From NCBI RefSeq assembly GCF_032444005.1, contig NC_091288.1:193564001-193628000 (forward strand): 64,000 bases of DNA, read 5' to 3'. Position numbers and translations under genes: made by a program. Below, one piece after another: positions 1 to 64,000 of this stretch (positions within the stretch are counted from its first letter, which is position 1; every line of letters begins with the position of its first letter). The notes under the pieces are model-generated. The model did not search any database. It worked only from the letters and a program-made list of their open reading frames with translations, and was not told where the DNA came from. The DNA is from Ranitomeya imitator (taxonomy: Eukaryota).

Positions 1-160
1 CACGCCGCAAACCAGCACAGATCTCCGCCTATTCCCCAGAGTGACCGCCAGGGGCGCACGGAACCAAATCTCTGGGGTGAACGTGCGCGTGCGCGGCTTT
101 GGAACGTTCGGCCGCTTGGAACGTTCGGCGGCGCTGGTTGCTAGGTTACGGCTCTGCATG
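1..160. promoter_or_regulatory. CpG-rich promoter-like segment, probably of a gene lying left of the window
   Basis: High CpG density; NRF1-like TGCGCGTGCGCG (84-95); two copies of TTGGAACGTTCGGC (99-112, 116-129); RFX X-box-like GTTGCTAGGTTAC (137-149). No associated exon identified. Confidence 0.35.
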
Positions 161-813
161 ATATAAATATTTATTGGGATTTCTTCTGATGGCTGCAGGA
201 ACAGCAGGAAGTGTTCTGGCATCTCAGTGTTGTACTGTACTGATAAATAAGGCGGATAGCTGCTATCTGTGATTCTGATGTTTTATTTTACTGTAATACT
301 AGATTGAGTAGCTTTAACCCAGGGGTACACAGGTTTTTATTTGCAGCTGGTCACCAGGTGAATTTATGACACAAAAACACCCCTATGACTGAAAGCCTGA
401 GGCTGCCAGGAGGAGTAAAGTTAATTTGCGCCACAGCAATTAATTGTCAAATTAACCCCATATTGGCTCACACTAGGCTGACCCTCGGATCAGAGTTTCG
501 TCTGTCTCATTAGCATAATCAATCCCATTATTTCGGATGAGCGAATATACCGTTGTGTGACCCTAGCCTAGAGAAAGTGACTGTTGTTAAGTGCACAGAT
601 TATCACCACATGGCCTATAATAAAATAGGGACTAGTACACACAGATTATAAATGTATGTATTTAACCCCTTAATGACCGCCAATACGCCTTTTAACTGAC
701 CTGAGATATAAGAGAATAGCCTCCCCATACAGGTGACAATCCAGCATCTGTCAGTTTTACACTATAGCTGACAACTTGCTGTACCAGCCACGATCAGTAT
801 TTGCACCATCTAA

Positions 814-1954
814 GGCCATGTTCACACAGTGCGTTTCTTACCGCGGAACCGCGGCGGTTTTGCCGCTGCGGTTCCGCAGCTGTTTTCCATGCAGGGTACA
901 GTACACTGTACCCTATGGAAAACAGGACACACTGTGCACATGGTCCGGAAATTGTTAAAAAAAAGACGCGCTGAATAGCTCCCGGAAAAAAGAAGGAGCA
1001 TGTCAATTCTTTTTCCGGAGCCGCAGCGGTTCTGCACCCATAGACCTCCATTGTGAGGTCCAAACCGCAGTAAAACCCGCAGATCAAAAATATATCTGCG
1101 GGTTTTACTGCGATTTGATGTGCAGAACCGCTGCAGCAGGAAGTGCGGGGAGCGGGCGGAAGTGCGTGGGCGGAGTGTGGCTGCCCCCCCCGTGTTCCGA
1201 TCCCGCCCCCCCGTGCTCCGATGCCCCCCCCCCAGTGCTCCGATGCCCCCCCCCAGTGCTCTGATGCCCCCCCCGTGCCCTAATCTCCCCCCCTTATACT
1301 CACCCGGCGTCCCGGTGTCCGTCCGGCCGTCTTCTCCCTGGGCGCCGCCATCTTGCAAAATGGCGGGCGCATGCGCAGTGCGCCCGCCGAATCTGCCGGA
1401 CGGCAGATTCGTTCCAAAGTGCATTTTGATCACTGAGATATAATCTATCTCAGTGATCAAAATAAAAAAATAGTAAATGACACCCCCCCCCCTTTGTCAC
1501 CCCCATAGNNNNNNNNNNNNNNNNNNNNNNNNNNNNNNNNNNNNNNNNNNNNNNNNNNNNNNNNNNNNNNNNNNNNNNNNNNNNNNNNNNNNNNNNNNNN
1601 NNNNNNNNNNNNNNNNNNNNNNNNNNNNNNNNNNNNNNNNNNNNNNNNNNNNNNNNNNNNNNNNNNNNNNNNNNNNNNNNNNNNNNNNNNNNNNNNNNNN
1701 NNNNNNNNNNNNNNNNNNNNNNNNNNNNNNNNNNNNNNNNNNNNNNNTTAACCCTAAAAAAATTCCTAGAAAACACACAGACTCTGGCTAGAAAACTGCA
1801 TCAAAAAAACGCATCAAAAAACGCATCAAAAAACGCATCAAAAACGGACCAAAAAAGGACCAAAAAAAGGACCTGCGTTTTCTGCCAAGAGCTGCAGTTT
1901 TTTAAAAAACAGGAAAAAAAAAAGGATGGAAATCCTGAACGTGTGAACATACCC
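814..1954. mobile_element. PIF/Harbinger (Tourist-like) MITE nested in the piggyBac-type element
   Basis: GGCCATGTTCACAC ... GTGTGAACATACCC termini with TAA/TAA duplication. Absent from the paralogue at ~11757; inverted sister copy at 26280-27126. Confidence 0.85.
1509..1747. other. Assembly gap (239 N)
   Basis: Run of N. The equivalent interval in the sister MITE (26445-26517) is only ~73 nt. Confidence 1.
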
Positions 1955-2785
1955 TAAATCTGTTTAACCCCTTAGATGCTGCTGTCAATAGTGACTACAT
2001 CATTCTAAATGGTTAACAGAGCGTGGGGGCTTCTTCTTTGTCCCAATTGGTACCCTCATATCATGATTTTGTTGTCCTGATGTTTGCCATGGCAATTCAT
2101 GACCAAATAGCGGCCTTAGAGTCTGATGGCTGTAGTAATCTGTTTAGAAGTTAGAGACATTTAGGTGGTAAAAATACACATTTTCATTCCTATCATACCA
2201 CTTTGTATTAATTCCTGTAACGCACCTGAAGGGTTAATAAACTACCTGACCGCAGTTTTTGATATGTCAGGGGGTGCTGTTTTTTAAAATGGTATCACGT
2301 TTGGGGGTTTCCCAATATATGGGACCCCTAAAGTCACTTCAAACATGGATAAGTCCCTAAAAAAATAAATTTTGTAAATTTCTTTGAAAAAATGAAAAAT
2401 TGCTGCTACATTTTTAAACCTCCTAAACTGCTAACAAAATAAAATAATATTTTACAAATGGTCCTGATGTAAAGCAGACATGTGGGAAATGTTATTTATT
2501 AATGGTTTGCTGTTGTATGACTATCTGGATTAAAGGGATAATCATTCAAATTTAGAAAATTGCTAATTTTTTAACATTTTTCTCAAATTTTTGATATTTT
2601 TTATAAATAAACACAAAAAATGTTGAACAAAATTTACCATTATCATAAAGTATAATGTGTCACGAAAAAACAATCTCAAAATCACTGGGATTTGTTGAAG
2701 CGTTGCAGAGTTATTACCACATAAAGTGACACTGGTCAGATTTCAAAAATTTGGCTCGGTCACTAAGGGGTTAAATGTGGAACGT

Positions 2786-3110
2786 CTCCCTCTAGTGGAC
2801 AATGCAGATTCTGCAGGTAATGAAATAACACGTTATTAACTGTCTTTCACGTTATCACCGCCAGAGGGCGACTTACAACGCTCACACCCACAGAGCTGCC
2901 GGTAACGTAACGTGAGCGCCCGCGGCTGCAGCAGCGCCAGTCACGTGATGTTCACAACGGACAGAATTCAATGTAAATTTCTATCAGACGAGTACGCGGC
3001 TTTCTGGGGACGTGTTCTCCCTTTTCCCTCGCGCCAATCACTGTGCCCAAAGGTAAAATGGCGCCTCGATGCTGAGGTGGACGTTTCCTGTCACTTCCGC
3101 TTCCGGCGAC
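2786..3110 (+). promoter_or_regulatory. UQCC4: UQCC4 promoter region
   Basis: Divergent CTCF-like motifs (2786-2798 on -, 2858-2871 on +), E-box GTCACGTGA (2940-2948), CCAAT (3034-3038), YY1-like AAAATGGCG (3055-3063) and tandem ETS/GABP CACTTCCGCTTCCGG (3092-3106), just upstream of ATG 3182. Confidence 0.65.
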
Positions 3111-3181
3111 CTTCAGAGCATGTGTTTTGTGTAGCGCGGCTGCCGGTGTGCGCCCTCTGTCCATCAGGGAGGAGCAGCACC

Positions 3182-3216
3182 ATGTACCGGAGCGTGTGCA
3201 CTAGGACTGTGCGCAG
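3182..3216 (+). CDS. UQCC4: UQCC4 coding exon 1 (MYRSVCTRTVR+, start of a mitochondrial-presequence-like N-terminus)
   Basis: ATG 3182; donor AG|GTAACT at 3217. The 35-nt phase-2 exon joins in frame with the exon starting at 6157 (AG+A = Arg). Confidence 0.85.
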
Positions 3217-3269
3217 GTAACTGAGGGGGGGCAGGGCTGCAGCCCCAGGAGTCATTGCGCCATCCTTGT

Positions 3270-5705
3270 GGGGGCACTGGGTCCACGCTCCAGGCCCTCT
3301 TTCCGGGGGAGGGGGCACCGGGCCCACGCTCCTGGCCCTCTTTCCGGGGGAGGGGGCACTGGGCCCACGCTCCTGGCCCTCTTTCCGGGGGGGGGGGGCA
3401 CCGGGCCCACGCTCCTGGCCCTCTTTCCGGGGGGGGGGCACCGGGCCCACGCTCCTGGCCCTCTTTCCGGGGGAGGGGGCACTGGGCCCACGCTCCTGGC
3501 CCTCTTTCCGGGGGGGAGGGGGCACTGGGCCCACGCTCCAGGCCCTCTTTCCGGGGGGGGGGGGCACCGGGCCCACGCTCCTGGCCCTCTTTCCGGGGGG
3601 GGGGGCACCGGGCCCACGCTCCTGGCCCTCTTTCCGGGGGAGGGGGCACTGGGCCCACGCTCCTGGCCCTCTTTCCGGGGGGGAGGGGGCACTGGGCCCA
3701 CGCTCCAGGCCCTCTTTCCGGGGGGGGGGGGCACCGGGCCCACGCTCCTGGCCCTCTTTCCGGGGGAGGGGGCACTGGGCCCACGCTCCTGGCCCTCTTT
3801 CCGGGGGGGAGGGGGCACTGGGTCCACGCTCCTGGCCCTCTTTCCGGGGGGGGGAGGGGGGCACTGGGCCCACGCTCCTGGCCCTCTTTCCGGGGGGGGG
3901 GGGGGCACTGGGCCCACGCTCCTGGCCCTCTTTCCAGGGGAGGGGGCACTGGGCCCACGCTCCTGGCCCTCTTTCCGGGGGGGAGGGGGCACTGGGTCCA
4001 CGCTCCTGGCCCTCTTTCCGGGGGGGGGAGGGGGCACTGGGCCCACGCTCCTGGCCCTCTTTCCGGGGGGGGGTCTGGGGGTGGCACTGGGTCCACGCTC
4101 CTGGCCCTCTTTCCGGGGGGGGGGGGGGCACTGGGTCCACGCTCCTGGCCCTCTTTCCGGGGGGGGGAGGGGGCACTGGGCCCACGCTCCTGGCCCTCTT
4201 TCCGGGGGAGGGGGCACTGGGTCCACGCTCCTGGCCCTCTTTCCGGGGGGGGGGAGGGGGCACTGGGTCCACGCTCCTGGCCCTCTTTCCGGGGGGGGGG
4301 GGGGGCACTGGGTCCACGCTCCTGGCCCTCTTTCCGGGGGGGGGAGGGGGCACTGGGCCCACGCTCCTGGCCCTCTTTCCGGGGGAGGGGGCACTGGGTC
4401 CACGCTCCTGGCCCTCTTTCCGGGGGGGGGGGAGGGGGCACTGGGTCCACGCTCCTGGCCCTCTTTCCGGGGGGGGGGGGAGGGGGCACTGGGCCCACGC
4501 TCCTGGCCCTCTTTCCGGGGGGGGGGGGGAGGGGGCACTGGGCCCACGCTCCTGGCCCTCTTTCCGGGGGGGGGGGGGGGGGGGGGCACTGGGCCCACGC
4601 TCCTGGCCCTCTTTCCGGGGGAGGGGGCACTGGGCCCACGCTCCTGGCCCTCTTTCCGGGGGGGGGGGGTCTGGGGGTGGCACTGGGTCCACGCTCCTGG
4701 CCCTCTTTCCGGGGGGGGGGGGGGGGGGTGGCACTGAGTCCACGCTCCTGGCCCTCTTTCCGGGGGGAGGGGGCACTGGGCCCACGCTCCTGGCCCTCTT
4801 TCCGGGGGGAGGGGGCACTGGGTCCACGCTCCTGGCCCTCTTTCCGGGGGGGGGAGGGGGCACTGGGTCCACGCTCCTGGCCCTCTTTCCGGGGGGGGGG
4901 TGGCACTGGGTCCACGCTCCTGGCCCACTTTCCGGGGGGGGGGGGGGGGGGGGTGGCACTGGGTCCACGCTCCTGGCCCACCTTCCGGGGGGGGGGGGTG
5001 AGACTGGGTCCACGCTCCTGGCCCTCTTTCCGGGGGGGGCACTGGGTTCACGCTCCTGGCCCTCTTTCCGGGGGGGGGGGAGGAGGCACTGGGTCCACGC
5101 TCCTGGCCCTCTTTCCGGGGGGGGGGTGAGACTGGGTCCACGCTCCTGGCCCTCTTTCCGGGGGGGGGGGAGGAGACTGGGTCCACGCTCCTGGCCCTCT
5201 TTCCGGGGGGGGGGGGGGGGGTGGCACTGGGTCCACGCTCCTGGCCCACTTTCCGGGGGGGGGGTGAGACTGGGTCCACGCTCCTGGCCCTCTTTCCGGG
5301 GGGGGGGAGGAGGCACTGGGTCCACGCTCCTGGCCCTCTTTCCGGGGGGGGTGAGACTGGGTCCACGCTCCTGGCCCTCTTTCCGGGGGGGGGAGACTGG
5401 GTCCACGCTCCTGGCCCTCTTTCCGGGGGGGGGGGGGGGGGTGGCACTGGGTCCACGCTCCTGGCCCTCTTTCCGGGGGGAGGGGGCACTGGGCCCACGC
5501 TCCTGGCCCTCTTTCCGGGGGGGGGGAGGGGGCACTGGGTCCACGCTCCTGGCCCTCTTTCCGGGGGGGGGGGGGGGGGGGTGGCACTGGGTCCACGCTC
5601 CTGGCCCTCTTTCCGGGGGGGGGGGGAGACTGGGTCCACGCTCCTGGCCCTCTTTCCGGGGGGGAGGCACTGGGTTTCACACTCCTGGCCCTCTTTCCGG
5701 GGGGG
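3270..5705 (+). repeat. G-rich minisatellite in UQCC4 intron 1; unit GCACTGGG(C/T)CCACGCTCCTGGCCCTCTTTCC + variable G-run
   Basis: Roughly 55-60 tandem units of ~38-50 nt, directly visible. Confidence 0.97.
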
Positions 5706-6156
5706 TTACTGAGGTGCAAGACTGGTAACTGTAGAAGGGATATTAGACCTTGTTCGCTGTGTACTACATTGGTTTCCCCCAATACTTTTGTTCCACTACC
5801 ATTATATATTTTACCACTTGGGCTTCTCCACCTGATGAGGGACTACACCTCCCAGCAGGGTAACACTACTTTTTGGGGGATGAACGAGGCCTCTTCTGGT
5901 TTTATTGAAAGCTCTCCATGTGCCTGTATGATTCCAATGCTCTGTAGATTTCTGATCCAGACCTTCATAGCTCTGCTTGCTGCCAGTGAGCGGTAATGTT
6001 CTCTATTACATCCGTCCATGTTCTGCAGGCGGTTTGTTACAGTGTATCAGCGCGTTCGTGGTGTGATTTGTGCAGACTTCCTGAGTGTAAATCGTCATGT
6101 CACCGATATCTCCTGGCAGGACGCCCCCGGATGACGCTGCTTCTTCTATATTTCAG

Positions 6157-6484
6157 AGTTTTGCAGCCGTCGCTTGTTACTTACAGAACTCGAGAGCTTC
6201 ATCTACAAAACCGTCCGGACTGCACAGAGGAGAAAGAAGACGACCGGCCCATAAAGTTCTCTACAAGTAAAGGCAGCCACCGGCGATGGACTGTGGCCCA
6301 GTCGTTTGGCAGTGACCACCAGCGGCCGTGGTGGAAGGTGCTGCCGCTGAGCCTCTTCCTCACCGCCGTGCTGGTGTGGGCGTACTTTAGGGAAGAAACG
6401 GAGATCGATGAAATCATCTATAGACCCATATCTGAACTGCTGGGAGAGATTGACAGAAACGAAAAAAAGGATAAAAATGAGTAA
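6157..6484 (+). CDS. UQCC4: UQCC4 (C16orf91/CCSMST1) coding exon 2; complex III assembly factor, 120 aa spliced product
   Basis: Acceptor TTTCAG|A at 6156/6157. Translation DDRPIKFSTSK...WTV...HQRPWWKVLPLS.FL...W.Y.REE matches the recalled human C16orf91 core with a single TM helix. Stop 6482-6484. Confidence 0.92.
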
Positions 6485-6603
6485 ACGTTGCTAAAACTTG
6501 AGACATGGCGATGTTATAATGTCCGGCTGACCATGGATATTAATGGCTGCCCTCAGACTGGTCTACAAGGATTATTCCAGTATGAATGCCTCAAAATGAT
6601 CTG

Positions 6604-7460
6604 CTGGCCCTCTTATGGGGGGGGCGGTGGGCCCTGTGGCTGGCCCTCTTATGTGGGGGTTCGGTGGGCCCTGTGGCTGGCCCTCTTATGGGGGGGGGCG
6701 GTGGGCCCTGTGGCTGGCCCTCTTATGGGGGGGGGGCGGTGGGCCCTGTGGCTGGCCCTCTTATGGGGGGGTTTGGTGGGCCCTGTGGCTGGCCCTCTTA
6801 TGGAAGGGGGGGTTCGGTGGGCCCTGTGGCTGGCCCTCTTATGGAAGGGGGGGTTCGGTGGGCCCTGTGGCTGGCCCTCTTATGGGGGGGGGGGGGGTTC
6901 GGTGGGCCCTGTGGCTGGCCCTCTTATGGGGGGGGGTTGGTGGGCCCTGTGGCTGGCCCTCTTATGGGGGGGGGGGTTTGGTGGGCCCTGTGGCTGGCCC
7001 TCTTATGGGGGGGGGGTTTGGTGGGCCCTGTGGCTGGCCCTCTTATGGGGGGGGGGGTTTGGTGGGCCCTGTGGCTGGCCCTTATGGGGGGGGGGGTTTG
7101 GTGGGCCCTGTGGCTGGCCCTCTTATGGGGGGGGGGGTTCGGTGGGCCCTGTGGCTGGCCCTCTTATGGGGGGGGGGGGGGGTCGGTGGGCCCTGTGGCT
7201 GGCCCTCTTATGGGGGGGGGGTTTGGTGGGCCCTGTGGCTGGCCCTCTTATGGGGGGGGGGGGTTTGGTGGGCCCTGTGGCTGGCCCTTATGGGGGGGGG
7301 GTTTGGTGGGCCCTGTGGCTGGCCCTCTTATGGGGGGGGGGGGTTCGGTGGGCCCTGTGGCTGGCCCTCTTATGGGGGGGGGGGTCGGTGGGCCCTGTGG
7401 CTGGCCCTCTTATGGGGGGGGGGGGGTCGGTGGGCCCTGTGGCTGGCCCTCTTATGGGGG
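6604..7460 (+). repeat. G-rich minisatellite just 3' of the UQCC4 stop; unit GGTGGGCCCTGTGGCTGGCCCTCTTAT + G-run
   Basis: About 23 tandem units of ~35-42 nt. Confidence 0.97.
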
Positions 7461-7614
7461 CATGGGAATGCATCACCACCGTGGGCAGGAGCGCTCTGTA
7501 TACCGGAGGAACTTGCTTCCTGTGGATCTTCTGTATTCTCCGTCCTATTTTTTAATAGGAGGAAATTAACTTTTTTACAGCACAAACTTGTTGGCGACAA
7601 TTGGTTCTGACCAA

Positions 7615-7833
7615 TAATGAGTGAACGTGCTGGGATGAGGTGTTATCTGAGCATGCTCAGGGGCTAACCGTGTGTCTTCAGCGTTCTTGAAAAATATGAG
7701 TCCTCGCGGCCATTCAACACCTGCGACACATACAAGGATTGCCTCGAACATCTTTTTATAGCACTCCAAAGACACTGTTAGCACCTGAGCATGCTCAGAT
7801 AACACCTTATCCCAGCACGTTCATTCATCACTA
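7615..7833. mobile_element. Small palindromic MITE
   Basis: ~45-nt inverted arms TGAGTGAACGTGCTGGGATGAGGTGTTATCTGAGCATGCTCAGG / CCTGAGCATGCTCAGATAACACCTTATCCCAGCACGTTCATTCA. Confidence 0.65.
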
Positions 7834-8089
7834 GCTGTGACCGCAGAGAACACAAGCAGTGATCAACTATGTCATGTATTAACTATATACAAGTTCTCAG
7901 ATGTTTGTAAGGGAATGATTGCATTATTTGTATACCCAAAGCTTGTGGATAAAGAGCCAGGAGGTGTCGATCAGTGATGGGGGGGGGGGGGGGTCTCCAT
8001 ATTTAGACACCAGTTTATGACCACGTTCAGTGTTTGTAAGCCAAAATCAAGTGGATGACTACTGCAGAAGTGGTGACGTGTTTCTATTA

Positions 8090-8308
8090 GGGCGAGTTCA
8101 CACTTGGCGGTATTGGTGCGTTTTTGTTTTCCATTCAATTTAGTGGGTGATAATTGGTGAAAAAAACGCTGAAAGTGACATGCTCCATTCTGCAAAAACG
8201 CACAACTAAGGTGTGCGTCTGAGACTTCTGACATCTCATAGACTTCGCTTGTACTGTGAAACGCAGCTGAAATTTGCATTAAAATAAACGCAACGTGTGA
8301 ACATATCC
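8090..8308. mobile_element. Degenerate Harbinger-type MITE
   Basis: GGGCGAGTTCACAC ... GTGTGAACATATCC, TTA/TTA flanks. Confidence 0.55.
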
Positions 8309-10779
8309 TTAAAGATACCAAATTCATTGAGGGGCGCACGCCTGCTAGTCCTGCACTCTGTTCATCACGTGGCTCGTGTGCAAGGTTTGTGACTGAAACC
8401 TTTGTGGACTGCGTCGGCACCTTTGAAACTGTTCAAGAAAATGAACTATTTCTCCCAGAAAATTATTGCAAATGTGCGTTTTGTTATATGCAAATTGGAC
8501 ATAATTTCACAAAAAAAAATGAAAACGCCAGGGGGTGAGTATAAGTAGGGTAGGGTCAGAGACTTTAATGTTTAAAGCAGCACTCCAGTGCTGTAAAATT
8601 AATAAAGCTTCAATTTTATTTATTTTTTTTAAGCAAATGATGGTTTCCACAGGACCAGGTTCTGCAGTCCCCTCTCCTTTGTGGTGTCCCCAACAGTGCA
8701 TTTTTTCCCCTCATATTTCCCCATTTCTAGCAAACCCTGGAATAAAAGTAGATGCCACCAATTTTACCCCCCTTTGAATTTTTCTAAATCTTTGTTGCCC
8801 CCAGAAGTCCCACAATTGATTTCCCAGCACACACATTTATATGCCCGACAATATATTTCCCAGAAACCCATCCCTGCTGATATACTCACAAATGTCCCTG
8901 AAATATATATATATTTTTTTTAAAGTTTGACCCTTACCCTAAAAAAAACCCTCCATACTGCAAATACAGGGGCCTGTGAGACAGAAATAACAGAGTGGGT
9001 TTTCCATATCTATCACAGGTGGTGTCCAGGCATTTGGAGAAGGGGGCGTCATTCTTAAATGCAAGTGACCGACTTCTAACAGTGTAAGATGTCTGTATGC
9101 GGACCACGCTGCACGCGGACCCCACTGTGACAGACGGGCATCACCAGCGACAGGCAAAAACCGGTCTGCGTCCTGGGTTATAATTTATGGAGGGGGTTGT
9201 CCGGGTGCTTCAGCCGTACCTGGTGAAGCGGAAGGCCATGAGCCTGGTATAAAAAGGTAGCGCAGTCTCCTTCATCCACAGCTTTGTCCTCTACAAGGAG
9301 GCCTCGCGTTCCTCCAGTTCCAAAAGAAAATTGTCGAGTGTTTTCTATGCGATTCTTTGGCTCAGAATCTAAACATTTGGCGCTCCAGAGACATGCAGAG
9401 CGCCATTTTACTTGACACTTTCACCTAAAAGTATCCCTGAAAAAGATGCCAGGTTTGGAGTGATTCCTGGTATTATCGTCGCGTGTGCCCATCATCATCA
9501 GGCCTTCGTTTTGAGACCACATCCTACAATTACTAAATTGCCATGAATTACACCAAATCCTGACGGGGTCTTTTTTTTTTTTTTCAAATACGTTTTTTTG
9601 TTTAGTGGGCCTCAATAGAGTAATTTTTATGGAACAAGTAATGAAAAGAATATTTTCATCAGTAAGACACGTAACCCCAATTTCACAATTAATTCTTGAA
9701 GTCAGGTCATCTGACAATTTCCAGGACTTGATCACTCGCAAACATTTTTGACCCTTCATCTTAGTGCGACTGTTTTTACGATTATGTCTTGGTTCTCATC
9801 TTGTTTTGATTTATATCACTCATATATTATTTATACTGGCATCATCACTTTATTGGAGAATCTACTAACGAGGCTGCTCCTTATACAGTATAGTGCCGAT
9901 CCTCCTGTACCAGACGATACTTTTAGAATTCTGTAATTGTTTTGCGCACATAGCGGTTCCCACCTTGGCGGGCAGGAGCCTGTTATGGGGTACCAAGTCT
10001 CTTAAATAGGGATTGATGGAGCTAAATGGATGTTGTAGAACTAGTCTCTTTGAAAAATAAACCTGTCGTTCCAGCCTTGCTGATGATCTTTCATCTTTGG
10101 AACAAACTCCATGTTGCCACATAGTTGGCTGCATTTTCCTCCTTATTTTGAACATTTTACCTTTCACGCTTTTTTTTTTTTTCTTGCTACAATATTTGCA
10201 AGTGTTTTATTAGCATGACCAAGTTTTATATTCCGCAAATGTGTTTTTAGGAGCATGCGAGTAATGATTCTTTCATTGAAGCTTTCAATGGTTCCTGGAA
10301 ATCCATCAACTTTACCCTGAAGACCAGAATTGTGCACCATCTGTGTGGCCAGTACTCACATAGGTGAGATATTGGATGTATAGATATCTGAACACTGGAA
10401 AAACTTCAGGAATAAGATTTTTTTTTTTTCTCTCAGAACATACAAAAAAAATAAAAGGTGAAAAAAATGTCAATTGTAATTTTTCAAACTAATTTTTCAA
10501 ACTTGTAATGCATCACAAAGGTGATATCAAACTACTCCCTACCTCCCTAGGTAAATACATTAGAGGGTAGAATTCAACAAAAAAAAAATACACTTATAGG
10601 GGTTTTCTGTTCTTGAACCCCAAGAGCTCTGCAAATATGATGATCTATTTCAAATAGTCAAATTTCTTTCCTTCCGGTCCTGGCTCCGACGCAAAGGCGT
10701 ATCTAGGGTTTCTGGCACCCGGGGCAAGAATTCATTTTGGCGCCCCCCTTCCCAAGGACATATGCAATTTGCACACTTA

Positions 10780-11145
10780 GGCTACTTTCACACTAGCGTT
10801 GTTTTCAATACGTCGTTTAGGGGGAAAAAACGCATCCTGCAAAGTTGTTTGCAGGATGCGTTTTTGCCCCATAGCTTAACATTAGCAACTCATTGACACA
10901 CGTCGCAAGCGTTGTGCGACGGTTGCGCTGTTGTGGCGGTCCGCCGGGAGCAAGAAAACGTTACATGTAACGTTTTTTGCTGCCGACGGACCGCTTTTTC
11001 CGACCGCGCATGCGCAGCCGGAACTCCGCCCGCACCTCACAATGGGGCAGCGGATGCGTAGAAAATCTGCATCTGCTGCACCCGTTGTGCAGCGCGAACA
11101 ACGCTAGCGTCGTTGCGTCTGCACGACGCTAGTGTGAAAGTAGCC
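10780..11145. mobile_element. Harbinger-type MITE (GGCTACTTTCACAC family)
   Basis: TIRs GGCTACTTTCACACTAGCGT / ACGCTAGTGTGAAAGTAGCC; flanks TTA/TAA; relatives at 43780, 53727 and 59305. Confidence 0.8.
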
Positions 11146-11611
11146 TAAGTCATGTACCGACGAGCTCCTCTCCCTAATGCTCTCAATGTTCAGTGAAAAA
11201 CTGAGAGAAGCAGAAGGAAAGCTCGTTGTCACAGGACCATAAGTATGAAAGTCACATATGAGTGACGTGTCCATGTGACGACTACTGGAACCTGCAGAGC
11301 TGAATCCTGACATCACAGCTACTGAAATCTCACAATGAATGCACTGCACACTTTTAGGATTCTGCCTGGCTGGTGGACGGTCATGTCAGCACAAGCATGT
11401 GATTTGTATACTTCTGACCACATTCAGACTAGATGTGCCCGGCCTCGCTCAGTTCGTTTCCATTGAGGCCACACGTCTAATCAGCACATGACCGCATGTA
11501 TGTAAATCGCCAGCACGAGAGAATCCTGACAGCGTGCAGTGCGCACTGTGAGAAGGCTGTAGTCACAAAGAATGACTGCAGCCTCATCACAAACCTGGAC
11601 ATCCCCTTTAA

Positions 11612-12569
11612 CCCCTTAATGACCACCAATACGTCTTTTAACTGACCTGAGATATAAGAGAATAGCCTCCCCATACAGGTGACAATCCAGCATCTGTCGG
11701 TTGTACACTATAGCTGACAACTTGCTGTATCAGCCACGATCAGTATTTGCACCGTCCAAATCTGTTTAACCCCTTAGATGCTGCTGTCAATAGTGACTAC
11801 ATCATTATAAATGGTCAACAGAGTGTGGGGGCTTCTTCTTTATCCCAATTGGTGCCCTTATATCATGATTTTGTTGTCCTGATGTTTGCGATGGCAATTC
11901 ATGACCAAATAGCGGCCTTAGAGTCTGACGGCTGTAGTAATCTGTTCAGAAGTTAGCAACATTTAGGTGGCAAAAATACACATTTTCATTTCTGTCATGC
12001 CACTTTGCATTAATTCCTGTAAAGCACCTGGAGGGTTAATAAACTACCTGACAGCAGTTTTCAATATGTCAGGGGGTGCTGTTTTTAAAATGGTATCACG
12101 TTTGGGGGTTTCCCAATATATGGGACCCCTAAAGTTACTTCAAACATGGATAAGTCACTAAAAAAATAAATGTGGTAAATTTCTTTGAAAAAATGAAAAA
12201 TTGCTGCTACATTTTTAAACCTCCTACAATGCTAACAAAATAAAATAACATTTTACAAATGGTGCTGATGTAAAGCAGACGTGGGAAATGTTATTTATTA
12301 ATGGTTTGCTGTTGTATGACTATCTGGATTAAAGGGATAATCATTCAAATTTAGAAAATTGCTAATTTTTTAACATTTTCCTCAAATTTTTTATATTTTT
12401 TATAAATAAACACAAAAAATGTTGAACTAAATTTACCATTATCATAAAGTATAATGTGTCACGAAAAAACAATCTCAAAATCACTGGGATTTGTTGAAGC
12501 GTTGCAGAGTTATTACCACATAAAGTGACACTGGTCAGATTTCAAAAATTTGGCTCGGTCACTAAGGGG
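11612..12569. mobile_element. Non-autonomous piggyBac-type element, copy 2 (no nested insertion)
   Basis: TTAA|CCCCTTAATGAC ... CACTAAGGGG|TTAA; 958 bp; colinear with 666-2770. Confidence 0.85.
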
Positions 12570-14589
12570 TTAATGCTCCGAACATAAATAATAACATGTT
12601 AGGTAGTATCACACATAACATTTATATCCAGGTACCTGATAAGATGACGTCGCCTCTGGAGCCGATGATCTTTTCTTCATCTTGTCCAGATCCCCATGAT
12701 GGGTTTTCTCATCCACAGCCGTCTCTGCAGACTTCCATCTTCTCCGCTCTTTTTCAGAAAATCTCCACATGACGCCCTTAACCCCTATCTGACCTTGGAC
12801 GGGATAGTACGTCCAAGGTCAGATCCCCCGTTTTGATGCAGGGCTCCGCGGTGAGCCCACATCAAAGCCGGGACATGTCAGCTGTTTTGAACAGCTGACA
12901 TGTGCCCGTAATAGGCGCGGGCAGAATCGCGATCTGCCTGCACCTATTAACTAGTTAAATGCCGCTGTCAAACACAGCGGCATTTAACTACCGCTTCCGG
13001 CCGGGCGGCCGGAAATGATGTCATCGCCGACCCCGTCACAGGATCGGGGGTCGGCGATGTGTCTCCATTGTAACCATAGAGGTCCTTGAGACCTCTATGG
13101 TTACTGATCGCCGGTGGCTGTGAGCGCCACCCTGTGGTCGGCGCTCACAGCACACCTCCATTTCTGCTACATAGCAGCGAACAGCAGATCTGTTAACAAC
13201 GTACAGACAAGGAGGCCCACAACCCGACAGGCCCTTCTGGCATTTGCCAGTCCGGCCCTGTTAGGGGCCCTGCAAATGTGACCTGTGTTCTATACTTCAA
13301 ATATTGCTCCTCCTGTTCTGAGGCCTGTGAAGTTTCTGACCACGTGAGGTATCAGCACGCTCAGAAGAAACTGGGTAACAAAGTGTGACTATTTTGTTGT
13401 ACTATCCCTTGTAAGTGTGAAAAAAAAAATTGGAGCTAAAGCAACATTTTAGAGGAAAAATTAAAAATATATATATATATTCCACTTTGCATGAATTCCA
13501 GTGTAGTACCTGAATGGTTGAGGTGCAGCTTTTAAAAATGGTATATGTTTAAGGAGTTCCAATATAGGCCCCTCAAAGTCCATGTAAATCTGAATTAGTC
13601 CCTAGAGAAAGGTTTTGTAAATTTCTTAAAAAAAAAAAAAAATTGTTTTTAGCTCCCCTCCTTCCCAGAGCCATAACTTTTATTTTTCTGCCAATATGGC
13701 CATGTGAGGACTTGTTTTTTGTGGGATGAGTTGTATTTTTGAATGACACTACTGGTTTTACCATGTTGTGTATTAGAAAACAGGAGGGGGGAGGAGGGGA
13801 GGGGAGAATTCTAAGTGCAGCGACATTGCAAAAAAAAAAAAAGTGCAATCCCACGCTTGTTTTTTGTTTGGCTTTTTTGCTAGGTACACTAAATGCTAAA
13901 ACTGACCTGCCATCCTGATTCTCCAGGTCATTAGGAATACATAAAAAAAAATAACCTAGACATGTTTGGGGTTTATCTAAGTGGTGAAAAAAAAAAAAAA
14001 AAAAAGCTAAATTCCGAGACCCATAGCGTCTCCATTTTTTGTGATCTCGGGTTGGGTGAGGGCTTATTATTTTGCGTGCCGAACTGCTGTTTTAATGATA
14101 CCATTTTTGGTGCCGATATGATTAAAAAAAATAAAGTGGTGATTGTTTTTTTTTTTATCGCCATGTCATTTAGTGATCAGGTTATTTATTTTTTAATCGA
14201 TTAGGCAATTCTGAATGCGGTGATACCAAAGGTGGAGGTTTTATTTTGAATGGGGGGGGGGGGGGCGATTTGAAAGCATTAAGCTACTTACTGGTAGCGG
14301 CATTTTTCGGAGGCCCATGACAGCACACGAGAGAGAGGGGATCCGCCCTTAAGGAACAGGAAACCTACAGATACAAAAGGGCGGCACCTCTCCCCATGCA
14401 TCAGTTGTATTTCAGAGCCTGAGAGGACTGCCGCGGTTAGTGGTACACAAATATACAATATATACATTATATACATTTGAAACAAAATAACCCATTATTG
14501 TAATAAGACACCATACGTGAGATTTACATATTACGCTATATACATATCAGGAAGTGCTACCCCCACGTGAATAGGGAGGGAACTAAGGG

Positions 14590-14672
14590 TGCTGTCATGG
14601 GCCTCCGAAAAATGCCGCTACCAGTAAGTAGCTTAATGCTTTATTCGGACTCCCATGACAGCACACGAGAGA
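14590..14672 (-). other. DIRS internal complementary region (ICR)
   Basis: 14590-14639 is complementary to the 3' terminus (14276-14325) and 14640-14672 to the 5' terminus (19860-19892), reproducing the circle junction. Confidence 0.92.
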
Positions 14673-14693
14673 TTTACAGAGATGTAAGCTACC

Positions 14694-16124
14694 TTAGGGA
14701 GGGACTATAGATTGTAGCACCCTTAACCCAAAGGAAAGATCAGAGGAGGACCCCAAATCCAACCGATAGTGTTTAAAGAAAGTGGAAGGGGATGACCATG
14801 TGGCCGCCTTACATATCTGCTCCACTGACACTCCAGACCTTTCTGCCCAGGATGACGCCATGGCCCGGGTGGAATGTGCCTTTAGGTTCTGCGGAGCTGG
14901 CCCCCCACCTGCTGTATAAGCTAGAGAGATAGTTTCCCTAATCCATTTAGCCAGTAAATATTTCGATACTCTAAATCCTTTCTTTGGACCTTGGAAGGAA
15001 AGAAGCAGTGCCCCATCCTTCTTCCAATTATCAGTAGCTGAAATATACTGAAGAAGAGATCTCCTGACGTCTAACGTATGAAGCTCCTGCTCTTTAGGAT
15101 TAGAGGGATTAGGAATAAAGGACGGCAAAACTATCTCCTGTGATCTATGGAACCGTGTCGCCACCTTTGGCAGATATGCTGGGTCTGGTCTAAGGACTAC
15201 TCTGTCTGACAAGATTTCAGTGTATGGAGGAGCTCTGGAAAGTGCCTGTATATCCCCTATCCTGCGAGCTGAGGTTATGGCGATCAGGAAGGCTGTCTTA
15301 AGTGTCAACATTTTGATCGAGGCCTCCTGCAGAGGTTCAAAGGGGGGTTTAGTTAGAGAGGACAGAACTAAATTTAAATCCCATGGAACTGTTCTGTCTT
15401 TATGCAGTGGTGTAGATCTACTAACTGCCTTCATAAACCTCGCTATCCAGTAGTTATTCGCTATATTACAGGAAAACAGGGCACCTAAAGCTGAGACCTG
15501 TACCCTAAGGGTACTAGGAGAGAGTTTCAACTCGAACCCCTTCTGTAGGAACTCTAGGATTTGTTGTACTGGCACCCCGTCTTGGATATTAAACTTTGAA
15601 CAAGACAAGAACTTTCTCCAAGTCCTAGAGTAGATTTTCGTAGTTATTTGCTTTCTACTCTTTAGGAGCGTCTCCACCAAGTTTGGAGAGAAGCCTTTCC
15701 CCACTAATAGTGACCGTTCAAACACCATGCCGTCAAATGGAGCCCCGTCACTTGTGGATGGGAGATCGGTCCCTGCGAAAGCAAGTTCGGGATCTCTGGC
15801 AGTACCCAGGGGACCGCTACAGACATTGTCTTGAGCCAGGCAAACCAGGTTCTTCTGGGCCAAAAGGGGGCGATAAGGATGACTTTCGCTCGATCCTCCC
15901 TGATTTTCCTCACCACTAGAGGTATCAGGTTCAGTGGTGGGAAAGCATAGGCTAGTGGAAAATCCCATTTTATGAGAAACGCGTCTACCGCCAGGGGATT
16001 CTCCCTGGGATTTAGGGAGCAAAAAAGTTTTACTTTTCTGTTGTTTCTGGTGGCGAATAGATCCACCACTGGTTGACCCCATCTGCGGACGACAAGATTG
16101 AAAATGTCCTCGTTGAGAGACCAC
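14694..16124 (-). CDS. DIRS tyrosine recombinase (YR)
   Basis: 476-aa ORF with TSARR, AHSTR and FFKHY catalytic motifs; overlaps the RT/RH/MT ORF by 421 nt. Confidence 0.93.
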   Translation of the reverse strand: MVSQRGHFQSCRPQMGSTSGGSIRHQKQQKSKTFLLPKSQGESPGGRRVSHKMGFSTSLCFPTTEPDTSSGEENQGGSSESHPYRPLLAQKNLVCLAQDNVCSGPLGTARDPELAFAGTDLPSTSDGAPFDGMVFERSLLVGKGFSPNLVETLLKSRKQITTKIYSRTWRKFLSCSKFNIQDGVPVQQILEFLQKGFELKLSPSTLRVQVSALGALFSCNIANNYWIARFMKAVSRSTPLHKDRTVPWDLNLVLSSLTKPPFEPLQEASIKMLTLKTAFLIAITSARRIGDIQALSRAPPYTEILSDRVVLRPDPAYLPKVATRFHRSQEIVLPSFIPNPSNPKEQELHTLDVRRSLLQYISATDNWKKDGALLLSFQGPKKGFRVSKYLLAKWIRETISLAYTAGGGPAPQNLKAHSTRAMASSWAERSGVSVEQICKAATWSSPSTFFKHYRLDLGSSSDLSFGLRVLQSIVPP

Positions 16125-17584
16125 TCTCCCTGTTTTAACACATTTCGGCTGAGGAAATCTGCTGCCACATTTTCTTTTCCTTTGATGTGAAGAGCTGTCA
16201 AAGATAGAAAATTGAGCTCTGCCACCTGGAACAACCGATCCGTGATCTGCATTAAAGTTTCGGAACGAGTTCCCCCATGCCGGTTTATGTAAGCGACCGC
16301 CACTCTGTTGTCCGACAGAATTCTGACGTGCTGGCCCTGCAGATATACGAGGAATTTTTTAACAGCCAGTTCAACCGCCAACAACTCTCTTTGATTTGAT
16401 GAAAATGTTGTGAAGGGTTCCCACTGTCCCTGGACCACCATGTCCCCCATATAGGCTCCCCACCCTGAAGAGCTGGCATCCGTGGTTATCACGTGGGTGA
16501 CATCTATCATCCAGGGAACCCCTGCTGATAAATTTTGTTTATCTAGCCACCATCTAAGGGAATTCAATGTTATCGGCCTCAATGTCAATTTTCCATTCAA
16601 TGCGCCTCCTAAGGCTCTGTCATGGAACAGGACTTCATTTTGTAGGGACCTGGTGTGGAACTGAGCCCACTTAACTGCTGGGATGCAAGATGTGAGTGAC
16701 CCAAGTAGAGACATTGCTTGCCTAAGTGTCATGGAAGGTGTATTGATTGCTCTTAATACAAAACTCTGAATTTGGTCCATTTTCTCTATAGGGAGGAGAC
16801 ACTGCTGTGTCACTGAATTCAACATTAACCCCAGGAATTTTTGAACATTTAGGGGCTGTAATTTAGATTTTTCAAAGTTTATGATCCAACCCAACCGTTC
16901 TAGTTTGGTTTTAGCAATCTCCCATTGTGACAGACAATGATCTACCGAGTTACCTACAATGAGGAAATCGTCTAAGTAGGGGACTATAAGGATATTTGAC
17001 TCTCTTAAATGCGCCATAACTTCCGCAATTATTTTAGTAAACACCCTAGGTGCCGAGGTGATCCCAAAGGGGAGCGCTCTGAATTGAAAATGTCGAATCC
17101 TACCCCCCATTAGTATCGCTACCCTCAGGTATCGTTGGAAATCAGCATGAATGGGTACATGATAGTAGGCATCTTTCAAATCCACTACTACCATGAAACA
17201 GTTGTTGAAAAGCATTTTTATTGCCGAATTGATGGACTCCATTTTGAAAGTATGTTTCACCAAAAACTTATTGAGACCCTTAAGATTTATAATGGTCCTG
17301 TAAGATTTATCAGGCTTCTGGATTAGGAACAGGGGAGAGTAAAACCCTTCCCCTGCCTGAGAATACGGCACTTCTACCAAAACATTTTTGGAACAAAGAG
17401 TCCTCACTTCCTCTTCTAGGGCGAATTGTTCAGTGGGAGATGAGCGCCAGGGTGTTAACCTAAATTTGTCCTGTGGAATATGAACAAATTCCAGCTTGAG
17501 ACCATGGGAAACAGTGTCTTTTATCCAAACGCTGTTTGTGATTTTCGACCACTCTGCCGAGAAATGCAATAGTCTCCCTCCCAC
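15704..17584 (-). CDS. DIRS reverse transcriptase / RNase H / Dam-like methyltransferase domain
   Basis: 626 aa: DLKDAY, LPFG, YLDD; RNase H TDAS...E...SDN...AD; C-terminal DLFA...YAFPP...PFW MT-like domain. Confidence 0.95.
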   Translation of the reverse strand: MGGRLLHFSAEWSKITNSVWIKDTVSHGLKLEFVHIPQDKFRLTPWRSSPTEQFALEEEVRTLCSKNVLVEVPYSQAGEGFYSPLFLIQKPDKSYRTIINLKGLNKFLVKHTFKMESINSAIKMLFNNCFMVVVDLKDAYYHVPIHADFQRYLRVAILMGGRIRHFQFRALPFGITSAPRVFTKIIAEVMAHLRESNILIVPYLDDFLIVGNSVDHCLSQWEIAKTKLERLGWIINFEKSKLQPLNVQKFLGLMLNSVTQQCLLPIEKMDQIQSFVLRAINTPSMTLRQAMSLLGSLTSCIPAVKWAQFHTRSLQNEVLFHDRALGGALNGKLTLRPITLNSLRWWLDKQNLSAGVPWMIDVTHVITTDASSSGWGAYMGDMVVQGQWEPFTTFSSNQRELLAVELAVKKFLVYLQGQHVRILSDNRVAVAYINRHGGTRSETLMQITDRLFQVAELNFLSLTALHIKGKENVAADFLSRNVLKQGEWSLNEDIFNLVVRRWGQPVVDLFATRNNRKVKLFCSLNPRENPLAVDAFLIKWDFPLAYAFPPLNLIPLVVRKIREDRAKVILIAPFWPRRTWFAWLKTMSVAVPWVLPEIPNLLSQGPISHPQVTGLHLTAWCLNGHY

Positions 17585-17596
17585 TGGAATTGCCAG

Positions 17597-18736
17597 TCAT
17601 TGGTCTTGTTTTTTATTTTCCGTCTGGTTACGGCGAAACATGAGACCTGTACCTCGCTTTCGCCTATCCTCCCATCTGGGACGATCTCTCCCTGGTGAAA
17701 AGGCTCGCTTTCCTCCCCGGTTGAACCTTCTTTTGTTGAAGGGACGACGGTATGGATTGAACAGGTTGGGAAACTTTTTCTTATCATCTCCTGCTTTCTC
17801 CAGGAGTTCATCCAGGGTAGGCCCAAATAAATATTCGCCTTTACAAGGGATAGCGCAGAGCTTCGCTTTTGCCTGCATATCCCCCGGCCAGCATTTCAGC
17901 CATAGGGCTCTCCTTGCAGCATTAGAAAGTCCTGCTGCTCTAGCTGCCAACTTTACGGAGTCAATTGAGGCGTCTGATAAAAAAGCCGCCCCCTCCTGGA
18001 TTACAGGTAATGCTGAGAGAATGGACTCTCTAGAGGCCCCTTGTTTTAATTGGGTCTCCAACTGGTCCAGCCAGACCATCATTGACCTTGCCGTGCAGGT
18101 TGAAGCTACCGCAGGTCTTAAGGAGCCAGCTGCCATCTCCCAGGTTCCCTTCAGGAAGGTATCCACTTTCCTATCCAGGGGGTCTTTAAGTGTTCCCATA
18201 TCTTCAAATGGGAGAGAAGATCGTTTAGCTACCTTGGCAATTGCTGCATCCAGCTTGGGTGCTTTCTCCCAGTTACCTACTGCTGGGTCATCAAAAGGGT
18301 ATCGGCGTTTTTGCGCAGGTGGTAAGGAGCCTTTTCTCTCAGGTTTCCTCCATTCCCTATTAATAAGATCTTGTATTTTCTCATTTAAAGGAAACACTCT
18401 GCGCTTCTTTTGCTCCAATCCACTGAACATCATTTGTTCTTTGGATAGTTGAGGCTTGGGTTCCGATATACCCATTGTGCCTCTGACCGCCTTTACCAAT
18501 TTGTCTATCCTTTCTAGGGGTAGGCAAAACCGAGCAGCGTCTTCTTCCGAAGAGGAGGATGATGCTGCTGAATTGTCTGATTCTTCGGACTTGTCCTTTT
18601 CCACAGACGAATCAGATGCCCACTCAGTTCTCTGCCTAGAACCTCCTGACTGTGAAAGGTTTTTAAAGGACTCTTTAACCTCCATTCTAATCATCTCCTT
18701 GAGACTGGCCGTAATAGAGGAGGATTCTTCGGCTAC
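17597..18736 (-). CDS. DIRS Gag-like ORF1, main exon
   Basis: 365-aa ORF from 18694, extended 14 codons upstream to the acceptor CCCCGTAG|GTA at 18737/18736; homologous to copy 2. Confidence 0.85.
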   Translation of the reverse strand, partial: VAEESSSITASLKEMIRMEVKESFKNLSQSGGSRQRTEWASDSSVEKDKSEESDNSAASSSSSEEDAARFCLPLERIDKLVKAVRGTMGISEPKPQLSKEQMMFSGLEQKKRRVFPLNEKIQDLINREWRKPERKGSLPPAQKRRYPFDDPAVGNWEKAPKLDAAIAKVAKRSSLPFEDMGTLKDPLDRKVDTFLKGTWEMAAGSLRPAVASTCTARSMMVWLDQLETQLKQGASRESILSALPVIQEGAAFLSDASIDSVKLAARAAGLSNAARRALWLKCWPGDMQAKAKLCAIPCKGEYLFGPTLDELLEKAGDDKKKFPNLFNPYRRPFNKRRFNRGGKRAFSPGRDRPRWEDRRKRGTGLMFRRNQTENKKQDQ

Positions 18737-18811
18737 CTACGGGGATAAGTAAGGTAGACTAGAGTGTAAAATCTACATGCTATACCCCCTCCCCTCCTTC
18801 CAGAACCTCAC

Positions 18812-18919
18812 CGTCTGCTGGATACAGGGGTCACATAGTTTTTTAGGGTGTGAGTCAGGCAAGGGAACCCCGCAGATGGCACATTCCCTATGCTTCGCCT
18901 TACTGACGTTTTTCCTTCC
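18812..18919 (-). CDS. DIRS ORF1 upstream exon encoding a C4 zinc-finger-like motif
   Basis: GRKNVSKAKHRECAICGVPLPDSHPKKLCDPCIQQT bounded by TTTTATGCAG| and |GTGAGG; joins the Gag exon in phase 0; conserved in copy 2 (37479-37583). Confidence 0.75.
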
Positions 18920-21301
18920 CTGCATAAAACACATGAGGGGAGACTAGTCACTAAGTGAACTTTCTCGAAGATCACTTACCAGTGGCTGCTCACACCCAGA
19001 AATACCGAAGCACGAGGGGGATCCTTTTTGACGGACCCTCCAGACCCCTGTCTGGAGGAGCTTCTGCGGCCCGAACCATCGCTCCTTTTTTCATGTTCCT
19101 TCTCCTTGGGTTTCTGGGATGCTTGTTCCAGCAGCACAACCTGCTGATCCTGATCTGAATCCATTTTCAGTAAATTGGAGCCAGAACCCGGGAACATGCT
19201 GCTGGAGCCGCCTTATAAGGCCCCTCCTTCGGTCAGCGCACCTTGCCCAGCTTGCTTGTTTAATTTTCCCGCCCCCCCGCAGCTGTGGGGAATCAATCGT
19301 CGCTCCGGAGGGATTGCGGCATGATCCCCGGTGGGCGCCGCCATCTTGGAGCCCCCGCGCATGCGCAGGAGCTCACCGATCCGGAAGACGTCGCCGGCTC
19401 CGCCCCCGACGTCACCACAGCTTACAGCGCTTCCTGTCAGCGCTGCAGCTCTCGTGGAACGCCGAGGCCGGCCAGCTACGATCCGATCGGCGCCCCCCAG
19501 ATGCCGCCGCGCTCCCCCAGATGCCGCCGCGCTCCCCCCTGCTCCAGAGAGACCCACAGCCCACGGGAAGGGCGACTTACCAGACGCTGGCCCCGGAGAC
19601 CGGACACCCCCTGGCGACCGCTCCTCGCTGCCTAGTCACCGCCGTGCCGCCCTGCCAGGGCCACCGTGACTACTTCAGGTACCCGCACCGGCCGAAGTGG
19701 GAGACCCTCTCGCCACCAGAATCGGTCCGGCCGGCCTGGACTCCTGTAGTTTCTATAGGCATCCAGTCCCTTCAGGAACAGGAAACCAACTGATGCATGG
19801 GGAGAGGTGCCGCCCTTTTGTATCTGTAGGTTTCCTGTTCCTTAAGGGCGGATCCCCTCTCTCTCGTGTGCTGTCATGGGAGTCCGAATAAATTTACCAT
19901 TTCTTAAAGCTTTTCTTTTTACCATGGAGGCTATTGTCCATGGGAGGTTAGAAGCCGGCATAGCCTGATCAGCTCTGCTACATAGGAGCGATGTGAGCAT
20001 TGCTCCGATGTAGAACTGCATTGCTATGAGCACCGACCATAGGGTGGCGCTCACAGCAATCTGGCATCAAGAACCATAGGTCTTCAGGAGACCTCTGGTT
20101 ATTATGCCAACTCATCGATGACCCCCGGTCATGTGATTGGGTCAGCGGTGTGCACATTTCCATCCCGATGGCCAGAAGCGCTTGTTAAATGCTGCTGTCA
20201 GTGTTTGACAGCAGCATTTAACTAGTTCATAGCAGCGGGTGGATCGCGATTCCGCCTGCCGCTATTGCGGGCACATGTCAGCTGTTTTGTACAGCTGACA
20301 TGTCCTGGCTTTGATGCGGGCTCATCTGCACCTCATCAAAGCAGGGGGATCTGCCATTGGTCGTACTATTCCATGCAGAGAACCAGAAGACCCCCGTCTC
20401 GTATCCACATCCTGGATGCCAATACAGTTAAAAGCAATGATTGAAGAAGAAAGCTGCCATCTCAGTGGAACAGAAGTGATGTCACCATTTTGCTCCCCTG
20501 TCCCAGACTGAAGATTTAGGGCGCTCACTGCACAGAGCCAAACAGTGAGTTTTTTTTGTGGAGCCCATTCCTCTGGACAGAAAACCATGATGGGGACCAT
20601 AGTTAAGGTATCACCATACTTTCCAGTGACATTGAGGGGTGGAAGGGGCACAGTAAGCTTCAAAGGCATTTGGAGGAAGTCACTATAAGGGTATCATCAT
20701 TTGGAGGCACCTTTGTTAGCACACTATTGGGGTAATCAAAGGCTTCAATAGGGCTTTGACCGTATTTGCCAACACTTGTGTCAGGGTGCTGCCCCTCACT
20801 GTAACACAAGATAAATGACTTAAGCAGCCAAATCAAGTTTGAGTGGGGTCCAAGATGACTTCCCCTGTAGAAAATCAGATCAAGACCTGCTCACCCCTAG
20901 TTTAGACGTGTCAGAAATGTTGCACCGTACATTGGCTGTCAACTAGTTTGGAGTCCTTGTTATTATTCAAGAATAGTGCTCAGATCTTTGAGTGTTGTGA
21001 ACTAAAGTTACAGAGCACCAATCACATTGTTTAGGCAAGCATGCATTGGAGCGGCTTAAGATGTTGTGAGAACATTGGCTGTTCACTTGTTGCATTTTCT
21101 TCTGTGCAATTGTCAAAGGATTTCCTAGCAAGCCAAGTAAAAACGATTCCTGAAGCCTCATGCACTTTTTTTCCTTGCAGATTTAGATCAGCATGTCAGT
21201 TCTTTCACACATACTAATGAATGAGTGGGGAAAGCTCTGCACAAAAAAAAACAAAAAAAAAAAACACGCTACTGATTGTACACAGCACTTTTCCTGTTTT
21301 A

Positions 21302-21616
21302 GGCTGTGTGCACATGTTGCTGTTTTTCCCGATAAAAACGCTATAAAACTGCAAAAAAAATGCATACAATAAGCATCCCATCATTTAGAATGAATTCTGC
21401 ATGTTTTGTGCACATAAAGCTTTTTTTTCAGCGGAAAAAACGCAGAATGTTGATTAATTTAGCGTGTTTTTTTTTTTGCAGATTTCCCACTACAAAATGC
21501 ATTGGGAAATGTCCGGGGGAAAAAACGCATCAAAAATGCATGCAGATTTCTTGCATAAAGTTTCAGGTTTTTCTCAGGAATTTTTTGAAAGAAATCCTGA
21601 ACGTGTGCACATAGCC
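21302..21616. mobile_element. Harbinger-type MITE
   Basis: GGCTGTGTGCACA ... TGTGCACATAGCC, TTA/TTA. Confidence 0.75.
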
Positions 21617-22049
21617 TTAAAGATGCAGAACTTTCTGCTGCACATACAATTAGGCAGGTTTTAGGTAAGCAGGTTTATTTTCAGGGGGGAAAAAATATAT
21701 ATATAATATGTAAGCTTTACAGTAGTGAAAACAGCTTAGATCTTAAGGTGTTACAGTTTGTATTTATTAGAAAGTCTGTACCATTACATTGGCTTCCCTA
21801 TACAGCAGCTGAAGGGTAAACACTTATGACCCCTGTATTACCCTCAATGCTCCTAAACTGCTTGTTAGAAAGATAAGAGCTCTGCACACATTGAGGGAGC
21901 AGTCAGATGGCTGTATGCCGATTGCATGGACTGGAAGCCCTCCCAGCAGCATGTCTCTCTATGTAGCCACAACTCAGGTCAGGAGAGCCTCCGGCCAGTC
22001 CCTGCAATGCAAGTCTGTTTAACAGCAGTCTGACTGCGCCCTAATAGTG

Positions 22050-22715
22050 ACCATTTATCACAGCCTCCAGGTCACCAATGGATTACCATCCCTAATCCCA
22101 GGTAAGGACTGATACAAAAAGAGCTGCCTGCAACATAAGTCACATTATTAGTCATCCAAGCCAATCACAACTTGATTAGGAGAAATGAACACTGATATTA
22201 TCTAGCCTTAAGAGGAAATAGTCACCAGATTCTCTATATAAGCCAAATCCTCAAGTTATAGCATCTTGATCAGTAACCTGTTCACAATTGCCCAGCTCCC
22301 CAGCATAACCAACGACCTTTTACAATACTTGTTTTATGCCAATTTCTAGCCTGTACTCCACACCTGTCCCTTCTGCCTTGATCGATGTGGCCATCTCCTA
22401 CACAATTTTAGTGTCAGGAGGTGCAGAGTAGACCAGGGACCCCCACTGAACTGATTAGCACATTAAAGAGTGTTTAAGAATACCGTGGTGGACTCTATAT
22501 AGACAAGACCTCAGATAATGTTCTCTATTGTAAACTAAATTAACTACCTTGCCATAATGGCCGCTACACACATTGAGTCAAGAGCCTTGGATCTTCATCA
22601 CTAGGCTAACCACAGACATGTCAATGGACGTTTACCTGACCCACATGTCAATCTAAAGACCATGAAGACCATTGAGGTAGTGGAAAGTTTATTTACAATG
22701 GAGTTACACTTAAAG
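22050..22715 (+). pseudogene. Possible highly decayed non-LTR (LINE) reverse-transcriptase remnant
   Basis: Only weak, frameshifted resemblance to non-LTR RT motifs (GVRQG-P-like, IEVVESFIY-GV-like). Overlaps the H3.3 3' UTR region on the opposite strand. Confidence 0.25.
22688..22693 (-). terminator. Candidate poly(A) signal of the H3.3 gene
   Basis: AATAAA on - strand ~285 nt after the stop; further candidates at 21763-21768 and 21674-21679. Confidence 0.45.
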
Positions 22716-22978
22716 ATACCAAAGTATGGAGAGAATTGAGGCATGCAGACTCTGAAGAGGGGAGGTCACAGAAGACTAGCTGTAGATACAAATTTTTCTG
22801 AAAAACCTGAGGATTGAGGGAATGTCATATAAAATGTGTACTACCCATTTACTGTCAACTACTCTACAGTTAACAAACCCTTTATAAAATAAAGAGACAC
22901 CACACTTGTGTACAGTTTGTAAAAAAAAAAAAAAAAAAAAAGAAAATTTAAGATCAAAAAACAAATTGCCCAGCAAAA

Positions 22979-23107
<129 letters not shown>

Positions 23108-23283
23108 CTAAAAATTCAAAAAATATTGAGAAGTCAATAGGCAGCAATAAACAAAAATCATAATTCTGTGTTATGGGAAAGGGGGGGGATGAGTTTGTTG
23201 CATCTTTGTTACAAAAATGGGGCAGTAACCATTTGTATACTAGTGCAAGCTTATGCATGTAATGCCATCCATGGTTTTCAATA

Positions 23284-23319
<36 letters not shown>

Positions 23320-23348
23320 CAAATATTTCCTAATTCGAGACACCATTA

Positions 23349-23561
<213 letters not shown>

Positions 23562-23564
23562 TTA

Positions 23565-23943
23565 GGCTGTGTGCACACGATGCAGATTTGGTGCAGAAAA
23601 ATCTGCTGCAGTTCTGCACTAAATCTGCATCTCCTGGCAGAATCTGCAGGTGCGTTTTTTATGCGTTTTTGTGCAGAAACATGCACAAAAACGCATCAAA
23701 AACACACCTGCAGATTTCTATTATGGAGGGGTGCAGAAACGCTGCAGAACTGCACAAAAGTAGTGACATGCACTTCTTTGAAATCTGCAGCGTTTCTGCG
23801 CAGATTTTTCTGCACCATGTGCACAGCTTTTTTTTTCACATTGATTTACATTGTACTGTGATCACAGTGCTGTTCTGCAGTGTTTCTGCTGCAGAAAAAT
23901 CTGCTGCAGTTCTGCACTAAATCTGCATCGTGTGCACATACCC
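23565..23943. mobile_element. Harbinger-type MITE in H3.3 intron 2
   Basis: Long TIRs GGCTGTGTGCACACGATGCAGATTT / AAATCTGCATCGTGTGCACATACCC, TTA/TTA. Confidence 0.8.
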
Positions 23944-23984
23944 TTACAGTTCAGATATCAATGTAAACTGATTATGCATTTCTT

Positions 23985-24109
23985 ATGTGAATATTTTTCT
24001 GCCCAATGATGACCGAAGTATTCTAGGAGTGATATTATTTTCTGGTTAGCCAATAAAGGTATCACTCCTAGAATACTTCGGTCATCATTGGGCAGAAAAA
24101 TATTCACAT
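23985..24109. repeat. Perfect 50-bp inverted repeat with 25-nt spacer
   Basis: 23985-24034 is the exact reverse complement of 24060-24109. Confidence 0.95.
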
Positions 24110-24834
24110 TGATTTTTCTGGCTAACAGTACCACAATACAATTTATTGTACATCATGCATTTCTTATGTAATTGCACCCATGACCCTGACTAACCAGTCC
24201 CAATGGAGAGAGGGTCAGTGCCGGGGGTACAGAAAAAGCTCTAATCTTAACACAACACTCCATGACTGAAACCAAAACACTACAGGGGGGAATAAAGTTC
24301 ATTTTCTCCCTGCAGTGTTCAGCATGTTAGTAATGCCATTAACCTGCAGATTAAACTCATAACTGCAGGCTCATTGCATTTTTTGCTGGTGACAAGTGCT
24401 ATATGAATAAAATAAGTAGAGTTGGTTAGGTTTCCATGTTCCGTAAAGGCAGTGCTTTGGATGCAGCAAATACCTGCTCTATCCAAAGTGCTTCCAGCTT
24501 TTGTACACACAGTGATCCTGCAGGTGTTCATTGAACACATGCAGAATCACCACATCCTATACATAGGACGGTGCTATTTACCTTGTGGAGACTGAGCATC
24601 TCTTCGAGAGAAAAAAAAAAAAAAAAACACTGACTAACATCCACACATAAATCAGGTCTAAATAGGTGCTTACTAGAGTCGCCAACTCATACAACCAAAC
24701 AGATAAGGCAGCACTCTGTAGTGCTAACAAAATATGAGAATCGAATAATCGAATTACTGCACTAGAAATGTGAAAAATTGAGAAAACTTTGTGCATAGAC
24801 TGGCCAATTCATGTGTAACTGGCAGCCATGTTAA

Positions 24835-25848
24835 AGGGAAGGTACCGCGTTTGTAGGTCATTAATAAATCACTAATGTAGCATAACATGCTGCTATAAGC
24901 AAGTTTGAAATGCATGTGAAACAGATTTCATGTGTTATACGAGTTTAAAGAATGCACTGGGGGCTGACATCTTGGTTTTGCAGCAGTAGCAGGGCACTAT
25001 CAGTGTCAGATTACGGCACCCCATGGACATAGGAGATAATAGACCAGCACGGACCCTATCTGTAACATTGCAGCAGCATTAGCAGCGTGAGCTGGGTACG
25101 CCTCTGTGGGCTGCACAACTCACTGCTGTAGGTGTGACTAGCTGACATTTTATTATAGCTCTGTGCTCTCTATCACAGGACAGAAGAAGCCCTCACTGCT
25201 CCTCTGTACTCCAGGCAGGCACATCCTCTTCTCCCCACAAGCTGCCCTGTGTGCTTCTCCTGCTGTGTCTCTGCCTCCCCCTCACACACAGTCCCTGTGA
25301 TCTCCAGTAAGCTGCACTCACAGCCTGCAGAGAGGGAGGTGACACCTGAAGAGAGAGCAGGGCGGCTGACAGGACAGGGATTAAGGTGGGGGAAGGGGGA
25401 TGGCAAGAATGTTATTCACAAAAAATGCTGCTGAGCCCACTGTGTTCTGCTCCTCTAAACAAGCTGTGCCTCTGATGCAGTAACTGCTGGTGATAGCAGG
25501 TCACAGGGCAGTCACACACAAAATGGCTCTGCCCTGTGATGCTGCTCTTCATTCTTACTGTTAGCAGAAAAATTGGGGCAGTAACTGCTGACATCACCAT
25601 TTCCCTCCCCTTTTGGGTGTTCTAATATCCCTGGGGCAGAGCTGCTAAATCTTACTATAGCTGCTTGAGGTCTAAAACGGAAAATGCTCCCCCTAGTGGT
25701 GAATATGTATATTTGTAGAAAAATATATCATTTTCATATAGAAATGTTTGCAGACAGTGCAAACATTGCATTAATTCATTTTAATTACTATTTTAAGCTT
25801 AATTTCACAAAAAAAACAAAATACAAGAAAACTGGTGGCACCCTCCCT
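24835..25848. mobile_element. T2/Kolobok-type MITE (TTAA|AGGG termini)
   Basis: TTAA|AGGGAAGGTACC ... GGCACCCTCCCT|TTAA; internal CTCF-like GCTCCCCCTAGTGG (25686-25699). Confidence 0.6.
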
Positions 25849-26192
25849 TTAAGGCAGTTCTCATTTGCCAGGACCTAATGCAAATCCTCTTAGACAGTCT
25901 ACATCTCTGGGAACCCAATATGAATCCTCCCTTGGATTAAAGTCTATCTCTGGAGGGGTAGAATCCTCCTGCAATTAAAGACACCAAAGGCTAAGAGGCA
26001 GAGCTCAGTCTGAAGGCCAATACATACAAATAGCAAAAAAAAAAATCTGACACATCCAAAACAAAATCAGGTCTGAACATGGAGACTGTCAGGTTTTTTT
26101 TAAGATTTGTTTGTAGCCTTCTGAGGATTCATATTAGGTTCCCAGAGAGATGTAGACTGGCATTACGTCCTGACAAACAAGAAACCTTAAAA

Positions 26193-28089
26193 AGGGAAGG
26201 TGCCATCAATAGTATCATTTGTTTATAATTTAGTAAAATATGAAAAATAATTTTAAAAGGTTTGGCGTTTCCACTTTAAGGGTATGTTCACACGTTCCTG
26301 ATTTCCATCCTTTTTTTTTTTCAGGACTGAAACCGCAGCTCTTGGCAGAAAACGCAGGTCCTTTTTTTGTGCATTTTTTGATCCCTTTTTTTATGCAGTT
26401 TTCTATGCAGAGTCTGTGTTTTCTAGGAAGTTTTTTAGGGTTAAAATGGCTGAAAATACCCTAACCCTACCCCTAGTGGAAAAAAAAAAAAATTCTTAAT
26501 TTTTTTATTGTCCCTACCTATGGGGGTGACAAAGAGGGGGGGGGGGTGTCATTTACTATTTTTTATTTTGATCACTGAGATATAACCTCTCTCAGTGATC
26601 AAAATGCACCTTGGAACGAATCTGGCGGCACCCAGGGAGAAGACGGCCGGACGGACATCGGGAGGCCGGGTAAGTATAAGGGGGGGGGGGGGAAGGGGGG
26701 GAATTAGGGCATGGGGGGGGGCATCGGAGCACGGGGGTGGGGCATCAGGGCAGCCACACTCCGCCCACGCATTTCCGCCCGCTTCCCTGCACTTCCTGCT
26801 GCAGCGGTTCGGCACCACAAGCCGCAATAAAACCCGCAGATATATTTTTGATCTGCGGGTTTTACTGTGGGTTTGACCTCACAATGGAGGTCTATGGGTG
26901 CAGAACCGCTGCGGCTCCGAAAAAAGAAGTGACATGCTCCTTTTTTCCCGCAGCTATTCAGCGCGGCTTTTTTTTTTTTTTTTTTTTAATTCAGGATCAT
27001 GTGCACAGCGGTTCCTGTTTTCCATAGGTTACATTGTACTGTACCCTGCATGGAAAACAGCTGCGGAACCGCAGCGGCAAAAACGCTGCGGTTCCGCAGT
27101 AAAAAACGCACTGTGTGAACATGGCCTTAAACACTAGGGGGAGCAGCTACTGAAATTTCCCAAAAACCTAGTGTACAACTAGCTCACATTACTGCACTGC
27201 AGTAAATATGGGCTGAATGCTGACATCACTCCTCTCCTCCCCTTCTGGGTGTTTGCTAAGAGATGAGAGGATGACATTTAGGAACACAGCAAGGAGCCAT
27301 TTCATTGGCGATTGCAAAGTTATACTGACAAGTAGAGTCACCAAGAATGGCAGGCAGCAAGGATTCTGTTAGTTGGTGCAGCTCGCTGTATCAAGCAGAC
27401 ATGCAGGAGGGAGAAGCGTGCATAGGAAGGAGAGCAACCAGGCACAGGGGAGATAGACATGGTAGGTGATAGATATTATATAAAACACATATATACGGCA
27501 TATATAAAGGCAGGTGAATGGGGGAAAAAGAAAAAAAACTTTCCTTCCGTCCCAGGAAGTGCTGCATCCTCTTCAGAGCAGTGCAAGGATCTCCCTGCTG
27601 TGCTTGGAGCAGGTCAGCAGTGATTGCAGCCTGTACTGTAATACCAGTTACAGGCCAAGAGCACTGCTCCCTGCTACAGATACTTAACCCAGATCCTCAT
27701 TTCCCAGCAGCTCCTGTCATTGCACACAGTGAGCAGTATGCAGTGACAGGGGAAAATAAAGCACACAGCATACTATGTGGGCTACAACAAAGTGGCCTTG
27801 ATATCCTCCCACAGCTGTGATCTGGACAGCCCAGTGGGCATGCCCAGGTCACAGCTAAGAGGCAGGAGGAGCAGCCATAGAGATTTGGTCAGAGTCCAAC
27901 TGCAGTCTCATGGCTGCTGAGAGGTGTGCAAGTCTCGTGCCCAGACACTTACGCCCACACTAAAAATTGCAGCCTCAAGTTGCTAAAGTAAAAGTTAACT
28001 AATAAGACTATGAAAGTAGTTCATTAAATTTTGTATTAAAAGTGACCAAAAATTATTAATACATAAATTAAAGTCACAGCACCTTCCCT
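26193..28089. mobile_element. T2/Kolobok-type MITE with nested Harbinger MITE
   Basis: AGGGAAGGTGCC ... GCACCTTCCCT termini; interrupted by 26280-27126. Confidence 0.5.
26280..27126. mobile_element. Harbinger-type MITE, inverted sister of 814-1954
   Basis: GGGTATGTTCACAC ... GTGTGAACATGGCC; reverse-complement homology to 814-1954 but lacking its YY1/NRF1 segment; flanks TAA/TTA. Confidence 0.85.
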
Positions 28090-28466
28090 TTACAGTGGCT
28101 GCCAGGTACACATGAACTGGCCATTTTAGGTGTTAAGCTTTCTTAATTTTTCATATTTCTAGTGCAGTGATGCAATTCAATCATCATTTTATGTTAGCAT
28201 GATATAGTGCTACAGAGTGCCACCTTATCTGTTTGGTTCCACAATATAAATAGACATGCTGCGGTCTATAGACACACACATGAGTATATGCAAGTCTGCC
28301 ACCTGCATCTGAACGCATAGTGGAGAGGAGATTTCATAAAATCCCATCCACTATGCTGTAACATCTGGATGTTGCAGCTGTACGCAGCATCCAATCTGCA
28401 GCAAATACTGAACGTGGAAACATACCCTAAACGCTCAACGCTTACGACTAATATTTTTATCCATTA

Positions 28467-28598
<132 letters not shown>

Positions 28599-31530
28599 TT
28601 AGGAATGTGATCTAAAGCAAAAAAATAAAGTTTTCTTCAATGTTAATTTTTAAAGTCAACCTTATCCTCATTAGAAGGCATTTTAGTTTGGTGATATTTT
28701 AGTTAGTATTAAACGGTTATTCTCTACTGCAACAAATTTGCATTTAGAAGACAAGATTACTGGCGACAACCTAAAGATTCAGTAACTGCAGATCTAGAGG
28801 CTGAACACAACTGGTTATAAGCAATGAAAGATGTGGGCAGCTGCACATCTGACCCGAAGAGACCCCTGCAGGAGAAGTGTAGAATTACATTTGAATTAAG
28901 AGTCTGGAGCAGAGTATGACAGGCATATGCACTGCAGCATCAACAGCAGATTGATTCTGTGGATAAGTAAAAAAATTAAAAAAGACACAGGATCACTATT
29001 CTAGTGAGATCTTATTAAAGTCATTGTGGAAGCCAATAGTGTCCTCCGCTTGGGGCCAGTGTACAAAGTGGCTGCAAAGACCATTTCACATCAAGAAATT
29101 GGAGATAAGTCACATAGGGAATAAACAATAAAATTGGATGTCAGCCTAGTGACACATGACATTTTAAGGATAAGTGTAAGGGGACAGATTACCCTGGAGT
29201 GGTACAGCACAAAATCTGAATGTATCCTATAGATTCTGCCACCTCTTACACCAATTGCTTACTGTCAAGAGCTCCTTTTCACTTAAAAAAAAAAAAAATT
29301 CCTCTGCTTGTCTCTAAATTGCATATACTTGGAATAAGCAATCAGATCAGTGATCACTTCTGGCAGAGTCCTAATAAACTGAAGAAACTGATCAGTGACC
29401 ACACTGGTACTGTAGCTCACCTGTTATTTCTGGAGCTACACTGAGTAGTAAACTGGAACCTGGCACTGTCCATAAGAATAAAGCCACTGGGCGCAAGCCA
29501 AAGAGAACAAGGGTTTAACCATTTAAGTTAAATGAAGAATGAATTTGAGTGGAAGCTGATGTGCAGTGGCTGAGAACAGCAACTAAACCCTGTAAACAGT
29601 GTGGGGTAACATCGCCCCTCCAGAAAATCAGCTGTAAGATCCGAGGACCTCTAGGGCAGGCCATATAAAATAGTGGAAAACCCATTATACAACATCACCT
29701 TATCTGCCAATTGTAGAAACCCACTTTAAGATGGAGGCAAAAAAAATAAAAAAACGCATGTATCAAATACATAGTTGAAATTGTGCACCCAGTATGTTCA
29801 CCTGAAATGCTGTAGCTGCATACTTCTCACCTCCCATGTAGTTATGACAAGGAGCCCAATCAGCACTGGTGTCACTGTCCCACCTTCGGATGTATATGCA
29901 ATAGAGGAAATGGGAGGTATGGCCGTCCTCGCTTCCCCTTGATTACCAATACGTCCAAAAGAAGAGTGACCAGCACCGACTGGGCATTTGGCTCATGTGA
30001 GTCACTGTCACCACACAAATTGAACATGGACGGGAAGCCAGGGGGCCAGCTCATCCTGGATTTCCCCTTCATTTTGAGTTCAGCAACACCAGCGCTTATT
30101 AGGGGATGGGCATCACATGTTCCACCGCATCACAGCCCCAGGACCGTGAGTGATGACACTGCCGAAACAGAGCCAGCACAGGAGGAGGAGTATAGGCTTT
30201 ACTACTTTATTGGGACAAACATTTAGCTTAAGAAGACGTGGTTATCCTGGTAGTGGACAACCCCTTTAAAACATGTTCTCTGAAATGTAGTAGTGTCTGC
30301 ATGAAACATACAGATATTGACTGCGCTGCTGTAGAAATCACAATCCCAGTATATGGATAAAGAAATTGGTATTATATTCACACAAGAATATTGAGAAAAT
30401 AGTGAATAAAATAGCATTTTCTTTATCCATAAACTGGGATTGTGATTTCTACAGCAGAGTGGTCAATATCCACGTTACCTTCTATCTGCTATTGTGAATT
30501 GGTCTAATGGTTTGACCTGTGGATCTGCAGCAGCTGTTGGCTCAGAGTCCTATGGGCTTTTATAATATGGAAGACTAGGTGAGTGCAAACTGATATTTTG
30601 ACACCATTATCAGCTAAGACCTCATTTGCACTTTTTCTCCTAGTGTTCTATGGAACATACATGGCAGATATCATGCAGCTTGTCTGATGGTACATTGTGT
30701 CTGAATTGGGCAGGATGTATCAGCCACCAGGTTCCCCTAGTATGCGTGACATCAGAAATCTTCATATTAACGTATTGGGGGCCTTTTAGGAACCCATGCA
30801 AATCATATGGAAAAACACTTATAACTTTAACAAGTTTATTTTAAAACGGCTAAATAAAATTTGTAAACAATTTTAGTTATAATTTTTCAACGAACACCAA
30901 ACATTTTTTCAAACATATGAAAAATAAAAAAAAATAAAAACAAAAAATCACAGAAATCTATACCAAAATAGCTGCAGCTACATTTCTATTGTTTCTTTTC
31001 TATTATATTAGTCTTCAAAACAATTTTGACAAGTTATTTTTTCGGAAGAATGTTCCTTGCAGACATTTTCCTTAAAATTGAACAAACTCTGTTTTCCTTT
31101 CTATGTTTCTTGGACACATGAAACCGCGCTCTCTTTTTCTCTCCTGGCCCTGAAATCATCTGAAACTGTACGCCACACTGTTTCATTGCTTTAGTTTGCT
31201 TTAGCAAGCCTTTCACATTGCTTCGCTGTATCATGTGAGTGCATTACAAGTTCATGACAAAGGGCCTTCAAAAATAGGAGTCTCCTGTCCTTCCTCCGTG
31301 CATGGAATTCTGGATGAGTTTTTTTGAATGAATGAATGGCTGCTGCATCAAGCATATTAGAAAAAAAAAAAAAAAAGTACTACAGGCCATCGTTTTGTTT
31401 GCCTCTTGCATGAATATTCTCCCACCATCTCATCCATTTTCTGTACACCTTTTGTTTTATTGTAATGCAGGATGATTTCTGGTTTTAATTTTCTGTTAAT
31501 ACTGCAATTGTGATGCATGGTACTGAGTAA

Positions 31531-31794
31531 GGCTACGTTCACATTAGCGTTTTGCGTATTTGCGTCGGGTGACGCATGCGTCATGCGCCCCTGTATTTAA
31601 CATGGGGGACGCATGGACATGCGTTGTGCGATGCATGCATATTTTTTGCCGCAAGCGTCGGGCGCAGAAAACGCAACAAGTTGCATTTTTCTTGCGTCCA
31701 AATTTCGGCAAAAAACGACACATGCGTCGCAAAACGCAGCGTTTTTATTTGCGTTGCCGACGCAGTGGCGCACAACGCAAATGTGAACGTAGCC
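31531..31794. mobile_element. Harbinger-type MITE inserted in the piggyBac pseudogene
   Basis: GGCTACGTTCACATT / AATGTGAACGTAGCC; removing it plus one TAA restores KSVIL-LSTMH. Confidence 0.9.
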
Positions 31795-32820
31795 TAAAAT
31801 CACTGATTTCTCCTTCGCTTTGCAAGATACCAAAGTCACTTTGTTATTGAATCCAAAGACACTCAAAGTGCTCGCTGACGATTGTGTTTCAGTGCTTCTG
31901 GAATTTCTCATCGGTTTGGCTTGATAGTACCAATAAGTGTAATAGCTTTTTGAAGCAGAAAATTGCCTAGTTCAACATTGGTGAAATAACTGTCCATGGT
32001 AATGTTTATACCTGAATTGAATATTGACAATGTTAGACCGCAGATCCTTCTGTACTGGTGCACCAACCTTTGCTACAGTAGATTATGCCATTTATGCCAT
32101 AATAATTTGCAGAATCACACATCCAGAAGATTTTGATTCCATATTTGGCTGGCTTGCTGGGCATTGTATGAACTTGCAGCATCCTCTGAACGGTACAAGT
32201 CGCTCATCTACTGTAACATTAGTACTAGGATTGTAAAGTTTGGTGCAATTTTTGATAAATATGTTCCAGATATAACCGATAGGGGCTAATCTGTTTCAAA
32301 CCTCAATGCACGTGTTCGCTTATCAAATAGAGTGTCTTCTAATTTCCTCATATCTGTCCACTGACATTGTCGCCTTATAGTGTGGATCAGAAAATTGGTC
32401 CAGAAATAATTCTTGTATTGGATCATCATATGATTTTGACACCCTGCCAGCTATAAAAGTCCAATGTATGCATAAAGTTCCTCTTTTGAGATATTTTTCC
32501 AGGACTTATTTTTTGCAGAAGCGATACATCTTCCTTCTAGGTTTGAACATAAAAGGACCTCTTCTGCAATATTGTCCAAAAAAAATGGAAAGTATGTCTT
32601 TAGGGGAAAAGTAACTGGGACTTCCCACAGCTCCTTGAGTCTGTCTCGCAATATTATGGATTGCAGTACATACAACTAATGTAGGATTACTGTCCCAAAA
32701 AACATTCGTTTTGGATGTTCTACTTGTCACTTCTTGAGGATCCACTATATTCACTTCATCAGAAGAATCACTTGAGGATGTCATTCTCTGGTGGCAGGTA
32801 CTTGTCATCGGACAAAGTTA

Positions 32821-33527
32821 AGGTACCTTCACACAACGATATCGTTGCTTTTTGTGACGTAGCAACGATATCGTTAATGAAATCGTTATGTGTGACAGCG
32901 ACCAACGATCAGGCCCCTGCTGGGAGATCGTTGGTCGCTGAATAAAGTCCAGAACTTTATTTCGTCGCTGGACTCCTGCTGACATCGCTGGATCGGCGTG
33001 TGCGACACCGATCCAGCGATGTCTTCACTGGTAACCAGGGTAAACATCGGGTAACTAAGCGCAGGGCTGCGCTTAGTAACCTGATGGTTACCATCCTAAA
33101 AGTAATAAAACAGTACATACTTACCTACAGCCGTCTGTCCTCCAGCGCTGTGCTCTGCACTCCTCCTGTACTGGCTGTGAGCGTCGGTCAGCCGGAAAGC
33201 AGAGCGGTGACGTCACTGCTCTGCTTTCCGGCCGCTGTGCTCACACAGACAGTACAGGAGGAGTGCAGAGCACAGCGCTGGAGGACAGACGGCTGTAGGT
33301 AAGTATGTACTGTTTGTTTTTTTTACTTTTAGGATGGTAACCAGGGTAAACATCGGGTTACTAAGCGCAGCCCTGCGCTTAGTTACCCGATGTTTACCCT
33401 GGTTACCGGCATCGTTGGTCGCTGGAGAGCGGTCTGTGTGACAGCTCTCCAGCGACCAAACAGCAACGCTGCAGCGATCCGGATCGTTGTCGGAATCGCT
33501 GCAGCGTCGCTTAATGTGAAGGGGCCT
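32821..33527. mobile_element. AGGTACC-family Harbinger-type MITE
   Basis: AGGTACCTTCACAC ... ATGTGAAGGGGCCT, TTA/TTA; internal nested inverted arms. Confidence 0.85.
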
Positions 33528-33594
33528 TTAGTTCACTTTCATCATCACTTTGAAACACAATTGCATCAATCTCTTCGTCAGATGCTTGGAGGAA

Positions 33595-33855
33595 AGGTAC
33601 CTTCACACAACAATTTCGTTAAGGATATCGTTGCAACGTAGCAACGATCCTGCTAACGATATCTTTATGTGTGACAGCGACCAACGATCAGGCCCCTGCT
33701 GGGAGATCGTTGGTCGTGGGGGAATGATCAGGACCTTTTTATGGTCGCTGGATCACCCGCTGTCATCGCTGGATCGGCTTTGTGATGCCCATCCAGCGAT
33801 GTGTTCACCTGTAACCAGGGTAAACATTGGGTTACTGAGTGCAGGGCCGTGCCAT

Positions 33856-33888
<33 letters not shown>

Positions 33889-33890
33889 TA
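33595..33890. mobile_element. Truncated AGGTACC-family MITE
   Basis: Left terminus and arm homologous to 32821 and 34436; ends in an A-run. Confidence 0.7.
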
Positions 33891-33980
33891 TATATATTCT
33901 GCACAGATGTGGTTTTCACCAAAAAAGCATTGTTACACTGAAATGCCTATGAAAAAAATTATATGAACTGGATATTATAG

Positions 33981-34063
33981 GGCAGCACGGTGGTGCAGTG
34001 GTTAGTACTGCAGCCTTGCAGTGCTGGAGTCCTGGGTTCTAATCCCACCCAGGACAACATCTG
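33981..34063 (+). mobile_element. tRNA-derived SINE head (V-SINE-like), truncated
   Basis: A box TGGTGCAGTGG (33991-34001), B box GGTTCTAATCC (34035-34045), followed by AGGACAACATCTG. Confidence 0.75.
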
Positions 34064-34130
34064 AAATAAAAAATAAGGAATTCACACCCCTACTTTATGA
34101 CAAAGCCAGCACCAGTTTTCCCCACTCTAA

Positions 34131-34432
34131 GGCTATGTGCACACAATGCGGATTCCACTGCAGATTTTTCCGCAGCGGAATTCCAAAATCCGCAGTGAAA
34201 ACCAGTCAGGGTTTTTCCTGCGGTTTCTTATGCAGATTTTTATCTGCAGTTTCTTATTGGAGCAGGTGAAAATCAGCAGAAAAGTAGTGACATGCTGTGG
34301 AATGTAGTCAGCAGCGTTTCTGCGCGTTTTTTTCCGCAGCGTTTTTTGTTTCCCATAGGTTTACATTGCACTGTAAACTCATGGGAAACTGCTGCGGATC
34401 CGCAGCAAAATCCGCAAAGTGTGAACATAGCC
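34131..34432. mobile_element. Harbinger-type MITE
   Basis: GGCTATGTGCACAC / GTGTGAACATAGCC, TAA/TAA. Confidence 0.75.
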
Positions 34433-34435
34433 TAA

Positions 34436-35231
34436 AGGTACCTTCACACAACGATTTTGTTAACTATCATTGCAACGTCACGCTTTTGGTGACGTAGCAA
34501 CGATCCCACTAACGATCTCGTTATGTGTGACAGTGACCAACGATCAGGCCCCTGCTGGGAGGTCATTGGGGAATGATCAGGGCATTTTTTTGGTCGCTGA
34601 TCACCCGCTGTCATCGCTGGATCGGCGTGTGACGCCGATCCAGCGATGTGTTCACTTGTAACCAGGGTAAATATCAGGTTACTAAGCGCAGGGCCGCGCT
34701 TAGTAACCCGATATTTACTCTGGTTACCATTGTAAAAGTAAAAAAAAAAAAACCAGTACATACTCACATTTCGATGTCTTTCACGTTCCCCGTCAGCTTC
34801 CCTGCACTGACTGTCAGCGCCGGCCGTAAAGCAGAGCACAGCGGTGACGTCACCGCTGTGCTCTGCTTTATGGCCGGCGCTGACAGTCAGTGCAGGAAGC
34901 TGACGGCGGGGGACGTGACAGACACTCACATTCCGATATGTACTGTTTTGTTTGTTTTTTTTAACTTTCACAATGGTAACCAGAGTAAATATCGGGTTAC
35001 TAAGCGCGGCCGTGCACTTATTAACCCGATGTTTACCCTGGTTACCAGGGGACTTCGGCATCATTGAAGACAGTTTCAACGATGCAGAAGTCGTTCCCCT
35101 GATCGTTGGTCGCTGGAGAGAGCCATCAGTGTGACAGCTCCCCAGCGACCACACAACGACTTACCAATGATCACGGCCAGGTTGTATCGCTGGTCGTGAT
35201 CGTTGGCAAGTCGTTTAGTGTAACGGTACCT
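34436..35231. mobile_element. AGGTACC-family MITE
   Basis: AGGTACCTTCACAC / GTGTAACGGTACCT; flanks TAA/TTA. Confidence 0.8.
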
Positions 35232-35545
35232 TTAAAGTACTGGTTCTCTCTACTTGGTATCCAGAGGTTTTAGACAAATAAAAAAAAAACTCCTAGTCTG
35301 CAGCAATGATTTCAATTTGATACATTTTTGCACATTATTAACACTAGGACTACTGGACTCGTGACCCCGCCTAGAACTACTGAAAGGAGTCATTTTGACT
35401 CCTTGCTTGTTTTTGTTTATTTTTAGAGTTTCATTTGTGGTTATTTATTAATAATTATATTTTTTGTAATGTATTATTATTGTGAGATCCAACAGTAATG
35501 CTTTTGATTGTTTTTTTTCTGCTTTTCTTATTTTTCTACAGAAAA

Positions 35546-38536
35546 GCATTAAGCTACTTACTGGTAGCGGCATTTTTCGGAGGCCCATGACAGCACTACG
35601 AGAGAGGGGATCCGCCCTTCAGGAACAGGAAACCTACAGATACAAAAGGGCGGCACCTCTCCCTATGCATCAGTTGTATTTCAGAGCCTGAGAGGACTAC
35701 CGCGGTTAGTAGCACACAAATATACATTATATACAGTTTATGTACAAAAATAATCCATCATATTGAACTATATACCACACGTGAGATCTATCTCATTATA
35801 TATACACACACTATAGGAAGTGCAACCCCCACGTGAACAGGGAGGGAACTAAGGGTGCTGTCATGGGCCTCCGAGAAATGCCGCTGCCAGTAAGTAGCTT
35901 AATGCTTTATTCGGATTCCCATGACAGCACTACGAGAGAATTACAGAGATGTAAACTACCTTAGGGAGGGACTATAGCTTGTAGCACCCTTAACCTGAAG
36001 GTGAGATCAGAAGAGAACCCCAAGTCCAACCTATAGTGCTTGAAAAAGGTGGAAGGGGATAACCACGTAGCTGCCTTACATATCTGGTCGATCGACACTC
36101 CAGATCTTTCAGCCCAGGATGTAGCCATGGCGCGGGTGGAATGTGCCCTCAGATTCTGCGGATCGTGTACTTTGAAACTGTAAGACCTTTCCTGGGACCT
36201 TGGAAGGATAGAAACAACACATCCTCTCTTCCAAGCATCAGTGACTGATATATATTCTAAAAGACATCTCCTAACATCTAATGTATGGAGTAACTCCTCT
36301 TTGGAATTAGAAGGATTAGGGAGAAATGACGGTAACACTATCTCCTGAGATCTGTGAAAATCTGAGGCCACTTTTGGTAAATAAGCTGGATCTGGTCTGA
36401 GGACTACTCTGTCCTGTAGAAATTCTGTATAAGGGGACAGCCTAGAAAGAGCCTGTATGTCTCCTACCCTACGAGCAGATGTAATTGCCACCAAAAACGC
36501 TGTTTTGAGGGATAGTAATTTAAGTGAGGCTGAATGTAAGGGCTCAAATGGTTCCTTAGTCAAGGCTGAAAGGACTAGATTGAGATCCCAAGGCATTGAC
36601 CTATTCCTGTGTATAGGTCTGGATCTACTAGATGCTTTGGTAAACCTTGATACCCAATAATTACCCGCAATATCTTGAATCACCGGAAGCGCATTTAGAA
36701 AAGAACTTCTGGAAGCGCCTTCTTTAAGCTGGGATTCCAACTGTTCCAGCCAGACCATTAGGGATCTGGCTGTACAAGTCGCAGCCACTGCCGGTCTCAA
36801 GGATCCGGCTGCCATCTCCCAAGTACCTTTAAGGAAGGTATCCGCCTTCCTGTCAAGAGGGTCTTTAAGGGATCCCATGTCCTCGAAAGGTAATGCGGCT
36901 CTCTGATGCCTTTGCCACCGCGGCATCTAATTTAGGGGCCTTGTCCCAGGTATCCAGTCGTATCCTCAAAGGGATACCTGCGTTTTAAAGCTGGTGGTAA
37001 TGAGCCTTTCTTCTCCGGTTTCTTCCATTCTCGGAGAATCAGGTCTTGAATTTTATCATTCACCGGGAAGGATCTACGCTTCTTGTATTCCAAGCCACTG
37101 AACATTAGCTCCTGACGGGAAAGCTGAGTCTTAGGTTCTTCTAGGCCCATCGTACCTCTGACCGACTTAACTAATTTATCCACCCGGTCCAGAGGCAGAC
37201 AGAATCGGCCAGATTCCTCTTCTGATGACAAGGAAGAGAGATTTGAGCCATAAGAACCTTCCTCTTATCTTCCTCTGACAAATCAGAGATCACCGAGGCT
37301 CTCTGTTTTGAACTTCCCGCCTGGGACAGACCGCAGGGATTCCCTTACTTCTGTACGGATCATCTCACGTAGATTAGCCGTAGAAGCAGATTCTTCCGCT
37401 ACCTAGGGGAGGAAAATAAGGGTGATACCATCTATCTAGCCTGATGTCACTCAACCCCTCCACTCCTGTAGACCTCACCGTCTGTTGTATACAGGAGGCG
37501 CATAATTTTTTAGTATAAGAATCTGGTAACGGGACTTCACACAGGGCACACTCCTTATGTTTCGACTTTGCACTTTTCTTCCCCTAGAATGACAAAGTAT
37601 AAGGGGCCCGCGTCACTGAGTGAGCATTCACGTAGATCTCTTACCAGTGTACGCCAACAAAGGTATCGGAACACGAGGGGGTTCTTTGCCAGTCGATGCT
37701 CTAGATCCCTGCTTGGACGAGCTTTTACGGCTGGACTGGTCACTCCTGGCATGCTCCTTCTCCGTGGGCTTTTGTCGCACCTCCTCCGACAGCTGAAGCT
37801 GCCGCTCACCATCACTCTCCATGATGTGGATGTGACCAAAGGCAGAGCTCTAAATCCAGCTCCTGCTTAAATCCCCCTCAGATCCGGTCAGCAGGCTGCC
37901 TGGCGCCACTCTCATTGGTTCCTGCTGATGAGGCTACAGCTGGGGGGTCAGCGCAGTGTGTGAGGAGTCCGGCGTTCAGGATCGATGGGAGCCGCCATCT
38001 TGGATGACGGCGCATGCGCAGTTCCCCAGTGACCTGGAAGCGCCTGCTGACTGCCCCCTCGACGTCACTGCACCCGGAAACGCTCCAGCTAACGCTGAGA
38101 GCGATGCAGGATGCCGAAGAGCACGCAGCAGCGCTCCGGATAGCGTTCCCCTCCTGGCACCACTACCTCACCACCGCGCTGCACCACCACATGAACCGAA
38201 GGAGCGCGCTATACTTACCGGCGCCGAAGGAGATCAGGAATCCTCCGGACTCTGCTCCCTGCTGTCTACGTCACTGACGTGCAGTCCAGCCAGGACCACC
38301 GTGACGTCTTCCAGGGGCTTCCGCACCGGCCGAGGTAGGAGACCCCCCCCCGCTACCTGATTCGGTCCGGCCGGCCTGGGATCCATTACGAGATTCATCT
38401 GTAGGATCCTGTCCCTTCAGGAACAGGAAACCAACTGATGCATAGGGAGAGGTGCCGCCCTTTTGTATCTGTAGGTTTCCTGTTCCTGAAGGGCGGATCC
38501 CCTCTCTCATAGTGCTGTCATGGGAATCCGAATAAA
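35546..38536 (-). mobile_element. Internally deleted (RT/RH-less) DIRS1-like element, related subfamily
   Basis: ITRs (35584-35677, ~38432-38524) and ICR (~35858-35940) present; ~2.5 kb deletion joins Gag to YR; Gag frameshifted; TTT junctions. Confidence 0.92.
35961..36926 (-). pseudogene. Chimeric Gag-YR reading frame of the deleted DIRS
   Basis: Gag segment (LPFEDMG...LPVIQD) continues in frame into YR (IAGNYW...TSARR...AHSTR...FFKHY). Confidence 0.8.
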
Positions 38537-38866
38537 TAACAATAATTATAATAGACGTTTTTCAAACTTTTTTTATTCAAGTGCACACATATAAACAACA
38601 ACTGAAGAACAAAAAGCAGAGAAAATTTAGGTGGAGGAGCATAAAAATGAAAATATGGCGCAGAATTCACCTTCTAAACATTTGGTGTTTCGCATTTTAG
38701 GCATTGCCTTTGATTTATGGCAGTACATTGCCCGCACAAAGACTTACCACAAGTCTTACAATTGCCGACAGATCTATTTTTCTTGCACTTTTCTTTGATC
38801 TGGCAAAATTTTGTTTGAACCATCACTTCTGAACATGTAGAAACTTGGGACGTGGAACCCTTTTCC

Positions 38867-40062
38867 CTATCTGTGACATAAGGACCACTCAACTCTCACA
38901 AGCGTTTGCAAAAATGCCTTGCGTGACATTTTTTGGTGGGTAATCTCCTTGAATATTATACATGCATTTATACCCGCAAAGTCTAAGGCATTTTCAAATG
39001 CATGAACAGGCCATCTCCTTGTGGATGTTCGTGTGGTATATTTTCGTGCCATCTGATCCACTACATCTACTCCATATTTTGTTTCATTGTAAAATTTTTT
39101 TTTACTATAATTATCGGTTGTAACATTGCAACCTTTTTTCAAAAACGGGTCCAATAACTTCATTACCACATGGTCAGCTAAACGGTCCTCAGCACGGCGT
39201 GTGTCATCTTTGCCTAGATAAGGGAAGCCATTTGCCAGATATTTGCTCTCCTTATCAACAGCTAGCCAATATTTGTGGCCATATTTATCTGGTTTGGAAG
39301 GCATGTACTGCGTGAATGGACACCTAGTTTTGCTTGGGAAAAGTTGCTCAACCACCGTTATGTATGGGCCAGGTTTGTAACACGCAATACAATTTTCAAT
39401 AAACCTGTCCCACACAGTAGAAAATAGAGCAAACTTGTCCGTTTGCAGTCTCTCCGATCGAGTAGATTTCTCATCAAATCTGAGAAACCTCATAATTTCA
39501 ACAAAGCGGTCCCTAGACATTGTCGCTTTGCAAAACGGTATTCCCCAGTCATTACACCAAATACTGCTAATCGAGTGACGGTTCGTGCCAGATATTCCAC
39601 AAGCATAGAATATCGCAATGAATGCATCTAGCTCCTCATCAGATAGAGTAAACTGTAAATTATTGTTCCTGCATGCTTCTGCAAGCGTACAGTTCTTTAT
39701 ATGTGTCAATATATATGAATCAAAAAATAAACGCCATGCGCTCAAAGGACTATCGATGATATTTCTTCTGGCGTATCCTGTAGGGCCAGGTGCTTCTCGA
39801 AGAATATTTTGGCTGTCACGCCTACCAGGCAAGTGTTGTCCAATTTCAACAGGTTTCCATTGAATACCATCCGCTGAAACAAGTATTCCTTCAGATTCTC
39901 CTTCTCTGGTGTTTGTTGTTGCATTACCTTCGCCGCCATCGTTATCTGTTGTTCTTTCATTTCTGGGACGTTTTGCTGATTTTTTCTGTCCACGACCAGG
40001 AGGATGGTCACGAGGCAACATAACTGCATGAGCCCGATCCCCAGTTGATGTGCTTGGAATAT
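38867..40062 (-). CDS. piggyBac transposase, coding exon 2 (likely catalytically dead)
   Basis: MSRDRF, PSKPDKYG, TDNY, GVDVVDQM, RRWP motifs. First catalytic Asp replaced (TVVEQ vs TVDEQ); in-frame internal deletion after TDNY; frameshift ~38896 detaches the Cys-rich domain (38674-38895). Acceptor TTTTTCTCCAG|AT. Confidence 0.85.
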
Positions 40063-40105
40063 CTGGAGAAAAAGTTGATGAATATTTAGAATTTTTGTTT
40101 TGTAA

Positions 40106-40419
40106 GGGTCCGTGCACACTGGCTGGATTAGCGGCGGAATATCCGACCGGATATTCTCGCCACAATCCGGCCCGTACCTGCCCGCTCAGGTACAGAGTGG
40201 AGTTTCATACCTGAAGCTCCGCTCCGAACCCCGGGCTGGAGCCACTGTCTGGGACGGAGCCGTGCTCACGCGTAAGCAAGCGCTGCTCTGTCCCTGACAG
40301 CGGCTCCAGCTTGGGGTTCGGAGCGGAGCTTCAGGCATGAGCGGGCAGGTACGGCCTGTATTGCGGCAAGAATATCCAGATGGCTATTCAGCCAGAATTC
40401 TGCTAGTGTGCACAGGCTT
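40106..40419. mobile_element. Harbinger-type MITE within the piggyBac coding intron
   Basis: GGGTCCGTGCACAC / GTGTGCACAGGCTT, TAA/TAA. Confidence 0.7.
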
Positions 40420-40464
40420 TAACTCAGTGTGTGGAAGAACAAATAAATACACATAACTACTTAC

Positions 40465-40660
40465 CTTCTGGATTTGTTCCTTCTGAGTCTTCAGATTCAC
40501 TCGATATGTTCTGAGGAATGAAATCTTCATCACTGTCAGAATCAAATACATGTTCCTGCAATTCGGATTCAGATTCATCCTCCGGTATGGATTGCAAAGT
40601 AGCCAGAATATCCTGAGGCTTTATCAAACGTCTTCTCTCCATATTCCTCACAAATTCCAT
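40465..40660 (-). CDS. piggyBac transposase, coding exon 1 (acidic N-terminus)
   Basis: MEFVRNMERRRLIKPQDIL...SDSDEDF..., donor GAAG|GTAAGT in phase 1, compatible with exon 2; spliced ORF 1392 nt = 463 aa + stop. Confidence 0.8.
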
Positions 40661-40892
40661 AATTCTATATAGTTCCCTGCTGAAAAATAGAAATGAAAAC
40701 TAAAAGAAATAACTGTTCTGCCACCTTCAAAAGTAGGTGGGCTGAATCAGTTGACAGACAGCAAAACTATTTCATAACAATTCATACCTGTATGAGTCTT
40801 CAGAGCTCGTATGTCTGCGTCTGTTCTCTGTCTCTTCAGCTGAACTGAAAGTAAAGTTACTATCCAGAATACTGTCTCCTGCTAGGACCTTA

Positions 40893-41610
40893 AGGTACCG
40901 TCACACTTAGCGACGCTGCAGCGATACCGACAACGATCCGGATCGCTGCAGCGTCGCTGTTTGGTCGCTGGAGAGCTGTCACACAGACCGCTCTCCAGCG
41001 ACCAACGATGCCGGTAACCAGGGTAAACATCGGGTAACTAAGCGCAGGGCTGCGCTTAGTAACCCGATGTTTACCATCCTAAAAGTAAAAAAACTAAACA
41101 CTACATACTTACCTACAGCCGTCTGTCCTCCAGCGCTGTGCTCTGCTCTCCTCCTGTACTGTCTGTGTGAGCACAGCGGCCGGAAAGCAGAGCGGTGACG
41201 TCACCGCTCTGCTTTCCGGCTGACCGACGCTCACAGCCAGTACAGGAGGAGAGCAGAGCACAGCGCTGGAGGACAGACGGCTGTAGGTAAGTATGTAGTG
41301 TTTGGTTTTTTTTTACTTTTAGGATGGTAACCAGGGTAAACATCGGGTTACCAAGCGTGGCCCTGCGCTTAGTTACTTGATGTTTACCCTGGTTACCAGT
41401 GAAGACATCGCTGAATCGGTGTCACACACGCCGATTCAGCGATGTCTGTGGGGAGTCCAGCGACGAAACAAAGTTCTGGACTTTCTTCCCCGACCAGCGA
41501 CAGCACAGCAGGGGCCTGATCGCTGCTACCTGTCACACTGGACGATATCGCTGGCGAGGACGCTGCAACGTCACGGATCGCTAGCGATATCGTCTAGTGT
41601 GACGGTACCT
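40893..41610. mobile_element. AGGTACC-family MITE (inverted relative to 32821)
   Basis: AGGTACCGTCACAC / GTGTGACGGTACCT, TTA/TTA. Confidence 0.88.
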
Positions 41611-42159
41611 TTAGAAAAACACCATCCTTCATTAACATAAGATAAGAGCCTAGAGTAAACAAGCCATTTTGTTCAGCATTACACAGTAATACAAGCAGGT
41701 AAAACACAAGGAAAATGTGAAAAGTTGACATGTAAATTGAACTACATCTATATGAACATCAGGGTAAATAAGACAGAGTGAAAAAATTATGCACAAAACT
41801 TTATAGCAACATTTAGTGACAAAAGGACCTCAAAATATAGTAGGGAGTCAAAATGACTCCCTTCAGTAGTTCTTGGTAAATTTTGAAAAAACGCGCAAAT
41901 ATTTTACCAATTCTCACAAAATCTTTTTTCACATCATATTTGAGGAAAAGTCACCGAGTTTCAAGCCGGAATTCTGAAAAATGTAGTCACAGAAGAGAAA
42001 TAAAAAACGAAAGGAGTCAAAATGACTCCATCAGTAGTTCTAGTGTTAAAAAGGCATGGTAACTGCAAAAAGTAAAGACAAAACACGACTACACCAAATA
42101 AACAGTATGCACCAAATTGAAAAATGGTGCAAAATGTCCGTGATCATAAAGTCTATCTA

Positions 42160-44098
42160 CCGTATATACTTAACCCCTTAGTGACAGAGCCAATTTGGTA
42201 CTTCATGACCAGGCCAATTTTTGCAATTCTGACCACTGTCACTTTATGAGGTTATAACTCTGGAACGCTTCAACGGATCCCGCTGATTCTGAGATTGTTT
42301 TTTCGTGACATATTGTACTTCATGTTAGTGGTAACATTTCTTCGATTTAACTTGCGATTATTTATGAAAAAAACGGAAATATGGCGAAAAATTTTAAAAT
42401 TTTGCAACTTTCAAACTTTGTATTTTTATGCCCTTAAATCAGAGAGATCTGTCACGAAAAATAGTTAATAAATAACATTTCCCACATGTCTACTTTACAT
42501 CAGCACAATTTTGGAAACAAATTTTTTTTTTTTGTTAGGGAGTTATAAGGGTTAAAAGTTGACCAGCAATTTCTCATTTTTACAACACCATTTTTTTTTT
42601 AGGGACCACACCACATTTGAAGTCATTTTGAGGGGTCTATATGATAGAAAATAATGAAGTGTGACACCATTCTAAAAACTACACCCCTCAAGGTTCTCAA
42701 AACCACATTCAAGAAGTTTATTAACCCTTTACGTGCTTCACAGGAACTGAAACAATGTGGAAGGAAAAAAATCAACATTTAACTTTTTTTGCAAACATCT
42801 TAATTCAGAACCATTTTTTTTTTATTTTCACAAGTGTAAAAACAGAAATGTAACCATAAATTTTGTTATGCAATTTCTCCTGAATACGCCAATACCCCAT
42901 ATGTGGGGGTAAACCACTGTTAGGGCGCACCGCAGAGCTTGGAAGAGAAGGAGCGCCGTTTTACTTTTTCAATGTAGAATTGGCTGGCATTGAGATCGGA
43001 CGCCATGTCGCGTTTGGAGAGCCCCTGATGTGCCTAAACAGTAGAAATCCCCCACAAGTGACCCCATTTTGGAAACTAGACCCCCCAAGGAACTTATCTG
43101 TGTGGTGAGAACTTTGAATGCCCAAGTGCTTCACAGAACTTTAGAATGCAGAGTCGTGAAAATAAAAAATATATTTTTTTTTTTAACAAAAAAGATATTG
43201 TAGCCCCCAAGTTTTTATTTTCACAAGGGTAACAAGAGAAATTGGACCCCAGAAGTTGTTGTCCAATTGATCCCGAGTACGCTGATGCCCCATATGTGGG
43301 GGTAACCCACTGTTTGGGCGCACGGCAGAGCTCAGAAGGGAGGGAGCACCATTTGACTTTTTGAGCGCAAAATTGGCTGTCGTGTTTGGAGACCCCCTGA
43401 TGTACCTAAACAGTGGAAACCCCCCCAATTCTAGCTCCAACCCTAACCCCAACACACCCCTAACCCTAATCCCAACCTGATCCATAATCCTAATCATTAA
43501 CCCTAACCATAATCACAACCCTTACCCCAAAACAACCCTAATGTCAACCCTTACCATAACCCTAATCAAAACCCTAAATCCAACACACCCCTAATCCTAA
43601 TCTCAACCCCAAACTCAAACCTAACCCTAATCCCAATACACCCCTAATCACAACCCTAACCTTAACCCTAATCCCAAACCTAACCCTAATCCCAAGCGTA
43701 ACCCTAATGCCAACCCTAATACCAACCCTAATCCAAACCCTAACCCCAGCTCTAACCCTAACTTTAGCCCCAACCCTAAGGCTACTTTCACACTTGCGTC
43801 GTTTGGCATCCGTCGCAATCCGTCGTTTTGGACAAGAAACGGATCCTGCAAATGTCCCTCCCTATGGGAGGTGGAGCCACATATTCATTACTGTAATGAA
43901 CGGTACCATGTGACCGCTCAGTACAGGAAGAAGCTGAGGCACCTGGGAACCAGGGACAGCACCAGGAGCAGGCGAGTATAATTAGACAGGCCCCGCTCCC
44001 CTGCAGACCCCTGGGTATGACTTGAGTATAAGCCGAGAAGAGCACTTTCAGCACACAAAAAAGGCTGAAAATCTCGGCTTCTACTCGAGTATATACGG
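42160..44098. mobile_element. Composite: TA|CCGTATATACT-terminated (Tc1/mariner-type) MITE containing a piggyBac-type element fragment from 42174 and a Harbinger MITE fragment at 43780
   Basis: TA|CCGTATATACT ... AGTATATACGG|TA; TTAA|CCCCTTAGTGAC at 42170 resembles the right terminus of the 666/11612 family. Confidence 0.6.
43437..43779 (+). repeat. Degenerate telomere-like (CCCTAA)n tract
   Basis: ~55 hexamer-like units CCCTAA/CCCCAA/CCTAAT inside a TE fragment. Confidence 0.85.
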
Positions 44099-44197
44099 TA
44101 TCCATCTATTGTGGAAGGCAGCCACATGCAAGAAGTGATAACTTACAGATTGCTGTGACTTCCACTACAGTCCACGGTCTATGCAGGCTTATCTTAT

Positions 44198-44305
44198 CTG
44201 CCCTGTTGAGGGCAGAACAAAGTACGGCAGTGCGCAGGCGCTGGGTCTCTGACCTTTCCCAGCGCCTGTGCACTGCAGTACTTTGCTCTGCCCTCAACAT
44301 GGCAG
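44198..44305. repeat. Imperfect 48-bp-arm hairpin, probably a MITE core
   Basis: 44198-44245 pairs with 44258-44305 around a 12-nt loop. Confidence 0.75.
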
Positions 44306-45532
44306 ACAAAGTACGCCTGTGCTGCAGCGTGAAGACCACAAGAGGACGTCATCGTAAGATGGGAGGCCCCGGACCGCAATGCCCATCAGATCAGACGGCC
44401 CGCCCAGGTGAGTATAATCTAACCTTTTTATCTCATATTTTAGGATATCAGGGGGCTTATCTACCATTTTGCCAGATGGACCCGTTGAGCCCCAATTTAA
44501 CCATGAGGGGATTTTTTTTTTTTTTTTTAACCTTTTGATAACTAAAAAAAAAAAAAAAAGTTAGTTATGAACTGTCCATGAGCCACATGGCAAAAATACA
44601 TCAGTGATTACACACCAAGCCATGTGACCCAAAGGAAATGACAGATAGTGACTAAGGGCGGAGGAAAAAAAAAGTTTCTTTCCTCTTGACCCAGCTCTGA
44701 GGAGTTCCCAGGCTGCCGCTCATTAACCCCTTCACATCAGCCGAGCAGCAGCACATGTCGCATTATAGTGGTGCTCCGCTCTGCCCCCGGCGGCCGCTCG
44801 GCGCACTGCACCTCAGACACCCGCCATTATGTGATCTTTATCATCCGGCACAAAAAAAAATTCACACAAACAAATGTAGAAATAAGAGAAAAGAGCAGAA
44901 ATCCGGCACCGCGGACAGAAGACGTCTCCATTTACGGCAACGGCGCCAGAGTCACAGCAGCCGGGCCGGTCACGGCGGATTTCATTGTGGGGCTGTCAGT
45001 CCTCACCAGGGAGGGAGAAAAATGCGGGAGCCATTACCGAGCGGAGGAGAAGCTGCTGCCGCCGCCGTGTACGGGGCCTGCCCCGGGGGGGAATCACGGC
45101 ACCACACGGCGGGAGACACCTGCGGGGGCGGCACACGGCGGTGCCCGGGGTCCCCGCTCCTCCCGGGGCGCCGGCCTCCATTACACGGCAGCTTCTCCTC
45201 ACGTCCTGCCTTCTCTTCCCCCACAAGCGACGAGACAACATGGCGCCCGGCGAGCTCCGGGAAATTAGTGGGGGAGGGGTGAACTTACCGCCCGACCTTT
45301 CCACCGGAAAACCGCCAGACTAAAGATTTTCCAGTCACCGCAATAACGACTGCTGACGTAACTAACCGTCAAAAAAAATGGCGGCTACCGGATATTAACG
45401 GTAACATACCGAATCGGTACAATGACGTCACCACTACTAACCTAAGCCCAGTAAAAATCGTACCCCATTGACTAAACAGCCGCAAATCGTTACCGGATGA
45501 GTTAAAGGAGGAGGACGTAAAGAGACACTTAC

Positions 45533-45582
45533 CGAACGATGGCGGAGCGCGAAACCAACACAACCGACGAGGCGAGTAATAA
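45533..45582 (-). other. H3F3: Probable non-coding exon 1 of the H3.3 gene
   Basis: Starts ~25-30 nt downstream of the TATA box; donor CG|GTAAGT at 45532; no ATG. Alternative donor CG|GTAAGT at 45288. Confidence 0.65.
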
Positions 45583-45599
45583 CGTCCGTCTGCGCCCGC

Positions 45600-45730
45600 C
45601 GCCCCGCTTTATATAGTCTGCGCCACGTCACCCCCTGATTCGTCGCCTTTGTTTCCCTGGGAGCGGATGGTGATTGGGTGCGGGGCAGAGAGGCGAACGG
45701 TGATTGGTAGGTTAGAAAAAGGCGGGGAAA
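45600..45730 (-). promoter_or_regulatory. H3F3: H3.3 core promoter within a CpG island (~44700-45900)
   Basis: TATATAAAG (45607-45615), CRE-like TGACGTGG (45623-45630), two CCAAT boxes 30 nt apart (45672-45677, 45702-45707), GC boxes; CRE TGACGTCA at 45423 and YY1-like motif at ~45376 in intron 1. Confidence 0.75.
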
Positions 45731-47469
45731 CATGCCCCCAGCGCTGTGTGCGCGCGCGGTCCGTCTCACAGGAGCACAATGTATCCTAAGAAATGAGATG
45801 AGCGCGGGGCGGGCGTGTGAGGAAAGCCCGGCCATAACAATAATACCCCGCACATGTGGAGGGAAACACGCCGATACCGGCACCCAATAATAAACGTACT
45901 CGCCATGTATGGCCTCTGTATAGTCACTGGACACAGTAGCCACCATAAATCCACTCAGGGTGACAAATGGCTTCCGTTTACTGTCGCTGCTCGCTCATAA
46001 GACTCTAAAAACAAATAGGGGTCACACGACTTGTTGCCGTGTAGCCCCCCACAGCCTTACGGTCACATTCCTGGTAGTCAGGAGCCGGCGTCAATGATAA
46101 TAAGTCGTGAGCGAATCGTCCGAAATTTGTTTTCGCGAAGATTCGACCACCAGATTCAATCCAGTCTGACTAAAACCGGTGCTCGGATTTCTGGAAAAGT
46201 CAAAGCATGACGGAAAGGGGTTAATAAAATATATATATATATATATAAAATACAGGATTATCACTGGGCCTTATGGCGCTCCACCATGTGGTTACGCGCG
46301 GCACTCCCTGTGTGACCACCTAAGGCTAGTCATCGGGGGGCTGCAGGACGGGGCCTAGGACAGGGGACAAGGAAGGAAAATTAGTATTCATCCCCTTCCC
46401 GGGGAAGCAAAATAGCAACCTGCTTTTCCTTTATGTCCTCCATCTTGGACGGAGTTTGGGGTGCACAGATATTATCGTATGATTCATGAATTGCGTCTTT
46501 TTGAAAAGTTACAGCATCACCGCAGTTTTTGACGTCTTTGCGGAGGCTTCGCTGCCGGGGTCTTGCACCCTAGAGAGCGGACAGTCTCCGAAGTGAAGAA
46601 ACCCAAAGATTGAGCACCTCACTTTTTTTTTTAACACTTCCGTACCCCGAGGCGGTAAGAAGAAGCGGCATACGACGTGTGCACAGCCGTGTGGCTTTTT
46701 CCATTGTTTCCATATGTTCCTATTATGTGGCACCTTTTCAGTCTGAAAAAGCCAGGCTCTCAAAATGCATTTTTTAAAGGAGGATTTGGAGAGTTCTGAT
46801 CAGTTCCCGCTCAAAAAAAAAACACCTCAGAATGAACATCCCCTAAAATGAGCAGTTCGGAGCAACTCACTAAAAGGGGTCCTACACACGACCGATTTTC
46901 TCGGACAAGTGCTATTTGTGGTTTTCACAGAAAGCACTCCTACCTATGATATTTTATGGGGTACCACTTTTTCTTCGGACCGAATGATCCACGGTAAAAA
47001 TAAAAATCAAAGACATGTCCAATTTTGATCTGAGTGTTGGATCAAAAGCGGCAATGCATGTCAAGGGGTCCGTGGAGAAAAAAAAAAAGCCATATTTACA
47101 GAATGCTAATGCCCATGATAAAGGCGGGGGTCACTTAGGTGCAAAATACTGATAAATGACCACTCACACCATGACCACCCATGGGGAATATGGTCGCCTA
47201 GTATTATTAATGCGTAGAGATGAGGCTTGTATAGGGCACCAGTCACACAGGTACGTATAGTGCACCATGCCGGCTTACAGACTATTGGTCAGGCCCATAA
47301 TATTCGATCAGGTGAGCTGCCCAGTACTATATAAGTGCAGATAGCCAAAATTCTTCCCGCCAACCCTAAGGGCCCATGGATTGCGAGATTGTGTGTTTGC
47401 GCCAAAATATCAATGCGTTTTTTTTATTACATATTTTTGTTGCACATTATTTTCTTTTTTTTTGCGGGA

Positions 47470-48339
47470 TGTAGTCTATGTGTTGTAAGGGTGTGACAGG
47501 GAACCGTTATGCGCCTCTCCCCTGAAAACAAAGTCTGCAAGAAGAAGTATATTTAAATATGTGATTTTATTGTATTAGCAGTGTAAAATGTAAAGTGCAT
47601 GGAACCTTATAGGCACTAATGTATGTGGTTCTTCTAATGTACGGTAATTAATGAACAATATTGTTAAGGTGTAGTGTATAGGGAGAGAATAAAGATAGGT
47701 TTAGGATATAAGGTATAGTATAGGGTTTTATAGTTCAGATTAGGAAAAGAAAATATGCAGAGGTGGGCATATTAGTTGCAGGAAGTAGTACACAGGGTTA
47801 GATACGGTTAATATGTTTGGGACCAGTCCAGCATGGGAGGGGGTTGGTTATATAAAAAGGGGAGCACCTCCTGGTTAGATTAGATTGAGAGATAAAGTTT
47901 TAGTACGAGTTCTGGAGGGCACGAGAAGTACGCACTGTTCTGGCGGTATGAGAACATCGGTGACTGTCTTCAATTGACTTTTCTGTAATGTCCGGGGGTT
48001 ACGGCCCGAAACTAGGCACTGGATAGTGTGCCTTATTTCCTTCTAACAAGTGGAAGCCGGACGGGAAAAGCCGAAGGGAGACAGGACGGGTCTTGTGAGT
48101 GCTGCGGAGCCGGACAGAGTATCTCGGGGGCTGAAGGAGCCAGTAAGCGAAGGGATAGCTCAGGGTGAATATTAGGAAAACATGGCAACGTACTGTGCTT
48201 TGTGATCAATTCAACTCAGGCTGTTAAGTAAAGTTGAACTGGTTGTTAAGAAGTGCGAGTGTCCCCCGATTTGTGTGCGGCTGATAGTGGAACAAAGGAG
48301 GTGGATGCAGCAGATGCATCCAGCCTAAAAGTGACTACA
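47470..48339 (+). mobile_element. Probable solo LTR
   Basis: TGTAGTC ... GACTACA 7-bp inverted ends, TATATAAAA (~47848), AGTAAA (~48227); no PBS/PPT and no clean TSD. Confidence 0.55.
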
Positions 48340-49349
48340 CTGCATTGTATACAGCAAAACATTGATGGACAGGAACACTGTTTATTTGTGTGGTCCTAGG
48401 GCATAGGAACACAGCCCCTCAACCATGACCACCGCCCTGTGCCCCTTACAATGTATCCACAGCAATTCACCAGTAATTACAGTGTGAGCTATTATATTCA
48501 TTAGCTCAAAGATTGTCCATCTCTGGGGACATTGGCCTGTGCTCAAAAATTGTTTTTGCAATTTTATTACAAATATGGCATCGTTTGGCTTTTGCAGGTT
48601 CTTTACTTTCCCGCACATTCTGCTTGGATGTGGTCTGCTGCGGCCATAAGCAGCTGAGAGGCGCTCAGAAAAAGACAAATAGTGTTTATAAACCCTCTTA
48701 CTGGAGTGTCAGAACCTGATCACTGACAGATTCTCAGTTAGCCCATTCAATAGCCAGCAATACACAGGGCTACACAAAGGTTATGGTGGGCAAATGATGC
48801 AACATTTTTAATGAAACCTAAATACAAGAATGATTTTTAGCTAAAAACACATGCTTTAAAATAAGAGAAAAAAAAGGACATCCATCATAAAGGCCAAAAA
48901 GCACATAAACAAACTCTTAAAAGGATGTTTATCTTATGTAAACATGTCAGCCAAAGAAGGCTCACCAGATCACATCCTTTATGTGGCCTAAGATCTTTGT
49001 CGTCTTTGTAAATAGGCATTCACATACAAAGTAATAGGGTCTTTTTCATTGTGAAGGGGGGGGGGGGAGGCTCTAAAACTGAAGAGAATGGACCTTTTCA
49101 TTTCTATGCAAAAATGGATTCATATGGGTCAAGTAGATTAGGTGATGGGCATTTGTTTAACGAGGGAGATGAGGTCTAATTATAACAAATAAACGATTTT
49201 CCAGACGACTCTTAATTAAAATATTTCAAAAATTTTATTCCATATCATAAATATTGGCACTCACAATAAATCCAAGCATGATGAGGTTTCCTAATGATAC
49301 AATGCCCTTTATCAAGGTGGGCATTAGGCCGCTTGTTTTCTTCAGGAAA

Positions 49350-50543
49350 ATGGGCCAAAAAAAAAGAGTTAACTGACTCTGACAAGTCAAAAATTGTGAA
49401 AAGTCTTACAGAAGGATGCAGCACTCTGGAAATTGCTAAGCGATCACAGAACTATCGAGAAGACTTGTTGCAAATAGAGACAAACGGGTTCAAATATAGA
49501 GACTCAATAGATGTTCGAAGGCTCAAATGTGGAGTGACCAGGAAGCCAATATCCTCTCTTAGTCCAGAGATGCAACATCTCTGGAGGGCCTAGAAGTACA
49601 AGGTGCTCAAAGACACGGCCGAGGTAAGGAAGGAAGAAACCAGACCACCACTGAGCAAGACACAGAAGGACAAGGTGTTCAGTGCTCAGAGACACAGCCG
49701 AGGTAAAGAAGGCAGAAACCGGACCACCACTGAGCAATACATAGAAGTACAAGGTGCTCAGAGACACGGCCGAGGTAAGGAAGGAAGAAACCGGACCACC
49801 ATTGAGCAAGACACAGAAGAACAAGATGCTCAGAGACATGGCCGAGGTAAGGAAGAAAGAAACCCGACCACCACTGAGAAAGACACAGAAGTGCAAGATG
49901 CTCAGAGACACGGCCGAGGTAAGGAAGGAAGAAACACAACCACCACTGAGCAAGACACAGAAGTGCAAGGTGTTTAGTGCTCAGAGACATGGCCGAGGTA
50001 AGGAAGGAAGAAACCGGTCCACCACTGAGCAAGACACAGAAGTACAAGGTGTTCAGTGCTCAGAGACATGGCCAAGGTAAGGAAGGAAGAAACCCGACCA
50101 CCACTGAGCAAGATACAGAAGTGCAAGGTGCTCACAGACATGGCCGAGGTAAGGAAGGAAGAAACCCAACCACCACTGAGCAAGACACAGAAGATCAAGG
50201 TGTTTAGTGCTCAGAGACATGGCCGAGGTAAGGAAGGCAGAAACCGGACCACCACTAAGCAAGACACAAAAGTGCAAAGTGTTCAGTGCTCAGAGACACG
50301 GCCGAGGTAAGGAAGGAACTGGACCACCACTGAGCAAGATACAGAAGTACAAGGTGCTCAGAGACATGGCCGAGGTAAGGAAGGAAGAAACCGGACCACC
50401 ACTGAGCAAGACATAGAAGTGGAAATAACAAGACTAGGCCAAGAAATATCTGAAGACAGATTTTCCAAAGGTTTTATGGATTGATGAGATGAGAGGGACT
50501 CTTGATGGACCAAATATATGGACCCGAGGCTGGATCAGTAACG
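49350..50543 (+). pseudogene. Tc1-like transposase remnant split by a tandem array
   Basis: MGQK..LTDSDKSKIVKSLTEGCSTLEIAK..DHRTI on the left; AKKYLKTDFPKVLWIDEMRGTLDGP..W.RGWIS on the right; frameshifts and stops. Confidence 0.85.
49592..50420 (+). repeat. 72/79-bp minisatellite derived from Tc1 coding sequence
   Basis: ~11 units encoding VLRD(M/T)AEVRKEET(R/G)PPLSKTQK. Confidence 0.92.
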
Positions 50544-50599
50544 ACATAGACTTCCACATCAGCTCAGAAAGAACTAGAAAGAACGAACGAACGAGAACA

Positions 50600-50800
50600 G
50601 AAGTTGTGAGGACTATTCCGAATGCTCAGCAGGGTAGCACTACAACACACAGGCGCTAGTGGTAGCCAACGATTTCCACCTGCAAAGGGAACTCTGGATG
50701 TGCCCATCGGACCGGCCGGTCTCTGATAGCCCTGTTAACCGTGCTCTGGATTGCGGATCCTGAAGTCTTCAGTAAAGAGGTAAAGAGACTGCAACCTGTG
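50600..50800 (+). mobile_element. Possible LTR fragment
   Basis: Resembles the 3' part of frog Gypsy-type LTRs (AGTAAAGAGGTAAAGAGACTGCAACC); recognition from memory only. Confidence 0.3.
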
Positions 50801-51701
50801 GCCCTGTGTCTGGGGGTGATCTAACTGATCATCATCTCCCCCAGCAATCAGCTGGCCGGCAACCCAATGCACATTAGAGGGTCGGCCAAATCCATCGATA
50901 TTGTTAGGCGCGGCCGAAAGTGGTCTAATGTGTATGACTTCAACTCCAAGTGATCCTACAATGTCAGAACTGTGCATATACAAAGCAGATAAAATTCTAT
51001 TTTTTTTAGGATGCAAACAGACCTTCTAGGAAAACAGTCTTAGTTTATCTAGGATACTTGCTTAAAGGGGTTGTCTGGCTTTAGATTTGTGGGGGTTCGA
51101 CCAACCGATTGCCAAAATGGTGATCTTTTATCCCTTTAAGAATAGAGCATGCCCAACCTCGCCTCCATTCATTCCCTGTATTCGGCTTTCTCCTGCGATC
51201 CTGCAGGGATTGAATGGTTCCTGCACCTCTCCATGTCCCGTGTCAGATCCAATGGAAGAATGGATTTAGAGGGGCCCATTAATGTCTGAGCACAGCGTAG
51301 CATTTGCTATCATTCTCTGCACAGATATACTATGTGACACTCTGAAGGGAATTTCTAGTTTAGTAGTAAATCCCGCTGACGTAGAAAGACCGCTATTTGC
51401 CAAGTATCTTTATTGCTGCTGGCGTGGTTCCACCATTCTGAGAGCGATGCAATAAAGCGCGCTTTACTCCAGTTCTGTGCTCCTGGTGAATTAATTACAA
51501 GGGTTATAGAGCACACCGCTTACACCAGGGACGGTGTTCATTATCAAGGGGGAAGACTGGAGGATCTGAAACATCACACAGAAGGGGCAAAACAAGCAAC
51601 ACCGGATCCCTACGGGCAGTGAGATGCAACGAAGGAAAGAAAAAGCAACAACGTGAGAAAAGATCCTGGTAATACAGCCCTGGCGTAGATTCGGAGCCAT
51701 A

Positions 51702-51895
51702 GGCCACGTGCACACTGTCAGTATTTGGTGAGTTTTTTACGTCAGTATTTGTGAGCCAAAACCAGGAGTGGGTGATAAATAGAGAAGTGGTGACGTGGTT
51801 CTATTATACTTTTCCTCTGATTGTTCCACTCCTGATTTTGACTTATAAATACTGATGTAAGATACTGACCAATTACTGACCGTGTGAACGCGGCT
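51702..51895. mobile_element. Degenerate Harbinger-type MITE
   Basis: GGCCACGTGCACAC / GTGTGAACGCGGCT. Confidence 0.55.
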
Positions 51896-53726
51896 TTAGA
51901 AATACAGTATCAGCCTTCACACACAATGATTGATGCCGTCCTGTATACATGTACATACTCATGCAGCTATTATAGGGGTTGACCTAAGATTGTAAGCTCT
52001 CTCTTGTCCATACGGTAAGGGATATGACTTGCTGATACATCTTGTCATATGCCTCTATGTTGTGGAATGGTGCACCATCCTGTCACCAGTTTTGGCTACC
52101 CCATCTGAGAGCAGTATTATGAGGGAGAAAAGATCCCGATTTCAGCGATGTCTCACTTACTGGGCTGCTTGCTGGAGTTTTGATAAAATCGTTGTTTTAT
52201 CTGCTGCAGATCTAGCAGTTCTCTGAATGCTGAGCTCTGGTATAATCCTGCCCACACCACTGATTGGCTTTCTGTGTACACTTTGCATAGGCAGAAAGCT
52301 GCCAATCAGTGATGGGGGCAGGGTTAGACTATCTGGCAGCAGGCCAAGTGGTGCTCCGATGATAATCTCCTGCTGATAAAACAGTGATTTTATAAAAAAA
52401 TTACACTAAGTAGTCCAGTAAGTCACACATCACTGATATCAGGGTCTCTGCCTCTTTACATTATGCTGCTGTCGGATTAGGTAACAAAAACTGGTGACAA
52501 ATTCCCTTTAAGGCCCCACAAACATTGAATTGATCCATATGCTGTTGATATTGGTCAATGCTCTGATGGTTATGGGGCCTCCAGACTGTACAGTGACAGA
52601 TGATATTGGGAAGATAAGAATTGGGTGGTTTGAATTCAACGCCCTGCCCTTTTATTTTTTTTTGAGAGATAAGAGAGGAGCCTGCCAGCAGCTTTCTTGC
52701 TCTCCATTGAATATACGTGAGCGACGGCAGAGACAGATATTCATGTGCATGGTGGGATAAGCCAGAGATAGACTGTACTCAACAAGGGGGGTGGCACTTT
52801 ACACATAAAGTCCCATCTCCGTTCTGGTCGTAACATCAAGGGCGGACATATCATTGATGCAATGTGTGCGGCCGCACGGGGGCCCAATAGCTAAGGGGGC
52901 CCATTTCTAACTCCACATCAGGTGCAATTTTGCATTTTTATGAGTTCTTTGGCTGCAAAGGGCCCATATATTGTTCTTGCACAGGGGCCCTTTTGTGCCC
53001 ACCAGTGATTAACATTATATTGTGGATTAAATATCTGTTTCCTCCACATTTGTGAAAATAATTATAAAGTGTCCGCAGCAGTCACAAGTCCATTACTGTG
53101 AGGGACGCTGGGTGACGCCTTTAAGCATCAAGGGTTTAAGCAGGATCTCAGGAACCCAAACAAGACTTTTATTGGTTCATTATTAGAAACTAAAGAGATG
53201 GAGAGAGGAGAGAAGATTATAGACCACGACAATCCACTTAAGACCCCCAAACACAGACTAATGTTGGCATGATCAACGGATTCTATTGACACGCTAATGT
53301 GTATGGGGGCGCACCCAACTGGTCATCGGGGAAATATCGATCGGGCATGCCCAATTTTCGGAATGTGATTGCTTTGTTCTGGAGATAAGGCATGGATAGA
53401 CATGTCTCGCAATGGCTCTCATGGGCGCTACTGGGTATAGAAGAGTCCACTGAGATATTATCCTTTCAATAGCACAGTAGAGGTTCTGGCACATTACAGA
53501 GTCCTACAGAAAAGGAAAGCTTTTCCATATTTGTGGACACATGAAAAATAGTCTAGGAGTCTACAGGTGGAATCTAATTATCATCCATTCATTGTTAATG
53601 TCCCCCCATCCCAATCCCCGCTAACGAGATAAGATACACAACACTGGAGTTTTTATTTCACATCTTCTGGATATCTATGTGTCTCGCCCTCTTTTATGTA
53701 TATTGTAGCTAGGAGATTCTGCATAA

Positions 53727-54119
53727 GGCCTCTTTCACACTTCCGTCGGTACGGGTCCGTCGCTATGCGTCGGGCCGACGTACCGATGGACGTTGTGAAT
53801 TTACTGCACGATGTGGGCAGCGGATGCAGTTTTTCGACGCATCCGCTGCCCATTCTGCAGTCCGGGGAGGAGGGGGTGGAGTTTCCGCCGCGCATGCGCG
53901 GTCGAAAATGGCGGACGCGACGTACAAAAAAGGTTACATTGAACTTTTTTGTGAAACACGACGGATCCGTCGCACGACGGACGCAAAGTGTGGCAATCCG
54001 TCGCTAATACAAATTTATGGGCAAAAAACGCATCCTGCGAGCACATTTTGCAGGATCTGTTTTTTGCCCAAAACGACAGATTGCGACGGATTGCAAAAAA
54101 CGGAAGTGTGAAAGAGGCC
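53727..54119. mobile_element. Harbinger-type MITE
   Basis: Perfect TIR GGCCTCTTTCACACTTCCGT / ACGGAAGTGTGAAAGAGGCC, TAA/TAA. Confidence 0.88.
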
Positions 54120-54170
54120 TAACTATAAAAACAATTCCTAAAGAATATAGCACTGAGTAGTTGCTCAAGG

Positions 54171-54277
54171 AGGGTCCAAACACCAACCCAATACAAAGGG
54201 TCCAAACACCAACCCAATACAAAGGGTCCAAACGCCAACCCAATGCAAAGGGTCCAAACACCAACCCAATGCAAAGG
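54171..54277 (+). repeat. 26-bp tandem repeat, 4 copies (AGGGTCCAAACACCAACCCAAT(A/G)CAA)
   Basis: Directly visible. Confidence 0.9.
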
Positions 54278-55405
54278 ACAAACTTGGGCACTCAGAATTG
54301 GGAAAGTTCTTCTTTTGCATTATCCAGGTAATAGCCTGATAAAGAGTGTATTTAGAATTAACCAGTGTCAGACTGGAGAACATTGGGCCCACCAGAGGAT
54401 TTGACTCGGAGGGCTCACATTTCTCCCCCACTGAAGAGCCCCATACCAGCTGCAAGGTTTGCACTATGAACTCTTCTGAAGGAGAAGCCAGGGCCCTCCA
54501 GTTCTCTGGTGGGCCAGTCCAACCCTGGAATTAACTATTGATCATAAAGCTACTGTATATGTTTTAATTAAAGGATGTTAAGATTTTATTTTTGCATTAA
54601 GCTGCATTACTTGGATACTAAAATTAAATTTACTGAGAACCATCAATACATGAATATGTCACCAGAATCACCATCAGCTTTGTGCAAGCTGTATTTGTTG
54701 CATGAAGGACGCAAAAACCATCAGATGTATCCCTTTATTTACAATGGGGGTCTGTTTATTTTCCATTAGAGTATTTGACAAATTCTGGACACCTTAATTG
54801 AAGCCAAACAGACCCGATTATAAAAAAAAAGACCAATACTATTAAAGCTGTGCAATAATTGGGGGCCCTGTTAGAGCTTTTACATTGGGGTCCATGAGTT
54901 TCAAGTTACACCACTGACCCCACGGTCAAACATTTATGGTAAAACCAATTGATATGCCACTTGTGTGATTCTTTTGTTAAGGGGAATTACCAGTCAGAGA
55001 CCACCCCTCGCAATGCCCCGTACATTGGTCTATACTGATGGATTCAGCTGACAGTACAATTTGTACGGTGCTCCCTGACAGATGATTTTGGAGGTAAATA
55101 AATATCTGGTGTGTCTGATTTCGGAGTGACAATCACTCTGTTCTCCTTGAGATAAGCGGCCGCCATGTCTGGCAATGGCCCTCTCAAAGGGGACACAGGA
55201 GCACTTGACAGAGTGAGAGCTCCCTTGTGTGGGAGGATCTGATGAGATCGCAGCTGGGCGAAATATTGGGCACACCAACGTTTGGCCGATAGTTATCTAA
55301 ATACTGTGGGAGGCTTTAGGTTTAAGCTGTTGGGGGAAGTCCGGGCCAGACAGCACATCTATGAAATACAGATGGTAAAAGTCTGTTCTAACATATTATT
55401 GATCG

Positions 55406-58170
55406 TTATGGCTCGTAATGGGGGCCGGTAGTATTGCCCCTTTATGGCTGGCAGAGGGGGCCAGGAGTGTTGCCCTGTTTTGGCTCATAGAAATGGCCAT
55501 TATGGTTCCTCCGTTATCTCTCATAGAGGGGGGCGGTAGTATTGCTCCATTATGGCTTGTAGAGGGAGTCAGGACTATTGTTCCATTATGGCTTGCAGAG
55601 GGGGACGGGAGTGTTGAGTTGACCTGTTTCGATTCATATAGGGGGCTGGGAGTGTTGCCCTGTTATGGCTCATAGAGGGGGCTGGGAGTGTTGCCCCGTT
55701 TTGGCTCATAGAGAAGACCAAGAGTGTTGTTCTGTTATGGCTCGTAGAAGGGTGGGAGTGTTTTCCCATTATGGCTTGTAAAGGGAGCCGGGAGTATAGC
55801 CCTATTATGGCTGGTAGAGGGGGCCGGGAGTGTTGCCCCATTATGACTGGGTAGAGGGGGCTAGGAGTGTCTCCCTATTATGGCTCGTAGAGGGGGCCAT
55901 GAGTGTTGCCCGGTTATAGTTCTTAGAGGAGGCAAGGAGTTTTGCTCCATTATGGCTCATAGAGGGGGCCTAGAGCATTACGCCGTTATGGCTCGTAAAA
56001 GGGGCCTAGAGTGTTATGCCGTTATGGCTCGTAGAAGGGGCCTAGAGTATTATGCCGTTATGGCTCGTAAAAGGGGCCTAGAGTATTATGCCGTTATGGC
56101 TCGTAGAGGGGGCCTAGAGTATTACACCGTTATGGCTCATAGAGGGGGCCTAGAGTATTACGCCGTTATGGCTCATAGAGGGGGCCTAGAGTATTATGCC
56201 GTTATGGCTCGTAGAGGGGGCCTAGAGTATTACACCGTTATGGCTCATAGAGGGGGCCTAGAGTATTACACCGTTATGGCTCATAGAGGGGGCCTAGAGT
56301 ACTATGCAGTTATGGCTCATAGAGGGGGCCTAGAGTATTATGCCGTTATGGCTCATATAGGGGGTCTAGAGTATTACGGCGTTATGGCTCATAGAGGGGG
56401 CCTAGAGTATTATGCCGTTATGGCTCATATAGGGGGCCTAGAGTATTACGCCGTTATGGCTCAGAGAGGGGGCCTAGAGTATTACACCGTTATGGCTCAT
56501 AGAGGGGGCCTAGAGTATTACCCCGTTATGGCTCATAGAGGGGGCCTAGAGTATTACACCATTATGGCTCATAGAGGGGGCCTAGAGTATTACGCCGTTA
56601 TGGCTCATAGAGGGGGCCTAGAGTATTACACCGTTATGGCTCATAGAGGGGGCCTAGAGTATTACACCGTTATGGCTCATAGAGGGTGCCTAGAGTATTA
56701 CGCCGTTATTGCTCATAGAAGGGGCCTAGAGTATTACACCGTTATGGCTCATAGAGGGGGCCTAGAGTATGACGCCGTTATGGCTCATAGAGGGGGGCCT
56801 AGAGCATTACGCCGTTATGGCTCATAGAGGGGGCCTAGAGTATTACGCCGTTATGGCTCATAGAGGGGGCCTAGAGCATTACGCCGTTATGGCTCATAGA
56901 GGGGGGCCTAGAGCATTACGCCGTTATGGCTCATAGAGGGGGCCTAGAGCATTACGCCGTTATGGCTCATAGAGGGGGCCTAGAGCATTATGCCGTTATG
57001 GCTCATAGATGGGGCCTAGAGTATTACGCCGTTATTGCTCATAGAGGGGGCCTAGAGTATTACGCCATTATGGCTCATAGAGGGGGCCTAGAGTACTATG
57101 CCGTTATTGCTCATAGAGGGGGCCTAGAGTATTACGCCATTATGGCTCATAGAGGGGGCCTAGAGTATTACCCCGTTATGACCCATAGAGGGGGCCTAGA
57201 GTATTACCCCGTTATGGCTCATAGAGGGGGCCTAGAGTATTACGCCGTTATGGCTCATAGAGGGGGCCTAGAGTATTACCCCGTTATGACCCATAGAGGG
57301 GGCCTAGAGTATTACCCCGTTATGGCTCATAGAGGGGGCCTAGAGCATTACGCCGTTATGGCTCATAGAGGGGGCCTAGAGTATTACCCCATTATGGCTC
57401 ATAGAGGGGGCCTAGAGTATTACGCCGTTATGGCTCATAGCGGGGGAATAGAGTATTACGCGTTATGGCTCATAGAGGGGGCCTAGAGCATTACGCCGTA
57501 ATGGCTCGTAGAGGGGGCCTAGAGTATTACCCCGTTATGGCTCATAGAGGGGGCCTAGAGTATTACACCGTTATGGCTCATAGAGGGGGCCTAGAGCATT
57601 ACGCCGTTATGGCTCGTAGATGGGTCCAGGAGTGTTCCCCCGTTATGGCTCATAGAGGGGACCTAGAGTATTATGCCGTTATGGCTCATAGAGGGGGCCT
57701 AGAGTATTACCCCGTTATGGCTCATAGAGGGGGCCTAGAGTATTACACCGTTATGGCTCATAGAGGGGGCCTAGAGTATTACACCGTTATGGCTCATAGA
57801 GGGGGCCTAGAGTATTATGCCGTTATGGCTCATAGAGGGGGCCTAGAGTATTACCCCGTTATGGCTCATAGAGGGGGCCTAGAGTATTACACCGTTATGG
57901 CTCATAGAGGGGGCCTAGAGTATTACACCGTTATGGCTCGTAGAGGGGGCCTAGAGCATTATGCCGTAATGGCTCGTAGAGGGGGCCTAGAGTATTACCC
58001 CGTTATGGCTTGTAGAGGGGGCCTAGAGTATTACGCCGTTATGGCTTGTAGATGGGTCCAGGAGTGTTGCCCCGTTATGGCTCATAGAGGGGGCCAGAGT
58101 TTTGCCCATTATGGCTCGTAGACGGGTCCAGGAGTGTTGGCCAGTTATGGCTCGTAGAGGGGGCCGAGAG
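55406..58170 (+). repeat. 36-bp minisatellite (ATGGCTCATAGAGGGGGCCTAGAGTATTACGCCGTT)
   Basis: ~75 units; homogeneous core ~55950-58030, degenerate at both edges. Confidence 0.97.
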
Positions 58171-59304
58171 TAGACCCTCTCTAGGATATTAATGTGTGGA
58201 CTTTATCAGTAATTTTGTACCTAGATCACTCAATATTTTACCATGGTCTGATTAATAGAATATATTGCAGTGCAAAGATGATACAGGAATAGAAAAAGAG
58301 CCAGAATCTGCAGAAAGACCACTTTCAGATTATATCTTGCCCCCACTTCATGTACAATGTTTTCTCACTTTTGCAGGCAGGATTTATGGCCTGGCAGTAT
58401 AAAACATAGATAGTTCTGAAGGTCTCTTTGATAAAACATTATTTCCTCCTGTCATTTGTGCATCCCATAGTCAGAGAAGTGTGCTTCATAAAGCTCTAGG
58501 CACAGAAATCTTTGTGCTGTCGCATTGTTCTGGGAGAACGGGGGTGATGTTTAACAATGGAGGGGGGTAATGTCTGGCAAGAAGTGAGAATAAGATCTGC
58601 TGGGGTCAGAGCAGGCGGAGAAGAGAAAAGGGTGGGAATGTAAAGTAGAAGGGTATGTAACAATAGAGGAGCTGGAGGCAACATGGAGGCGGAGAGGCGT
58701 ACCACAGTATTGGAGGAGTGGCGTCTCTATGTGTCAGGGATAGGGGAGTGATTGAGGCTGTGGATTCCCAGACATGTGAATATAACCAATGTCAGTAATT
58801 GTGCCACCAGCATACTCGTACCGGATTACTCCTCCATTGTTGGCAAAGCCGTCCGCGCGCTGGTCAATTTGCCTTTGATTTAAGAAGCGTGCCGTCATGG
58901 CAGCTGAAAAACGGAGTACAAGACAGGGAGCGATGCATCACAACGGCGCCCGCCGGACACTACTGACTACAATGAGATCCGCCAGGTTTCCTTCTTGGAT
59001 TCCGTAATTTCAAGGGAAGACGTAGTGTTGCACTACTTTATTTCATGAATTTTTAGCAATCTGTAACGGAACCTACAACACAGGTGTGAGCGAAGCCATT
59101 AATGTGAGCCTCCTTATTCCCCCCCGACAGATGATGTCGGTGTAGAGAAGGATTCAATCTGCTAAATTTCAGCAACCGCAGCAATAATCCTCTACCACCA
59201 AGGTCTGCCAGCTGCTCTCTCCCTCTGAGAGTTCCTGTGTATGGAGGAGTCGGGACAGATAGTTGTTGGCTAGACGTTCAGCCGACAACTAACTGAATCT
59301 GTAT

Positions 59305-59665
59305 GGCTACTTTCACACTAGCGTTGTTTGCTGTACGTCGGAATGCGTCGTTTTGGAGAAAAAAACGCATCCTGCAAAGTTGCCCGCAGGATGCGTTTTC
59401 TCTCCATAAGCTTGCATTGGACGTATGGCCACACGTCGCATCCGTCGTTCCATGTAACTTTTTTGGGCATCGTGTCCGCCATTTCCGACCGCGCATGCGC
59501 GGCCGGAACTCCGCCCCCTCCTCCCCGCTCATCACAATGCAGCAGCGGATGCGCTGAAAAACTGCATCTGCTGCTCCCGTTGTGCAACATTAACACACTG
59601 TCCGTCGGTACATCGGGCCGACGGTTGGCGACGGCCCGTACCGACGGACTAGTGTGAAAGTAGCC
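59305..59665. mobile_element. Harbinger-type MITE with TAT target duplication
   Basis: GGCTACTTTCACACTAG / CTAGTGTGAAAGTAGCC, TAT/TAT. Confidence 0.85.
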
Positions 59666-59956
59666 TATGTCCTGCATGTGGAATATTTTTTTTTTTTTCT
59701 GTTGGATTCTGTTGAAATCTGGAGCAAAAAAAAATATTGTGCCATGCTTTTTGATGCCAAATATTCTGGATAAACTGGTGTAAATATATAAATCATTCTG
59801 CCTGGTGGCAGATTTACGTTATGTGCCCATGGAGTTTTTGGAGCAGCAAATGAGCAGAAATTCTCCAAATCCTTTTAAAAAATCAAAACATTGGAGTTTC
59901 CCACTTGTCTGTGTTCCAAAAATTCAGCAAAAAAACTCAGTGTGCATGTACCCTAA

Positions 59957-60313
59957 GGCTCTGTGCACACGTTGCGGATTTTGCTGCGGATCCGCAGCAT
60001 TTCCACAGCTGCGGATCTGCAGCAGTTTCCCAGGAGTTTACAGTACAATGTAAACCTATGGGAAACAGAAAACGCTGTGCCAATGCTGCGGAAAAAAACG
60101 CGTGGAAACGCAGTGGATTATTTTCCACAGCATGTCAATTCTTTGTGCGGAATCCGCAACGGTTTTACATCTGCTCCAATAGAAAACTGCAGGTGTAAAA
60201 CAGCAGCGGAATCCGCAGTAGAAAACGCGATAAATCCACAGTAAAAACCGCAGCGGTTTTCAAATGCGGATTTATCAAATCTGCAGAGGATCATTCTACG
60301 TGTGCACTTACCC
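59957..60313. mobile_element. Harbinger-type MITE
   Basis: GGCTCTGTGCACACG / CGTGTGCACTTACCC; flanks TAA/TTA. Confidence 0.7.
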
Positions 60314-61274
60314 TTATATCTCTCCTTCCTGCTGTATCTCTTCTGGCTTTGATTTAAAAAAAACTGCACCGCAGGTTTGTTGGGTGGATTTGCCTGTGGG
60401 TGGAATTAAGGTGACAGGAAATGGAAAAATTAGAAAACAAAAACAGAAACAAAAGTGGATAAAACAAACAAACAAACAAACTGTTCTTAATTGGTGTTTT
60501 ATATTTCACTATTGGCTTCTATCAAACACTTGGCAAAAACAATGCTGCAAAAAATGCTGTGGGTGAAATCTGCAGCATTTGTGCAACAAAATCAGGTGCT
60601 TTTGCAGTTGCGGAAAATCCGCAGCAAATAATGTCTGGGTGTCTCCCCCCAAGGGTGTCTATTCTATACATGAGGTGCATTTATGAGGGGTCAGTCTGCT
60701 GTGGGTTTTGCCACAAAACAGTGGCAAATCTGCAGTAAAATCCAGATGTGAGCTTTCCTGCTGATTTAACCCTGTGCATTAGTAGAAATCTGTCATGGAT
60801 TCTGCACTAATGATTGTCAGGCTGTGGATTTCTGCACAGAAAGAAGTTCTGACTCTCTGGATCACACTGGGATCTATGGGTGAGCCACAAGTCACTTTCA
60901 CAATGTAAGTCTATTTAGCATGAGAACAAGGCGCCATAGACTTACATTACAAAAGTGACTTCTGCCTTATATATAGACCCCAGTGTGATCCAGAGAGTGG
61001 GGGAAAGAAGAGGAGCGGAAAGGCGCTGTAAATCAGTGAGTATATTAGTACCCCCACATTGCATACACATTCACAGGTTTAGTCCATATAGTTATTTTTT
61101 TTTTATGAAAGTGCTCTTTTAAAATAGATCTGTCACCAGATTTCATAATACAAACTGCATATGTTATTATTACACATGGCTTTCAGACCTGATGAGGCTT
61201 GTGTACTCACTTTGAAAATTCATGTTGGAGTGGTTGCATAATCGTAAAATTAAAGGGGTTGTCCGGCCTTGGAG

Positions 61275-64000
61275 CCCAAGTCTGCAGTCTCTCTATGTGA
61301 CCCAAGTCTGCAGTCTCTCTATGTGACCCAAGTCTGCAGTCTCTCTATGTGACCCAAGTCTGCAGTCACTCTATGTGACCCAAGTCTGCAGTCACTCTAT
61401 GTGACCCAAGTCTGCAGTCTCTCTATGTGACCCAAGTCTGCAGTCACTCTATGTGACCCAAGTCTGCAGTCTCTCTATGTGACCCAAGTCTGCAGTCTCT
61501 CTATGTGACCCAAGTCTGCAGTCTCTCTATGTGACCCAAGTCTGCAGTCTCTCTATGTGACCCAAGTCTGCAGTCTCTCTATGTGACCCAAGTCTGCAGT
61601 CTCTCTATGTGATCCAAGTCTGCAGTCACTCTATGTGACCCAAGTCTGCAGTCACTCTATGTGACCCAAGTCTGCAGTCTCTCTATGTGACCCAAGTCTG
61701 CAGTCTCTCTATGTGACCCAAGTCTGCAGTCACTCTATGTGACCCAAGTCTGCAGTTTCTCTATGTGACCCAAGTCTGCAGTCTCTATGTGACCCAAGTC
61801 TGCAGTCACTCTATGTGACCCAAGTCTGCAGTCTCTCTATGTGACCCAAGTCTGCAGTCTCTCTATGTGATCCAAGTCTGCAGTCATCTATGTGACCCAA
61901 GTCTGCAGTCTCTCTATGTGACCCAAGTCTGCAGTTTCTCTATGTGACCCAAGTCTGCAGTCATCTATGTGACCCAAGTCTGCAGTCACTCTATGTGACC
62001 CAAGTCTGCAGTCTCTCTATGTGACCCAAGTCTGCAGTCACTCTATGTGACCCAAGTCTGCAGTCTCTCTATGTGACCCAAGTCTGCAGTCTCTCTATGT
62101 GATCCAAGTCTGCAGTCACTCTATGTGACCCAAGTCTGCAGTCTCTCTATGTGACCCAAGTCTGCAGTCTCTCTATGTGATCCAAGTCTGCAGTCTCTCT
62201 ATGTGATCCAAGTCTGCAGTCTCTCTATGTGATCCAAGTCTGCAGTCTCTCTATGTGATCCAAGTCTGCAGTCACTCTATGTGACCCAAGTCTGCAGTCT
62301 CTCTATGTGATCCAAGTCTGCAGTCTCTCTATGTGATCCAAGTCTGCAGTCTCTCTATGTGATCCAAGTCTGCAGTCTCTCTATGTGATCCAAGTCTGCA
62401 GTCTTTCTATGTGATCCAAGTCTGCAGTCTCTCTATGTGATCCAAGTCTGCAGTCTCTCTATGTGATCCAAGTCTGCAGTCTCTCTATGTGATCCAAGTC
62501 TGCAGTCACTCTATGTGACCCAAGTCTGCAGTCTCTCTATGTGATCCAAGTCTGCAGTCTCTCTATGTGATCCAAGTCTGCAGTCTCTCTATGTGATCCA
62601 AGTCTGCAGTCTCTCTATGTGATCCAAGTCTGCAGTCTCTCTATGTGATCCAAGTCTGCAGTCTCTCTATGTGATCCAAGTCTGCAGTCTCTCTATGTGA
62701 TCCAAGTCTGCAGTCTCTCTATGTGACCCAAGTCTGCAGTCTCTCTATGTGACCCAAGTCTGCAGTCTCTCTATGTGACCCAAGTCTGCAGTCACTCTAT
62801 GTGACCCAAGTCTGCAGTCTCTCTATGTGATCCAAGTCTGCAGTCTCTCTATGTGACCCAAGTCTGCAGTCTCTCTATGTGACCCAAGTCTGCAGTCTCT
62901 CTATGTGATCCAAGTCTGCAGTCTCTCTATGTGATCCAAGTCTGCAGTCTCTCTATGTGATCCAAGTCTGCAGTCACTCTGTGACCCAAGTCTGCAGTCT
63001 CTCTATGTGATCCAAGTCTGCAGTCTCTCTATGTGAGCCAAGTCTGCAGTCACTCTATGTGACCCAAGTCTGAAGTCTCTCTATGTGAGCCAAGTCTGCA
63101 GTCTCTCTATGTGACCCAAGTCTGCAGTCTCTCTATGTGACCCAAGTCTGCAGTTTCTCTATGTCACCAGTCTGCAGTCACTCTATGTGACCCAAGTCTG
63201 TAGTCTCTATATGTGACCCAAGTCTGTAGTCTCTCTATGTGACCCAAGTCTGAAGTCTCTCTATGTGAGCCAAGTCTGCAGTGTCTCTATGTGACCCAAG
63301 TCTGTAGTCTCTATATGTGACCCAAGTCTGCAGTCTCTCTCTGTGATCCAAGTCTGAAGTCTCTCTATGTGAGCCAAGTCTGCAGTCACTCTATGTGACC
63401 CAAGTCTGTAGTCTCTATATGTGACCCAAGTCTGCAGTTTCTCTATGTGATCCAAGTCTGCAGTCTCTCTATGTGATCCAAGTCTGCAGTCTCTCTATGT
63501 GATCCAAGTCTGCAGTCACTCTATGTGACCCAAGTCTGTAGTCTCTATATGTGACCCAAGTCTGCAGTCTCTCTCTGTGACCCAAGTCTGCAGTCTCTCT
63601 ATGTGACCCAAGTCTGCAGTCTCTCTATGTGACCCAAGTCTGCAGTCTCTCTATGTGACCCAAGTCTGCAGTCACTCTATGTGACCCAAGTCTGTAGTCT
63701 CTATATGTGACCCAAGTCTGTAGTCTCTCTATGTGACCCAAGTCTGCAGTCTCTCTATGTGACCCAAGTCTGCAGTCATTCTATGTGACCCAAGTCTGCA
63801 GTCATTCTATGTGACCCAAGTCTGCAGTCACTCTATGTGACCCAAGTCTGTAGTCTCTCTATGTGACCCAAGTCTGCAGTCTCTCTATGTGACCCAAGTC
63901 TGCAGTCACTCTATGTGACCCAAGTCTGCAGTTTCTCTATGTGATCCAAGTCTGCAGTCTCTCTATGTGACCCAAGTCTGCAGTCTCTCTATGTGACCCA
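61275..64000 (+). repeat. 26-bp satellite (GTGA(C/T)CCAAGTCTGCAGTC(T/A)CTCTAT), running off the window
   Basis: ~105 units; begins ~20 nt after a TTAA|AGGGGTTGTCC T2-type MITE terminus (61250-61264). Confidence 0.98.

What the first reader, a model, noticed from the sequence alone, without database searches (positions are those of the whole stretch)
38572..45582. piggyBac transposase gene positioned as a natural exon trap for the H3.3 promoter
Seen in sequence: a TTAA-flanked piggyBac (35342-42045) lies in H3.3 intron 1 on the H3.3 strand. A long pyrimidine tract ends in a tandem acceptor TTTTTCAG|CAG (40680/40677), 19 nt upstream of the transposase ATG (40660). A phase-1 intron (40063-40464) gives an open 463-aa spliced ORF, and an AATAAA lies at 38572-38577. 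The probable H3.3 exon 1 has no ATG. Established: piggyBac PGBD3 acts as a splice-acceptor/poly(A) exon trap in ERCC6 (CSB-PGBD3). Inference: splicing 45533 to 40679 would put the transposase under a strong constitutive promoter and divert transcripts from H3.3. The protein has lost its first catalytic Asp, carries an in-frame internal deletion and lacks the Cys-rich domain, as some domesticated PGBD proteins do. Simple decay is equally possible.
Basis: partly seen in the sequence, partly recalled or inferred. Interest (0 to 1): 0.72.

Follow-up and report, generated by a model that had tools for sequence, protein, structure and literature searches.

The report
Dead piggyBac copy in H3.3 intron
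A broken copy of a multi-copy poison-frog piggyBac transposon sits in the first intron of a histone H3.3 gene; its "exon-trap" look (splice acceptor, intron, poly(A) signal) belongs to the whole transposon family, and nothing shows that the H3.3 promoter uses it.

Summary
A TTAA-flanked piggyBac (35342-42045, minus strand) lies in sense orientation in intron 1 of an H3.3 gene of Ranitomeya imitator. Its 463-aa spliced ORF is exactly RefSeq model XP_069590393.1.

The trap-like features are not special to this locus. The acceptor TTTTTCAG|CAG, an upstream donor, the ATG, the coding intron and the AATAAA are identical in four other copies from three other dendrobatid species. One of those copies is fully intact.

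The window copy carries private damage:
- catalytic D to V;
- a 255-nt internal deletion;
- a 2-nt deletion that puts the Cys-rich domain out of frame (it is present, not missing);
- a lost codon;
- two nested transposon insertions.

Divergence from the other copies is the same in coding and non-coding parts, and private N:S is 6:4.

RNA-type contigs from four public runs splice the coding intron exactly. They carry the family letter at every window-private site that was laid, and their length matches an undeleted element. None joins H3.3 exon 1 to the acceptor.

Best reading: a decaying non-autonomous copy, not a domesticated trap. Raw junction reads were not available, so rare chimeric transcripts are not excluded. 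The scan has noted other piggyBac families in this genome before.

The parts
45533..45585 (-). H3.3 non-coding exon 1. The donor cgttcg|gtaagt has last exon base 45533. The 5' end is inferred from TATATAAA at 45615-45608. The exon has no ATG.
   Evidence: sequence read directly; the transcription start is an inference
28468..28611 (-). H3.3 exon 2. The acceptor is ttgctttag|a, the ATG is at 28595, and it encodes [42 protein letters not shown], with Ser31 typical of H3.3.
22982..23507 (-). H3.3 coding exons 3 and 4. The range runs from the first to the last H3 motif hit; exact exon ends were not mapped.
35338..42049 (-). The piggyBac element (42045-35342) with its TTAA target-site duplications (42049-46 and 35341-38). 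It lies in H3.3 intron 1 on the H3.3 strand.
40788..42045 (-). 5' terminal repeat and the element's own 5'-UTR exon, ending at the donor CATACAG|GTATGA (40788/40787). It is interrupted by a nested palindromic element.
40893..41606 (.). Nested palindromic (MITE-like) insertion. It is private to this copy and absent from L002-L005 and from the RNA-type contigs.
40680..40787 (-). The element's 5'-UTR intron, ending in the tandem acceptor TTTTTCAG|CAG. Private 3-nt and 5-nt deletions lie in it; the last 24 nt before the AG are unchanged.
40465..40679 (-). First coding exon, with ATG at 40660-40658, encoding MEFVRNM...GTNPE.
40063..40464 (-). Phase-1 coding intron (GT..AG) holding a roughly 300-nt palindrome. 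It is present in all five genomic copies and precisely removed in the RNA-type contigs.
38867..40062 (-). Second coding exon of the 463-aa model, with a premature stop at 38869-38867. It matches Pfam DDE_Tnp_1_7, but only profile positions 1-214 of 349 in the best stretch.
39350..39352 (-). Codon 303: GTT (Val) where the family has GAT (Asp). This Asp aligns to T. ni piggyBac D268, the first catalytic Asp.
39095..39107 (-). Junction of the private 255-nt in-frame deletion. It removes the equivalent of about T. ni residues 349-437, between D346 and D447.
38897..38898 (-). Site of a private 2-nt deletion in a GAGAGA run. It causes the frameshift that ends the ORF 10 codons later.
38674..38892 (-). 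Coding sequence of the C-terminal Cys-rich domain (CQIKEKCKKNRSVGNCKTCGKSLCGQCTAINQRQCLKCE). It is intact but out of frame with the upstream ORF.
38572..38577 (-). AATAAA poly(A) signal, invariant in all five copies.
35546..38533 (.). Nested 3-kb insertion with 125-nt inverted terminal repeats (35573-35697 / 38411-38535) and a 321-aa ORF. It is absent from L002-L005. I read it as DIRS-like from memory of that group; Pfam found nothing.

Best explanation
This is one defective, non-autonomous copy of a young, multi-copy piggyBac family of dendrobatid poison frogs. It landed by TTAA cut-and-paste in sense orientation in intron 1 of a Ranitomeya imitator H3.3 gene and has been decaying there since.

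The family's own transposase gene has three exons. A 5'-UTR exon starts near the left end of the element. A roughly 110-nt UTR intron ends in TTTTTCAG|CAG, 19 nt before the ATG. A phase-1 coding intron and an AATAAA follow. Those signals serve the element's own expression and were carried into H3.3 ready-made.

The window copy cannot make a working transposase. It has lost the first catalytic Asp, about 84 residues between the second and third Asp, and the reading frame before the Cys-rich domain. Its 5'-UTR exon and 3' UTR are split by later insertions.

The ORF is still long because the copy is young: 23 strictly private substitutions in about 3 kb. Selection is not needed to explain that. 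Any splicing of H3.3 exon 1 into it would be incidental noise.

Shown here: the anatomy, the family-wide signals, the private lesions, and that the visible RNA comes from other copies. Inferred: that there is no function at this locus.
For: - The window ORF equals RefSeq XP_069590393.1 of R. imitator, chromosome CM064365.1.
- The word search and cluster look-up together list dozens of models at 92-99% aa identity, on at least 10 different records in Phyllobates terribilis, and also in Dendrobates tinctorius and R. variabilis.
- Four other genomic copies (L002-L005) share TTAA, the terminal repeats, the UTR donor, the acceptor, the ATG, the coding-intron splice sites and the AATAAA without a single change in those signals.
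- L003 is intact: its exon-3 ORF is 535 aa, it covers Pfam DDE_Tnp_1_7 positions 1-349 of 349, its three Asp align to D268/D346/D447 of PDB 6x67, and its Cys-rich domain is in frame.
- The window's lesions are private: D>V, R>C, W>C, C>S, a 3-nt codon loss, a 255-nt deletion whose breakpoints differ from those of L002, a 2-nt frameshift, and two nested insertions.
- There is no selection signal. Private coding changes away from the deletion junction give N:S = 6:4. Identity to the other copies is 97.3-99.5% in UTR, intron and coding parts alike.
- In the RNA-type contigs of X1 and X3, a 2213-nt contig joins 40062|40465 exactly. At all nine window-private substitution sites that tabulates (of the 16 that one search finds within the laid stretch), every contig laid in any of the four runs shows the family letter. 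The contigs also lack the window's private indels and its palindromic insertion.
- No contig piece lies on H3.3 exon 1 in X1, X3 or X11. In X20, exon 1 has depth 3224 against 4-16 on the transposase, and that transposase signal carries non-window letters.
Against: - The geometry really does permit trapping. The acceptor and its last 24 upstream bases are intact, exon 1 and the 19-nt leader have no ATG, the stop lies in a terminal exon, and the AATAAA is intact.
- The acceptor is reached 4.9 kb after exon 1, long before the true exon 2 at 16.9 kb.
- All runs were assembled contigs of guessed type. Contigs drop minority variants and cannot show rare junctions.
- Contigs resembling human sequence are filtered out silently, which probably removed the normal H3.3 mRNA. 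Absence of a chimeric contig is therefore weak evidence.
- N:S rests on 10 substitutions.
- Whether the insertion is fixed, or shared with sister species, could not be tested.
Confidence: 0.8

Rival explanations
1. Leaky but non-adaptive exon trap. A measurable share of H3.3 primary transcripts is spliced from exon 1 to the element's acceptor and ends at its AATAAA. This slightly lowers H3.3 output and produces a useless truncated protein, tolerated because frogs have a second H3.3 gene.
For: The element is in sense orientation. It has an intact strong acceptor, an ATG-free leader and an intact AATAAA. Cosby et al. (bioRxiv 10.1101/2020.05.07.082677) found that acceptors immediately upstream of transposase ORFs are what host genes use to capture transposases. 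Some gene models of this family in P. terribilis and R. variabilis span 72-130 kb with foreign N- or C-terminal exons. In X11, a contig ends its match exactly at 40679 with 31 further letters that lie nowhere on the laid stretch.
Against: No contig piece covers exon 1 in X1, X3 or X11, and no window-private letter appears in any transposase contig. In X20, transposase depth is under 0.5% of exon-1 depth and carries non-window letters. The foreign letters in X11 are not H3.3 exon 1, because the 45440-45630 bin has zero depth in X11.
Confidence: 0.12
2. Nascent domestication. The H3.3 promoter drives a catalytically dead, truncated transposase that keeps its N-terminal region and acts as a repressor of the still-active family (in the manner of the KP repressor of P elements), or as a new DNA-binding factor.
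For: The ORF stays open for 463 aa despite a 255-nt deletion that happens to be in frame. The family has at least one intact copy and is transcribed, so a repressor could be useful. PGBD3-CSB is a precedent for a piggyBac trapped by a host gene.
Against: The terminal repeats and TTAA are intact, as in a mobile copy. The copy has a private frameshift, CpG-type R>C changes and a W>C change. Divergence is equal in coding and non-coding parts. There is no transcript evidence for this copy. Other copies carry independent deletions in the same region (L002, L004), so such deletions are routine decay.
Confidence: 0.04
3. The copy is expressed from the element's own left-end promoter as an independent nested gene, as the separate RefSeq model implies, and not from H3.3.
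For: RefSeq lists it as a separate protein model. RNA-type contigs of the family reach the left end of the element at 42045.
Against: In this copy a 714-bp palindromic insertion splits the 5'-UTR exon. All RNA-type contigs lack that insertion and lack the window-private letters. The RefSeq model may rest on reads from paralogues.
Confidence: 0.04

Closest known systems
CSB-PGBD3 (piggyBac PGBD3 in intron 5 of human ERCC6)
   Same: A sense-oriented piggyBac sits in a host intron, with a splice acceptor just upstream of the transposase ORF and its own poly(A) signal, so upstream host exons can be spliced to it (named as a precedent).
   Different: PGBD3 is fused in frame to coding exons, is conserved for more than 40 My and is abundantly expressed. 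Here the host exon is non-coding, the copy is young and privately damaged, and no chimeric transcript is seen. Conservation of the insertion across species could not be tested.
Transposase capture through acceptors provided by the transposon (Cosby et al., KRABINER and other host-transposase fusions)
   Same: [quoted passage not shown] In this family it is invariant in five copies from four species.
   Different: Those cases yield fusion proteins kept by selection. Here there is only the predisposing anatomy.
Autonomous piggyBac elements (T. ni piggyBac, PDB 6x67; piggyBat, PDB 9c0f)
   Same: TTAA target duplication, terminal and subterminal repeats, DDE_Tnp_1_7 core, DDD triad and C-terminal Cys-rich domain are all present in the family's intact copy L003.
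   Different: The family's transposase gene is split by a UTR intron and a phase-1 coding intron. The window copy lacks the first Asp, about 84 core residues, and an in-frame Cys-rich domain.
Internally deleted non-autonomous derivatives of DNA transposons
   Same: The ends are intact and the interior is deleted. Independent deletions in the same region occur in other copies (L002, L004).
   Different: None. This is what the window copy is.

Membership tests
piggyBac superfamily transposon | TTAA target-site duplication at both ends | tested here: met
   TTAA at 42049-42046 and 35341-35338. The same holds in L002-L005.
piggyBac superfamily transposon | Terminal inverted repeats | tested here: met
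   CACTAGAACTACTG and CACTAGGACTACTG match at 13 of 14 positions. Subterminal GGAGTCATTTTGACTCC occurs 3 times against 0.01 expected.
piggyBac superfamily transposon | DDE_Tnp_1_7 (PF13843) transposase core | tested here: met
   E = 2.4e-46, but the best stretch covers only profile positions 1-214 of 349 in the window. The family copy L003 covers 1-349 at 4.8e-69.
piggyBac superfamily transposon (autonomous, active copy) | Catalytic DDD triad | tested here: not met
   The window has V/D/D: codon 303 is GTT where the family has GAT, which aligns to D268 of 6x67. L003 has all three Asp.
piggyBac superfamily transposon (autonomous, active copy) | C-terminal Cys-rich domain in frame | tested here: not met
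   The coding sequence is present at 38892-38674 but out of frame after a private 2-nt deletion at 38898/38897.
Domesticated piggyBac-derived gene / host exon trap (PGBD3-like) | Chimeric transcript joining a host exon to the transposase acceptor | tested here: inconclusive
   No contig joins 45533 to 40679, and no exon-1 piece is laid in X1, X3 or X11. Only assembled contigs were available, not raw reads.
Domesticated piggyBac-derived gene / host exon trap (PGBD3-like) | Purifying selection on the captured ORF | tested here: not met
   Private N:S is 6:4. There is a frameshift and a catalytic loss. Identity is 97.3-99.5% in coding and non-coding parts alike. The counts are small.
Domesticated piggyBac-derived gene / host exon trap (PGBD3-like) | Orthologous retention across species | not testable with these tools
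   No neighbouring gene lies within reach. An H3.3 look-up would need a hand-joined spliced model of a protein identical to the human one, so it was left out.
Domesticated piggyBac-derived gene / host exon trap (PGBD3-like) | Locus-specific signals: splice or poly(A) sites gained or kept at this locus beyond the family state | tested here: not met
   The acceptor, donor, ATG, coding-intron sites and AATAAA are identical in five copies from four species.
Histone H3.3 gene (host) | Intron-containing H3 gene with Ser31 | tested here: met
   Exon 2 encodes ...[16 protein letters not shown], and the H3 motifs are spread over three coding exons. Residues 87-90 were not read.

The most novel reading that the evidence does not exclude
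In some tissue, for example germline or early embryo, H3.3 exon 1 is spliced to the element's conserved acceptor. The H3.3 promoter then constitutively makes a 463-aa catalytically dead transposase fragment that dampens the still-active family or modulates H3.3 dosage. That would be an exon trap caught at birth.
Probability: 0.05. Interest if true: 0.6.

Novelty: new member of a known kind. Interest (0 to 1): 0.2.

Why it matters
As it stands this is an ordinary decaying transposon copy in an intron, already carried in RefSeq as an uncharacterized protein. It is a likely example of a transposon fragment annotated as a gene because reads from paralogues support its intron.

The more useful result is about the family. 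Dendrobatid frogs carry a young piggyBac lineage with a spliced transposase gene, at least one intact copy (in P. terribilis), and transcripts of undeleted length in Ranitomeya-type RNA runs. Its built-in acceptor directly upstream of the ATG is the kind of feature that predisposes transposases to capture by host genes.

If chimeric H3.3 transcripts were ever found, this locus would be a very early stage of such a capture.

Tried and rejected
- **Reads.** All runs offered were assembled contigs of guessed type. Junction, start and end counts from raw reads were not available, and the 3' end near 38550 lay outside the 6-kb limit.
- **Earlier notes by place and by exon-trap words.** Nothing was found.
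- **Exact look-up of the 463-aa product.** It is found only on the genome record, with no transcript contig. This is uninformative, because the undeleted family protein seen in the RNA-type contigs is also missing from that collection.
- **Orthologous locus in sister species.** ORFs of 90 aa or more show no neighbouring gene in the 18 kb upstream of H3.3.
- **P0007 locus.** No DNA was returned because the gene range is 130 kb, so the foreign upstream exons could not be mapped.
- **The shared-deletion idea.** I considered that the internal deletion defines an amplified subfamily shared with L002. This is rejected, because the breakpoints differ.
- **Pfam on the out-of-frame Cys-rich ORF and the nested 321-aa ORF.** The only hit was a sub-threshold B-box match.
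- **Not done.** The large HMMER search and structure prediction were skipped, because the family assignment was already clear. The N run at 1509-1747 was left untouched.

Full report
**1. Observation**

The host gene is on the minus strand. Six-frame motif search finds H3 motifs at 28592-28545, 23507-23400 and 23092-22982. Exon 2 begins at 28611 after ttgctttag, with ATG at 28595 and Ser31 in KSAPSTGG, which marks H3.3.

Upstream, TATATAAA (45615-45608), two CCAAT boxes and a TGACGTGG precede a short ATG-free exon. That exon ends cgttcg|gtaagt with last base 45533. Intron 1 therefore spans 45532-28612.

Within intron 1, on the same strand, a piggyBac runs from 42045 to 35342 between two TTAA. 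Its ends are CACTAGAACTACTG and CACTAGGACTACTG. The subterminal GGAGTCATTTTGACTCC occurs three times in the window against 0.01 expected by chance.

- the acceptor tttttcag|cag, where the intron ends at 40680 or 40677;
- the ATG at 40660;
- the GT..AG intron at 40464-40063;
- the AATAAA at 38577-38572.

The second coding exon matches Pfam DDE_Tnp_1_7 at 2.4e-46, but only over profile positions 1-214 of 349 in its best stretch.

**2. Identity of the genome and of the ORF**

A word search with the second coding exon found dozens of near-identical proteins (92-99%) in Phyllobates terribilis, Dendrobates tinctorius and Ranitomeya variabilis. The P. terribilis proteins lie on at least 10 different records.

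It maps to GCA_032444005.1, chromosome CM064365.1. The fetched locus L001 is 100% identical to the window over 7.3 kb.

**3. The family and its gene structure**

I fetched four other genomic copies: L002 and L003 (P. terribilis), L004 (D. tinctorius) and L005 (R. variabilis). They align to the window element end to end, except for two blocks that only the window has:
- 41606-40893, a perfect palindrome;
- 38533-35546, bounded by 125-nt inverted repeats and carrying a 321-aa ORF with no Pfam hit.

L003 is a 3245-bp element with an intact gene. Its exon-3 ORF is 535 aa and runs through the Cys-rich domain to ...CETPNV. It covers the whole Pfam profile, positions 1-349. It aligns to T. ni piggyBac (PDB 6x67) with Asp at the positions of D268, D346 and D447.

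All five copies are identical at these signals:
- the donor-like CATACAG|GTATGA (window 40788/40787);
- the acceptor TTTCTATTTTTCAG|CAG;
- the 19-nt leader and the ATG;
- the coding-intron donor GAAG|GTAAGT and the AG dinucleotide of its acceptor (the few bases before the AG vary between copies);
- the AATAAA.

The palindrome inside the coding intron is also shared.

The trap-like anatomy is therefore the family's own three-exon transposase gene, not something that arose at H3.3. [quoted passage not shown]

**4. The state of the window copy**

Against the other four copies, the window has 23 strictly private substitutions in about 3.0 kb, plus private indels. The damaging changes are:
- codon 303 GAT>GTT, the D268 equivalent;
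- R>C at a CpG, W>C and C>S;
- loss of one Ile codon after 39758;
- a 255-nt deletion at 39107/39098 that removes the core between the second and third Asp;
- a 2-nt loss in a GAGAGA run after 38898.

The 2-nt loss shifts the frame, so the ORF stops at 38869-38867. The coding sequence of the Cys-rich domain, still intact, continues in another frame to 38674.

L002 and L004 carry deletions in the same region with different breakpoints. Such deletions are recurrent decay, and this one being in frame is a one-in-three accident.

Away from the deletion junction, private coding changes are 6 non-synonymous to 4 synonymous. Identity to the other copies by region:

| Region | Identity to other copies |
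|---|---|
| 5' part | 98.4-98.9% |
| First coding exon | 97.7-99.5% |
| Coding intron | 97.3-97.5% |
| Main coding exon | 98.6-98.8% |
| 3' part | 98.8-99.1% |

Nothing marks the coding sequence as constrained at this locus. The counts are small.

**5. RNA evidence**

The run search returned only assembled contigs of guessed type. I laid X1, X3, X20 (organism A) and X11 (organism C) on 39640-45630.

*The coding intron is really spliced.* X1 and X3 each hold a 2213-nt contig whose pieces lie on 39640-40062 and 40465-40682. The coding intron is removed to the base. Depth inside the intron is 0-0.5, against 45-112 on the exons. Because all five genomic copies keep the intron, these runs behave as RNA.

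*The visible RNA is not from this copy.* At every window-private site that one search lists, all of the depth laid there (not every run covers every site) carries the family letter: 41901, 41665, 40763, 40571, 40502, 40419, 40418, 39899 and 39881. One search finds 16 such sites within the laid stretch; tabulates nine of them. The contigs also carry the bases that the window has lost: a TC after 40824, 8 gap positions in 40653-40817, and 3 in 39640-40062. They skip the 40893-41606 insertion.

*The contig length fits an undeleted element.* From 3 nt before the acceptor to the 3' end of the element, without the coding intron, the expected lengths are 2211 nt (L003), 2209 nt (L005) and 1951 nt (window copy). 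The visible RNA therefore comes from one or more undeleted paralogues.

*The break-point is compatible with the element's own donor.* The contig stops at 40682, three bases past the acceptor. That is where the unspliced form (TTTCAG|CAG) and a form spliced from the element's own donor (ATACAG|CAG) would first differ. This point is an inference.

*H3.3 exon 1 is not joined to the element.* No contig piece lies on the 45440-45630 bin in X1, X3 or X11. X11's contig stops matching exactly at 40679 and has 31 more letters, but these do not lie on exon 1. In X20, exon 1 has depth 3224, while the transposase has depth 4-16 and carries non-window letters.

*Limits.* Contigs drop minority variants. The run types are guesses. 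Contigs resembling human sequence are removed silently, which probably took out the normal H3.3 mRNA. It does not show that the junction never occurs.

**6. Explanation and rivals**

The best-supported account (0.8) is a decaying non-autonomous copy whose trap-like signals are inherited family features.

A leaky, non-adaptive trap (0.12) is compatible with the geometry. It is also compatible with the long chimeric gene models of this family at other loci, which span 130, 79 and 72 kb. I could not verify those models, and some of their odd N-termini are frame-shifted readings of the same leader.

Nascent domestication (0.04) and independent expression from the element's own promoter (0.04) have no positive evidence here.

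**7. Comparison with known systems and novelty**

The element works like any internally deleted DNA transposon. Its position resembles the starting state of CSB-PGBD3 or KRABINER-type capture, but three defining features of a captured gene fail or are unshown: the chimeric transcript, selection on the ORF, and locus-specific signals. A fourth, orthologous retention across species, could not be tested.

It is a new member of a known kind, and interest is low.

Earlier notes of this scan record several other piggyBac families in this genome, some intact or spliced. I used them only as context and did not test them.

Noticed in passing
L003:5313-8557 (Phyllobates terribilis, JBJBSG010000004.1): An apparently intact 3245-bp copy of the same family. 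It has TTAA, both ends, a spliced transposase of about 615 aa with the full DDE_Tnp_1_7 profile, the DDD triad and an in-frame Cys-rich domain. It is a candidate active vertebrate piggyBac. Its RefSeq model (P0006) instead splices from inside the ORF to exons up to 72 kb away.
   Followed up: partly
window 35338-42049 versus L002-L005: Copies from three genera (Ranitomeya, Phyllobates, Dendrobates) are 97.3-99.5% identical even in intron and UTR. In contrast, a 175-nt stretch of H3.3 intron 1 from organism C (X11) is only about 94% identical to the window. The family is either very recently active in all lineages or has moved between them.
   Followed up: no
window 40465-40679 (X11 record 10): In organism C, the dominant contig entering the first coding exon stops matching exactly at the acceptor (40679). 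It continues with 31 letters that lie nowhere on the laid stretch. This may be a foreign upstream exon spliced to the family acceptor at another locus.
   Followed up: no
window 35546-38533: A nested 3-kb insertion with 125-nt inverted terminal repeats and a 321-aa ORF ending ...AHSTRAMATSWAERSGVSIDQICKAATWLSPSTFFKHYRLD. From memory this looks like a tyrosine recombinase of a DIRS-like retroelement. Pfam found no match.
   Followed up: partly
window 40893-41606 and 34444-35160: Two copies of a long palindromic (MITE-like) repeat family lie here, one inside the piggyBac and one just outside its 3' end. Their depth in the RNA-type runs is 1,800-50,000.
   Followed up: no
window 42050-44440: The H3.3 intron sequence next to the piggyBac 5' end consists of very high-copy repeats, with contig depth up to about 670,000 in X20. 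It includes GLGL-coding simple repeats around 43650-43850.
   Followed up: no
window 55880-58121: A long tandem array whose + strand reads as repeated (A)VMAHRGGLEYY units, in ORFs of 315, 186 and 218 aa. It is probably a satellite and not a gene.
   Followed up: no
window 40063-40464: The family's coding intron is about 90 nt of ordinary intron plus a roughly 300-nt palindrome, shared by all five copies. A small inverted-repeat element therefore seems to have entered the intron before the family amplified. L003 lacks 34 nt of it.
   Followed up: partly
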